Source of the DNA: Sminthopsis crassicaudata
Lineage: Eukaryota
DNA length: 64,000 bases
Direction of reading: 5' to 3'
NCBI RefSeq assembly: GCF_048593235.1
Contig: NC_133620.1
Span: 293,585,765 to 293,649,764 of the forward strand
Shown: positions 1 to 64,000 of the stretch, piece by piece
Layout of the letters: each line of letters begins with the position of its first letter
Position numbering within the stretch: position 1 is the first letter of the stretch
The notes under the pieces: generated by a model
Database searches by the model: none
What the model was told of the DNA's origin: nothing
The model's input: only the letters and a program-made list of their open reading frames with translations
Translations under genes and position numbers: made by a program

Positions 1-224
1 CTCACAAGGTTTAAAGATTGGGAGACTGACCATTGCAATTATATTTTTACCTCCTTCAGTAGGCAGAAGGATAAGAATAGAAAGGATTATGGATTTGTAG
101 TCACAGAAGCTTAGATGAAGTCCTATGGCCTGCTACTTATTCCCTGTGTTTCCTAGGATTCTTTTTCCTTATCTCTAAAATGAGGAGGAATGGATGGAGG
201 TCCTATTCATCTCTAAATCACTTT

Positions 225-385
225 GTTGCTCTTTAATCGTTTCAGTTGTGCCTGAATTTTTGTGGCCCCATTTGTGTTTATAATTAATTTTTTCAGCTTA
301 TTTTAAAGATGAAGAACTGAGGCAAACATAGGCTAAGGGAATTGCCCAGGGTCACATAGCTAGTAAATATCTTAAGCCTTCAGGT
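225..385 (-). mobile_element. Mar1/MIR-like core SINE fragment
   Basis: Core-SINE motifs aactgaggcaaac...ttgcccagggtcacatagctagtaa; boundaries approximate. Confidence 0.6.
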
Positions 386-1879
386 ATCTCACCCCATACA
401 CTGTGTCTCTAATAGCCCATCTCTTATCCTCTGACAATGTATGTAGGGGAGTGATTATGGGCATTGTTTTTTATTATACATCTAAGATTTCTTTGTATAC
501 TAAAAATTTTTACAAATTTTAAATTCTATTTGAATAAAATACAATTACAAAAGTTTTGCTTTATGAAAAGTTCATGGATATTAAACAATAAAAAATGGGA
601 ACATTGTTTCAAAAAGTTAGGAAACTGTTACTGATAAATTTGCTAAGTACGGAGCACTTTGGTAGGCATTGCCATTTACAGTATTAATTAACTCACAAAC
701 ATTTGCCAGTATTTGCCCTTCCCATGTGCCCTGGAGGCTGGAATGAGGTCAACTTTTCCCCAAGTCCTTTGCAAAGAAACACTCATTCCCTAGCCACCTG
801 TCCCTCAGGGAAGGTACTGGGATGAATGGAGAATTTCTGAAGATGTTCTTCTCCATGTTCTTCTCCATTCATTACTAGAAACTGGAGATGATAGTAGTGC
901 TTAGAATGGGAGGGGGTAGTCCCGTAGGATCTTTAGACAGAAGTACCTTTGAAAACAATGGGATGAGGGTGACTGAGAATTTAAACCCTCTATTCATTCT
1001 GAGTTCTGCTCTGACAAGGAAGGTTATCTTTCTTACAGGTGAGAGGCCTAATTTTTTTAATCTGATGTTTATTCTGAATTCCCTTCTTGACTCTAGTTCA
1101 TATACACAAACTTCCCCTATTCAAAAGGGATTGATCAGTTTTCTCTGCTCTCTCAAGCCCTGTTCTTTCTTCTGTAATTTCTTGCTAGAATTTGGAAAGG
1201 AAGAGTTCTCTTCCTCTTATCTCATCCTTAATATTGGTATTTTTCTTCTCTGTTCAAACATCTCCAATGAATTTCTTCAATTTCATCTAACACCCAGATG
1301 AAAATGTCATGTTCCTTGTTCTGCTGTTAGTGGGAATCATCTCAGAAATGAAAACAAAATAACTCCTCCCTTTCCCCACCTTGAATCTCAGCTAATTTTA
1401 CAAACCAGGGGAGAAATTGGTACTTCACAGACCATTCCTTATCTTTTGGGAAGCTTATTAATTTAATCTCAATACCTTCTAGGGCAGTCTCAGACTTATT
1501 TCCTTTAAGGAAATAGAAAAACATTAGTTATCTCCATTTGTAAGAGCCCACCACAGATCCTTCTATTGACTGATTTAGACATTGTTAGGAGAGGAGACCA
1601 AATTGGAGAGGGCAGAGGTATGCCACAAGAAAGATAATGAGAATCACCAAATTATCACTCCTAGATTTGAAGTCAACTCCAATTCAATAGCTGGTGTCTA
1701 TGGGTAAGTGTGCTTCCTCAATTTCTTCACTTCATTGGATATTTCTTCACTTCATGCATATTTTCTATGTTTGCTCAGAGTCAGTTCTTCCTTTTTTTAC
1801 CAGTTGATCTCTGATCTGATTTTACCCAAAAGCATTTTGTTCTTTAGAGAAAGTTTTTGGTTTGCTGTTTTTTTTTTTT

Positions 1880-2030
1880 TTTAAATTATTATTTTGGTGA
1901 GGCAATTGAGGTTAACTGACTTGCCCAGGATCACATAGCTGGTAATTATTAAGTGTCCGAGGCCAGATTTGAACTGAGGTACCCCTGACTCTAGGACTGG
2001 TATTGTCGACTACATCATCTAGCTGTGCCA
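1880..2030 (-). mobile_element. WSINE1/Mar1-like tRNA-derived SINE
   Basis: T-tail then tgacttgcccaggatcacatagct...gccagatttgaactgagg (B-box complement)...catctagctg. Confidence 0.75.
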
Positions 2031-2399
2031 TCCCTTAGGGAAAGTTGAAGAAGAGATAGTCTGACTCCCAATGTGAAATGGTTGATACTGTAGGAACTAG
2101 CTATTAAGTCTCTATTCCTTTCACTTCTTGACTATCCTCTGGACATGTATCTTCTATTTATCAAATTCTTAGAAACTTGGATCTATTTATTTTCTAGGTT
2201 GCAATTATTTTTTGTAATTTTGGTCCAGGTAAGATAACAATGAATCTTCCTTTAATTCTCCAAGATGTCTATTATATTTGGGCATTTCTTCCATTGTTTC
2301 TGTTACATATTCATCTCATAGTCCCGTTTTAGTTAAATATTGCATAATTCTTTGAATTGGGAGCATTTATTCTCTCTTCCACTGTTCCTAATTAAACAA

Positions 2400-2850
2400 T
2401 TTTTTTAAAAAAGAAGAAAAAGAAAAATCCTTCATGATAAATATGTATAATTCAGTTAAATAAATTCCCATGTTGGTCATATCCAAAAATGTAGGTCTCA
2501 TTCTATAAATATTTTTTAAGTCTATTACTTCTCTGACAGGAGAAGCTTCATCTTCAGTCCTCTATGCTTGTATTGATCAGAATTTTTCAAATGTTTTTCA
2601 AAATTGCTTTTTTTTTTTCTTTATGATGTTATTGTCCTGGTACAAATTTTTCTTCTAGTTCTCACTCTATTGTACATTAGTTCATAAAAGTTTTCTCAGT
2701 TTCCTGTGATACTTAATGTGGTATTTCATTTCATTCCACTTACATAACATAATTGGTCTAGCCATTCCCCTGCTTCTAATTCTTTACCACTGCAAAAAGG
2801 GCTATTGTACACATGGTCTCTTTTCCTCTTTTTTTGATCTCTTAGGAATA
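2400..2850 (-). mobile_element. Old L1 3' end fragment
   Basis: Resembles reverse-complemented marsupial L1 3' region (cattagttcataaaagttttctcag...gccattcccc); heavily decayed. Confidence 0.5.
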
Positions 2851-3966
2851 AAAGTCTGACATTTTCAATTATGCACTTTCTCCCCATGCCACACTCCTTC
2901 TTTCTGTGTTTTTTGACATGTTTTTTTCTTTAATATCTTCAGAGGTAGATAACTTTGAATCTAAGAGTCAGTAGGTGGAAATACAGGGTGACTGTATTCT
3001 CTTACCTGAAAGGGCAAGAAAAGATCTACAGCAGGAACAAAGGAAGAAGCACTATGTGGAGTTTCATGGAGTAAAGTAAATGTTTAAAGTCAGCTATCTA
3101 TTACTGGAATTCTTGTTGCATGAGATTTGGGAGCTATTTCCTGACTTTGTCATATTGTCAGGAATCCAATGACTTACACTTTTTGATATCATTTTGTCAA
3201 TGCACATTCTACTAAAACCAACAAAAAAAAAACCCAACACTTTCTGTGGCATGTATGTATTTATGTTATGTATATCACATTTATTTCAATAAGGGCTGAA
3301 ACCTTGGTAGCCCAGGGAAATACACATTTTCAAATGCAAGGAGCTATCCTTTTTAAAATCTGGACTATTGTATATATTGTATTGTATATTGTAATATATT
3401 GTATATTTCAGCCTTGGTCACAAAATGGTTTTGATAGTGGAGGAAGAAATAAGGAAAGACTGATAACTTGGGTCACTGTCTGAAAGAGGGGATGCCATTT
3501 TGGTGGTATTAGTGATGTCTTCTGGAATCAACATCAAAGCACTAGAGAGCAGGAGAATAATGAAAAGAAGGAACAAGCTGCCAAAAGGAGTGGTTGGAAT
3601 GTACTGAATCATGCTTCATAGATTCACTGGAACTTCTGTGAAATTTCATCCCAGACAGGCAGATGAATTTCATTAAGAGATGGACAAATTGATGAAAGAA
3701 GTGAATGTATCCTAGAGCAGTGAACAGAGGAAGTTTAGTTTGTCCCTTGATACCCTGAAAGACCTATGATTTTGTTGGGTACAAGTATATCCCTCCATCA
3801 TTACAGTTCACAACCCCTCCATACCTCATCCTTGACTATGGTTACTCATAGCACGATTTCAATTAATTAACATATCTTTCTCTTCCTTACAGCACATTCC
3901 AGCCTGCTAGCTTAATATTTTTCAGATGAAGGAAGAGGGAAATTTTGACTCCAGGGTACATTTCAC

Positions 3967-3967
3967 T

Positions 3968-4026
<59 letters not shown>
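3967..4026. repeat. (TTTA)n microsatellite, about 15 units
   Basis: Directly visible perfect tetranucleotide run. Confidence 0.97.
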
Positions 4027-4533
4027 TTTTAAATTTTGAGCTTTAAGGGAAGATGCTTTGCTTAGTGAATAGATTGGTCCCTTAGCCAGGAAGATGCAAG
4101 TTCAAACCTCTGACACATGTAGGTTAAGGACTAAACCTATGATTTTACTAACATAGGAAAACTCTCTCCACCTATATAGGTCATTACCTTCTCTGCCAAT
4201 TATAGTGTTAGAGAGCTGCCTAGAGCAATGAGAGATTGAATATTAGTTTTCTTGGGTGAGACTGTGTTTGAAAAAATAATCTCTCAGATTCCCAGATGCT
4301 TGCACTTTGGCAGAAGGAGTCCTTCTACTAAGAGTTTCCTACACAAGTAGAATCTTATAATTGAGAAAACGATATTCAGATAGATTAAGTGACAGTTAAA
4401 GCAACTTAATCCACTAAGTTATTCTACCCAGAACATCATCTTTAACTTTTTCTTTTCCATAAGGATTCAAAAATCTTCACAGTTCAATAGTGTTCCTAGT
4501 GGCTTCTCTTGCTGTTTTTGGAGTATCTTTAAC

Positions 4534-4830
4534 ATGAAGATGGAAGAGAGGGAGGGAAGAAGGGAAGGGGGGAGAAAGGAAGAGTGGAAGGAAAGAAGGA
4601 AGAAAAGAGGCAAACAATTAAGGAAGAAAGGAAGGAAAGGAAGGAGGGAAGTGGGAAAGAGAAAGGGAGGGAAGAAGAAACTGAAAAGGGAAGGAAAGGA
4701 GGAAAAAAGGGAGGGAAAGAGGAAGGGAAGAAAACAAAAGGAGGAAGGGAAGAAGGAAAAAAGAACAGAGGGAAGGAGGAAGATGAAAAGAAGAAAGGAA
4801 GGAAGGAAAAGAAAAGAAGAAAAGAGTGAG
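4534..4830. repeat. GA-rich low-complexity polypurine tract (GGAA/GAAA derived)
   Basis: About 300 bp almost purely A/G; explains the K/E/G/R-rich and F/L/P/S-rich spurious ORFs. Confidence 0.95.
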
Positions 4831-5531
4831 GGAGTGAGAATAGGAGGACTTATCACATATTCTACAAGAAAGCATTGTGTTTTCTGAGCATATCAGTTCT
4901 CTCTAAGGAAAATGGCTCCATTACAAAAGAATTGGTTAAAAAAAATTAGGTGAAGGACATAAATAACCTTTTATATAAATTTTCCAGTATTTAATAATCT
5001 TTAAAAATAAGTTTAAAGTTTAAAAAACCAAGTATTTACAGCTCAAAAAATGCAAAGATTTTCAATATACTGCTTTGTCATGATAAACAAGGTTTCTTTT
5101 CTTTCCATTATTTTAGTTCTCCCTGAGTCTGAGGAAATTCAGAACTGAAGTTACACAACAGTAAATTTTTGAGGTGAAATTTAAACATGGGTCTTCTCCA
5201 CATTTAATGTTCTTTCTAACTATACTCCAATGACTCTAAGCCTCATGAATTCAGTAATCAGGTTGCAGGCAAGTGATTCCAAATCCAAGAAGTCTATAAA
5301 TTAGGAGAGGGCAACTCAAAACCAAACAGAATCAAGATCCTTTGATGCTTAAACAGTTTTGTTGTCCCACAGCAAGGAGCTGTCATTTTCTTCTGCCCTG
5401 GTAATTTCCTACTATAATTTTTTAAAAGCAGGAATGCTTTTTCTCCTTGTCTCTTTTTAACCTAATTGAATGGTTTTTAAAATTTATCTTACACAGTTGT
5501 TGAAAGGTAATGTAACTTTTAAATCTAAAAT

Positions 5532-5772
5532 NNNNNNNNNNNNNNNNNNNNNNNNNNNNNNNNNNNNNNNNNNNNNNNNNNNNNNNNNNNNNNNNNNNNN
5601 NNNNNNNNNNNNNNNNNNNNNNNNNNNNNNNNNNNNNNNNNNNNNNNNNNNNNNNNNNNNNNNNNNNNNNNNNNNNNNNNNNNNNNNNNNNNNNNNNNNN
5701 NNNNNNNNNNNNNNNNNNNNNNNNNNNNNNNNNNNNNNNNNNNNNNNNNNNNNNNNNNNNNNNNNNNNNNNN
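5532..5772. other. Run of 241 N (gap or masked sequence)
   Basis: N characters in sequence. Confidence 0.99.
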
Positions 5773-5945
5773 ATGGCAGCATAGCACTGAACCTGGAATT
5801 AGGAAGAACTAATTTAAAATCTAGCCTCAGACTCTTATTAGATGCATGAGCCCAAGAAATATATATCTCCCATGGGTTGTTATGAGATGACATAATTTTT
5901 GTAAAGTTCTTTGCAAACTTTCAAATGCTATATAAATACAAACTA
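5773..5945 (+). mobile_element. MIR/Mar-like SINE fragment
   Basis: atggcagcatagcactgaacctggaattaggaag...gggttgttatgag...taaagttctttgcaaac...gctatataaat, typical core-SINE layout. Confidence 0.6.
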
Positions 5946-6066
5946 TAACTATTATTGACTATTATTTATAGAGTGTTTTTGTCATGTAGTATGTAATTTC
6001 TCATCTTCAAAATATCCTTTTCCAGGTCTCTTTCTCTTCTTCTCATCCACTCTTTGATCTAGAATC

Positions 6067-7023
6067 ATGGAATGGAGTGGCAACCAGACTCTCATCACTC
6101 ACTTTATCCTTCTGGGTCTCTTCACTCAAACTCCTCTTCACTTCTTCCTCTTCTCCATCATTATAATCATGTTCCTGGTGGCATTGACTGGTAATGGCCT
6201 CATGATCCTTCTCATCAACATTGATTCACGGCTCCACAGTCCCATGTACTTCTTCCTCAGTTGGCTGTCATTAATGGACCTCATGCTCATCTCCACCATT
6301 GTACCTCAGATGGCTGTGAATTTCCTATCAGGCAAGGGGTATATCACCTTTACAGGGTGTGGCCTACAGATTCTCTTCTTCCTTACACTCCTGGGGGACG
6401 AGTGCTTCTTGCTGGCCTTCATGGCCTATGACCGCTTTGTGGCCATCAGCAATCCATTGAGGTATTCAGTGATCATGAACAAGCGTGTCTGTTGGATAAT
6501 GGTGGCATTTTCTTGGCTCTTTGGTCTGACAGATGGATTAATCCAAGCTGTCTTTACTCTCCACTTTCCCTACTGTGGCTCAAACAAGATTGATCACTTC
6601 TTCTGTGATGTGCCCTCTGTCCTCAAGTTGGCTTGTGCTGACACCTCCCTCTATGAATCCATGATCTATGTTTGCTGTGTCCTAATGCTGCTTTTGCCTT
6701 TCTCTGTTATTTCTGCCTCTTACTTACAGGTCCTAGTGGCAGTTCTCCGAATGCATTCAACTAAGGGGAAACAAAAGGCATTTACCACTTGTTCCTCCCA
6801 CATGACCGTGGTTACCCTTTTCTATGGGGCAGCCATAGCCACCTACATAAGACCCCAGGCATACCACTCTTCCAAACAAGATAAAGTAGTTTCTGCTTTC
6901 TATACTATGATCACACCCATGCTCAACCCTATTATTTACAGCCTAAGGAACAAGGAAGTCACTGGGGCCCTCAAGAAGCTGTTGGGGAGATGTAGCTATG
7001 GCAGAGCTCAGAACAATAATTGA
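6067..7023 (+). CDS. Intact single-exon olfactory receptor, class II family 2 (OR2V/OR2T-like), 318 aa
   Basis: Hallmark motifs LHSPMYFFLS, MAYDRFVAISNPLRY, HFFCDVP, KAFTTCSSH, PMLNPIIYSLRNKEV; N-terminal NQT sequon; polypyrimidine-AG acceptor ending at 6025 just upstream of the ATG. Ser in place of the usual Cys in MAYDRxVAI(C/S) recalls OR2V. Confidence 0.97.
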   Translation: MEWSGNQTLITHFILLGLFTQTPLHFFLFSIIIIMFLVALTGNGLMILLINIDSRLHSPMYFFLSWLSLMDLMLISTIVPQMAVNFLSGKGYITFTGCGLQILFFLTLLGDECFLLAFMAYDRFVAISNPLRYSVIMNKRVCWIMVAFSWLFGLTDGLIQAVFTLHFPYCGSNKIDHFFCDVPSVLKLACADTSLYESMIYVCCVLMLLLPFSVISASYLQVLVAVLRMHSTKGKQKAFTTCSSHMTVVTLFYGAAIATYIRPQAYHSSKQDKVVSAFYTMITPMLNPIIYSLRNKEVTGALKKLLGRCSYGRAQNNN

Positions 7024-7805
7024 CATTCATACAACCATTTATGTAAAAAATCCTGTTTACATTTAATCATTGTAATTATTCCATAGATCAGTATTTTGAT
7101 CTCGTATGGGTCTATGAATTTTTTAGAGTTAGGAACTCAATGTGAGAAAATTCCCTCTGCCATTGCAGATATATAACTATATTTTTCAATGGTATATCCA
7201 AACTTGGTTTTCCCTTTATATCAGGATCACAGACTGGATCATCTCCATGTGGAAATCAGCTGTAATTGTTTAATATATCTTTTGTGAGGTTCAATTCCTT
7301 GACTTCTCTGTACTCTCTCCTTCCTGTTCACTGACTTCCCTCATAGGCAACAAGTTGTAACAACAAGTTGTAGTGATGTATTTTATAGTATTCTGGTGCC
7401 CTAAAGCCTTTGTAATCATCTTGCTCATTTGGTGTAGCCCAGGTATGGCTCCCACTCCCAACTCTCCCCAGATCTCCTTGGTTTCCATCGGCTGGAATTA
7501 ATTCATTTATTCCCCATGCTGATGTTGAATCACAAAGGATTTTCATCTTCTCTATAGAAATTACTGTGCTGTCGAATGCATGGGACTTTATTTACATACC
7601 CGGTGCTTCTTATAATGCTGGCTTATAGTGTGCAATGAACCATTTGTTTGTCAAGGTGGCATCCAACTTAGTGCTTTGTTGAAATAGAGAACAGTGGGCT
7701 GTTTGAGTGTCTGACAAATATTCACTAAAATTGATGCTTGTCAATTGCCAGCTTTAATCCAGAAATCTCCAGCTAAACTTATGCTTAATCTTTAGGAGTT
7801 TTTTT

Positions 7806-7953
7806 TCTTATTTTTTTTTTTCCTGAGGTTGGGGTTAAGTGACTTGCCCAGGGTCACACAGCTAGGAAGTGTTAAGTGTCTGAGATCAGATTTGAACTCC
7901 AGTTCTCCTGAATTCAAGGCTGGTGCTCTATCCACTGCACTACCTAGCTGCTC
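7806..7953 (-). mobile_element. WSINE1-like SINE, near full length
   Basis: T-tail, cctgaggttggggttaagtgacttgcccagggtcacacagctaggaagtgttaagtgtctgag...atttgaactc...ctatccactgcactacctagctgc. Confidence 0.85.
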
Positions 7954-9134
7954 CTCTTATGTTCTTTTAATGTCTCCCCAAAGGTGATCAGATCATCCAG
8001 GTGGTCTAACATATCTAAATAGTTCATTTGTCTTTTTCATTTCTTGTGAGTCATGGAAAATCAATTCTTTGGGTGACGTTTGTGAAAACTGAATCTTTGT
8101 TTTCCTTGGGGACAGAGAGTAGGAAAGGGGAGATACGAGTACATCTTTTTCAGGTTTAACATGAACCCAGGCCCAGCAGATAATCCAGGGCATCCTGCCC
8201 TCACAAGATCATGTATTAATATTCTACCACGATTTACTTGGGCTAAGCCCAATCTTCCCAGTTCATCATGGTGGTTTACCTAACATTTTCCAAGTGGTTT
8301 TTGTAGGGCCTCTGCTTCTGAGAGCAATTTTCCATGGCTATTATTTTCAGAAGCATTGGAAGGCACAGAGTGAACAAATCATTTGCATTTTCCCTTCAGC
8401 ACACCTCAAACCCCATCCAGGAACTGACAACATTACAACTTTGATACAGTCTCTTTCTTAGGTGACCCTCCCATTCCTTGAGAGGATCAAATATTTCTAC
8501 ACCTTTAAGGCAAAGGTTTTGCTTTGCTTTGTTTTGTTTTTATAACCAATCCTGACTCCCACCTAGTAGAGTGCTTTGCACATCCATTGGATAGGATTCA
8601 ATTGGCACAGGTAAGTATCAACAATTAAATGTCTTGGGAATTGAACCTCTGTCTTTTGACACTATGGACCAACCTTTAGTACTGGATATTCTCTCTTCCC
8701 TGATGCTACTTTCTCTTGGTGTTTCTTCTATTTGCCTTACCACTGCTCAGTTACTGTTGGTGAGTCATTATCTATGTTCATCTCCTTATACTACACACAC
8801 ACACACACTTTGTATTTTAAAGATCTGTCCTAGATCCAATTCTCTTCTACTCTCTTGGTGATTTTTTTTTCAGCTCCCATGAGTTTAATTATCATTTTCT
8901 ATACAAATAAATCCCAAATCTACACATTGGGCCATCATGTCTCTCTTAAATTCCAGTTCCATATTACCAGCTACCCACTGAACATCTTTATCAGCATATT
9001 CCATGGGCATCTCAATGCAAACTGTCCACAAAGAACTTTTATCTTTTCTCTGAAGTTTAATTTTTTTTGAGGGAAATACAATTCTTCCAATCATCCAGGT
9101 CTGGAAGGAAACAAACTTCATAGTTAAGGAAACT

Positions 9135-9350
9135 AAGTGGCCTGGAGTGCTACTGGGTCTGAAGTCAGGAAAATTTGAGTTTTTTAAATGTGACCATGGA
9201 CACTTGCTAACAGTGTGACCCTGGGAAAGTCACCTAATCCTGTTAGCCTTCATTTCCTCACCTGTAAAATAAACTGGAGAAGAAATGGCAAACCACTTCA
9301 GGATCTCTGTCAAGAAAATCCCCAATGAAATAATGAAGAATTGATTGAAT
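9135..9350 (+). mobile_element. Mar1-like SINE
   Basis: gtgtgaccctgggaaagtcacc...cctcatttcctcacctgtaaaat...ggagaagaaatggcaaaccact...ctgtcaagaaaatccc. Confidence 0.75.
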
Positions 9351-9599
9351 ACCAACAAACCTCATGGTCATCTTCAACTTTTTACTCTCTCTAATCAATC
9401 CACATATTCAATCAGTCTCCAAGTCCTTTCGATTTTAAACCTCTTTTTTTCTCTACTCACAGGACCACTCTTCTATTCAGGTTCTTTTCTCTCTTAAGTG
9501 AGAGCATGTGTAATTGGGGAAAGGAAGGGAGATTGGAAATGCAGGTGGAACTAGTCTTTCTCTCCAGGAAAGTTTATCTGGCCACGACCTCAGCTAGCC

Positions 9600-11280
9600 C
9601 CTCAAATTAATAAGAGAAGGAACCTGATAAGAGAAAGAAGGTAAGAGAACATCTAGCAATAATGAAAGGAAAATGAACCAAAGAATGTCAAGAGAAACCA
9701 GAGGAAAGTGACTGGAAATAAGAGAAATGTTGAAAGACAAAAAAGTCAAGGGGAAAAGCCCAAATAGAAACCTCAAATCACAAACAAATGAACCAACAAT
9801 CAAGAATAAGCTAATTCAAAGAGAAGTCAAAATATTATGAATAAGTATTATGCCAAGGATAGAAATGAACCAGGATTCCTTGATCAAAAAGAGAATTTTG
9901 CAAATAAAGAACATTAATGAGCAACTATGAAATGGTACAAAATTAAATCTGATAACAGATCTCTAAACACAGAATAGGGGAGGAAAAGCCAGTCAAATAC
10001 AAAAGGTAAATGACATTATGGAACACATTCTCCAAAGAAATAGAGGATTTGGAAGATAAAAGAACAAATGTGAAGTTTTCATTCAGAAATGGAAGAAAAT
10101 TTGCCAGAAGAAAAGAAAAAGACAGTAACATTAAAAGAACAGAATTCAAGTACTATAGAAACTTAAGCAACTGACTTATAAGAAAGGTTACACAAAGACA
10201 ACTTAAAGATCATAGATTTCTGTAAAGAATATTATATACACATAAATATGTATGCTGTTTAATTATTTCAGTCCAACTCTTTGTGACCCCTTTTAGGGTC
10301 TTCTTGTCAAAGATTCTGGAGTGGTTTTCTATTTCCTTCTTTAGCTAATTTTATAGATGAGGAAACTGAGATAAAAAAGATCAAGTGATTTACCCAGGGT
10401 TACATGGCTAGTAAGTGTCTGAGGCCAGATTTCAGTTTAGGTATTTCTGACTCTAGGCATGGAGTTCTATCCCCTGAGCAACCTCGCTATCCCTACAGCT
10501 CATAAATATATATACATGTACATGCATATATATTATACATATATACACACACACATATCTATATAAATCTATATTATATTTATATATAACACATTATACA
10601 ACTAGATATCACTATCTAGAGATATAGATAAATCAATGTATCTATCTATCTATAAATCTGAATACTATACTGAAGGAAATAATAGTAGAAAACTGCCTAG
10701 AACTTTTGAATAAAGAAAGTAGTGATCATTCAAATTCACACATTGCACCAGAAAGCAAATCCATACTTGAAAGTTCAAGGCATTGGAAGGTTAGATTTCA
10801 CAATTGTCATAATAAGCAATATATTTTGCAAACCTTCAAGAAAAAAATTTTAAAGTATAAAGGAATGCCAATCTGAATGACACAGGATAACTAATCAATC
10901 CAAAGAAATAAAAGGACTGGCATAAGGTATTGCAAAAAAGAAATAGGTCAACTTACAACCCATTAAAACATTCTACAAAGCTGAGAATAGCAATGAATAA
11001 AAACAAGTTTTTGACATAGAAGAATAAAAAATAAATAAATAGAAATGAAAACAACAGACCAAGAAAAACATTTGACCTTGCAAACTTGCAACAGAAACAC
11101 ACACACAAAAAGCTAAATGTGTATACTTATCAAGAAAAATACAGATGAAATAGACTTTTTTGGCTATAGGCTATTATTTTTAAAAAATAAACTATAATTT
11201 GGGATAACAGAAAGGAAAAGGTAGAATCTTCTATCAATCAAAAAGACAAAAAGAACTAAAATTTAAATTTAATTTAACAC
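9600..11280 (+). mobile_element. Decayed L1/HAL1 ORF1-containing fragment (with a minus-strand Mar1-like SINE at about 10250-10495)
   Basis: A-rich strand; residual ORF1 C-terminal motif KKILKYKGMPI*MTQD near 10845-10890; many stops. Confidence 0.6.
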
Positions 11281-13807
11281 AGAATGTTCTTAACATGGGC
11301 ATCCATGAATTTTTAATATTTTGGTAACCATGTTTCAACATAATTGGGTTTTTTCATAATCCTATTTTTAAAATTGTATGTCTTTAAAAACATTATTCTA
11401 AAGTTTGTAGGCTTCACTAGACTATTGTAGAATTCCACGAATTTGGAATTTGGGGTTATTCTATATAGGAACTGAGCTAACTGTGAAATTAATTCCTTCC
11501 AGAATATTATGTGATTTGGGGACAGAGGCATAGTTATGTTCCATATAGTGAGGAGTTTCTTGATTTGTTAATGAAATGACCAAAAGACTAGCCCCCTCAG
11601 CCCTGGGTCAAGGGGCCTCAGGCTTATAGGAAAATGTTGCTTAAACTAAATTAAGGGAAGTGTTGTGTTCAGACTGGGCCCCATCCCCCAGTTTATGACA
11701 CCCTAGACTTTCCGAGAAGTGTGTGTCTAACAGAGTCAGGACAACATTGCAAAACATCTTGACAGATTCTGTTGTGTGCTCACTCATATCCAGACATTTC
11801 TCTATTGTAAAACCACAAGGCTGTACCTGGATGTGGCAAACGTGCTTAAAAGCTTACCTCGCTAAAGGTTTGGGGGTGATCTCTACTAGCCTCTCTAGTG
11901 GGGTCAGTCGCTGGCTGGCTAATAAATGATGCTTTAAATTGAATAATCTGGTCTGAGCTGTCTATCTCGAGTCAATCCATTTCATTTGGAGGTTACTACC
12001 GAGATAAGCCTTTGGCTCAGTCTGACAGCCAGTCCCTCTCCCTGGAGGGCGAAAGAGGTTATGGATCCCAGGGGGTGGCCACTGAGAGATGTTCCTCGGC
12101 CCCAGTTTCCAGAAATCTCTTTTTGGGAACCAGGTGATTGAAATACAAGGTAAAATTTCTTGGGCTTATAGTTACTTAGTTAATGCTATTTGGGAGTTTT
12201 AAAGCTCCACCCTCTGACAGTGAGACAATTGATTGGAATAAAACTGGGTTAAAGCTATTTTATCCTGTATGTGCTGAAAGTTAAGTTTTGATTGCTTACG
12301 TTATGCTATAGTTATGTTCTTGCAATTTTTTCTTCTGTAACTTATCTCTATGGTCAGAGCAACAGTCAATAGAATTGTTAATGCAATTCAATTATGTCAT
12401 ACCTTGCTGTTTTCAGTCTGATTATATGTAGTCATTGTGTCCTAAATGCTTAGGCAAATGAGTATTTAGCCTGGTCATCTTATTGAGTATTTGTGTTTTG
12501 TTTTGTTTTTTTAAGGTTTCTAAATGATAAGAGGACAATTAACAGTGGTCTGTGAGACCTAACTGCTGTTAAGACTTGAGATTACAGCTGTTTCCCTGTC
12601 CTGTAAAGCAGTCATCTCTTCACATAGGAAGCTGCTGGCTCTTCACATTTTGCAGCAGTCTGGTAGACCAGTCTTTTTATCTCGGACTGTTCTAACCTTT
12701 ATTTGTGAGATTTGTGTCAAATCATGGATATTGAATTGCTTCTGGGATCCAGATCAGCTTTGATAAGCTTTGATTGTCAGCATGGTACATTCACCCTCCG
12801 CATGGACTGAGAGCCACAGACCATTTCGCCAGGACTAAGTTTTGACTGAGAAACTTTGTCCCCTCACACCTGATGGGGAATTTTGGGAATGATTGATGAC
12901 TGACTGTTAGACCTTGACTGGGTCATCTGTTACTGCGTGTTTAAGATTTGGGATGGGATTTGTTAAATCTGTGTAACTATTGCTGTTATGTTTGAGGGAT
13001 TTTTAGGAAACACTAATGTGCTAGTCTGTTATGTATAGCAATCTTGATTCACTCTTGGGATTTGTATGTGGAATGGTCATTTGATCATTCCTTTCTGTGA
13101 GGAAAAAAAAAGGGGGGGAAGGGAGGAGGATGAGATAGAACATTAAGGAAACTGGTATATTTTTTGTCTTAAGCACTTCTACCCCACCCCCTATCTCACT
13201 AGTTCAGATGCTTTAACTTTGGAACCCCTTATTCTGTCAGAATTGCCCTGGCAGACTCAGTTCTTGGGATTATTTTTTTTTAAGGAACAACCAGAAATCA
13301 GACACCTGTCTTGGGACTGGCAGTCTCTCTGATCTGTTTCTCCAGTGCTGTAATACAAGTTCCTTAGTATTTCAGCAATCTCAAAGGACCTTGTAGTTTT
13401 ATATCAGGCCTCTAAAAGTTTAGGGTTTGCCTGCCTTGATGGTCTAACCGTGCATAATCTGCTCTGCAATCTGATCCTTTCTGTAGCCCTGTCTGTTTCT
13501 CTGGGCGGGACAGATGAAGCTACTCCATGCCTCCCCTTCTCCCATGGAGAGGTTTGCTCCTCTGAATGGGTCTTGAGCCCTGCTGCTCTGTATGCAGAGA
13601 CTGAGTTAAGTGCACAAATGACTGCAGACCATGTAACTCATAGTGAACTGTCCATCTCAAACTGGATTCTCTGGCTGAGATGGTGCCCCAACTGCAAAGG
13701 ACCTGACATGCTTGCAACAAGGGAGCCTTTGTACAGCTGTTAACTCTGGGGTTACCAGGTTATCTAGTTTTATTTTGGTTTATTCAGGAGAGAGAGAGTG
13801 TGTGGAA

Positions 13808-15203
13808 TGTTGTGCCACACTCCTCTTTAATTGTCCTGCTCAGTTTCCCTCATTGATTCTGCCTCAGTTTTCTTAACTGTTCTGCCTCAGTCCCCTTTGT
13901 TGCAAAACCCCTCTCTGATTCATTGAAGACTGAGGGCCACTTGCTCTAAGGTTATAAATTGTTAATGTGAGACTCAAGATAAGGGGGAGTTCAGACTTCT
14001 TGGCTCCCATCAGAATGTCTGGTGGCTCCCACCATGCTATCAGAACCAGATTGATAGTCTTTTCCACTCTAAATGTTCTGATCCTCCCCTGCCTTGGTCT
14101 ACCCCTGTAGCTGAGCCATGTGTGTATACATGTCATTGAGAACTCACATTCACCCCTGGATACTTTGAGAATAGAATCCTGCAACTCTGAGATATCACTA
14201 CACACCTGTCAGATTGGCTAAGATGACAGGAACAAATAACGATGAATGTTGGAGGGGCTGTGGGAAAACTGGGACACTGATGCATTGTTGGTGGAGTTGT
14301 GAAAGAATCCAACCATTCTGGAAAGCAATCTGGAACTATGCCCCAAAAGTTATCAAACTGTGCATACCCTTTGACCTAGCCATACTACTACTGGGCTTAT
14401 ATCCCAAGGAAATACTAAAGAAGGGAAAGGGACCTGTATGTGCCAAAATGTTTGTGGCAGCACTCTTTGTAGTGGCTTTAGAAACTGGAAAATGAACAGA
14501 TGTCCATCAATTGGAGAATGGTTGGGTAAATTGTGGTATATGAATGTTTTGGAATATTATTGTTCTGTAAGAAATGACCAGCAGGATGAATACAGAGAGC
14601 CTTGGAGAGACTTATATCAACTGATATTGAGTGAAACGAGCAGAACCAGGAGATCATTATACACTTCAACAATGATACTATATGAGGATGCATTCTGATA
14701 GAAGTGAATATCTTCAACATAGAGAAGAGCTAATCCAATTTCAAATGATCAATGATGGACAGAATCAGCTACACCCAGAGAAGGAACACTGGGAAATGAG
14801 TGTAAACTGTGAGCTTTTTTTTGTTTTGTTTTTCTTCCCAGATTATTTTTACCTTCCAAATCCAATTCTTCCTTTGCAACAACAACAACAACAAAATTCA
14901 GTTCTGCACATATATATTGTACCTAGGATATACTATAATATATTTAATATGTATGGGAATGCCTGCCATCTAGGGGAGAGGGTGGAGGGAAGGAGAGGAA
15001 AATTCAGAACAGAAGTGAGTGTAAGGGATAATGTTGTAAAAAATTACCTATGCATATGTACTGTCAAAAAAAAAAGTTATAATTATAAAATTAATTAAAA
15101 AGAGAGAACAGAGTCCTGTCCAGTCAATCAAATTAATATAGAATTAAAATAGAATGTTGGGAGCTCTGGGACTCTATCTTGCCTCAGTTTCTCTGGCCCT
15201 ACA
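13808..15203 (+). mobile_element. Solo LTR (family B, tg...tgccaca...ccctaca) interrupted by an L1
   Basis: Homologous to LTRs at 27471-28894 and 50270-50345 (repeated cctcagtttccc motifs; tctatcttgcctcagtttctctggc..taca end). Confidence 0.7.
14208..15101 (+). mobile_element. 5'-truncated L1: ORF2 C-terminal Cys-rich region, 3' UTR and A-rich tail
   Basis: ORF 14214 translates ECWRGCGKTGTLMHCWWSC...WNYAPK (L1 ORF2 C-terminus), followed by typical marsupial L1 3' UTR. Confidence 0.93.
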
Positions 15204-15220
15204 TTTGCCTTCTTAGCTCT

Positions 15221-15470
15221 CAGGTCGATGTAGACATTAAGACTCTAGAGAGTCTCAATACCCATTTAGAAAAATCAGTGGATTCCCTAGCCAAGTTTGT
15301 GCAGAACCACCATGGATTAGACTTGCTGGTCATGAAGCAAGGGGGACTGTGTATGGCTCTGGGAGAATCTTGTTGAGTCTATGCATATCGGTCAGGTGTC
15401 ATTAGGGAATCGCTGGCCTCCTTGCGTAAGTGGTTAGATGACTGGGAGGTAAGACTTCAATATCCTGGTA
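15221..15470 (+). pseudogene. env: Gamma-type retroviral env TM remnant (immunosuppressive domain and CX6C)
   Basis: Translation SVDSLAKFVQNHHGLDLLVMKQGGLCMALGESC* matches the [26 protein letters not shown] consensus; stop replaces the last Cys. Confidence 0.88.
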
Positions 15471-15569
15471 TCAGTCACTACAGACCCCAAAAACTTTTCA
15501 CCCTCAAGATAACTTATTCCTCCTTGGCCTCAGATGAGTCACAACTTTGAACATAAAAAGGGGGAGTGA

Positions 15570-15700
15570 GGGGCAGCTAGGGGAGCAAGGGATAGAGCAT
15601 CAACCTTGAATTCAGGAGGACCAAATTTGATCTCAGACACTTAACACTTCCTAGTGTGTGACCCTGGGCAAGTCACTTAACCCCAGTCTCAGGAAAAAAA
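15570..15700 (+). mobile_element. WSINE1-like SINE inserted at the ERV PPT/3' LTR junction
   Basis: ggggcagctagg...ttgatctcagacacttaacacttcctag..gtgaccctgggcaagtcacttaacccc; flanked by duplicated aaaaaggggg(ggg)agtga. Confidence 0.85.
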
Positions 15701-16084
15701 AAGGGGGGGGAGTGAAATGGAAATAGACAAAAGACTAGCCCCTTCAGCCCTGAGTCAAGGGGCCTCAGGCTTATAGGAAAATGTTGCTTAAACTAAATTA
15801 AGTAAAGTGTTATGTTCAGACTGGGCCCCATCCCCCGGTTCATGAGACCTTAGACTTTCCTTCTGTTAGACACTAACAGATCTAACACAGACTATGTTGT
15901 CAGGTTCTGTTGTATGCTCACTCACATCCAAACATTTTCCTATTATAAAACCGAAAGGCTGTAACAAGATGTGGCAAACATGCTTAAAAGTGTACCTCAC
16001 TAAAGGTTCGGGGCTGATCTCTACTAGCCTGTCTAGTGGGGTCATTTGCTGGCCAGCTAATAAATGATTTAAATTGAATAATCT

Positions 16085-17230
16085 TGCCCAAGCTTTAAAA
16101 ATATAAAATCAAAATACTTTAAAAATGTAAAACCTTAAGAGTTTAAAAATTTTAAATCAAAATTTAAAAATTACAAGCAATCACATAATATGTATTACCA
16201 CATCTTGTGCATATCCCAAAATTCCCTTCTCTTGTTTAGAGAAGATCTTGGGGATATAGTCTGTCAAGTAATAACTTTATTAGTAGGATTATAAGAAATG
16301 CCAATGGAATGGGCAAAATAAACTTCAATGCAAAAACATCTACAGGCAAAATATTTGTAAGCCATAATGTCCATTGGTCTTAAAACATTAAATTTCAAAC
16401 CATAAGGGTTTTGTCCTATAAGGAGCATAGGAGAGTAAAAAGAAAGATAAGCTATATAACCTTTTGCCATGCTCCTAGCTTCTTCTTTAGTTATCACAAT
16501 TTGCAAATATAGGACTAGCAGCCTGATTATAAAAGATATGATTTGAAAATCCACTCTGAAAATGGACATGTAGGGTATATTTATCTGAGCGCTTTCTCAC
16601 TCGCTCTCAAAGTTCTTAAAAGAGCTGATATCTCTTCAGTGGCCTGCCACTCATACAGTTAATGAAAAAAGGACACTCGGTTCATGATATCCCTGAATTC
16701 TTTTGCCTAAAATCAAAGTTTGAATTTCTGATACCCAATTGTACTTTAGGAAGTGTGAATCAATAAATCTGATATTACTTTTCCTTCTGGGTCAAAGATT
16801 ACACACTGTCTATTTATTCTAGTGATTAAAACAGCAATTTTCCAAACCATTCTAAAAATACTCAAAGGGAGTTGGGAAATCAAGCCCACCTGTGGAAGTG
16901 GAAAATCCACGAGGTAAGAAAAGAGGAGTTCCAATTTTCCAAAGACTATCCTAGCAGTTTTATAAGTATAAAACTCTACTTTCTCTAACTGCAAGATCTT
17001 ATCCTTGTAAGGTTTCTTAGATATTAACAGAACAGTATTTTAAAATTTTTTCTGATTATAGTCAATACACCACAATTCCTTTTTGCCTTGGGCCTTAAAA
17101 CCTACTCGCTTCTTTTGAAATGAAGACACAGGAGTTTTGAATGGATTAATGGGCAGTGCTGATGATATTATCTCCCTTCCTTTTCCTCCTCCCCCTTCTC
17201 CCTCAGCCCAAGAAGGTGGGGCTGTCAGTC
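16085..17230 (-). mobile_element. Older, disrupted relative of the internal region of the young LTR element at 42310-46270
   Basis: Reverse complement aligns to about 43545-44260; ORF 16746-16994 (QLEKVEFYTYKTARIVFGKLELLFSYLVDFPLPQV...RQCVIFDPEGK) is near-identical to residues 260-336 of the 340-aa ORF. Confidence 0.9.
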
Positions 17231-18339
17231 CACTAGTTAATATATATTATCTTTGAAGTAAATATTCCTTTGTAGAAGTGAATCCAACTATCAAGTGGTT
17301 CTTATGCACTGTGCTGCAAGAGACTCACAACTGTGGGAGCTCTTTCATTGGGACCTGGAAGACAACTATAGATATGTCTAATCTCTTTAAGTGTACCAGA
17401 AAAGTCTGGAGGGAGGGGTTGAAAAAGTAGCAACCTGCGTGATCCTGAAAAAGTAGTATTCCTGGCTTTTTTTCTACTCCTGAGTGAAGGATAGTCACTG
17501 TTATTAATGAATGAATATTAGAACTAGAATGCATCACTTTGCAACCTTGTGAACTTTAAAATGTTGAAAGATCCATTAACAGTTACCTAGGTCACTGGAG
17601 CCAGTAACTGAAACAGTTGAGTAAAGAAACAGGCTCACTAAGAAATCAAAATGATTCTCTTTTTCTGGTTCACAGAAGGAGGGGCTGGAGAGCCAGTTCC
17701 TATTAACTGAAAGATCATTACATTTTGAATGCATTTCCCTTTTCTCTGCTAAATCCCTGCCACCCCCAGACTTTTTGAGAAGCAGTTGGATTTGGAAGTT
17801 TTGATCTATTTCCTAAATGTTTTCATTTCTAAACCCACTGGAAATATAATGAAATTTACTAGTCAAAAAATCTTTGTCTGTCTGTTGGCTGTGTTAATGA
17901 CTAAAGAGAGAAAAATTTTCAAAAGGCTGGCATTTGTTAAAAACAAAACAAAATAAACAAATGAAATGGGTTTTGTTTGTTTTTGCTAAACCAAGCTTGC
18001 CTAAAGATAAAATCACAGAGATTGGGAAAGTGTTGATGTTTTCTCCTTTTAAGTGTTTCCTGGCACAGATGAAACTCAGAGAAGTATCTGATATTAATGG
18101 AAGGAAATCCCCCAGAGAAAAAGGCAAGAAAAGTGTCAAACTGAGATTCTCAGGTCCCCTTGCCCTTTCTTCCAGGGGCTTGAAAGTCCTCAAGTTGGAG
18201 GTGAGAGGATGATTGCAAGTGGTGCTGTGATAGGCTATCTGGAAAGTTCACATTGCACACATTTACCATACTGACATCTGTTTAGCACTTAGTTATAAGC
18301 AAAGACCTCAGCAGACTCTTCAATACTATTCATTACAGT

Positions 18340-18830
18340 GATATTAAACATCCCAGGCTGGGCTGAGGATCACTTCTATGAAGACAAACACAGCATCATA
18401 GTCAGCTACCTTACCAATGGTATACTCCTCAACTTGAAAAGGCTACAAGTCAAAATACTAAAGTGAATGGAGTGTTGGGCCATGACTTTTTGTTTGCACT
18501 CCATGCAGCTTCTAAGGTTGAGATGCAACAAAGTTTGGATCGACTCTCTGCTGTTTGTGTGCTAATTTTGGCCTAACAATTAACAGCAAGAAAATGCAGG
18601 TGCTCTATCACCCAGCACTACACCATTCATACCTGAAACCATTGGTTACAACAAATGGAGACATTTTATACTGGGGTAAGTTCGCTTCTCTTGGTAGTAC
18701 ACTTCCAGGGATGTACATATATATATTGATGATAAGTGTTTGGGAAGCTCGAAAAGAAAGTGTGGGAGAGAAGAGGTAATGAATGCCTGTGAAACCTGGA
18801 CGATATACCTGCTCTGTGCCAGGAAGCTGT
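18340..18830 (+). mobile_element. RTE-clade LINE reverse transcriptase fragment
   Basis: Residual translation YLTNGILLNLKRLQ...DFLFA...EMQQSLDR...CANFGLTINSKKMQVL...FASLGSTL matches RTE-type RT C-terminal motifs. Confidence 0.8.
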
Positions 18831-19289
18831 AACATGACTATAACAGTGATGTCATTTTGGTCCTTTTCAAGAGTGGAAGACCAACCAACTATGATAATGA
18901 TATCAAAGAGCCTAGTCTGTGTTGAAGAAGAGAGGACTTGTTCCTAGCTCCCACTTAAAATATTTCCCAGCCACTTCCATTGTCTTCCTTTGTGCATGAA
19001 TTTCTCTCTAGTTACTCTCTAGACTCTGATACAGGGAAGAATGATTTTCTTTCAAACCTGTCATGGGAAGACAATGAAAGAGGAAGCTTCCCATGCCAGC
19101 CACAGCTCACTCATAACTTTCTCCCACCAAAGACTCATTTGCCTAAGGGGTGATATAAATACAAATTTTTTTTTTTTTCCCTGCTCTGCAAAGTTATAAA
19201 ATATGAAAGACAATTCCTCTGAGCTCCCTTGACAGGGAATGCCCCCATCAGCTAAAAACACCCTTATTGTGGGGCCTGAATGTGGATCA

Positions 19290-19422
19290 CAACATGCATT
19301 TTCATCTTTCTTGAAGTTGTTTGCTTGTTTTTGTTTTCTTTCTCATTTTTCCCCTTTTTGATCTGATTTTTCTTGTCCAGCATGATAAATTGTGGAAATA
19401 TGTAAATATGTGTGTGTGTGTG

Positions 19423-19464
<42 letters not shown>

Positions 19465-19608
19465 AATTGCACAAATTTAACATATATTGGACTACTTGCT
19501 GTCTAGGGGAGAGGGTGAAGCAAGAGAGGGAGAAAAAAATTGGAACACAAGGCTTTGCAAGGGAGAATGCTGAGAACTAACTTTGCATATATTTTGAAAA
19601 TAAAAAGA
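19290..19608 (+). mobile_element. L1 3' UTR fragment containing a (TG)n(TA)n microsatellite at 19409-19462
   Basis: ctgatttttcttgtccagcatgataa...ttaacatatattggactacttgctgtctagggg...ggaacacaaggctttgcaagg...aaaataaaaag. Confidence 0.8.
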
Positions 19609-20610
19609 GACACAACAAGAACAAAAATTCCCATTCTTACTCCCATCCCCACAATATATACAACTTAAGAGACTTCCTCCCTATTACCCTTACTGCAATC
19701 CAATAGATCAGTAAATGCAATGATTAACTCTTAGAGAAATCACATGAATAGATGGGTTAACTTCTCTGTTCTCCTCAATCTCACTTGCCATTCATCTTTG
19801 GACTGGGGATGATTAAGGAGTTCCCTGTGTTATCCAAGCAAGGAGCCAGAGTACACGTTCAGCTGCAGGAGAGGTGTTCCAGTCCATCAAGTGAAGGATC
19901 TCCCCGATTATTCATGTTACAAATTCACTTTGCTGGAAGTTTAGTTTAGTTTAACTTTTTTTTTTTTTTTTAAATCTCCCTCCATTACTGGCACAGTAGT
20001 TGGCAAATAGAAGGTGCTTTATAAATGTTTCTTGAATCAAATATTGAAATATATATATATACACACACATAATTCGATATTATTTGACATGCACCTAGAT
20101 GGATAATTTATGGGGTTAATGCCTCAGTGTAGCGGTCTTAGGCACCATAAGTTCAATTTTTAGCTAATTCTAAATCAATAATTAATTTAATTAATTATAT
20201 AATTAATAATTAGTTTAATTATCTCAGGATACAGGAGAGACATTTTCACATCTGCTAGGCCTAAGGGTTGATCTGGAGAAAAACACCAGCCTTTATTTTA
20301 TTTTATTGCCTTTATTTTAAGAAAGAGAATAAGGAGGCAGAAATAAATCAGAAGATCATCTTGGGTGGGTAGGGGGAGAGGAGATGGGTAGAGGGGTGGA
20401 GAGGAGAAACAGGACACAATAACTTTAGGGGCTTTCTCAAACCACAAGCAAAAGGAAGAGTAAAGAAAGGGGAAGAAAGGTAGCTTCCTGTCTCTGAAGG
20501 AAAACAGATCCACACTCAGCTTTCCAAACTATATGGAGCTCTTTCCACAGAGATTTAGGATGTCATTAGGATGATTCAGATGAGAAAATGTGTCCTGGGT
20601 GGAAGATTAC

Positions 20611-21016
20611 TGTGGAGATTAAAATTATCCCATCTACAATAAGAGAGACTGAAGCAGAGGTGTGAGACAATGGCACTTTATTGAAGGGTCCATGGTTCCC
20701 TCCGATGAAGTGGACCTCAGATCTTCCTCATGATCTGAGATGCCATCTCCCCTTAGGGCTAAACTTTTATAGAGTTATAGTTATGTTAAATATGGAATGG
20801 TGATTTCATTGGTTAACATAGGCTAAAATATGACTACCAGCAGGGTCCCAAGTTGGGTGAAGTCAGTCTGTGTGTGAGCAGTCAGTGACCTAAGTGGTCA
20901 TAAGATGGTCCCCTGCTCCTCTTGGACAAATGATAGGTCTGGAGTTACAAAAATCTTTTGGGGAGACTTCTCTTGTAGTTGTGATCTCTGCCATGCTGGG
21001 CTTGGTCACCATGACA
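20611..21016. mobile_element. Probable solo LTR (TG...CA)
   Basis: Starts tgtggag, ends atgaca; minus-strand AATAAA- and TATA-like motifs; no TSD seen. Confidence 0.5.
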
Positions 21017-24000
21017 AGGCAAAAACAAGGCAGGGGAGGGGCTTCCCATAGTTAAGCAAGTAAACTTTGAATCTGTAGCTCACAGGTCTGAGGGCTAATA
21101 TACAGAACTTGATATGATCCTATCAAATTGATTAATACTGAATGGGATAGAACAGGGTCCAAATGAATTATTTCTCTCAGTGCACAAGGCCATACAATTG
21201 GGGTCTGGACAAAAAAAGCGTTCCTTTCTATAAAGGGGATACCCATTTTCTCTAGGGCTGCGGTATCACAGTCAAATAGAAATACTGGCTACCTATTGAT
21301 TTGGAAAACCACAAATTAGCATTGTCTATGTTGTAATGTATTTTTAATTTAATTTGTAAAACATTTCCCAATTACATTTATTCTGGTTCTCTTGTGGCCA
21401 ACATGTGACACTTCTGGCAGAGAGTTTGATGCCTCTGCCCTAGGGGTCCCCACAATAATAGGGGATCCCCACGGAGATCCAGGAAATTTCTCCAGAGTCC
21501 TTATTCCCCTACAGAAATCCCCCATACACATCCTTGCCACTGCAAAGGTTAAATGGAATTGCCATCTCATCCAAAAGGGCAAGTTGGCTCACAGTGAAGA
21601 GAAATAGTAAAGCATGTCAGCTACTCCTAGATACAGTTATTCTCACCCTAACAAGTGGTAGGGCATCTTCCATTCACAAAAGGCAAGCAGTCTGGATCTG
21701 TCTAAATGCTGTGGGGTCCCACAACCAAAGGAATTCCGAGCTTCCCCCACCCTAAACCAATTGATATTGAAGGAAAGGTCTGGGAGCTCCAGAATTATTA
21801 TGAAAGTCTTTCAATAATCATCTGGGTTACTTACATAGGGGCTTGTCTGGAGTGACTGAGGGTCTCTGATCCCTGCCATGTAGTCCGAGGTGGCAGCCAT
21901 ATTATTCAGTGAATCTCGAAAAAAGACCCCCCAAAGTTCCATGGTGATTATAGAAATAAGACAAAGGTAGGAGGGGCTATCGACATCATGCATACCTCAA
22001 TGCAGTTTGGTTCAAGTTTTGAGTTACTGCTTGGGAGCTGGCTCTGGTTCTGGAACCTGGGTGCAAGGCCAGCCCAGGTGACTAGATGTTCAGACGCTCA
22101 GGGCTATGGGCTGGTAAGTTCCCAGACACACACAAGGTTATTTGCTAGACACTGTGTCCTTGTAACAGCTTTCACTCCTCTTGGTATCGTTTTCATCCCA
22201 GCAAGGGACTCCACATTCCATCTCTGAAGTCCTTGTCATGGCTTTTACCAAGCAGAGCCCCACACTCCACCTCTGGAAGCCACCCATACATTCTTTCTTA
22301 GCATCTTCTGCAAGGTCCCTGGGGCAGTTCTCCACTGGGTTTTTTAGGGCCTTTTGGGATAAGTCAGGATGAATGTAAGCACAAACTGCAAAAACAATAT
22401 AAGCACAGGTAGTTAAATAAGAGGACCAGTAAGAAAATTACCACAGCTGTTACTTCTTTCCACCTGGCATTTGGTAGTACAACAATGACCTTTGATCCCA
22501 CTACCAATGTTCATTTATTTCGTCCTGGAATTCAGACATGCCCCGTCCTCGTTTGGCCTCTGGAATATCTTTCCATGGGGCACTCTGGAAATTGTCTTGT
22601 CCTCAAGGGCAGCTCATCTGTAGAATTGTTCGTCTTCAGGATACTTGCAGAGGCTCATCAGATGTCCCTGCTAAAATCGTTTACAAGAGAGATGCAACAA
22701 GTCGATACAAGCTGGCACAGCCTCTCAAATTTTCTTGCGCCCCTAACTGGCTTATGTTGTGAAAATTAGCTCAGACCTCACAGTTCTAATCAATACCAGA
22801 GCTAAGAGGGGGCGCACCAAAGTAGGAACCCAGAGTTTACCTGGAACTTTTAAGTCTTTTCATGTCCCATTAAAATCACTAACATTTAACATACGGGACT
22901 GTGCGGTCTTGTTGCTTTCCCAAAAGTTTCTATTCTGTTCCCAATTCCTTTAGGAGCATCGCAGGCTATTGAGGATTCAGTCCTATACACGAAAACATGT
23001 CACAACCCTCTTGCAGAAAGAGACTTTCCACCCCTAGGTTCAAGGTGACACAAATGAATGTAGTTAAAAGAGGCATGTCTAACTATAGTCTAACTATAAT
23101 AAAAGGGGTGGGAGGGTACTTAAGTATTTAAGTAAAACATTACACAGGTTTGTGTACACAGGTTGTGTGTAAGGGAAAAAAACTGTGGTTTCTTTGTTTG
23201 TTTTTATCGAAGGATACTGGGCGCAAACAGAAGTTATAAGCCAGAATAAAATTAACTTTTCCATGGATGGAACTCAAAATATTCCATAAGTTACCTCCCT
23301 CTAAGACAACTGATTGTCCTAAAATTCTCTTCTGAAAGATACCACACTGAAGAGATTTCCAATTTAGCTTCAATTTAATCCCACAGAATAACAGTTGTAT
23401 CATTAGCCGACACCCAGAAGGACCTTATTTCACACAGACATATGTACATCTAGTAACAGGCAGATGACTACCCGAGGACCAGTTCCCCCAATCGTTTGGG
23501 ATATGGAAGGACTATGTATTCAGACTGAAACAGTAAAGTCTTCTTAATGCTTGCATCGCGCCTGTGTCTTCTATTGACCCCTGGCGAGAAATTTGCTATG
23601 GGAGAAAAAAAAAAAAAAAAAAAGCTGGGGCCTGATTCTAACAGCATCAAACTGGTCCTTGGGGCCCAAGCCTAAGGGCACATATGTGGCAGGATAAAGC
23701 ATCCTGAGCTGGGTTTGACTTCAGCTGGGAGTCACCTCTGACAACAATTCCAAAACCTCATAGCCAGACTCAGGAATGATCGGATGGAAAACATCCCTGT
23801 TCAAAGGAACACAATGAGGAAACTGAGCCAATTTAGGCAAGGCCAAAGATTGTCTCTGGCACCTTTTGCCCAGATAGACTTCCACCTGTAGTAGTTCAGG
23901 ATCACATCCTTCCGAGTAGCTTGTGGCGTTTCTCAAATGGTGGGTTACTGATTTAGTGATCCACCAGACAATCATACCTGCATTCAAAACTCAAAGCCAT

Positions 24001-24478
24001 TCTCATTTACAGTCCCAAGAGATATTATCTCAAATAGCAAGTTCCACTGATAACAGTTTAGGGCTAGATAGTTATTTTTACCCTCATGGAGTTACTATAA
24101 GCAAGGGACTGTGTGAGCAGGACTCACTCACAGAGTGTGGGCTGGAATAATCCAAAGGATTGTGGTGGGTAGCACCAAGAGCTTCCCTGGGCGGGATTAG
24201 AGGATTTGGATAGTAGAAGAGGGCAACATTTGTAAGGTGCCTGAGGGAACTAGGAGGAATCAGGAGAATCTAACCAGCATGAGTGAGGACAGCTTTGCCC
24301 AATAGTCAGTGGGGTGGGAGAGCCGTTCTTGGAATCCACACCTCTCCCAGGGCACTGCCCACCTTTTGGGCAGTAACATTTTTCCTGACCTGTACCCTTA
24401 GGAGTAATGCTCTCCTCTCTCAGGGCCTTTTGCAGCCCTTAAGGATTTGGCAGGAGGAGACTCGGTGGTAAAGGATAA

Positions 24479-24528
24479 GTGCAGGATGGTGCAGGACCGT
24501 GCAGGGCCGTGCAGGGCGGTGCAGGGCC
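24479..24528. repeat. Five tandem copies of a 10-bp unit GTGCAGG(A/G)NN
   Basis: gtgcaggatg gtgcaggacc gtgcagggcc gtgcagggcg gtgcagggcc. Confidence 0.9.
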
Positions 24529-25217
24529 TGGGATGCTCTAGATAGAAAGTCCGCCTGGAGGAGTCCTCTGAGAGTGTGACAGGTTTTGTTTGGCTTGAAA
24601 ACTTTCCCCATCTCTACTTCTCTACCGGAGACTGCAAAACTGGGGACTTTATTTCCACACGAACCCGGGAGCTCAGTTGCACAGGTCAGAGTGTGGCACT
24701 GTGTGAGATCTCTACAACCAGCATAGGCGGCGATATAAAAAGTGGCAGAATCTCGTCTCTCCACCTTCTGACATTGTCAGGGTACACAATTCACACGATT
24801 TACTTTTCATTTTACGCTCACTGTGGCTTTTAAGCATGTTAGAGGCAGTGGGAGGAGTCACTTCTCACTGTTGGGAATTGGATCTATTAGAAAGAGACTG
24901 ATTTATGAATCAGTTGCCAGGAGGGTTAATGATTGGCATGGATGCGCCCCGAGAGAGGCCGAGAGCCAGTTCACAAGGGGAGTTCACCTCCTCCCCAAAC
25001 CAGGCCGGGGCCAGCATTTCAGAGCCACGGCTCGTAAAGTCGCGGGGACTCGTTCCACTGGAGTAGGTTCACAAGGACAAGCAGACTCCAACCACTCAAA
25101 GCCATCCCCCCCCCTCCTCCACCTCTCCCCCCCCCACCAGCTAGGATAGTGGAACTCACCCCTTCCCGCTTCGAGTAAGAAAACGAGGCACAGCTCCCCT
25201 TAAGTGAGAGAGTGGGT

Positions 25218-25233
25218 GGCCCTGAAAAGGGCC
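25218..25233 (-). terminator. Histone 3' stem-loop (H4) with downstream HDE
   Basis: Minus strand CCCAAA-GGCCCTTTTCAGGGCC-ACCCA followed by AAGGGGAGCTG. Confidence 0.97.
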
Positions 25234-25278
25234 TTTGGGGAACGAGAAGCGGACAGTGTTCGACCCCGGCAGAAGCGC

Positions 25279-25800
<522 letters not shown>

Positions 25801-26454
25801 TTACTCAATTCTTTTTTTATTTCTTTACCAGGAACGGCGGGTGATTCTTTTCAGAAACACTAGATTTAGCTTCTCATTTTCCATTCTAAACTCGGAAGCC
25901 ATTCTTGCAAAGTGTTGACAGGCGTTGACTTTAGTTCAATCAGTTCGTCATTTGGCTAGTCTTGCCGGGGCGCCCCCACCCCCTTGTCGGGTTACGCGCC
26001 ATATCATGTCGTGGTTTTACATCCTAGTGTGAAAAGTTTAAATTTCCAGTCGTTGGAATATGTTGCGGAGATGGGGGGGGGGGAGGGGAGGGAAGGAGGA
26101 AAGGAGCATCAGGTTGCCTTTACATGCAATTTATACTTGAAAGCAGGGGTTATTAATCTGGGGGTCCTTGGCTTTTTTTTTTCTTTTCTTTGAGCCCTTT
26201 GACAACTGCACTTCTATTTAATCGGTTTCCCTTGTAATCCTATTTTCCTTTGTGTACTTGAAAGCATTACTCTGAGGCGTGCATACATTTCGCCGGACTG
26301 CCCAGTATCTGGAAAACTTAAGGACGCTCCACCCTATATCCAAACACCCCTAACTAAAAGGAAACAAACAGCCACTCTACCGGACTGTTGGATAGTCACT
26401 TTTCAGGCGTGTCCGACTCTCCGGGACCCCTTTTGAGATGTTTTTGACAAAGAT

Positions 26455-26632
26455 ACCGGAGTAGTTTGCCATTTGCTCCTTCAGCTCATTTTTACCGAAG
26501 AGGAAAGGGAGAGAAGTACGGTCATGTGACTTGCCTAAGGACACACAGCCCATAAGCACCGAGCGCCGTATTTGAACTGAGGCCTTCCTGACTTCTGGCC
26601 TGGCATTCCATCCATTGCGCCACCTAGCGGCC
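26455..26632 (-). mobile_element. Mar1-like SINE ending in a CTCF-like motif (26615-26633)
   Basis: gtgacttgcctaagg.cacacagc...atttgaactgaggccttcctgact...ccattgcgccacctagc; mirror copy at 62949-63126. Confidence 0.8.
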
Positions 26633-27470
26633 GGGCGTACTGGAAAGCCGTGAACCTTGTAAACCGGGAATCACAATGGCTCCTCTTCTCCGGATTTCAT
26701 AGTAAAGTGAATCCATCAATCACTCAGGCAAGTGCTTGAATTTTATTAATAAATAAAAGTTATTTTCTTGATTGTGCTTACTGCGTGTCAGGCTCAGCTT
26801 TGGGGTACAAAGAAGAGCCAAAAGAAGCCCTTAAGAAGTGTGTTTTCCTTCCTTCCGGCCCCTCCCTGCCCCCCTCTAACAAGTAACATAATCCCCCAAT
26901 AGGTGAAATTGGGCGTGGGGGTGGGAAGGGGGAGGCGGGACCAGGAGGAGTGAGGAGGGGATACCCAGCTCCAAATGGGACAGAGAAATTCAGAAGAGGG
27001 CCGTCGGGTGGGAAATTAAGAGACGTTTGCGTTAGGATTCTTACAAGGTGCTAATCACTGAAATTGATAAAGACAATAATTATCTAATTTAGCCTGGTTC
27101 AGTGGGATTGATCTGGCCCTACAAGGAGATGATGTAGTCCAGAACGTGAAACAAGGTGCTCAGTGGAATTGAGGAGATGATGGTTAAATCAACAAATAAC
27201 GGTTTCCTAGTGATGTATTGATGGATGTATACTCAGTGCGGGGCATACAAGGAGGAGCTCTCCGGGCCAGAGGGAGAAGCGCACTAGAAGCTCTGGGAGC
27301 CTCAGCCAGGGTTCAGTCGAGCAGATTCAGAAGCCAGACAAGGCAGGGGGGCAGACCTAAGGAAGACAGACAAGTGGTGGCGGCTGTCCGGTGGAGAACG
27401 CTGAAACCAAGATGCGGAAGGCCTCCAGAAAACTAGCCGAGCCCCAAGTGAAGGTGATCAGATTTTGAAG

Positions 27471-28894
27471 TGTTATGCCACAGTCTCCTTGAGCTGTTCT
27501 ACCTCAGTTTCCCTGCACTAGTTTCCCTTATTGTGCTGACTGGGTTTCCCTGAATTGTTCTACCTCAGTTTCCTTAACTGCTCTGCCTCAGTCCCCTTAA
27601 GTTATAAAACCCCTCTGGTTCATTAAGACTTTGGACCATTTGCTCTAAGGTTATAAATTGTCAATGGTAGATGAGGAGCAGATCAGACATCCTGGCTCCT
27701 AGCTCCTTCTGCCTTCAAAGAATTTTTGACACTGTCCCTCTAAAATATTCCAAGAGATAAGATCATCCCGGATACTTCAATTGACATCCTTACTTCTGTT
27801 TATTCAAACATCCTGACTCTGGTTTCCTTTCTCTCTCTCTTTTTTAAAATAATTTATTAATTTTATAATTATAATCTTTTTGACAGTACATATGCATGGG
27901 TATTTTTTTTTACATTATCCCTTGTATTCACTTTTCCAAATTTTCCCCTCCCTCCCTCTACTCCCTCCCCTAGATGACAAGCAATCCCATATATATATAT
28001 TAAATGTGTTACAGTATATCCTAGATACAATATATGTGTATAAATCCAAATTTCTTGTTGCACGGTAAGAATTGGATTCCAAAGTTATAAGTAACCTGGG
28101 TAGAAAGACAATAGTGTAAACATTTTACACTCCTTTCCCAGTGTTCCTTTTCTGGGTGTAGTTGTTTCTGTCCATCATTGATCAACTGGAACTGAATTGG
28201 ATCTTCTCTATGTTGAAGATATCTACTTCAATTAGTATATATCTTCATACAGTATCGTTGTGGAAGTGTATAGTGATCTCCTGGTTCTGCTCTTTTCACT
28301 CAGCATCAGATCATGTAAGTCTCTCCAAGCCTCTCTGTATTCCTCCTGCCGGTCATTTCTTACAGAACAATAATATTCCATAACCTTCATATACCACAAT
28401 TTACCCAACCATTCTCCAATTGATGGACAGCCATTCATCTTCCAGCTTCTAGCCACTATGAAAAGGGCTGCCACAAACATTTTGGCACATACAGGCCCCT
28501 TTCCCTTCTTTAGTATTTCCTTGGGATATAAGCCCAGTAGTAGCGCTGCTGGATCAAAGGGTATGCACAGTTTGATAACTTTTTGGGCATAGTTCCAAAT
28601 TGTTCCCAGCTTTCCCACATCCCCTCCAACATTCATCAAGATCTTTTCCTCTGACTCAGGTTTTCAGTAAGATTTTATTGCTCTCCCCATCCTGACAGAA
28701 CCAAAAGGTTCTGTAAGAACTTTTCCCGCTCTTGTTCTTTTCTTTTTTTGGAAGATAGAAAATGGTTTGACGTTGTCCCATTAGTCACTGGATACTTTGA
28801 GACAAGAGTTCTGCCCAGTCAATTAAACTCTCCAATTAATAAAATATTAAAAACTCTCTAATCTCTATCTTGACTCCGTTTCTCCGGCATTACA
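27471..28894 (+). mobile_element. LTR family B solo LTR with 4-bp TSD (GAAG), itself interrupted by an L1
   Basis: gaag|tgttatgcca ... ggcattaca|gaag; removing it restores gattttgaaggagacaataaagg of LTR A. Confidence 0.85.
27840..28638 (-). mobile_element. 5'-truncated L1 (ORF2 C-terminus and 3' UTR)
   Basis: ORF 28232-28639 WNYAQKVIKLCIPFDPA...WLGKLWY; homologous to the L1 at 14208-15101. Confidence 0.93.
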
Positions 28895-29019
28895 GAAGGA
28901 GACAATAAAGGATTTGGACTTTAACTCCTGGCTGCATTTGGAGGAATTACTCTGAACTGAAACTGCCTCCAGAAGCCCCCCAAGAAACCTGCTTTCAGAG
29001 AATATTTTTTCACAATCAT

Positions 29020-29595
29020 ATAATTTATTCTTTTTTATTTTTATTTAGTACTTTTTCTTTACCAAATATATACATGGGTAATTTTACAACATTGACAATT
29101 GCCAAATCTTTTCTTCTAATTTTTCCCCTCCTTCCCCTCCCCCCCAGATGGCAGGTTGACCAATACATGTTAAATATGTTAAAGTAGATGTTAAATACAA
29201 GATATGTATAAATGTCCATACAGTTATTTTGCTGTACAAAAAAAAAAAAAAATCAGATTTTTGAAATAGTGTACAATTCGCCTGCAAAGGAAATCCAAAA
29301 TACAGTCAGACAAAATTAGAGGGACTGGAAATTCTATGTAGTGGTTCATAGTCATCTCCCAGAGTTCTTAAGCTGGGTGTAGCTGGTTCAGTACATTACT
29401 GCTCTATTGGAACTGATTTGGTTCATCTCATTGTTGAAAATGGCCACATCCATCAGAATCGATCATCATATAGTATTGTTGTTGAAGTATAGAACAATCT
29501 CCTGGTCCTGCTCATTTCACTCAGCATCAGTTCATGTAAGTTTCTCCAGGCCTTTCTGAAATCATCCTGCTGGTCAAATCTTACAGAACAATAAT
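29020..29595 (-). mobile_element. 5'-truncated L1 3' end fragment
   Basis: Reverse complement of gaaatgagcaggaccaggaga...ccagctacacccag...ggcaattgtcaatgttgtaaaattaccc...aataaa. Confidence 0.88.
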
Positions 29596-29854
29596 AGAAA
29601 ATATTATATTTTAGAGAAGAATATTACATGTTTTGACATGGAGGTTCGAAGAAAAGTCCTGAATCCTTCAAACCTAGGAAAGCTCATGGAGGTATGAGTA
29701 CTTGGTACTGATGTAGGCATGAGTTCCTTGACTGAAGTGATTGCCACCCAACTCTCCTTCGAGTACTACTGAACCTTGGGGAGATTTTTTAAAAAGACAT
29801 ATCCCCAGTAAAAAAAAAAGGGTAGGGGTTGGCACAGCCAACATCAAGAATACC

Positions 29855-30040
29855 AGCTAGGTAGTGCGCTGGATAGAGCTCTGGATTCACCATCAAGATC
29901 TGAGTTGAAATGTATACTCACTCGGTGTGTAACCTGGGCAACCACTTGACCTCAACTGTGACAGGTTGTTATGAGGATTAAATGAGACAATGTAGAGTGT
30001 CCGGCATATAATAGCTGCCTAAGAAGTGCTTATTTCCATC
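29855..30040 (+). mobile_element. MIR-like SINE fragment
   Basis: ctaggtagtgcgctggatagag...gtgtaacctgggcaaccacttgacc...gttgttatgaggattaaatgagacaatgta. Confidence 0.65.
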
Positions 30041-30077
30041 CTTCCTCAGAGACTCTGGGAAAAAGACAACTGCAGTC

Positions 30078-30523
30078 TGTTATGGGCCAGAACTTGAAAC
30101 AAGGTACTAATGTACTTTAGTTCACACCTTTAAAGGAGTTCACACCTTTGGAGAGCATATATAAAAAGGAGATTCACAAGGTGGGAAGAAATATAAGCAA
30201 GAAGCCCCCAGGGCCAACCCCATAGAAGCCCACAATCCCACTCTCAGAGGCAGATCAGTCATTCCAACTTCCACCTTTGGCTGGAGACATTCAGAGAGGA
30301 GAGAGAGCTCTCAGAACCAAGGAGAGAGATAGGCCTCTAAGAAAGCTAACCAGGCCCAGGAAAAGAGACAAGATTTTGAAGGAGAAAATAAAGGAGCTGG
30401 ATTTTAATTCCTGACTACATTTGGGGTGATTACACTGAACTGAAAGTAAGGCAGCTTCTAGAAACTCCCCAAGAAACCTGCTGCCAGAGAACATTATATA
30501 TCTTTAGAGAAGAGAACATTACA
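30078..30523 (+). mobile_element. LTR family A solo LTR with 6-bp TSD (GCAGTC/GCAATC)
   Basis: tgttatgggccagaac...agaacattaca; 6-bp TSD with one mismatch, consistent with ERV2 class; mirror copy 59057-59502. Confidence 0.88.
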
Positions 30524-32284
30524 GCAATCTGTCTCTTTTTTCCTGACTGACAAAAGAGGACCACATTGGCTCTGCTACCTAATAGCAATCTCGGTGATCC
30601 AGGTCCCGGGCAAGTAAATTTTTTTTTTTTTTTTTCCCTTTCCTCTCTGTTTCATGTTGCCTGGACTAGATGACTTCAAACTAGCACGGGGTAGAAGGAG
30701 GAGAGACAGCAAAATCAGAGAACTGGGGTTAATTTGGAATGGAGGAACATATACCAAAGAAACCATATTTTAAAGTAACAGCAGTAGCAGCGGCAGCAGT
30801 AGTAGAGGCAAAGGTGGCAGTAGCAACAATAAAACCCTTTTCCTTTGAGCCGCCAGTTTCTTAAGAGAAATCCGTAAAGAATTCTGATTAGTTCAAGTCT
30901 CTAATTTAATTATTGTCTCTGCAGTTTTCCCAGAAGAATCTAAGTTCCTTGGGAGGCTTTAGCCTCTGTATCCCGGTCTCCTAATACTGGCGTGGAGCAC
31001 TGTAGTTGCTTGAGAGGTTTGTTGGATTTTATGAGGGCCCAAAACATCAGAGGTCCCTTTGACTTTCCTTACTCCCTACACTTAATCAGGATGCTTAGTC
31101 CTTTGCATTCCGGGTCTGTGATTCTTGGTCTGCCCTGCCATTTCCACACTCTGCCTACACAAGTGTTGGGTTGCTGTAAGAATGTGTTGCGTCCACGCAT
31201 TCCCCTCCCCAAACTAGGGCTCATTTTCAGGGATATCTGAGCAGTTTTGTAGGATCTGGATTCGGGTCGGGTTACACTGGAGTGAGAACGCCGTGGTGAA
31301 GAGGCGCCCGCCCTCCCTCTTCCTTCCTTCCCTCCCGCTTGTTTGACATTCACTTGCCAGTCTTGTTTCACAAAGCCCCCTCCTCCATCCTTCCCATGTA
31401 CTTGAAATTCAAGGTCTTTCGCCATCTGTCTCAAGCACACTTTCCAGTGGTTTCATCGAGCTCCAGGCCGCTGCTAGCTGAAAGCGGGATCATTTTTGGA
31501 TCGCTTTCCTTCTAGTGCCCTGCCCTCTCTCTAGATTAGATTGTAAACTCCCTGAAGGCAGTCCCAAATACTTGCTCTCTCCGCCTACCCCCCCCCTCCC
31601 CGGAGTGAGCGCCCCAGGACCAGATTATCTGTCAGGTGAGTGCTGGGTAGAAGTTGGCGTAGAAAAGAAGTAGAACTGAAATGGAGAGCCCTGCCCCAAA
31701 CTCAGCCCTGGATTTTCTCCCTCATCTAACCGCTGGGAATCCGAAGATGGGACCTTAGTGGCCCAGAAAAGTGCCTCCCCTCCCCCCAATTCCGAGCGAT
31801 TTCCAAAGTGTGTATGGATGCGGGACAGTGGCGCATTCCCATGAATATCTATGCAAGGACCGCCGGAGAGCCTGCGTTACTTCCCTCAGATAGAAATGGG
31901 ATTTCAGTGCAAATGTGGCGAGAAATTATTTCGGTTTTGTACAGACGAGAAAGCCAAGGGTGTGCAGGAGCGTCCCCAAAAGGAAAGCGTCCCGGGAACC
32001 AAGCGGAACTTTCCTGATTTAAAGGAAACACGGGGAGTTGCCTTGATTTCACCTGGGCTTTGCGGGTAGTTGGGGAACTTGGGAAAAGCTGGGTGGGGCC
32101 TTATGATTTGAGGTTGAAAATATACGGACCGTAAATCCCAAGGCTTTTTTCGCTTAACTTCTGGATAGAAAGTGAAGGGGATGCGACCGTTTTCCTCCCC
32201 CCCCCCTCCCCTTTAGGGGCAAGCAACCCAACCGCGAAGGAGAGCAGAAAGGCCGTAGGACGGCTGAAGGCGGGCTGCGCAGGA

Positions 32285-32360
32285 ACAGCGCGCCAATCAC
32301 AGCGCAGCTCCTCCGTCTCGGTCTCCAGTCCCTGTGGGTCTCTGTCTCTATATATATTCC
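32285..32360 (+). promoter_or_regulatory. H1-type promoter: CCAAT box (GCCAATCACAGCGC) and TATA
   Basis: gcgcgccaatcacagcgcag resembles the H1 CCAAT box GCACCAATCACAGCGCG; ctatatata at about 32348-32356. Confidence 0.75.
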
Positions 32361-32467
32361 CGGGCGGGCTTGGCGCCACTGTGGCGACCGTGTGCAGTGG
32401 CGTTTTTACTTGTCTTTCGTTTTTCCTTTTCTCTTTTCGTGGCTCTCGTGGCCTGGGAGCAGAAAGG

Positions 32468-32814
32468 GTGTCTGGGAACGATCTTGGCCCGCGGGTCGCC
32501 CAGGCGCCCTCGGAGAAGACTCCGGTGAAGAAAGCTGCGAGCAAATAGGCAGTGGAGGAGCTCGGCGCAAGGCTGCTGGGCCACCCATCTTGGAGCTAAT
32601 CGCCAAGGCTCTAGAAGCGCCAAAGAGCGCGGCGGCGTCTGTGGCTGCCTTTAAGAAGGCGATCCCGGCTATAGGAACAACAGTGGCGCCAAGTTGGGGT
32701 TGAAGAGCCTGGTGAGCACCGCGGCCAAGGCCAAGAAGGCGACTAAAAGCCCGGCTCAAGCCAAGCTGCCTAAGCCTAAAAGCAGCCAAACCCAAGGCGG
32801 CGCCCAAGAAGTGA
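32468..32814 (+). pseudogene. H1: Linker histone H1 pseudogene (start lost, frameshifts, internal deletion)
   Basis: Fragments APSEKTPVKKA / GGARRKAAGPPILELIAKA / ERGGV / NNS..KLGLKSLVS / KAAKPKAAPKK* in shifting frames; GTG at the expected ATG position. Confidence 0.9.
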
Positions 32815-33173
32815 AGGGATAATTTGGAAAAATACCTTTTGCCCTCCCGTGCCCTCAGCCCGATCTCAAAATGTGCACAATTATGTCCCAGTTACTTTCC
32901 TGGTGGGCGGGGGTAGGTTGAGAGCGCGAATTACGCACCAATCACGAACGCCCATGCTACCGCTGCCCCCGGCCCCGAGTGGGGGAGGGTAAGGGCGCGA
33001 ATGTTAAGAAAGGGCACCAGAAAGAAGGGGGGCGGGGAAAGTTTCTCAAGTTGGTGAGTGGCTGGAGTTGAAAACCAAGCAAGCGACCGGTTTTCTACTC
33101 GCTACGCCACGGTTTCTGCTCAGAGGAACCAGCGTACGTGAAAATACAGCTACTTTTGTTCGAGGTAGTGGGT

Positions 33174-33189
33174 GGCTCTGAAAAGAGCC
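33174..33189 (-). terminator. Histone 3' stem-loop (H3)
   Basis: Minus strand CCAAA-GGCTCTTTTCAGAGCC-ACCCA. Confidence 0.97.
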
Positions 33190-33217
33190 TTTGGATACAT
33201 AGCCTTTTTTTAAGAGT

Positions 33218-33646
<429 letters not shown>

Positions 33647-33745
33647 TTAAGGGCAGGGACAGGGAAAAAGAAAAAAAAGAAAAGGAAAAAGAGAAGCACG
33701 AGCAGCAACACCCAAAAGACAACGGAGAAACTGGCCAGCCGTCGC

Positions 33746-33862
33746 TTATATTTATATCGACGACAACGTTCTGATTGGAACGTTCGAAAGCCCTACGCCC
33801 AAATGAATTGGTGGAAAATCAACCCTACCCGCCCTCGAAATTCCGAGCAATTTCATTGGATA
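33746..33862 (-). promoter_or_regulatory. H3 promoter: TATA and three CCAAT boxes
   Basis: Minus strand TATAAATATAAG near 33746-33757; ATTGG on plus at about 33774, 33807 and 33856. Confidence 0.8.
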
Positions 33863-35997
33863 ACGTGATCCCGCCCCTCGCTCCCTTTCTTCTGGGCTCA
33901 GTCTACTTGGCTCCTTTTTTTTTCTTTTCCTTCCTTCCTAGGGCCCCCACCTCCCCAGACCTAGCCCCAGCCTTACTCTCGTGCGCTCGCTCACACTCAC
34001 GTGTTTTAAATTTTTTTGCCGTTTCCCCCTTGAGATTTATTTTTATTTTTATTTTTTTAAGGGATCGATCACAGACTTCTTACTGATCATTACGTTGGTC
34101 TCTGAGTATTCCATTTTCTTTTAAGTTCGACTTTTACATTTACTCTTTTCCTTTTACATTTAGAGCATTCTATCGACTCTCTACTCCCACTACCTCCGTA
34201 CGAGTCCATTCTACCGGTCTAGAAGACCCAATTCCAGGTTTTCTCCTAGTCGGAGACTTTCCTCCCTCTCGACACCTCTCCTCCGTCCCGCGATCCAAAC
34301 CACGATTTTCGCAAAACAAACAAACAAACAAATAAACAAATAAATAAATAAACACTTTTTTTTTTTCTTTTAAACGACTGTATTCTTATGGCTCCTCTTG
34401 GTTTGCTGTTGGACCCTAAGTTTACATCTTCGATGGGTTTTGGGGAGAGGTCAGATGAAGAAGAGAGGAAGTTTCTAGGCGGTGCCATCGAGCGTGATGA
34501 TGTGTTTGCTGTCTGCCAGGGTCGTCTAACTAAATTCACATCAGGTCAGGTCGGCCCTCTGCTTATTTGCAGAGGAGCTAGCTCTGAGCCAGTGTATACA
34601 CACGGGGAAACTAGCAGGTGCCTTCAGATTAATTGCAAGGAAAATTTTAATAAACGCCTACCTTTTCCAACGAACTATGGACATTACTCCTTTGGTCACT
34701 CAAAGGACAAAGAAATAAAACAACAAAAAGCAACCAACCACGAAGTGTTTCTTCTACTGGAGGTTCCGTAGTAGAGGAAGGAACCCGAGGGATACAGCTT
34801 GTACAAACACAAAGACAAACACAAAGGAGGAAAAGAGCTAGAGCAATCGGATCATAAACTCATAAACTCATAAACTCAGCTTCAGATGAAGATCAAGATT
34901 CCGTGGAACAATCTGCGTGAAGCTTGTGTTGTAGCAAGAGACAAAAGGAAACTGTTGAAGGATTGGGCCGTGATGGCTCTGCAGGAGCCATCGGGGCATC
35001 AGAGCCGCCCTTTGCTTTAGCAAGATTTCTGAAGCTGCTTGGAGAATAGATGAACGGGAGAGGCTAGAAGCAGGACGACCAGGGCCAGAAACGGTTTTTT
35101 GTGGTGACAAATAGAGGAAAATTTGAACTCGGAGGTGGATGGATGCGAAGCGCTTAAAGGAACTGGGGTGGTGGAATGGGGGGGGGGGTGCAGACGTATT
35201 AGGAACCACCGCGACTGAGTGGGGTGCTAAACGATAAGGAACGAAATGGTTTCTCTCCGAGAAAATGAAGGCTTTTCGAGAAGGCGAGAATGGGCTGGGG
35301 ATGGGAAAGACTTAGGAAGATTGTCTTTGGCGAATCCTTTTGGACTGGGAATTAGTAAACCAGGAGTCCCAGGGAAAGGATGAAGACCGGGCTCCCTGAG
35401 TTAAGACGATGAGTAGCATAGAGTGGTAGCCAGGACAATTCTGGAGAGACATCCAAGCTTATAGGTCCGGAGGTGGACGATGATGACGCAGCAACACAAG
35501 GGAAACCGAGGAAGGGCCAGCCCGGAAGGAAGAGAGCCAGGAGAGAGAGACCCAAGTTGTTTCATAAAGCTTCACTTGAAATTTGGCAATTACGTTCCCT
35601 TCCTAAGAGAACTTCCCTAGTACATCAAGAATTGGTCTAAATTAGACCTCTCAGAACACCCAAACATTACCCTCCCTTCTCCTGAGTAAGGGGTCCTTTC
35701 TGTGACCGTCTGACTTCCCTGACTCAAGTCTATGCGGCACCTCGGGGCGGAGATAACCTAGCCTCCTCTGTAGTAAGATATGTACGGTTTGTCAATCCAA
35801 TGCTTGATGAGTGACTTCGGGCACTATGTCATCACGGCTTTTCCTCCCCAAAGCTAAGAAGTTTGCCAAGCCGCGGGGGAGGGGGGGAAGGAGTGAGTAG
35901 GGGAGGGAGAAGTATTGGTGACCCCATAACCATCTCGACTTTCCCGAAGTAGGGGCAGCCCAAGTTTTTATCCAGCTCTTTCTTTGAAAGCGTGGGC

Positions 35998-36013
35998 GGC
36001 TCTGAAAAGAGCC
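35998..36013 (-). terminator. Histone 3' stem-loop (H2A)
   Basis: Minus strand CCAAA-GGCTCTTTTCAGAGCC-GCCCA then AAAGAAAGAGCTG HDE. Confidence 0.97.
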
Positions 36014-36079
36014 TTTGGTTTCTGCGTAGTAGACGAATCTCCTCATTTCCAGGGATTGTCTGTCATTAGCAGGGCTGGC

Positions 36080-37234
<1,155 letters not shown>

Positions 37235-37280
37235 AATTGGAGGTCTCCGGGGGTGCCTGACGTCTCTCAACGTACACAAC

Positions 37281-37296
37281 GGCTCTTTTAAGAGCC
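37281..37296 (+). terminator. Histone 3' stem-loop (H2B)
   Basis: CAAC-GGCTCTTTTAAGAGCC-ACCCA then AAGGGAGAGCTG. Confidence 0.97.
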
Positions 37297-39681
37297 ACCC
37301 ACTTCTCTCTAAGGGAGAGCTGACGCGCTAAATGCACCCGGCTTTCCGTGGGAAGCCTTGGAGTCTGCTGTTTCTCTAAGTGCGAGGGGGGGAGGGGTGC
37401 AGGGCGGAAGGGAAAGCTGGAACACTGCCGGCCGAACTGCCGGCCGCCAGCTAGGGCTGCGGGTCCGGGTTCCTCTGACCTCTTCTCTTAGTCACCACCC
37501 CAGCAGTCAACCACCGATGCCTCAGCCTCTCAAGCCATGGCTGTTTTTTCAAATTGCGCGCACTTGTCCCGACGTGGTGCCACGGAGCGGCAATCAATGT
37601 TCTGTTTGCTTTTTGCCCTTCACCCAAGAGACCGCGGCTAGCTGTCCGTAGATGGACCTAGCTCGCCTTGCTGCCAGCTTAATAAGTCTCTGACAAATCG
37701 GCCTTCCTGCTCTTTCAGTAGAAGTCGATACGTGCCCAGGGCTGTGCTGGGGAGAGACTCAGACACACCTCCGCTCTCTCTCGATTAAGGTAGAGTTTGC
37801 CTCGGGAACTCTGCTCTACTACTCCCTTGCTTGGGACTTGCAACCCGCAACCTAAATGTCATCTCTCGGAGCTTCGGGGAGGCTGGGGAAAGGACGGGCT
37901 GGACAAAAGTGAAACTACTGATGGGTCAGCTCAGGCTACTGCTGTTACTCAGTTCGTTAATGTCTGCACGTTTTTGTTCTTTTTTTGGTATAGGCGATCG
38001 GTTATCTTCTAGGAGCTGGCCCCCTAACCTCCCTCTCTCTCCTCCCCCCATCCCCTACCCCACCCAGGTGGTGGAGGGGCTAGGGACTGGGAAACGTTGC
38101 TCTGTTCTGGTCTAATGGAAAGGGAGATTTGAAGAAGTTTTTAAGCCGGCAAAACAACCCGACAAATTCTGCCCTTTGGCTCCTTCCTTACAACTATTCC
38201 ACCGGGCTGGTCGGAACAGGGTTGATAAAGGGTCAAAAATCAGGAACATTTTCTAGTGGGAAGTCGGGGATGGATAGAGACGGAGAGGGCTCTTGTCTTC
38301 AGGGGATCATGATCAGGATTACCTTCCAGTGACACTTGAGCTAAAGAGTAAGGCTACTAAAGAGGGGGAAAGACCATGTATTCCAGGAGGGCCCAGTCTC
38401 GGAAACAACATGACATTTTGCTTGCCGTGCGCTGTACATGAGGGAGACTAGTATTCCTAGTGGATATATCTAGAATGGTTGGTTGCAAGTAGATTTATTA
38501 AGGCTTTTAAATTATCAGTAGAAAACTTGAAGTTTGATGATGCAGCAGTCACGTTCAGGAGCTAACATATATTGCTTACCGTAGAGTAGCAACTCCAGAA
38601 TAGAATATTCATATTCTTGTCATTGTAGAGTCCGGGACACCTCCGAGGTCATCTAAGGTAGTCCTCATCTTAAGTTACTTGCATTAGTCCGGACAAATAG
38701 GTAGAGTAGGATTTGAACCTGTTGTCCTGTGATTGTCCAGCCAGTACTCCTTCGCTACCATCTAAATTATATAACTAGCAGATGGGACAATAAAACTAAA
38801 TGTCCAGCTAAGTTTCCATAAATACTGTCATGATCAGTAATCACATGATGTATCATATAAATAATTTCCCTGTGATATATGCAAATCTTGAAGTCATCTA
38901 GTGTGTGTGTGTGTGGGGGGGGGCACGAGACATTTCCCCCCCCCACATGTGTGCATGCAGATGCACACTAGTGACAGGCTTAATCCTGAAACTAGATTGG
39001 GGTCTCAGACTCTCCCATGTGTTAGGATTCTTACAAGGTTCAAAGTCACTGGAATTGATAGAGAAAATAATTATCTAAGTTAGCATAGTTCAGTATGATT
39101 GATCTGATCCTACAAGGAGATGTTATAGACCAAAACTTGAAACAAGGTACTGAGTGGAACTGAGGATGCAATAGTTAAATCTAGTTTAGCATTGATTTAA
39201 TCCTACAACAAATAATTGTTTCCTAGTGAAATGATTGGTGTGTACTCAGTATGGGGCATATAAGGAGAAGCTGTCAGGGCCAGAAAGCACTAGAAGCTCT
39301 CAGAGCCTTAGCCAGGATTCAGTTGAGGAGATTCCTAAGCCAGAGAAGGCAGGCCTCTCAAAACCAAGGAGAGAGATAGGCCTCCAGAAAGCTAACCAGC
39401 CCAAGGTAGGAGACAAGAATTGGAAAGAGACAATAAAGGATTTGGACTTTAACTCCTGGCTTCATTTGGGGTGATTACTGAACTGAAACTAAGGCTGCTC
39501 CCACAGACCCCAAGAAACCTGCTCCCAGAGAACATGATATTTTAAAGAAGAGCATTATATTCTAGCGTCTGAACGTGGGACATATACAATTCTGATTTAG
39601 TGGAAAAGTCTTCTCAACCCAGAAATTAGGATGAGTACAAGGAAACTTTGTTAAAGGGCCAAAGTTGGTGCTTCAGCTAAA

Positions 39682-41200
39682 ATGGGACAGATGTTTAGAA
39701 AATATCCTGCTTTTCCTCTTCAAGGGAAATGTGTAGAGAGCATTGTCAGGGTTATGAAAAGCCAAGGTTTGATTATAATTTGGGAGCAGATCACTGAACT
39801 TTTAATAACTGTACAGTACACATCGCCTTGGTTCTTTGTGGGGAAAAAAAAAACACACAAAACTGGATCTAGAGGAATGGAAATTAGTAGGAGAGCAACT
39901 TTGTCAATCCTACAATAAAAATGGGCCTGACTCAATTTCCAAAGACACATTTAATACATATAATTTAATACAACTGGCTTTAGGAAATTATATAAGCAAT
40001 AGAATAAGGAAAACTAGGAAAGAGCAGGAGAAGGAGGATCAAATTAAACTAGGTGAAAAGGATGAAGAATCAAATAAGAATGTAGTTAAGTACAATTTGA
40101 AGTGTAGTGCTTCACAGCAGGAGAAATTAGGTCATTCCACATTCCCTGACCTACTTCCCTCAATTAACCATGGTTAACCATGGGTGGAGGGAGAAGGAGG
40201 AGGGGAAGAGGCAGTAACACAATCAGCACCACCTATGAAGCAGCCTATGACAAGATTACAAAAGGCAATGGTTAAGGCAAAAAATGAAGGACAGGATATA
40301 TCTGATTTAAAAATAAATGCATACCTTGTGATTGAAGAGCTTGATTCTTTAGGTCAAAAAAGGAGAAGATACCCTCCTTTTGATCTGGAAAAAAATTAAG
40401 GATTTGAAAAAAGGCTTGCACTCTTTATGGAGCTACATTATCTTATGTTAAGATGTTACTAGAGAATTTGGCTTATGAAATCTTAACCCCCAGTGATTGG
40501 AAATCCATAATAGCTAGGACATGTTTAGAACCTAGACAAAACCTGTTGTGGCTTTCAGAGTATAGTAAATAAGGTAGGATTCAAGCCCAATGAAATAGGC
40601 AAACTGGAGTTAACATACAAATCATTTTTGACCAACTAACAGGTGAAGATCAATATGCAGAGAATTCAGAACAGATTAATTATCCCACAATAGCATATGA
40701 GCAAATTGCTACTGCTGCAACTAAAGCTTGGGGTTCCCTTCCAGGCAAAGATGGGCGGGGGGAAGCCTTCATAAAAATAGAGTAAGGTCCCAATGAATTT
40801 TTTGCACATTTTGTGGGACATTTGCAAATAGCTGTCACAATTGTCACAAGAACCATTGGAGAAAATGCAGCTAAGAAAAATGCTAATGAGGTTTGCAGAA
40901 GAATTATATGGGGAATACACAAAGATGCTACTTTAGAGGAGATCATAAGATGCTGTGCCACAGTGGGCACAAATGCTTATTATACCCAGACTATGATGAA
41001 CATGGGAATTCAGGGTCCCTCTTGGCAAGGGACTTCTAGAGAGAGTCATTGATGTTTTCAGTGTGGAAAAAATAGGACATGTGAGAGCTCAGTGCACATA
41101 TAGAGATAGAGTAAAAAGACAGGGTAAGAAAAGACTTAAAACCCTATGTCCAAAGTGCCACAAGGGCTTCCACTAGGCCTCAGAATGTAGGAAATGAGAG
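39682..41200 (+). pseudogene. gag: Betaretroviral gag pseudogene (MA, CA, two CCHC knuckles)
   Basis: MGQ...SPWF...LDLEEWKLVGEQL...YNLIQLAL (MA); IKIE*GPNEFFAHFVGHLQ (major homology region); CFQCGKIGHVRAQC at 41053 and CPKCHKGFH*ASEC at 41147; multiple stops and frameshifts. Confidence 0.9.
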
Positions 41201-41394
41201 GCAGGGCCCAGCCCCAAGATATCATATAAAGACAGGTGGGGCATGATGGCACCTGAGTTTGCACCAGGACTCTGATGGGATCTATCAGCCGAAAAGCAGT
41301 CACATGGCAGAAAGGGATTATAATTGGGGGGAATACAGACCTTTTAAACCAGCAGGGTAGTGTCCAGTACAAACAGCTTCAATATAATTGCCAG

Positions 41395-41520
41395 ATGATG
41401 AGGAAAGATTTAGAAAGTGGTAAATAGAAGGGACTAGATAGCTTGACTGCTTGGGGAAGAGGGTTTGCTTGTATTTCTACAGATGGAGAAGAAATCAGAT
41501 GGGTGTCCATCAGAGACAGA
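41395..41520 (+). pseudogene. Betaretroviral integrase C-terminal remnant
   Basis: MMRKDLESGK*KGLDSLTAWGRGFACISTDGEEIRWV matches WKDP.TG.WKGP...WGRG.AC consensus. Confidence 0.8.
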
Positions 41521-42995
41521 CAGAAAAAGAGAAAAATCTGGAAACAAAAGAGGAGACCTAAGAACAAAATCTTGAGGAATCATTGGATTCCCTAACACAA
41601 GATGAGACTGTTGCAGGACTTGAAAACCATCAGAAATCATTGGATTCATTGAGATGAAAAATGGTTGATGAGGCTATTGCTGGACTTCAAAACTCACAGG
41701 AATATTGAATTCCTGGCACATGAAGTAAGGGACAATAGATTCCTTTTGTACTGTTTCTAGGACTTATGGACATGTATAATTCCTCATGTTGATTCATGTT
41801 ATTTGTTACATCACTACTAGCCTGTGTTACTATGGGCTTATGTAATTTTGTAATTATGTGTAATACCTCCCATATTGATGGATTTATGTATACCTGTTTT
41901 AAGAGTGAGCACCTTCAGAAACCCACTAATCTGATTTGATTTCCCATTTCCTTTGATGTTTTCATCTCCCTTTAAAAAAAGAAAATTACATCCACGGGAA
42001 AAAGCCTACTTTCCCAGACAAGCTCTTCCCAAGTTAAGTGGTGCCATTCAATTGGAGATCTTGGTCAAATCACCCTCCATTGATCTTTTGGGGATGCCCC
42101 AGTCTCTCTTCAGGAAATTCCAGTCTCTGGGGAAAAGCCTTCAAAATAATTTCATTCAATTGGAGATCTTGGTCTGATAATCAGCTCAAACTGCTCCCAG
42201 CCCCCAGGTCAAGACTTATACATAAAACAGGGGTCTGTTAACACACTCTTTGCAAAATTCCTCATTAGGATTTTACCCACTAAGAGAGCGCTTCTTAGTG
42301 AACAAGAAATGTAAGGGCCCTTTAAATGGGCGGACACAGTGCATCGGGATTGAGGCCCAGAAGTAATTTCTGTGGATATTAGGACTGCCCTTGGGCGGGA
42401 TCCTGGCCATATTGAGATAGCTTCTGACTCTCTCGCTGATTGGCTGTGTGTGTGACCTCACAGGCCCTATATAAGCCCACTGCAGGCAGCAACCGCCCTC
42501 TTTAACCTCATGCTGTTCACCCTGGCTCCTAGCCTGGGTGGCCAAGCCAAGATGGGTAGCCGAAAGAGGTAAGGATTTTGGTAGTGAACACGTGGGTCTT
42601 CTGACCAGGTGTTCACTCGGGAACCAACAAGTCAGGGCATCAGCTAGGGCATTATGTGAGTAGGTATAATAAAGGCTTTTAAGATTACACGTGGTTGTTC
42701 TTGAGTGCGCTACCGGTTATTAAGCTATAGATTCAAGAGATTGTGGCCAGAGACCTTAGAAGGCCTCAGAGGAGGCGAGCCGGGTAGAGCTCACACTGCA
42801 AAGGACAGTGGTCAAAGGTACTCTGGTGGGTCTAGGACAGACTAGTAATTATAACTGCCAGGAGAGCACGTTACAAATGGCGCTCAACGTGGACGCATCA
42901 GAAATTATCAGGTTTTGAAAATATTTAATATTCAGAATTAAGATTCTGAAAGATCCGGTAGAAACGCCACTTAAGAGGGAAGACAGAGAAGCAAT

Positions 42996-44018
42996 ATGGA
43001 CCCAGGTAAATCTGGGATCAGACTCAAGGACACAGCTGAACATAATGCTTATTATATAAAGAGGTTAAAGAGCCAGATGGAAGATCTTTTAACAAAGATC
43101 ACCACTGAAGAACAGCAGGAAGCTTGTAATCAAGCTCCCAGAAGGCTATCCCCACACCCAGTAAATATAGCTCGGAGAGGGAGCAACCTAGAGCTAATGC
43201 GATTGTATGACAGTAGAGAGTATAAAATGCCACAGCAAGAGTTGCTGGAATTGCAGGTTAAACTACAGATGGAGATAGAGAAAGAAGAAAAAGCTAGGTT
43301 ACTACAGATAGAACAGGAAGAGTTCAAACCAGTGGCTGAAACTAAGGAAGGAAATAAACGAACCACATGGACTAAAGTTGTAGAAATTCTTCTTAGCGTT
43401 TTGTTGGTTTACCTTGTGCATTGTTGTTTTAAGGAATTTATTGATTACTCTTCCATTGAGAAGTTTAGTTCTTTTTATGTGCAAAGCTCAGGTTTGATTT
43501 TAAATCAGCCTTTGGGGAATTTTCCAATTCTTCTTCCCTCTGCCTCACCTTCTTGGGCCAAGGGAGAAGGGGGAGGAGGAAAAGGAAGGGCGATAATACC
43601 ATCAGCACTGCCCATTAATCCATTCAAAACTCCTGTGTCTTCATTTCAAAGGACAGGAGTAGGCTTTATGCCCCAAGGCAAAAAGGAATTGTGGGGTATT
43701 GAGTATAATCAGAAAAGTTTTAAAAATACAGTTCAGTTAATTTCTAAGAAACCTTACAGGGATAAGACCTTGCAGTTAGAGAGAGTGGAGTTTTATACTT
43801 GTAAAACTGCTAGGATCGTCTTTGGAGAGTTGAAACTCCTCTTTTCTTACCTCGTGGATTTTCCACTTCCACAGGTGAGCTTGATTTCCCAACCCCCTAC
43901 GGGTACTTATAAAACAGTGTTTATGTCTAGAATGGGTTGGAAAATTGTTGTTTTAATCACTAGAATAAATAGACAGTGTGTGATCTTTGACCCAGGAGGA
44001 AAATATCAGATTTATTGA
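42996..44018 (+). CDS. Open 340-aa ORF of unknown function in the gag position of the young LTR element (coiled coil, hydrophobic segment, weakly Gag-like C-terminal half)
   Basis: ATG 100 nt after the PBS, uninterrupted for 340 codons in AT-rich DNA; residues 79-111 E/Q/K/L heptad-like; 128-145 VVEILLSVLLVYLVHCCF hydrophobic. Expression not shown. Confidence 0.6.
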   Translation: MDPGKSGIRLKDTAEHNAYYIKRLKSQMEDLLTKITTEEQQEACNQAPRRLSPHPVNIARRGSNLELMRLYDSREYKMPQQELLELQVKLQMEIEKEEKARLLQIEQEEFKPVAETKEGNKRTTWTKVVEILLSVLLVYLVHCCFKEFIDYSSIEKFSSFYVQSSGLILNQPLGNFPILLPSASPSWAKGEGGGGKGRAIIPSALPINPFKTPVSSFQRTGVGFMPQGKKELWGIEYNQKSFKNTVQLISKKPYRDKTLQLERVEFYTCKTARIVFGELKLLFSYLVDFPLPQVSLISQPPTGTYKTVFMSRMGWKIVVLITRINRQCVIFDPGGKYQIY

Positions 44019-44197
44019 TTCACACTCCTGGAGTACAATTCGGTATCAGAAACTCAAACTTTGATTTTTAGGCAAAAGAATTCAGGGATATAGCCGAGTG
44101 TTCTAGTAAAGTCATTACTGCACAGACTATCCCCAAGATCTTCTCTTCTAAACAAGAGAAGGGAATTTTGGGATATGTGATTGCTTACAATTTTTAA

Positions 44198-44341
44198 ATT
44201 TTGATTTTACATTTTAAAACATTTTTGATTTTACATCTTCAAAGTATTTTGATTTTACATTTTAAAGTTATTTTGGTTTTATATTTTTAATCTATTTCGG
44301 TTTTACACTTTTAAATTATTTTGGTTTTACATTTTTAAATT
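44198..44341. repeat. Six degenerate copies of a ~24-bp AT-rich unit (ATTTTG(A/G)TTTTACATTTTAAA)
   Basis: Visible tandem periodicity; remnants also at about 16092-16170 on the minus strand. Confidence 0.8.
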
Positions 44342-44454
44342 CTTTGCATTTTACCTTAGCAATGCACTTCGGGCATACACAGAAAGTGCAGCTAAGTGAC
44401 AGACTGACTTTTGTCTGACTTGTTAATCTTTTTGACAACAACTTTGTTTCCACT

Positions 44455-44575
44455 GTGATGTGGAAAGGCCTGGATGGCATTTGGAAAGGCCCAAGTTGGG
44501 CCCCAGGGACATTCCTTCCTAGGTGCAGATCCAGCAGCAGAGTTCATCCCCACCAGAGACATTTGTAACCTGGGG
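44455..44575 (+). pseudogene. Integrase C-terminal remnant inside the young LTR element
   Basis: VMWKGLDGIWKGP at 44455-44493, then frameshifted GPQGHSFLGADPAAEFIPTRDI; resembles beta-type IN tail. Confidence 0.65.
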
Positions 44576-44939
44576 ATCCAAGAGAAGGACCAGACAACAG
44601 TCCAGAGAGACCAGCCAGATGTCCTCAGCCCTTCAGACGCTGATGGCAGCGATGCCCCTCCTGACCGTGACACCAGAGACAGCAGACACGGTTCCAGTGT
44701 TGCAGCTGAGATGGACTGTTTTGGGTGATACGCAATATAAAGACTGTAAATGGACAATGGGCCTGCTTGCTTCTCCCGTGGCCACTTGCCATATGGTGGC
44801 CTGGGAAGAGGCTTTGCCCTATGCTTTCTATTGAAGGACTATGCTTTTAAATTAGTGGGTGAAAAACCAACACACCCACCTGCCATTGTTATTGAGACAA
44901 TGTTACTGGACATGACTTTGCTTATGTGCACCTGTGAAA

Positions 44940-45380
44940 CTAGAATTGTTCTAGAATTGTGAAAAGTGCAATAGAGAATTGTGATAAGCTAGAATTGTTC
45001 TAGGATTGTGAAAAGTGCAATAGAGAATTGTGATAAAGCTAGAATTGTTCTAGAATTGTGAAAAAGTGCAATTGAGAATTGTGATAAACTAGAATTGTTC
45101 TAGGATTGTGACAAGTGCAATTGAGAATTGTGATAAGCTAGAATTGTTCTAGAATTGTGACAAGTGCAATTGAGAATTGTGATAAGCTAGAATTGTTCTA
45201 GAATTGTGAAAAGTGCAATAGAGAATTGTGATAAGCTAGAATTGCTCTAGGATTGTGAAAAGTGCAATAGAGAATTGTGATAAGCTAGAATTGTTCTAGG
45301 AGTGTGAAAAGTGCAACAGAAAATTGTAAGAAACTAGAATTGGTCTAGAACTGTGATAAATGTAACTAGAATTGTGACAA
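44940..45380. repeat. Tandem array of a 49-bp unit, 8 full copies plus a degenerate ninth
   Basis: Unit CTAGAATTGTTCTAGAATTGTGAAAAGTGCAATAGAGAATTGTGATAAG starting at 44940, 44989, 45039, 45089, 45138, 45187, 45236, 45285. Confidence 0.97.
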
Positions 45381-45524
45381 CCTACCTCACTGATATTTGT
45401 TAACTAGAATTGTGATGTTTTACCTTGTTGACTTCCCACCTCAGTGTTGACATCCTACCTCATTGGCATCCAATCTCTTTGGCCTATTATCTCGAGTATG
45501 ACTTTGATGAATGGGTTGAACATT

Positions 45525-45696
45525 TGGGCCACTGTTGAGCCTGGTTCTCATTGTCATACTTCTGTTTACTGATCTGCTGCTTTGTACCTCCTTGGGCATA
45601 ACACTCTGTCATCTCATGGACCAAGTAAACTATAGCTGGTGCTAAAAGTTTAGCTTGGTGAGATGTGCGGTTCCCGCAAAACAAGAGAAAGGGAAT
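45525..45696 (+). pseudogene. Probable env membrane-anchor and cytoplasmic tail remnant
   Basis: Frameshifted GPLLSLVLIVILL / LLICCFVPP ... QNKRKG running into the PPT, as env ends do in beta-like ERVs. Confidence 0.5.
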
Positions 45697-47548
45697 TGTA
45701 AGGGCCCTTTAAATGGGCGGACACAGTGCATCGGGATTGAGGCCCAGAAGTAATTTCTGTGGATATTAGGACTGCCCTTGGGCGGGATCCTGGCCATATT
45801 GAGATAGCTTCGTAATGGGTGACTCTCTCGCTGATTGGCTGTGTGTGTGACCTCACAGGCCCTATATAAGCCCACTGCAGGCAGCAACCGCCCTCTTTAA
45901 CCTCATGCTGTTCACCCTGGCTCCTAGCCTGGGTGGCCAAGCCAAGATGGGTAGCCGAAAGAGGTAAGGATTTTGGTAGTGAACACGTGGGTCTTCTGAC
46001 CAGGTGTTCACTCGGGAACCAACAAGTCAGGGCATCAGCTAGGGCATTATGTGAGTAGGTATAATAAAGGCTTTTAAGATTACACGTGGTTGTTCTTGAG
46101 TGCGCTACCGGTTATTAAGCTATAGATTCAAGAGATTGTGGCCAGAGACCTTAGAAGGCCTCAGAGGAGGCGAGCCGGGTAGAGCTCACACTGCAAAGGA
46201 CAGTGGTCAAAGGTACTCTGGTGGGTCTAGGACAGACTAGTAATTATAACTGCCAGGAGAGCACGTTACAAAGAAAAATTCTTTTTTTGCCACAAATTTT
46301 GGGGTTTGCAAATTCTTTCACATTTGGACCTGCTTCTCTGAGCATAGGGGATCTCTCCCCCTATTCCCACACCTCAACATTAGAAATGAGGTTTGTGATT
46401 TGTTTCTCTGTAAAATAATTTCCTAATTACTCCTCTTTCTGGCTAGAATTTTATAGAATCTCTATATATAGATTTTATAAGGATCACAGTATTCCAACAT
46501 TTACTGATAGCTTCTATCAGAGAGGAGAGCTGACAAGATGTGGTAAGATCTAGTCAAGGCAAGCAATACATTATATCCCTCACTCCCCACCCCAATCTGA
46601 AAATTCGTAGTCATAAATAAATAAATATTTGGCCTATTTGTCTGTTACTAGATGTATATGTCTATATGGAATAAGGTCCTTTAATGCTTCAAAAGGATTT
46701 AAGAATTTGATACAGCTGTTTGTAGGACCCAGCTATTATTTTATTGATTCTTGAAATTAAATCTGAAACATCTTCAGTGTAGTTTGGAGAGGAAAATTTT
46801 AATATGAAGTTTTCTTAGATGGATGCAAATTATGGAATATTTTGTGTATATCAAGGGGAAATTCAACCTTATTTAAGTTTGTTTTCTAATATGGGAATAA
46901 CATTTTGTCCCATGTGTCCCATGGCACAAACATATTTTCTTATTTAAAAAACAAACAAAACTTATTTGTTATGCACAGGCCAAGCTATACACAATTGGCT
47001 TGCTGATGCAGCCACAAAAGAGGTTGTTGGCCTATCTATTACACTGGGCTTCTTACTCCTACACGTCCCCCCACCTCCTACCTTCAATCAGAGACATCTT
47101 CAAGTAAAAAGAGAAAGCATTTATTTGGTTACTGCAGGAAGAGGCCCAGGCACACCCAGGAGCCATCCCAACTCCTGCCATGTGCTCCTGGAACATGGCC
47201 AGCTTCAAGCTTGTCCAGGAATTACAAGCTAAAGATGCAAGCCTTTTCATTGGATATACTAAAAGGACATAAACCATCCTTGACTAATGTTATCTGCTTC
47301 CTGTGGGCATGAGTTCTTGAGGATTTGACCTTTAGAGATCCCTGCAGAATGTCTTCAATATTTCTGTTCTGTGAGATAGAATTTGTTAGGGGAAAAAAAA
47401 AAAATAAAGAAAAAGGCCTGACTTTCCTGTAAGTTCAAGCTCTGACCAAAGTGGGAACTTCAGGAAAAGTTTGTTTGAGAATAATGATCAGGAATTTAGC
47501 AATTGGTCATTTCAAGATTCCAAAGCAATTCAATTAAATTGGGACCTA

Positions 47549-48221
47549 TGTAGGCATAAAGATAGTCTCTCCCTTCCAATTTCCCTGATTGTAGTAGTAA
47601 CACATGGGACTAGAGAGAAAGAAAGAAATTATGTTTAATCACTTCAGTGAAATTAGTTATTTGAGATATGATAGTGAAGCAGATTGGGGTTCCTTTAAGA
47701 AACTGCATTTCTTGTTGATCTGTGATTCCCTTCAAAGTCCCAGCCCCTCCTGGCTGAGGCAGATCTTCCCCAGACAAGTTGTCTTTCCAGGATACCAGAC
47801 ATTCAATTAAAAATCCTGGTTAAAACACATCCCTTTGAGTTCCAATAGGAGATCCAGGCTTGTCCCTGCCCCCATTCTGACTTGCTTGGACTGGTTCTGA
47901 TCTGCTTGGGCTTCCCAATCCCCACTAAGATAGATATCCAATATAATAAGCTTTCATCAACTAAGTGAGCACTCAGCTGCCAGGACTTCCTGTCCACTGA
48001 GAACTGCATTCTCAGTGCAAAACTCCATTTTCCATAGATCTGCCAATATAGAAGTCAGTCTCTGGGTAAACTGATTTCTATCCAACAATAAACTTTGATT
48101 TGCAACTAATATTTGGGAATTAGTGAATTCCTTCACTCCTAAAGCCTGTGGCCAATTTAAAGGGGATTATTAATCACTTTCTTATAGCCACTAACCTCCA
48201 CCAGGAATCTATACCTTATCA
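47549..48221 (+). mobile_element. LTR (family D) followed by PBS-Glu and a non-coding ERV1-like internal region to about 51960
   Basis: tgtaggc...ttatca then tggttccctga at 48228-48238, matching the tRNA-Glu PBS start TGGTTCCCTGAC. Confidence 0.75.
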
Positions 48222-50828
48222 TATTTATGGTTCCCTGATAGACTAGGAAATCCTGAATATCTGGACACTCAGAACCAATTTGGGTTTTGAGCTATTGGTG
48301 TAGTATTATTCCAGGAAGAATATCTGCATTCTCTGACAAAAGGCCTTCTTTTGTCTCACTCTATCTCTAAAGATAGTGGGCACCCAAACTGGGTCTGGGC
48401 TGTGGGCAGTATTCTCCAACGGAGAATATCTGCATTTTCAGGCAAAAAGTCTCCTTTTTGTCATACTCTATTTTTAGAGATAGTGGGACCAGTAAATCTG
48501 GAACTCTGGACAAGGTAAAAGATTTTTTCTTTCCTTCCTTCCACCCAAGCCACTCAGGTCAGGCTTATGTCTTTGTTAGACCTCTAAGCTCTTGCACAGT
48601 TCTCTACGAATTGCTTGGATTGACAAAAGGCCTCCTTTTGTCTCACTCTCTGTTTCTAGAGATATACAGGAGAGATGCTTCAAGAATTTGGAAAAGCTAA
48701 AAGCAATCTAGAAACATCTCTGCCTCTAAAAATCCTTCCTTGAGGAGAGATACCAAGCTTGGAGAAACTCCCACAGCCCAGCCCCTCTGGAGACAAAATT
48801 CCTTCCTTTGCATCTGAAGCTCTCATCAGAAAGCCCTGCCCTCAGGCAGGAACTGTGAGACAAGAGAGGAAGTGTCTTTTTAATGCCCCCCCCCCTCAGA
48901 TCAAGGAGACACATGCCCATTTTGGGGATCCCCACGCCACTGGGGTGGTCCGAGGCCAGCACTCTCTTTGATCTGTCTTGGGGAGACAACCAGAAAACTT
49001 AAAATAAGCTATGCTTGAGTCCTTCTCCCACTCTACTGTTTACATACACTGGGGTCTTTTGGCTGTAGCTACTAGGAGAAAGGTCACTGAATTGGAGCAA
49101 GCTTGGAGAACATCTCTCTACCCTTGGCTGCTACTCCCTGGATAGGGGGCCTTCTCCTTCAGTTCTTGCTCTCCCAGTAAGGTTTGGGGATTCCAAGTTC
49201 CAACTTGGAATCGACAGCGGAGCCCTCCCTATTCAGGAAGCACTGGGTAAGATGACATCTCTTTCTCCTTCACCCTCTCTCTTAGTCTTTCCTCCATGTG
49301 GATTGCAGAGGAATCAAGGCCTTTTTCAGACCTCTCCCATATAGCTTGGCAACCTGCCATTTAAATGCTCCTATCCTGTTCCCTTATTGGGGTACTGTAC
49401 AGTGGTGAGACTGGGTATTCAATCTTATCTTCTCAAATCTCTGGAAAAGTTTTCCACCAACTTTAAACCTACAGGACTTTGCTGGCAATCTGGACAGGCG
49501 GGCCATGCTCCTCCTAGATCCTTTGCCGGGCTCTTAAAGGAGCCGCAGCTTCTAGTCCTCTCAGGAAGCATGCTTGTCCCATACATTTTAAAATGGTACT
49601 TGGTTTCCCTGATTTCTATCTATCCTGCCTTAGAGCAGTGCCTCCCGCCACAGCCCACAGAGGATTCTAAACCGCTCTCCGTTGGTTTTGTTTTTTTCCT
49701 AATCTCAGGGCACTTACTTAAAGTGCCATTTCCTCAGCTGCTTGTGAAGAGATGAATAGCCTAGCTGTGGAAAGCAGGCTATGTCCTTTCTCTCACTTTC
49801 CTACCCAACCTTATAGGTGGGAACTTTTTGTTCCTAATTTTCTCAGTCCCCAGAACTTTTGCTCTTTTTCTCCTATTTTTCTGGATTGGCATTCTATGCC
49901 CCTGCCAGCAATTAAAGAGTTTCTTTTCTAAGCTCCAACCATGGCCAGGTTGTAGCTTCAAGAAAGACCTTTGGAATGAAATTCTAAAACAAATTTAATT
50001 ACATCATAAAGAGAGTGAAGATAGCTTCTTTCTTTCTTTTCTCTTCTTATTCCCTGACTGCATGGGGGAAATGAGAAGTTAGTGGGAGAGACTGAAAGTA
50101 TTTGAAAACTCCTTTACTACTTTCAATTTGGTGAACACCTTTAAAGGAAAGAGGTCTTTTCTTTCGCCTTTTCTCCAGCTTGCAGAATTCCCTTGTGGGG
50201 AATTGGTGTCTCTCTGTAGACTTGTTTTCTATTCTATAGTTGGTCCCTGACAAATTCTCCTTTGCTCTGTTGTGCCACAGTTCTCTTTTACTGCCTCAGT
50301 TTCCCTAATCTAATCTCTATCTTGCCTCAGTTTCTCTGGCATTACAGCTCAAGGAACATTTTGTTGCTCTCCTTCTCTAGAGAAGGACAAAGTGCTATAG
50401 AATCTGACTGAATACTGTCTACGGTCAGGCAAAGAGCTATTGAATGGAGCACACTAAAACTTTTTTTCCTAGAAGTCAAGGATTTCAGTCTTTCTAGTGA
50501 CGGCTGATTCTCATTTGGTGACCATTCACGAGGTTTTTTTACCCCATTAAGCCACCATACCAGCCTTTTATGGGGGGAGGGGGAGCTTGAATTCCCTGGG
50601 CGCACACAGGTGGAACTGTCTGGAGCCTTCCTCCAGATTTGTGTGTCCAAGGATGCTTGGACAGACAAATTTCTGCAGGTTGACAAATAGACCTCTTAAG
50701 GACAGCTTTTGTCATATCTTTCTATTTCTCTAGGGATGCCAAGAGAAAATAAGAGATGTAGAATTGGGAAAGCTTGGAACATGTTTCCCTATCCCTAAAG
50801 ACTCACCTTTAGGCTGTCTCTTAATGCA

Positions 50829-51496
50829 GATAATAAGGTTTAGAGTGGTCTAGATTCCTGGGGGTCTAGAGGTTAGTGGTTATAAATGAGTTATTAAGAA
50901 TCCCCTTTAAATCAGCCACAGGCTTTAGGAATGAAAGAATTCACTCATTCCTGAATACTAGTTGCAAAATGAAAGTTTATTGTTAGATAGAAATAAGTTG
51001 ACCCAGAGACTGACTTCTATAGTAGCAGATCTATGGAAAATGGAGTTTTGCACTGAGAATGCAGTGGACAGAAAATCCTGGCCGCTGAGTGAGCTATCGA
51101 GGTCCATCTGCAAAAGACCTTCATTGATGGAAACTATTTTATTTATTGAGTATCTTGGTGGGGTCTCGGACAGCCCCAGCAGATCAGAACCAGTGGTGGC
51201 TGGGATAGCCCAAGTTGGCTCAGATCCAGTAGGGGCTGGGACAAGCCTGTATCTCCTCTTGGAATTCAAAGAGATGTTTTTTGACCAGGATTTGTAATTG
51301 AATCAAAGGTTCTGGCATCCTGAAAGACAGCTTGTCTGGGGAGGATATGAGTCAGCCAGGAGGGCCTGGGAATCTGAAAGGAATCACAGATCAATAGGAA
51401 ATAGTTTCTTAACGGGACCACAACCCGCTTTACAGAGACACTTGGCTTGAAATACCTCAACCTCAAAACTTGAACTCTGAATAGATTAGCTCCACA
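50829..51496 (-). mobile_element. Second family D LTR in opposite orientation
   Basis: Reverse complement aligns along its length with 47549-48221 (shared ctgcattctcagtgcaaaactccattttccatagatctg, ctaaagcctgtgg), with many substitutions. Confidence 0.8.
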
Positions 51497-52281
51497 TACC
51501 AACTTTTTGGAGCCCTTGAAAGGCTTAAAAGTGTGTTCTTAAAATGCCTTTTTTTTTCTTCCAAATCCTGGGACTGATGAGGGACACTTCTGCCCTCAGG
51601 CAAAAGCTGCTAACCTACAAGCCCAGCAGAAGTTTTTCAAAGTTGAAAAACTCCCAGCCTAATAAAAAGACCTGGGACCCACCCCACCCCCCAATTTTTT
51701 CAGCAGTTCAAGGCTAATACACTAAGGAGCCCATTCTGAGCCCTCAATGTTTTCCCACTATGCTGTTACAAACAGCTGTTGGTTTTCTTTTAACTCTCAC
51801 CTGAACTAAAACCCGAGGCTCTCAGCTCTTTTCACTCCCTCTGGCCCTTTCCATCCCTCCCCCACAAGAATGGGGATAGTAGGGGGGAAGGCTCAGGATC
51901 TTTGCCTAAACCATCTTGGTGATTTTTATGGTGAGATTGAAGAACCAATTCTCTAACTTTTTTCTCCTACTTTTCTTTGGTATTCAGGATAATTAGATGG
52001 GCATCAGCATTGTTATTGCGCGTAATTTGAAAAAGCATCCATGGCTTGAGAGGCTGAGGCATCGGTGGTTGACTGCTGGGGTGGTGACTAAGAGAAGAGT
52101 CAGAGGAACCCGGACCCGCAGCCCTAGCTGGCGGCCGGCAGTTCGGCCGGCAGTGTTCCAGCTTTCCCTTCCGCCCTGCACCCCTCCCCCCCTCGCACTT
52201 AGAGAAACAGCAGACTCCAAGGCTTCCCACGGAAAGCCGGGTGCATTTAGCGCGTCAGCTCTCCCTTAGAGAGAAGTGGGT

Positions 52282-52297
52282 GGCTCTTAAAAGAGCC
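52282..52297 (-). terminator. Histone 3' stem-loop (H2B copy 2)
   Basis: Mirror of 37281-37296. Confidence 0.97.
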
Positions 52298-52343
52298 GTT
52301 GTGTACGTTGAGAGACGTCAGGCACCCCCGGAGACCTCCAATT

Positions 52344-52796
<453 letters not shown>

Positions 52797-53048
52797 CTAT
52801 TTGTAAGGCTTTCATTCAAATGAAGGATGACAGAGTTCTCTTTCTGATTGGACGGGGCCTAGTAAGTCCGCCCCCAGGTGGGAGGGGTATATGTAAATAA
52901 CAAGATCCCAAATCTACTTCACAATTGGCCGCTTTGTCCAAGACGCCTGTAACCAATCGGACGGCGCCGTTTAGTCTACCGCCTCACAGGATAATAGGTT
53001 CGATCTTACGCGGAAGGAAATTCATCTTTCGCCTCTTGCAGCTTCTGA

Positions 53049-53498
<450 letters not shown>

Positions 53499-53564
53499 GC
53501 CAGCCCTGCTAATGACAGACAATCCCTGGAAATGAGGAGATTCGTCTACTACGCAGAAACCAAA

Positions 53565-53580
53565 GGCTCTTTTCAGAGCC
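53565..53580 (+). terminator. Histone 3' stem-loop (H2A copy 2)
   Basis: CCAAA-GGCTCTTTTCAGAGCC-GCCCA. Confidence 0.97.
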
Positions 53581-55931
53581 GCCCACGCTTTCAAAGAAAG
53601 AGCTGGATAAAAACTTGGGCTGCCCCTACTTCGGGAAAGTCGAGATGGTTATGGGGTCACCAATACTTCTCCCTCCCCTACTCACTCCTTCCCCCCCTCC
53701 CCCGCGGCTTGGCAAACTTCTTAGCTTTGGGGAGGAAAAGCCGTGATGACATAGTGCCCGAAGTCACTCATCAAGCATTGGATTGACAAACCGTACATAT
53801 CTTACTACAGAGGAGGCTAGGTTATCTCCGCCCCGAGGTGCCGCATAGACTTGAGTCAGGGAAGTCAGACGGTCACAGAAAGGACCCCTTACTCAGGAGA
53901 AGGGAGGGTAATGTTTGGGTGTTCTGAGAGGTCTAATTTAGACCAATTCTTGATGTACTAGGGAAGTTCTCTTAGGAAGGGAACGTAATTGCCAAATTTC
54001 AAGTGAAGCTTTATGAAACAACTTGGGTCTCTCTCTCCTGGCTCTCTTCCTTCCGGGCTGGCCCTTCCTCGGTTTCCCTTGTGTTGCTGCGTCATCATCG
54101 TCCACCTCCGGACCTATAAGCTTGGATGTCTCTCCAGAATTGTCCTGGCTACCACTCTATGCTACTCATCGTCTTAACTCAGGGAGCCCGGTCTTCATCC
54201 TTTCCCTGGGACTCCTGGTTTACTAATTCCCAGTCCAAAAGGATTCGCCAAAGACAATCTTCCTAAGTCTTTCCCATCCCCAGCCCATTCTCGCCTTCTC
54301 GAAAAGCCTTCATTTTCTCGGAGAGAAACCATTTCGTTCCTTATCGTTTAGCACCCCACTCAGTCGCGGTGGTTCCTAATACGTCTGCACCCCCCCCCCC
54401 ATTCCACCACCCCAGTTCCTTTAAGCGCTTCGCATCCATCCACCTCCGAGTTCAAATTTTCCTCTATTTGTCACCACAAAAAACCGTTTCTGGCCCTGGT
54501 CGTCCTGCTTCTAGCCTCTCCCGTTCATCTATTCTCCAAGCAGCTTCAGAAATCTTGCTAAAGCAAAGGGCGGCTCTGATGCCCCGATGGCTCCTGCAGA
54601 GCCATCACGGCCCAATCCTTCAACAGTTTCCTTTTGTCTCTTGCTACAACACAAGCTTCACGCAGATTGTTCCACGGAATCTTGATCTTCATCTGAAGCT
54701 GAGTTTATGAGTTTATGAGTTTATGATCCGATTGCTCTAGCTCTTTTCCTCCTTTGTGTTTGTCTTTGTGTTTGTACAAGCTGTATCCCTCGGGTTCCTT
54801 CCTCTACTACGGAACCTCCAGTAGAAGAAACACTTCGTGGTTGGTTGCTTTTTGTTGTTTTATTTCTTTGTCCTTTGAGTGACCAAAGGAGTAATGTCCA
54901 TAGTTCGTTGGAAAAGGTAGGCGTTTATTAAAATTTTCCTTGCAATTAATCTGAAGGCACCTGCTAGTTTCCCCGTGTGTATACACTGGCTCAGAGCTAG
55001 CTCCTCTGCAAATAAGCAGAGGGCCGACCTGACCTGATGTGAATTTAGTTAGACGACCCTGGCAGACAGCAAACACATCATCACGCTCGATGGCACCGCC
55101 TAGAAACTTCCTCTCTTCTTCATCTGACCTCTCCCCAAAACCCATCGAAGATGTAAACTTAGGGTCCAACAGCAAACCAAGAGGAGCCATAAGAATACAG
55201 TCGTTTAAAAGAAAAAAAAAAAGTGTTTATTTATTTATTTGTTTATTTGTTTGTTTGTTTGTTTTGCGAAAATCGTGGTTTGGATCGCGGGACGGAGGAG
55301 AGGTGTCGAGAGGGAGGAAAGTCTCCGACTAGGAGAAAACCTGGAATTGGGTCTTCTAGACCGGTAGAATGGACTCGTACGGAGGTAGTGGGAGTAGAGA
55401 GTCGATAGAATGCTCTAAATGTAAAAGGAAAAGAGTAAATGTAAAAGTCGAACTTAAAAGAAAATGGAATACTCAGAGACCAACGTAATGATCAGTAAGA
55501 AGTCTGTGATCGATCCCTTAAAAAAATAAAAATAAAAATAAATCTCAAGGGGGAAACGGCAAAAAAATTTAAAACACGTGAGTGTGAGCGAGCGCACGAG
55601 AGTAAGGCTGGGGCTAGGTCTGGGGAGGTGGGGGCCCTAGGAAGGAAGGAAAAGAAAAAAAAAGGAGCCAAGTAGACTGAGCCCAGAAGAAAGGGAGCGA
55701 GGGGCGGGATCACGTTATCCAATGAAATTGCTCGGAATTTCGAGGGCGGGTAGGGTTGATTTTCCACCAATTCATTTGGGCGTAGGGCTTTCGAACGTTC
55801 CAATCAGAACGTTGTCGTCGATATAAATATAAGCGACGGCTGGCCAGTTTCTCCGTTGTCTTTTGGGTGTTGCTGCTCGTGCTTCTCTTTTTCCTTTTCT
55901 TTTTTTTCTTTTTCCCTGTCCCTGCCCTTAA

Positions 55932-56360
<429 letters not shown>

Positions 56361-56388
56361 ACTCTTAAAAAAAGGCTATGTATCCAAA

Positions 56389-56404
56389 GGCTCTTTTCAG
56401 AGCC
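56389..56404 (+). terminator. Histone 3' stem-loop (H3 copy 2)
   Basis: CCAAA-GGCTCTTTTCAGAGCC-ACCCA. Confidence 0.97.
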
Positions 56405-56763
56405 ACCCACTACCTCGAACAAAAGTAGCTGTATTTTCACGTACGCTGGTTCCTCTGAGCAGAAACCGTGGCGTAGCGAGTAGAAAACCGGTCGCTTGCT
56501 TGGTTTTCAACTCCAGCCACTCACCAACTTGAGAAACTTTCCCCGCCCCCCTTCTTTCTGGTGCCCTTTCTTAACATTCGCGCCCTTACCCTCCCCCACT
56601 CGGGGCCGGGGGCAGCGGTAGCATGGGCGTTCGTGATTGGTGCGTAATTCGCGCTCTCAACCTACCCCCGCCCACCAGGAAAGTAACTGGGACATAATTG
56701 TGCACATTTTGAGATCGGGCTGAGGGCACGGGAGGGCAAAAGGTATTTTTCCAAATTATCCCT

Positions 56764-57110
56764 TCACTTCTTGGGCGCCGCCTTGGGTTTGGCTGCTTTT
56801 AGGCTTAGGCAGCTTGGCTTGAGCCGGGCTTTTAGTCGCCTTCTTGGCCTTGGCCGCGGTGCTCACCAGGCTCTTCAACCCCAACTTGGCGCCACTGTTG
56901 TTCCTATAGCCGGGATCGCCTTCTTAAAGGCAGCCACAGACGCCGCCGCGCTCTTTGGCGCTTCTAGAGCCTTGGCGATTAGCTCCAAGATGGGTGGCCC
57001 AGCAGCCTTGCGCCGAGCTCCTCCACTGCCTATTTGCTCGCAGCTTTCTTCACCGGAGTCTTCTCCGAGGGCGCCTGGGCGACCCGCGGGCCAAGATCGT
57101 TCCCAGACAC
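56764..57110 (-). pseudogene. H1: Histone H1 pseudogene, copy 2, same lesions
   Basis: Mirror of 32468-32814. Confidence 0.9.
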
Positions 57111-59056
57111 CCTTTCTGCTCCCAGGCCACGAGAGCCACGAAAAGAGAAAAGGAAAAACGAAAGACAAGTAAAAACGCCACTGCACACGGTCGCCACAGT
57201 GGCGCCAAGCCCGCCCGGGAATATATATAGAGACAGAGACCCACAGGGACTGGAGACCGAGACGGAGGAGCTGCGCTGTGATTGGCGCGCTGTTCCTGCG
57301 CAGCCCGCCTTCAGCCGTCCTACGGCCTTTCTGCTCTCCTTCGCGGTTGGGTTGCTTGCCCCTAAAGGGGAGGGGGGGGGGGAGGAAAACGGTCGCATCC
57401 CCTTCACTTTCTATCCAGAAGTTAAGCGAAAAAAGCCTTGGGATTTACGGTCCGTATATTTTCAACCTCAAATCATAAGGCCCCACCCAGCTTTTCCCAA
57501 GTTCCCCAACTACCCGCAAAGCCCAGGTGAAATCAAGGCAACTCCCCGTGTTTCCTTTAAATCAGGAAAGTTCCGCTTGGTTCCCGGGACGCTTTCCTTT
57601 TGGGGACGCTCCTGCACACCCTTGGCTTTCTCGTCTGTACAAAACCGAAATAATTTCTCGCCACATTTGCACTGAAATCCCATTTCTATCTGAGGGAAGT
57701 AACGCAGGCTCTCCGGCGGTCCTTGCATAGATATTCATGGGAATGCGCCACTGTCCCGCATCCATACACACTTTGGAAATCGCTCGGAATTGGGGGGAGG
57801 GGAGGCACTTTTCTGGGCCACTAAGGTCCCATCTTCGGATTCCCAGCGGTTAGATGAGGGAGAAAATCCAGGGCTGAGTTTGGGGCAGGGCTCTCCATTT
57901 CAGTTCTACTTCTTTTCTACGCCAACTTCTACCCAGCACTCACCTGACAGATAATCTGGTCCTGGGGCGCTCACTCCGGGGAGGGGGGGGGTAGGCGGAG
58001 AGAGCAAGTATTTGGGACTGCCTTCAGGGAGTTTACAATCTAATCTAGAGAGAGGGCAGGGCACTAGAAGGAAAGCGATCCAAAAATGATCCCGCTTTCA
58101 GCTAGCAGCGGCCTGGAGCTCGATGAAACCACTGGAAAGTGTGCTTGAGACAGATGGCGAAAGACCTTGAATTTCAAGTACATGGGAAGGATGGAGGAGG
58201 GGGCTTTGTGAAACAAGACTGGCAAGTGAATGTCAAACAAGCGGGAGGGAAGGAAGGAAGAGGGAGGGCGGGCGCCTCTTCACCACGGCGTTCTCACTCC
58301 AGTGTAACCCGACCCGAATCCAGATCCTACAAAACTGCTCAGATATCCCTGAAAATGAGCCCTAGTTTGGGGAGGGGAATGCGTGGACGCAACACATTCT
58401 TACAGCAACCCAACACTTGTGTAGGCAGAGTGTGGAAATGGCAGGGCAGACCAAGAATCACAGACCCGGAATGCAAAGGACTAAGCATCCTGATTAAGTG
58501 TAGGGAGTAAGGAAAGTCAAAGGGACCTCTGATGTTTTGGGCCCTCATAAAATCCAACAAACCTCTCAAGCAACTACAGTGCTCCACGCCAGTATTAGGA
58601 GACCGGGATACAGAGGCTAAAGCCTCCCAAGGAACTTAGATTCTTCTGGGAAAACTGCAGAGACAATAATTAAATTAGAGACTTGAACTAATCAGAATTC
58701 TTTACGGATTTCTCTTAAGAAACTGGCGGCTCAAAGGAAAAGGGTTTTATTGTTGCTACTGCCACCTTTGCCTCTACTACTGCTGCCGCTGCTACTGCTG
58801 TTACTTTAAAATATGGTTTCTTTGGTATATGTTCCTCCATTCCAAATTAACCCCAGTTCTCTGATTTTGCTGTCTCTCCTCCTTCTACCCCGTGCTAGTT
58901 TGAAGTCATCTAGTCCAGGCAACATGAAACAGAGAGGAAAGGGAAAAAAAAAAAAAAAAAATTTACTTGCCCGGGACCTGGATCACCGAGATTGCTATTA
59001 GGTAGCAGAGCCAATGTGGTCCTCTTTTGTCAGTCAGGAAAAAAGAGACAGATTGC

Positions 59057-62000
59057 TGTAATGTTCTCTTCTCTAAAGATATATAATGTTCTCTGGCAGC
59101 AGGTTTCTTGGGGAGTTTCTAGAAGCTGCCTTACTTTCAGTTCAGTGTAATCACCCCAAATGTAGTCAGGAATTAAAATCCAGCTCCTTTATTTTCTCCT
59201 TCAAAATCTTGTCTCTTTTCCTGGGCCTGGTTAGCTTTCTTAGAGGCCTATCTCTCTCCTTGGTTCTGAGAGCTCTCTCTCCTCTCTGAATGTCTCCAGC
59301 CAAAGGTGGAAGTTGGAATGACTGATCTGCCTCTGAGAGTGGGATTGTGGGCTTCTATGGGGTTGGCCCTGGGGGCTTCTTGCTTATATTTCTTCCCACC
59401 TTGTGAATCTCCTTTTTATATATGCTCTCCAAAGGTGTGAACTCCTTTAAAGGTGTGAACTAAAGTACATTAGTACCTTGTTTCAAGTTCTGGCCCATAA
59501 CAGACTGCAGTTGTCTTTTTCCCAGAGTCTCTGAGGAAGGATGGAAATAAGCACTTCTTAGGCAGCTATTATATGCCGGACACTCTACATTGTCTCATTT
59601 AATCCTCATAACAACCTGTCACAGTTGAGGTCAAGTGGTTGCCCAGGTTACACACCGAGTGAGTATACATTTCAACTCAGATCTTGATGGTGAATCCAGA
59701 GCTCTATCCAGCGCACTACCTAGCTGGTATTCTTGATGTTGGCTGTGCCAACCCCTACCCTTTTTTTTTTACTGGGGATATGTCTTTTTAAAAAATCTCC
59801 CCAAGGTTCAGTAGTACTCGAAGGAGAGTTGGGTGGCAATCACTTCAGTCAAGGAACTCATGCCTCCATCAGTACCAAGTACTCATACCTCCATGAGCTT
59901 TCCTAGGTTTGAAGGATTCAGGACTTTTCTTCGAACCTCCATGTCAAAACATGTAATATTCTTCTCTAAAATATAATATTTTCTATTATTGTTCTGTAAG
60001 ATTTGACCAGCAGGATGATTTCAGAAAGGCCTGGAGAAACTTACATGAACTGATGCTGAGTGAAATGAGCAGGACCAGGAGATTGTTCTATACTTCAACA
60101 ACAATACTATATGATGATCGATTCTGATGGATGTGGCCATTTTCAACAATGAGATGAACCAAATCAGTTCCAATAGAGCAGTAATGTACTGAACCAGCTA
60201 CACCCAGCTTAAGAACTCTGGGAGATGACTATGAACCACTACATAGAATTTCCAGTCCCTCTAATTTTGTCTGACTGTATTTTGGATTTCCTTTGCAGGC
60301 GAATTGTACACTATTTCAAAAATCTGATTTTTTTTTTTTTTTGTACAGCAAAATAACTGTATGGACATTTATACATATCTTGTATTTAACATCTACTTTA
60401 ACATATTTAACATGTATTGGTCAACCTGCCATCTGGGGGGGAGGGGAAGGAGGGGAAAAATTAGAAGAAAAGATTTGGCAATTGTCAATGTTGTAAAATT
60501 ACCCATGTATATATTTGGTAAAGAAAAAGTACTAAATAAAAATAAAAAAGAATAAATTATATGATTGTGAAAAAATATTCTCTGAAAGCAGGTTTCTTGG
60601 GGGGCTTCTGGAGGCAGTTTCAGTTCAGAGTAATTCCTCCAAATGCAGCCAGGAGTTAAAGTCCAAATCCTTTATTGTCTCCTTCTGTAATGCCGGAGAA
60701 ACGGAGTCAAGATAGAGATTAGAGAGTTTTTAATATTTTATTAATTGGAGAGTTTAATTGACTGGGCAGAACTCTTGTCTCAAAGTATCCAGTGACTAAT
60801 GGGACAACGTCAAACCATTTTCTATCTTCCAAAAAAAGAAAAGAACAAGAGCGGGAAAAGTTCTTACAGAACCTTTTGGTTCTGTCAGGATGGGGAGAGC
60901 AATAAAATCTTACTGAAAACCTGAGTCAGAGGAAAAGATCTTGATGAATGTTGGAGGGGATGTGGGAAAGCTGGGAACAATTTGGAACTATGCCCAAAAA
61001 GTTATCAAACTGTGCATACCCTTTGATCCAGCAGCGCTACTACTGGGCTTATATCCCAAGGAAATACTAAAGAAGGGAAAGGGGCCTGTATGTGCCAAAA
61101 TGTTTGTGGCAGCCCTTTTCATAGTGGCTAGAAGCTGGAAGATGAATGGCTGTCCATCAATTGGAGAATGGTTGGGTAAATTGTGGTATATGAAGGTTAT
61201 GGAATATTATTGTTCTGTAAGAAATGACCGGCAGGAGGAATACAGAGAGGCTTGGAGAGACTTACATGATCTGATGCTGAGTGAAAAGAGCAGAACCAGG
61301 AGATCACTATACACTTCCACAACGATACTGTATGAAGATATATACTAATTGAAGTAGATATCTTCAACATAGAGAAGATCCAATTCAGTTCCAGTTGATC
61401 AATGATGGACAGAAACAACTACACCCAGAAAAGGAACACTGGGAAAGGAGTGTAAAATGTTTACACTATTGTCTTTCTACCCAAGTTACTTATAACTTTG
61501 GAATCCAATTCTTACCGTGCAACAAGAAATTTGGATTTATACACATATATTGTATCTAGGATATACTGTAACACATTTAATATATATATATGGGATTGCT
61601 TGTCATCTAGGGGAGGGAGTAGAGGGAGGGAGGGGAAAATTTGGAAAAGTGAATACAAGGGATAATGTAAAAAAAAAATACCCATGCATATGTACTGTCA
61701 AAAAGATTATAATTATAAAATTAATAAATTATTTTAAAAAAGAGAGAGAGAAAGGAAACCAGAGTCAGGATGTTTGAATAAACAGAAGTAAGGATGTCAA
61801 TTGAAGTATCCGGGATGATCTTATCTCTTGGAATATTTTAGAGGGACAGTGTCAAAAATTCTTTGAAGGCAGAAGGAGCTAGGAGCCAGGATGTCTGATC
61901 TGCTCCTCATCTACCATTGACAATTTATAACCTTAGAGCAAATGGTCCAAAGTCTTAATGAACCAGAGGGGTTTTATAACTTAAGGGGACTGAGGCAGAG

Positions 62001-62551
62001 CAGTTAAGGAAACTGAGGTAGAACAATTCAGGGAAACCCAGTCAGCACAATAAGGGAAACTAGTGCAGGGAAACTGAGGTAGAACAGCTCAAGGAGACTG
62101 TGGCATAACACTTCAAAATCTGATCACCTTCACTTGGGGCTCGGCTAGTTTTCTGGAGGCCTTCCGCATCTTGGTTTCAGCGTTCTCCACCGGACAGCCG
62201 CCACCACTTGTCTGTCTTCCTTAGGTCTGCCCCCCTGCCTTGTCTGGCTTCTGAATCTGCTCGACTGAACCCTGGCTGAGGCTCCCAGAGCTTCTAGTGC
62301 GCTTCTCCCTCTGGCCCGGAGAGCTCCTCCTTGTATGCCCCGCACTGAGTATACATCCATCAATACATCACTAGGAAACCGTTATTTGTTGATTTAACCA
62401 TCATCTCCTCAATTCCACTGAGCACCTTGTTTCACGTTCTGGACTACATCATCTCCTTGTAGGGCCAGATCAATCCCACTGAACCAGGCTAAATTAGATA
62501 ATTATTGTCTTTATCAATTTCAGTGATTAGCACCTTGTAAGAATCCTAACG
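59057..62551. mobile_element. Mirror of the left-arm repeat block: LTR A 59057-59502, LTR A 59952-62551 containing L1 (about 59985-60560), LTR B 60686-62110 and L1 (about 60942-61740)
   Basis: Reverse complement of 27030-30523; ORFs 60941 and 61197 identical to 28232 and 28162. Confidence 0.9.
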
Positions 62552-63988
62552 CAAACGTCTCTTAATTTCCCACCCGACGGCCCTCTTCTGAATTTCTCTG
62601 TCCCATTTGGAGCTGGGTATCCCCTCCTCACTCCTCCTGGTCCCGCCTCCCCCTTCCCACCCCCACGCCCAATTTCACCTATTGGGGGATTATGTTACTT
62701 GTTAGAGGGGGGCAGGGAGGGGCCGGAAGGAAGGAAAACACACTTCTTAAGGGCTTCTTTTGGCTCTTCTTTGTACCCCAAAGCTGAGCCTGACACGCAG
62801 TAAGCACAATCAAGAAAATAACTTTTATTTATTAATAAAATTCAAGCACTTGCCTGAGTGATTGATGGATTCACTTTACTATGAAATCCGGAGAAGAGGA
62901 GCCATTGTGATTCCCGGTTTACAAGGTTCACGGCTTTCCAGTACGCCCGGCCGCTAGGTGGCGCAATGGATGGAATGCCAGGCCAGAAGTCAGGAAGGCC
63001 TCAGTTCAAATACGGCGCTCGGTGCTTATGGGCTGTGTGTCCTTAGGCAAGTCACATGACCGTACTTCTCTCCCTTTCCTCTTCGGTAAAAATGAGCTGA
63101 AGGAGCAAATGGCAAACTACTCCGGTATCTTTGTCAAAAACATCTCAAAAGGGGTCCCGGAGAGTCGGACACGCCTGAAAAGTGACTATCCAACAGTCCG
63201 GTAGAGTGGCTGTTTGTTTCCTTTTAGTTAGGGGTGTTTGGATATAGGGTGGAGCGTCCTTAAGTTTTCCAGATACTGGGCAGTCCGGCGAAATGTATGC
63301 ACGCCTCAGAGTAATGCTTTCAAGTACACAAAGGAAAATAGGATTACAAGGGAAACCGATTAAATAGAAGTGCAGTTGTCAAAGGGCTCAAAGAAAAAAA
63401 AAAAAAAAAGCCAAGGACCCCCAGATTAATAACCCCTGCTTTCAAGTATAAATTGCATGTAAAGGCAACCTGATGCTCCTTTCCTCCTTCCCTCCCCTCC
63501 CCCCCCATCTCCGCAACATATTCCAACGACTGGAAATTTAAACTTTTCACACTAGGATGTAAAACCACGACATGATATGGCGCGTAACCCGACAAGGGGG
63601 TGGGGGCGCCCCGGCAAGACTAGCCAAATGACGAACTGATTGAACTAAAGTCAACGCCTGTCAACACTTTGCAAGAATGGCTTCCGAGTTTAGAATGGAA
63701 AATGAGAAGCTAAATCTAGTGTTTCTGAAAAGAATCACCCGCCGTTCCTGGTAAAGAAATAAAAAAAGAATTGAGTAAAAGGGGAGCGCTGGCTCTTCGG
63801 GATTGTCTCTCTGCTCCTTCCTGTCCTATGAGAAGGAAGCCGAGGTCCAAGGGGAGGCGGAGCCTCAGAGTCAATTTCCCACCGCCCTCTTGCTGTTTTC
63901 AAAGAGGTCCGCACGAACCTTATATAAAGAGGTCGCGCAGCCCGCTTCCAACTGTCAGGCTTTCAGTGTCCGAACGTTACTCTCAGCC

Positions 63989-64000
63989 ATGTCCGGTCGT
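63989..64000 (+). CDS. H4: Start of histone H4 copy 2 (truncated by window end)
   Basis: ATG TCC GGT CGT (MSGR) preceded by the mirrored H4 site II and TATA promoter at about 63895-63928. Confidence 0.9.

Follow-up and report, generated by a model that had tools for sequence, protein, structure and literature searches.

Selection keeps open a gag-pro fusion frame in a young non-autonomous class II retroelement family of Sminthopsis crassicaudata

Closest described systems

Non-autonomous endogenous retroviruses (ERVs) are usually treated as non-coding. The described system closest to the element considered here is mouse IAP 1-delta-1, for which the primary study is reportedly that of Saito et al. 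2008. There, an in-frame deletion produces a gag-pol fusion that aids retrotransposition in cis, with a helper still needed (excerpts of PMC6466679 and PMC7411935), and successful non-autonomous bovine ERVs without full-length ORFs have also been described (excerpts of PMC10924933). Apart from IAP 1-delta-1, our literature search, thin in its coverage of subscription journals, found no described non-autonomous ERV in which a translated frame is retained to further the element's own spread, and no description of the present element.

This element lies in a 64,000-nt stretch of Sminthopsis crassicaudata DNA (contig NC_133620.1, positions 293,585,765 to 293,649,764), hereafter the window. The window family resembles the mouse system in being class II, env-less, helper-dependent and highly successful, with an in-frame internal deletion that leaves one fusion ORF; like IAP 1-delta-1-type elements in general, it has no RT or integrase, and its single frame was selected during mobilisation. 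The two differ in what was joined, a 1.9-kb deletion in IAP itself giving gag-pol, whereas in the window family gag is joined to pro, with capsid and nucleocapsid gone. Furthermore, unlike in IAP 1-delta-1, the Pro part is only 31-37% identical to that of the parent, the front 160 residues appear to be new, and none of the autonomous copies tested has a matching LTR.

Among dasyurids, the env-less betaretrovirus MEBrv 3 has been reported as abundant and young, with gag, pro and pol intact, a length of 7.3 kb and a 469-bp LTR (excerpts of PMC11334065); its main text nowhere mentions dUTPase or non-autonomous elements. The parental family of the window element fits MEBrv 3 by description rather than by sequence comparison, and the parent copy that we examined differs in size and LTR length (6.6 kb, with 534-bp LTRs).

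MLV glyco-Gag, a class I protein, is of type II, with a cytosolic N-terminus, an anchor and a Gag-derived lumenal part. The window ORF shares this layout by prediction, but it starts at an AUG, holds no full Gag and no sequons, belongs to class II and ends in a dUTPase-like C-terminus; with no sequon and only about 45 Gag residues, it falls outside the glyco-Gag proteins. Adenovirus E4-ORF1 and herpesvirus dUTPase-related proteins have dUTPase ancestry, have lost the catalytic motifs and perform non-enzymatic roles. Compared with these viral pseudo-enzymes, the window ORF shares the loss of motifs and differs in its retroviral origin, its fusion to a predicted membrane anchor and its weak constraint. 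IAP gained an ER signal ahead of Gag (excerpts of bioRxiv 10.1101/2022.06.22.497016), and Ty1 RNA reaches its assembly sites via SRP-coupled translation (excerpts of PMC3945221). The window ORF is similar in carrying a hydrophobic segment ahead of Gag sequence in an env-less element, whereas the IAP Gag and Ty1 segments lead a functional capsid protein and the window ORF has a predicted internal anchor after 127 residues, in a protein with no particle-forming capacity.

Structure of the element and ancestry of its ORF

The complete LTR element spans 42310-46270 of the window (3.96 kb; Table 1) and is very young; its 5' and 3' LTRs are identical at 568/568 aligned bases and differ by one 8-nt indel. 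It carries the hallmarks of a class II LTR element, with paired TG...CA LTRs, a 6-bp target duplication, a PBS-like site, which we take to be of the tRNA-Lys type, and a purine tract. An initial annotation made from the window's letters had proposed a non-autonomous, parasitic class II LTR element, a proposal now supported by the LTRs, by the collinear blocks described below and by the missing RT and integrase. It had also pointed to an open ORF beginning 100 nt after the PBS and lacking Gly2, and the window reads exactly so: the 340-aa ORF is uninterrupted, and within the element it is the only ATG-started frame of at least 100 codons. Its length reflects a 4-nt deletion near codon 336, present in 27/95 sampled copies including the window copy, which cuts the 358-360 aa frame to 339-341 aa.

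Table 1. Features of the element and of related sequences, in window coordinates
Feature	Position	Strand	Remarks
Target-site duplication, 6 bp, left copy	42304..42309	+	Right copy at 46271-46276; from sequence
5' LTR, TG...CA	42310..42875	+	TATA-like site near 42468; polyA signal at 42668
Primer-binding site, 18 nt, PBS-like	42878..42895	+	Similar sites in autonomous class II copies
340-aa ORF	42996..44018	+	Short form of the 358-360 aa family frame
Residues 1-127, charged helical, possible coiled coil	42996..43376	+	No homologue found; strongest constraint within the ORF
Predicted transmembrane / signal-anchor helix, residues 128-146	43377..43433	+	Hydropathy
Gag pre-capsid segment, residues about 174-219	43515..43652	+	Profile, hhalign and DNA comparisons
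Degenerate dUTPase-like domain from Pro start	43758..44094	+	Residues 255-334 here; DNA homology extends beyond the window copy's early stop; DNA E 1e-17
Integrase-core remnant, tail	44100..44190	+	Remainder after ~440-490 nt deletion; older copies lack the deletion
T-rich 24-nt tandem array, 57% T	44198..44354	+	Begins 180 nt past the stop codon
Integrase C-terminal remnant, weak	44419..44568	+	One weak tblastx block
49-nt tandem array, 9.2 copies	44933..45384	+	In the 3' interior
3' LTR	45697..46270	+	Purine tract just ahead
Older same-family fragment	16090..17225	-	3' half of ORF region plus RNase H/integrase scraps
Neighbouring decayed class II ERV, gag-bearing	39020..41700	+	Member of the parental family

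The surroundings of the element are themselves rearranged, with histone genes and flanking repeats forming a large inverted duplication (25279-61348) near whose axis the element sits. The 49-nt array varies in copy number, and in the parent its position is taken by a short tandem array of another kind.

The ORF protein has a single hydrophobic window (Kyte-Doolittle 19-mer 2.08, residues 127/128-146), which contains the CC pair and corresponds to the segment first noticed; the reported absence of N-glycosylation sequons (N-X-S/T) also holds. Helix flank charges of +2 before and -1 after make a type II membrane layout with a cytosolic N-terminus plausible, in line with the anchor originally suggested. 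The heptad-rich stretch of the initial annotation is indeed rich in E, Q, K and L at residues 68-112, but its heptad order is modest (6/13 a/d positions hydrophobic in the best register), and by composition a coiled coil near these residues is plausible. A Pfam search of the ORF gave no Gag match and a single sub-threshold match, on the helix; a PDB sequence search with the ORF domain returned nothing significant, and AlphaFold models were of low confidence (pLDDT 35 and 38), with a best fold-search Z of 4.2.

Called an orphan at the outset, the ORF deserves the name for residues 1-160, for which no homologue was found among the sequences compared; about half of the frame is traceable to a known kind of provirus. 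Derivation of residues 1-175 from the parent matrix or leader was rejected, with scores at shuffle level, and the same residues matched none of the shorter database proteins. Protein searches with the ORF matched Sminthopsis crassicaudata family members only and no homologue from another species; eight family proteins stand in RefSeq as uncharacterized genes of this species.

The suggested likeness to the pre-capsid region of Gag lies above chance, though limited to the short piece at residues about 174-219. Compared with the neighbour's pre-capsid gag, the ORF matches at 68% over 91 nt (E 4e-5), the protein score is reached by 0/500 local shuffles, and a family profile gives E 2e-8 and hhalign a probability of 92 (E 7e-7); the Gag content of the ORF amounts to only about 45 residues. 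The further suggestion of a capsid N-terminal helix and a diverged capsid C-terminus failed: against parent capsid and nucleocapsid, residues 230-359 score 23, a value that 952/1000 shuffles reach, and a global alignment held register but reached a probability of only 11. Matrix and capsid comparisons at shuffle level and the missing zinc-knuckle domains likewise speak against identity of the ORF as a retroviral Gag.

The same residues 230-359 score 120 against the domain at the dUTPase position of the parent, and 0/1000 shuffles reach this value. The C-terminal third, which had resembled dUTPase by eye before profiles were made, matches the beginning of Pro in a betaretrovirus family that lacks env and resides in this genome; the domain there is dUTPase-like but motif-less. 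This link emerged through the match of older copies to the pro region behind gag. A profile of the parent domain finds the 359-aa form with 43 bits (E 2e-15, residues 255-349) and the window protein with 26 bits (E 3e-10), the best of 3000 shuffles reaching 8.2. In the parent, this domain is located between nucleocapsid and protease, the genomic position of dUTPase. Compared with dUTPases, it gives a Pfam E of 0.005 (below the cut-off), PDB dUTPase entries as best matches (E 0.023) and an hhalign probability of 93 (E 4e-7); a protein search with it found no match. Canonical ERV dUTPase profiles from the same genome, compared with the ORF directly, gave no score above shuffles. Since the ORF connects to the parent domain and the parent domain to dUTPases, the homology is a two-step one, by which the C-terminus of the ORF appears to be dUTPase-derived. 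The positions of the five conserved catalytic motifs are replaced in parent and ORF alike in a three-way alignment of natural sequences, so that neither has the motif set of an active trimeric dUTPase.

A DNA profile of older copies (n=22), placed on one natural parent copy, gave four collinear blocks in gag, at the start of pro, at the end of RNase H and in integrase, with E values from 7e-7 to 2e-26. Between the gag and pro blocks lie ~1170 nt of capsid and nucleocapsid in the parent and ~140 nt in the family element, and the older copies hold degenerate protease, RNase H and integrase scraps in the parental order. The ancestry of residues 174-219 and 255-359 is established, matrix, capsid, nucleocapsid and functional enzymes have been lost, and the ORF is a gag-pro fusion created by an in-frame deletion and headed by a new N-terminal part with a predicted membrane anchor.

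The parental family is young and abundant, and in the four copies read, gag and pro occupy a single 787-codon frame, pol is intact and no long env frame is found. Betaretroviruses normally frameshift between gag and pro; here an uninterrupted gag-pro frame runs from an ATG in many places (L299:1646-4036, also L300-L302), its dUTPase-position domain lacking the catalytic motifs. Parent Gag begins Met-Gly, so parent particles need not form at the ER. No LTR similarity to a helper was found among four parent-type copies and four other class II loci. One locus considered as an autonomous partner (L110) was rejected, having an LTR and PBS followed by unrelated sequence.

Copies of the family and selection on the frame

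A DNA search of the genome returned 1185 first-look candidates, 40 of which were scored (97-100% identity), and a protein search yielded 119 scored copies, 116 of them without an internal stop; both searches favour intact copies. A fairer sample of 100 loci was drawn through two exact patterns that lie beyond the ORF and match 181 and 105 times in the genome, taking the first places listed, on contigs 1 and 2; three duplicates and two loci without the ORF region were dropped, leaving 95, and exact patterns favour young copies. In this ORF-blind sample, an ATG followed by at least 330 open codons is present in 70/95 copies and 25/95 are already broken, which upholds the earlier claim that the ORF stayed intact across copies while pol and env were lost.

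LTR pairs diverge by a median of 0.52% (range 0-5.8%; 31/39 whole elements, with >300 aligned bases). Over the ORF, older copies share ~92-96% identity with young ones, and behind it they are longer by 440-490 bases, the young subfamily having deleted most of the integrase remnant. In 30/30 older copies (L303-L332, about 1680-2100) a degenerate integrase frame is open for 88-174 codons, its catalytic and zinc residues gone. The PBS also differs between older and younger copies (L174, L178, L185; L299; L333), and the young form is nearer to that of a second active class II family, with identical 451-bp LTRs (L333, L334), than to that of the parent, hinting at a possible helper switch. One family copy (L121) immediately precedes the gag of an unrelated class II ERV and points the same way. 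Four sequencing runs guessed to be RNA covered all 30 bins, a coverage that cannot show expression; 71-76% of the ORF words occur in runs whose labels name three other organisms, and likewise in the main-organism runs, related species and mixed samples being indistinguishable as the source.

Selection was assessed on 113 copies covering >900 nt (92 pattern-sampled and 21 older), with variants classed column by column. In the first 1000 nt, indels common to at least three copies are in frame in 9/9 cases (12/15 at two or more copies), against 22/75 private indels (p 5e-5); among shared non-coding indels in the LTR and 3' parts of 39 elements, counted with equivalent placements merged by hand, 1/12 are multiples of three (p 3e-5 versus the ORF). 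Five of the nine in-frame shared indels are 3-nt changes in short repeats, which slippage could yield. Shared stops are likewise scarce, with 2 observed versus 8.5 expected (p 0.009), and these two are scattered on the copy tree, requiring five changes for seven copies and six for six, which argues that they recurred rather than being inherited; the tree itself is poorly resolved and suggests recombination. Inherited frameshifts are confined to the last 25 codons. These patterns show that selection held the frame open while the family was being copied.

Retention is strong for the frame and weak for the individual residues. Synonymous and replacement codons stand at 60:127 among shared and 87:338 among private changes (p 0.003), and the omega-like ratio of shared changes is 0.64 with CpG-related sites (p 0.004) and 0.74 without them (p 0.10), private changes being near neutral at about 1.0-1.1. 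Constraint is strongest at residues 2-127 (0.5-0.6, p 0.03-0.06, in regional tests that are many and borderline) and undetectable at residues 231-359 (0.8-1.1, for variants in at least three copies), where an apparent replacement excess was not significant in a pooled test. The helix shows no synonymous excess at its few sites, and its hydropathy stays at or above 1.6 in 110/113 copies. No significant contrast was found within the 90 young copies alone, and column differences between old and young copies gave an omega-like ratio of 1.08 from few sites. Of the integrity and dN/dS comparison that the initial annotation had put forward, the expectation for the frame was thus borne out, while amino-acid constraint proved modest only (0.64-0.74).

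Possible roles of the open frame

We regard the element as a non-autonomous deletion derivative of an env-less marsupial betaretrovirus whose fusion frame, by being translated, probably helps its own RNA to be packaged by a helper virus, an explanation to which we give about an even chance. The benefit probably arises in cis, as reported for mouse IAP 1-delta-1, because copies with a broken frame leave no descendants even though complementation by hundreds of intact ones would be available. By the most likely route, for which the ER signal of IAP Gag and the SRP-coupled translation of Ty1 RNA are precedents, the nascent signal anchor would draw the RNA under translation to the membrane, of the ER or another compartment, at which helper particles form; as a second contribution, reading to the natural stop could spare the unspliced RNA from nonsense-mediated decay, and the dUTPase-like part would be a passenger or scaffold, probably not an enzyme. 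We favour the membrane route, with decay protection contributing, since the strongest constraint falls in the new N-terminal part and the helix has been retained. Counting against this reading are the weak amino-acid constraint, the possible slippage origin of five shared indels, the lack of LTR similarity to any autonomous copy tested and the Met-Gly start of parent Gag. More tentatively, the product could be a new membrane protein, in which a de novo cytosolic coiled coil and anchor joined to a retroviral pseudo-dUTPase steer their own translating RNA to the helper's assembly membrane; if true, it would stand as the first accessory protein made from a retroviral pseudo-dUTPase, and one that is evolving across a thousand live copies.

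Translation alone might matter instead, the ribosome having to stop close to the T-rich array, a candidate RNA-stability element, so that the RNA escapes nonsense-mediated decay while the protein is inert. We consider this a possibility of rather low probability, although several observations suit it: frame and stops are under strong selection and amino acids under weak selection, frameshifts at the 3' end are tolerated, the array (57% T) lies 180 nt past the stop after young copies deleted ~440-490 nt in between, and even the ruined integrase frame stayed open for 88-174 codons in 30/30 older copies. Position-dependent protection from decay is documented for the Rous sarcoma virus stability element, with its CU-rich sites (excerpts of PMC4764554), but the array, unlike those sites, is U-rich with little C (9%). 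Moreover, older copies spread with their stop ~650 nt from the array, and an inert protein would not account for the depletion of shared replacements (p 0.003), mostly N-terminal, or for a helix that is hydrophobic in 110/113 copies. An accessory or interference role in trans, as the initial annotation had it, is less likely than a benefit in cis. The candidate would be a membrane protein of the glyco-Gag or pseudo-dUTPase sort, acting against a host defence or adjusting the helper virus; if one product served all copies, those with a broken frame should be able to spread too, yet such frames are not passed on despite hundreds of intact copies. The plausible type II layout, the existence of viral dUTPase-derived proteins with non-enzymatic roles and the motif-less domain that the parent keeps in many intact copies leave such a protein some standing, but the dUTPase-like part is without clear purifying selection, 27/95 copies lose the last 20 residues, and both sequon and capsid are absent, so that we judge it unlikely.

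That the frame is simply young and undecayed, with no selection on it, is largely refuted and seems to us very improbable. LTR pairs with a median divergence of 0.52%, neutral private changes and 25/95 broken copies would agree with it, but youth leaves unexplained why inherited indels are biased to the frame only inside the ORF (p 3e-5), and the frame stayed open while dropping to 31-37% identity with the parent. We give just as little credence to a host-domesticated restriction factor like Fv1 or enJSRV Gag: RefSeq does list eight family proteins as uncharacterised genes of Sminthopsis crassicaudata, but a family of ~1000 candidate copies scattered over the genome, with identical LTRs and neutral decay once inserted, speaks against domestication, and protein searches found no homologue in another species. 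Fv1 and enJSRV Gag, moreover, restrict through their capsid domain, which is deleted here.

With ~1000 copies serving as natural replicates, the family allows frame, stops and amino acids to be scored separately, and host data can then be used to test why a defective retroelement has to be translated. It also illustrates how viral genes drift past Pfam recognition while a frame survives; gene-based ERV screens would miss the family, and its products are filed as uncharacterised host genes. The parent, very active, is of interest in its own right for its joint gag-pro frame and for a dUTPase-like domain without the motifs. Elsewhere in the genome, the smallest chromosome-scale contig holds ~18 clustered dUTPase-like frames of ~134 codons with altered motifs (C7:28.0-29.25 Mb, L124-L130), possibly an amplified ERV-derived gene family.
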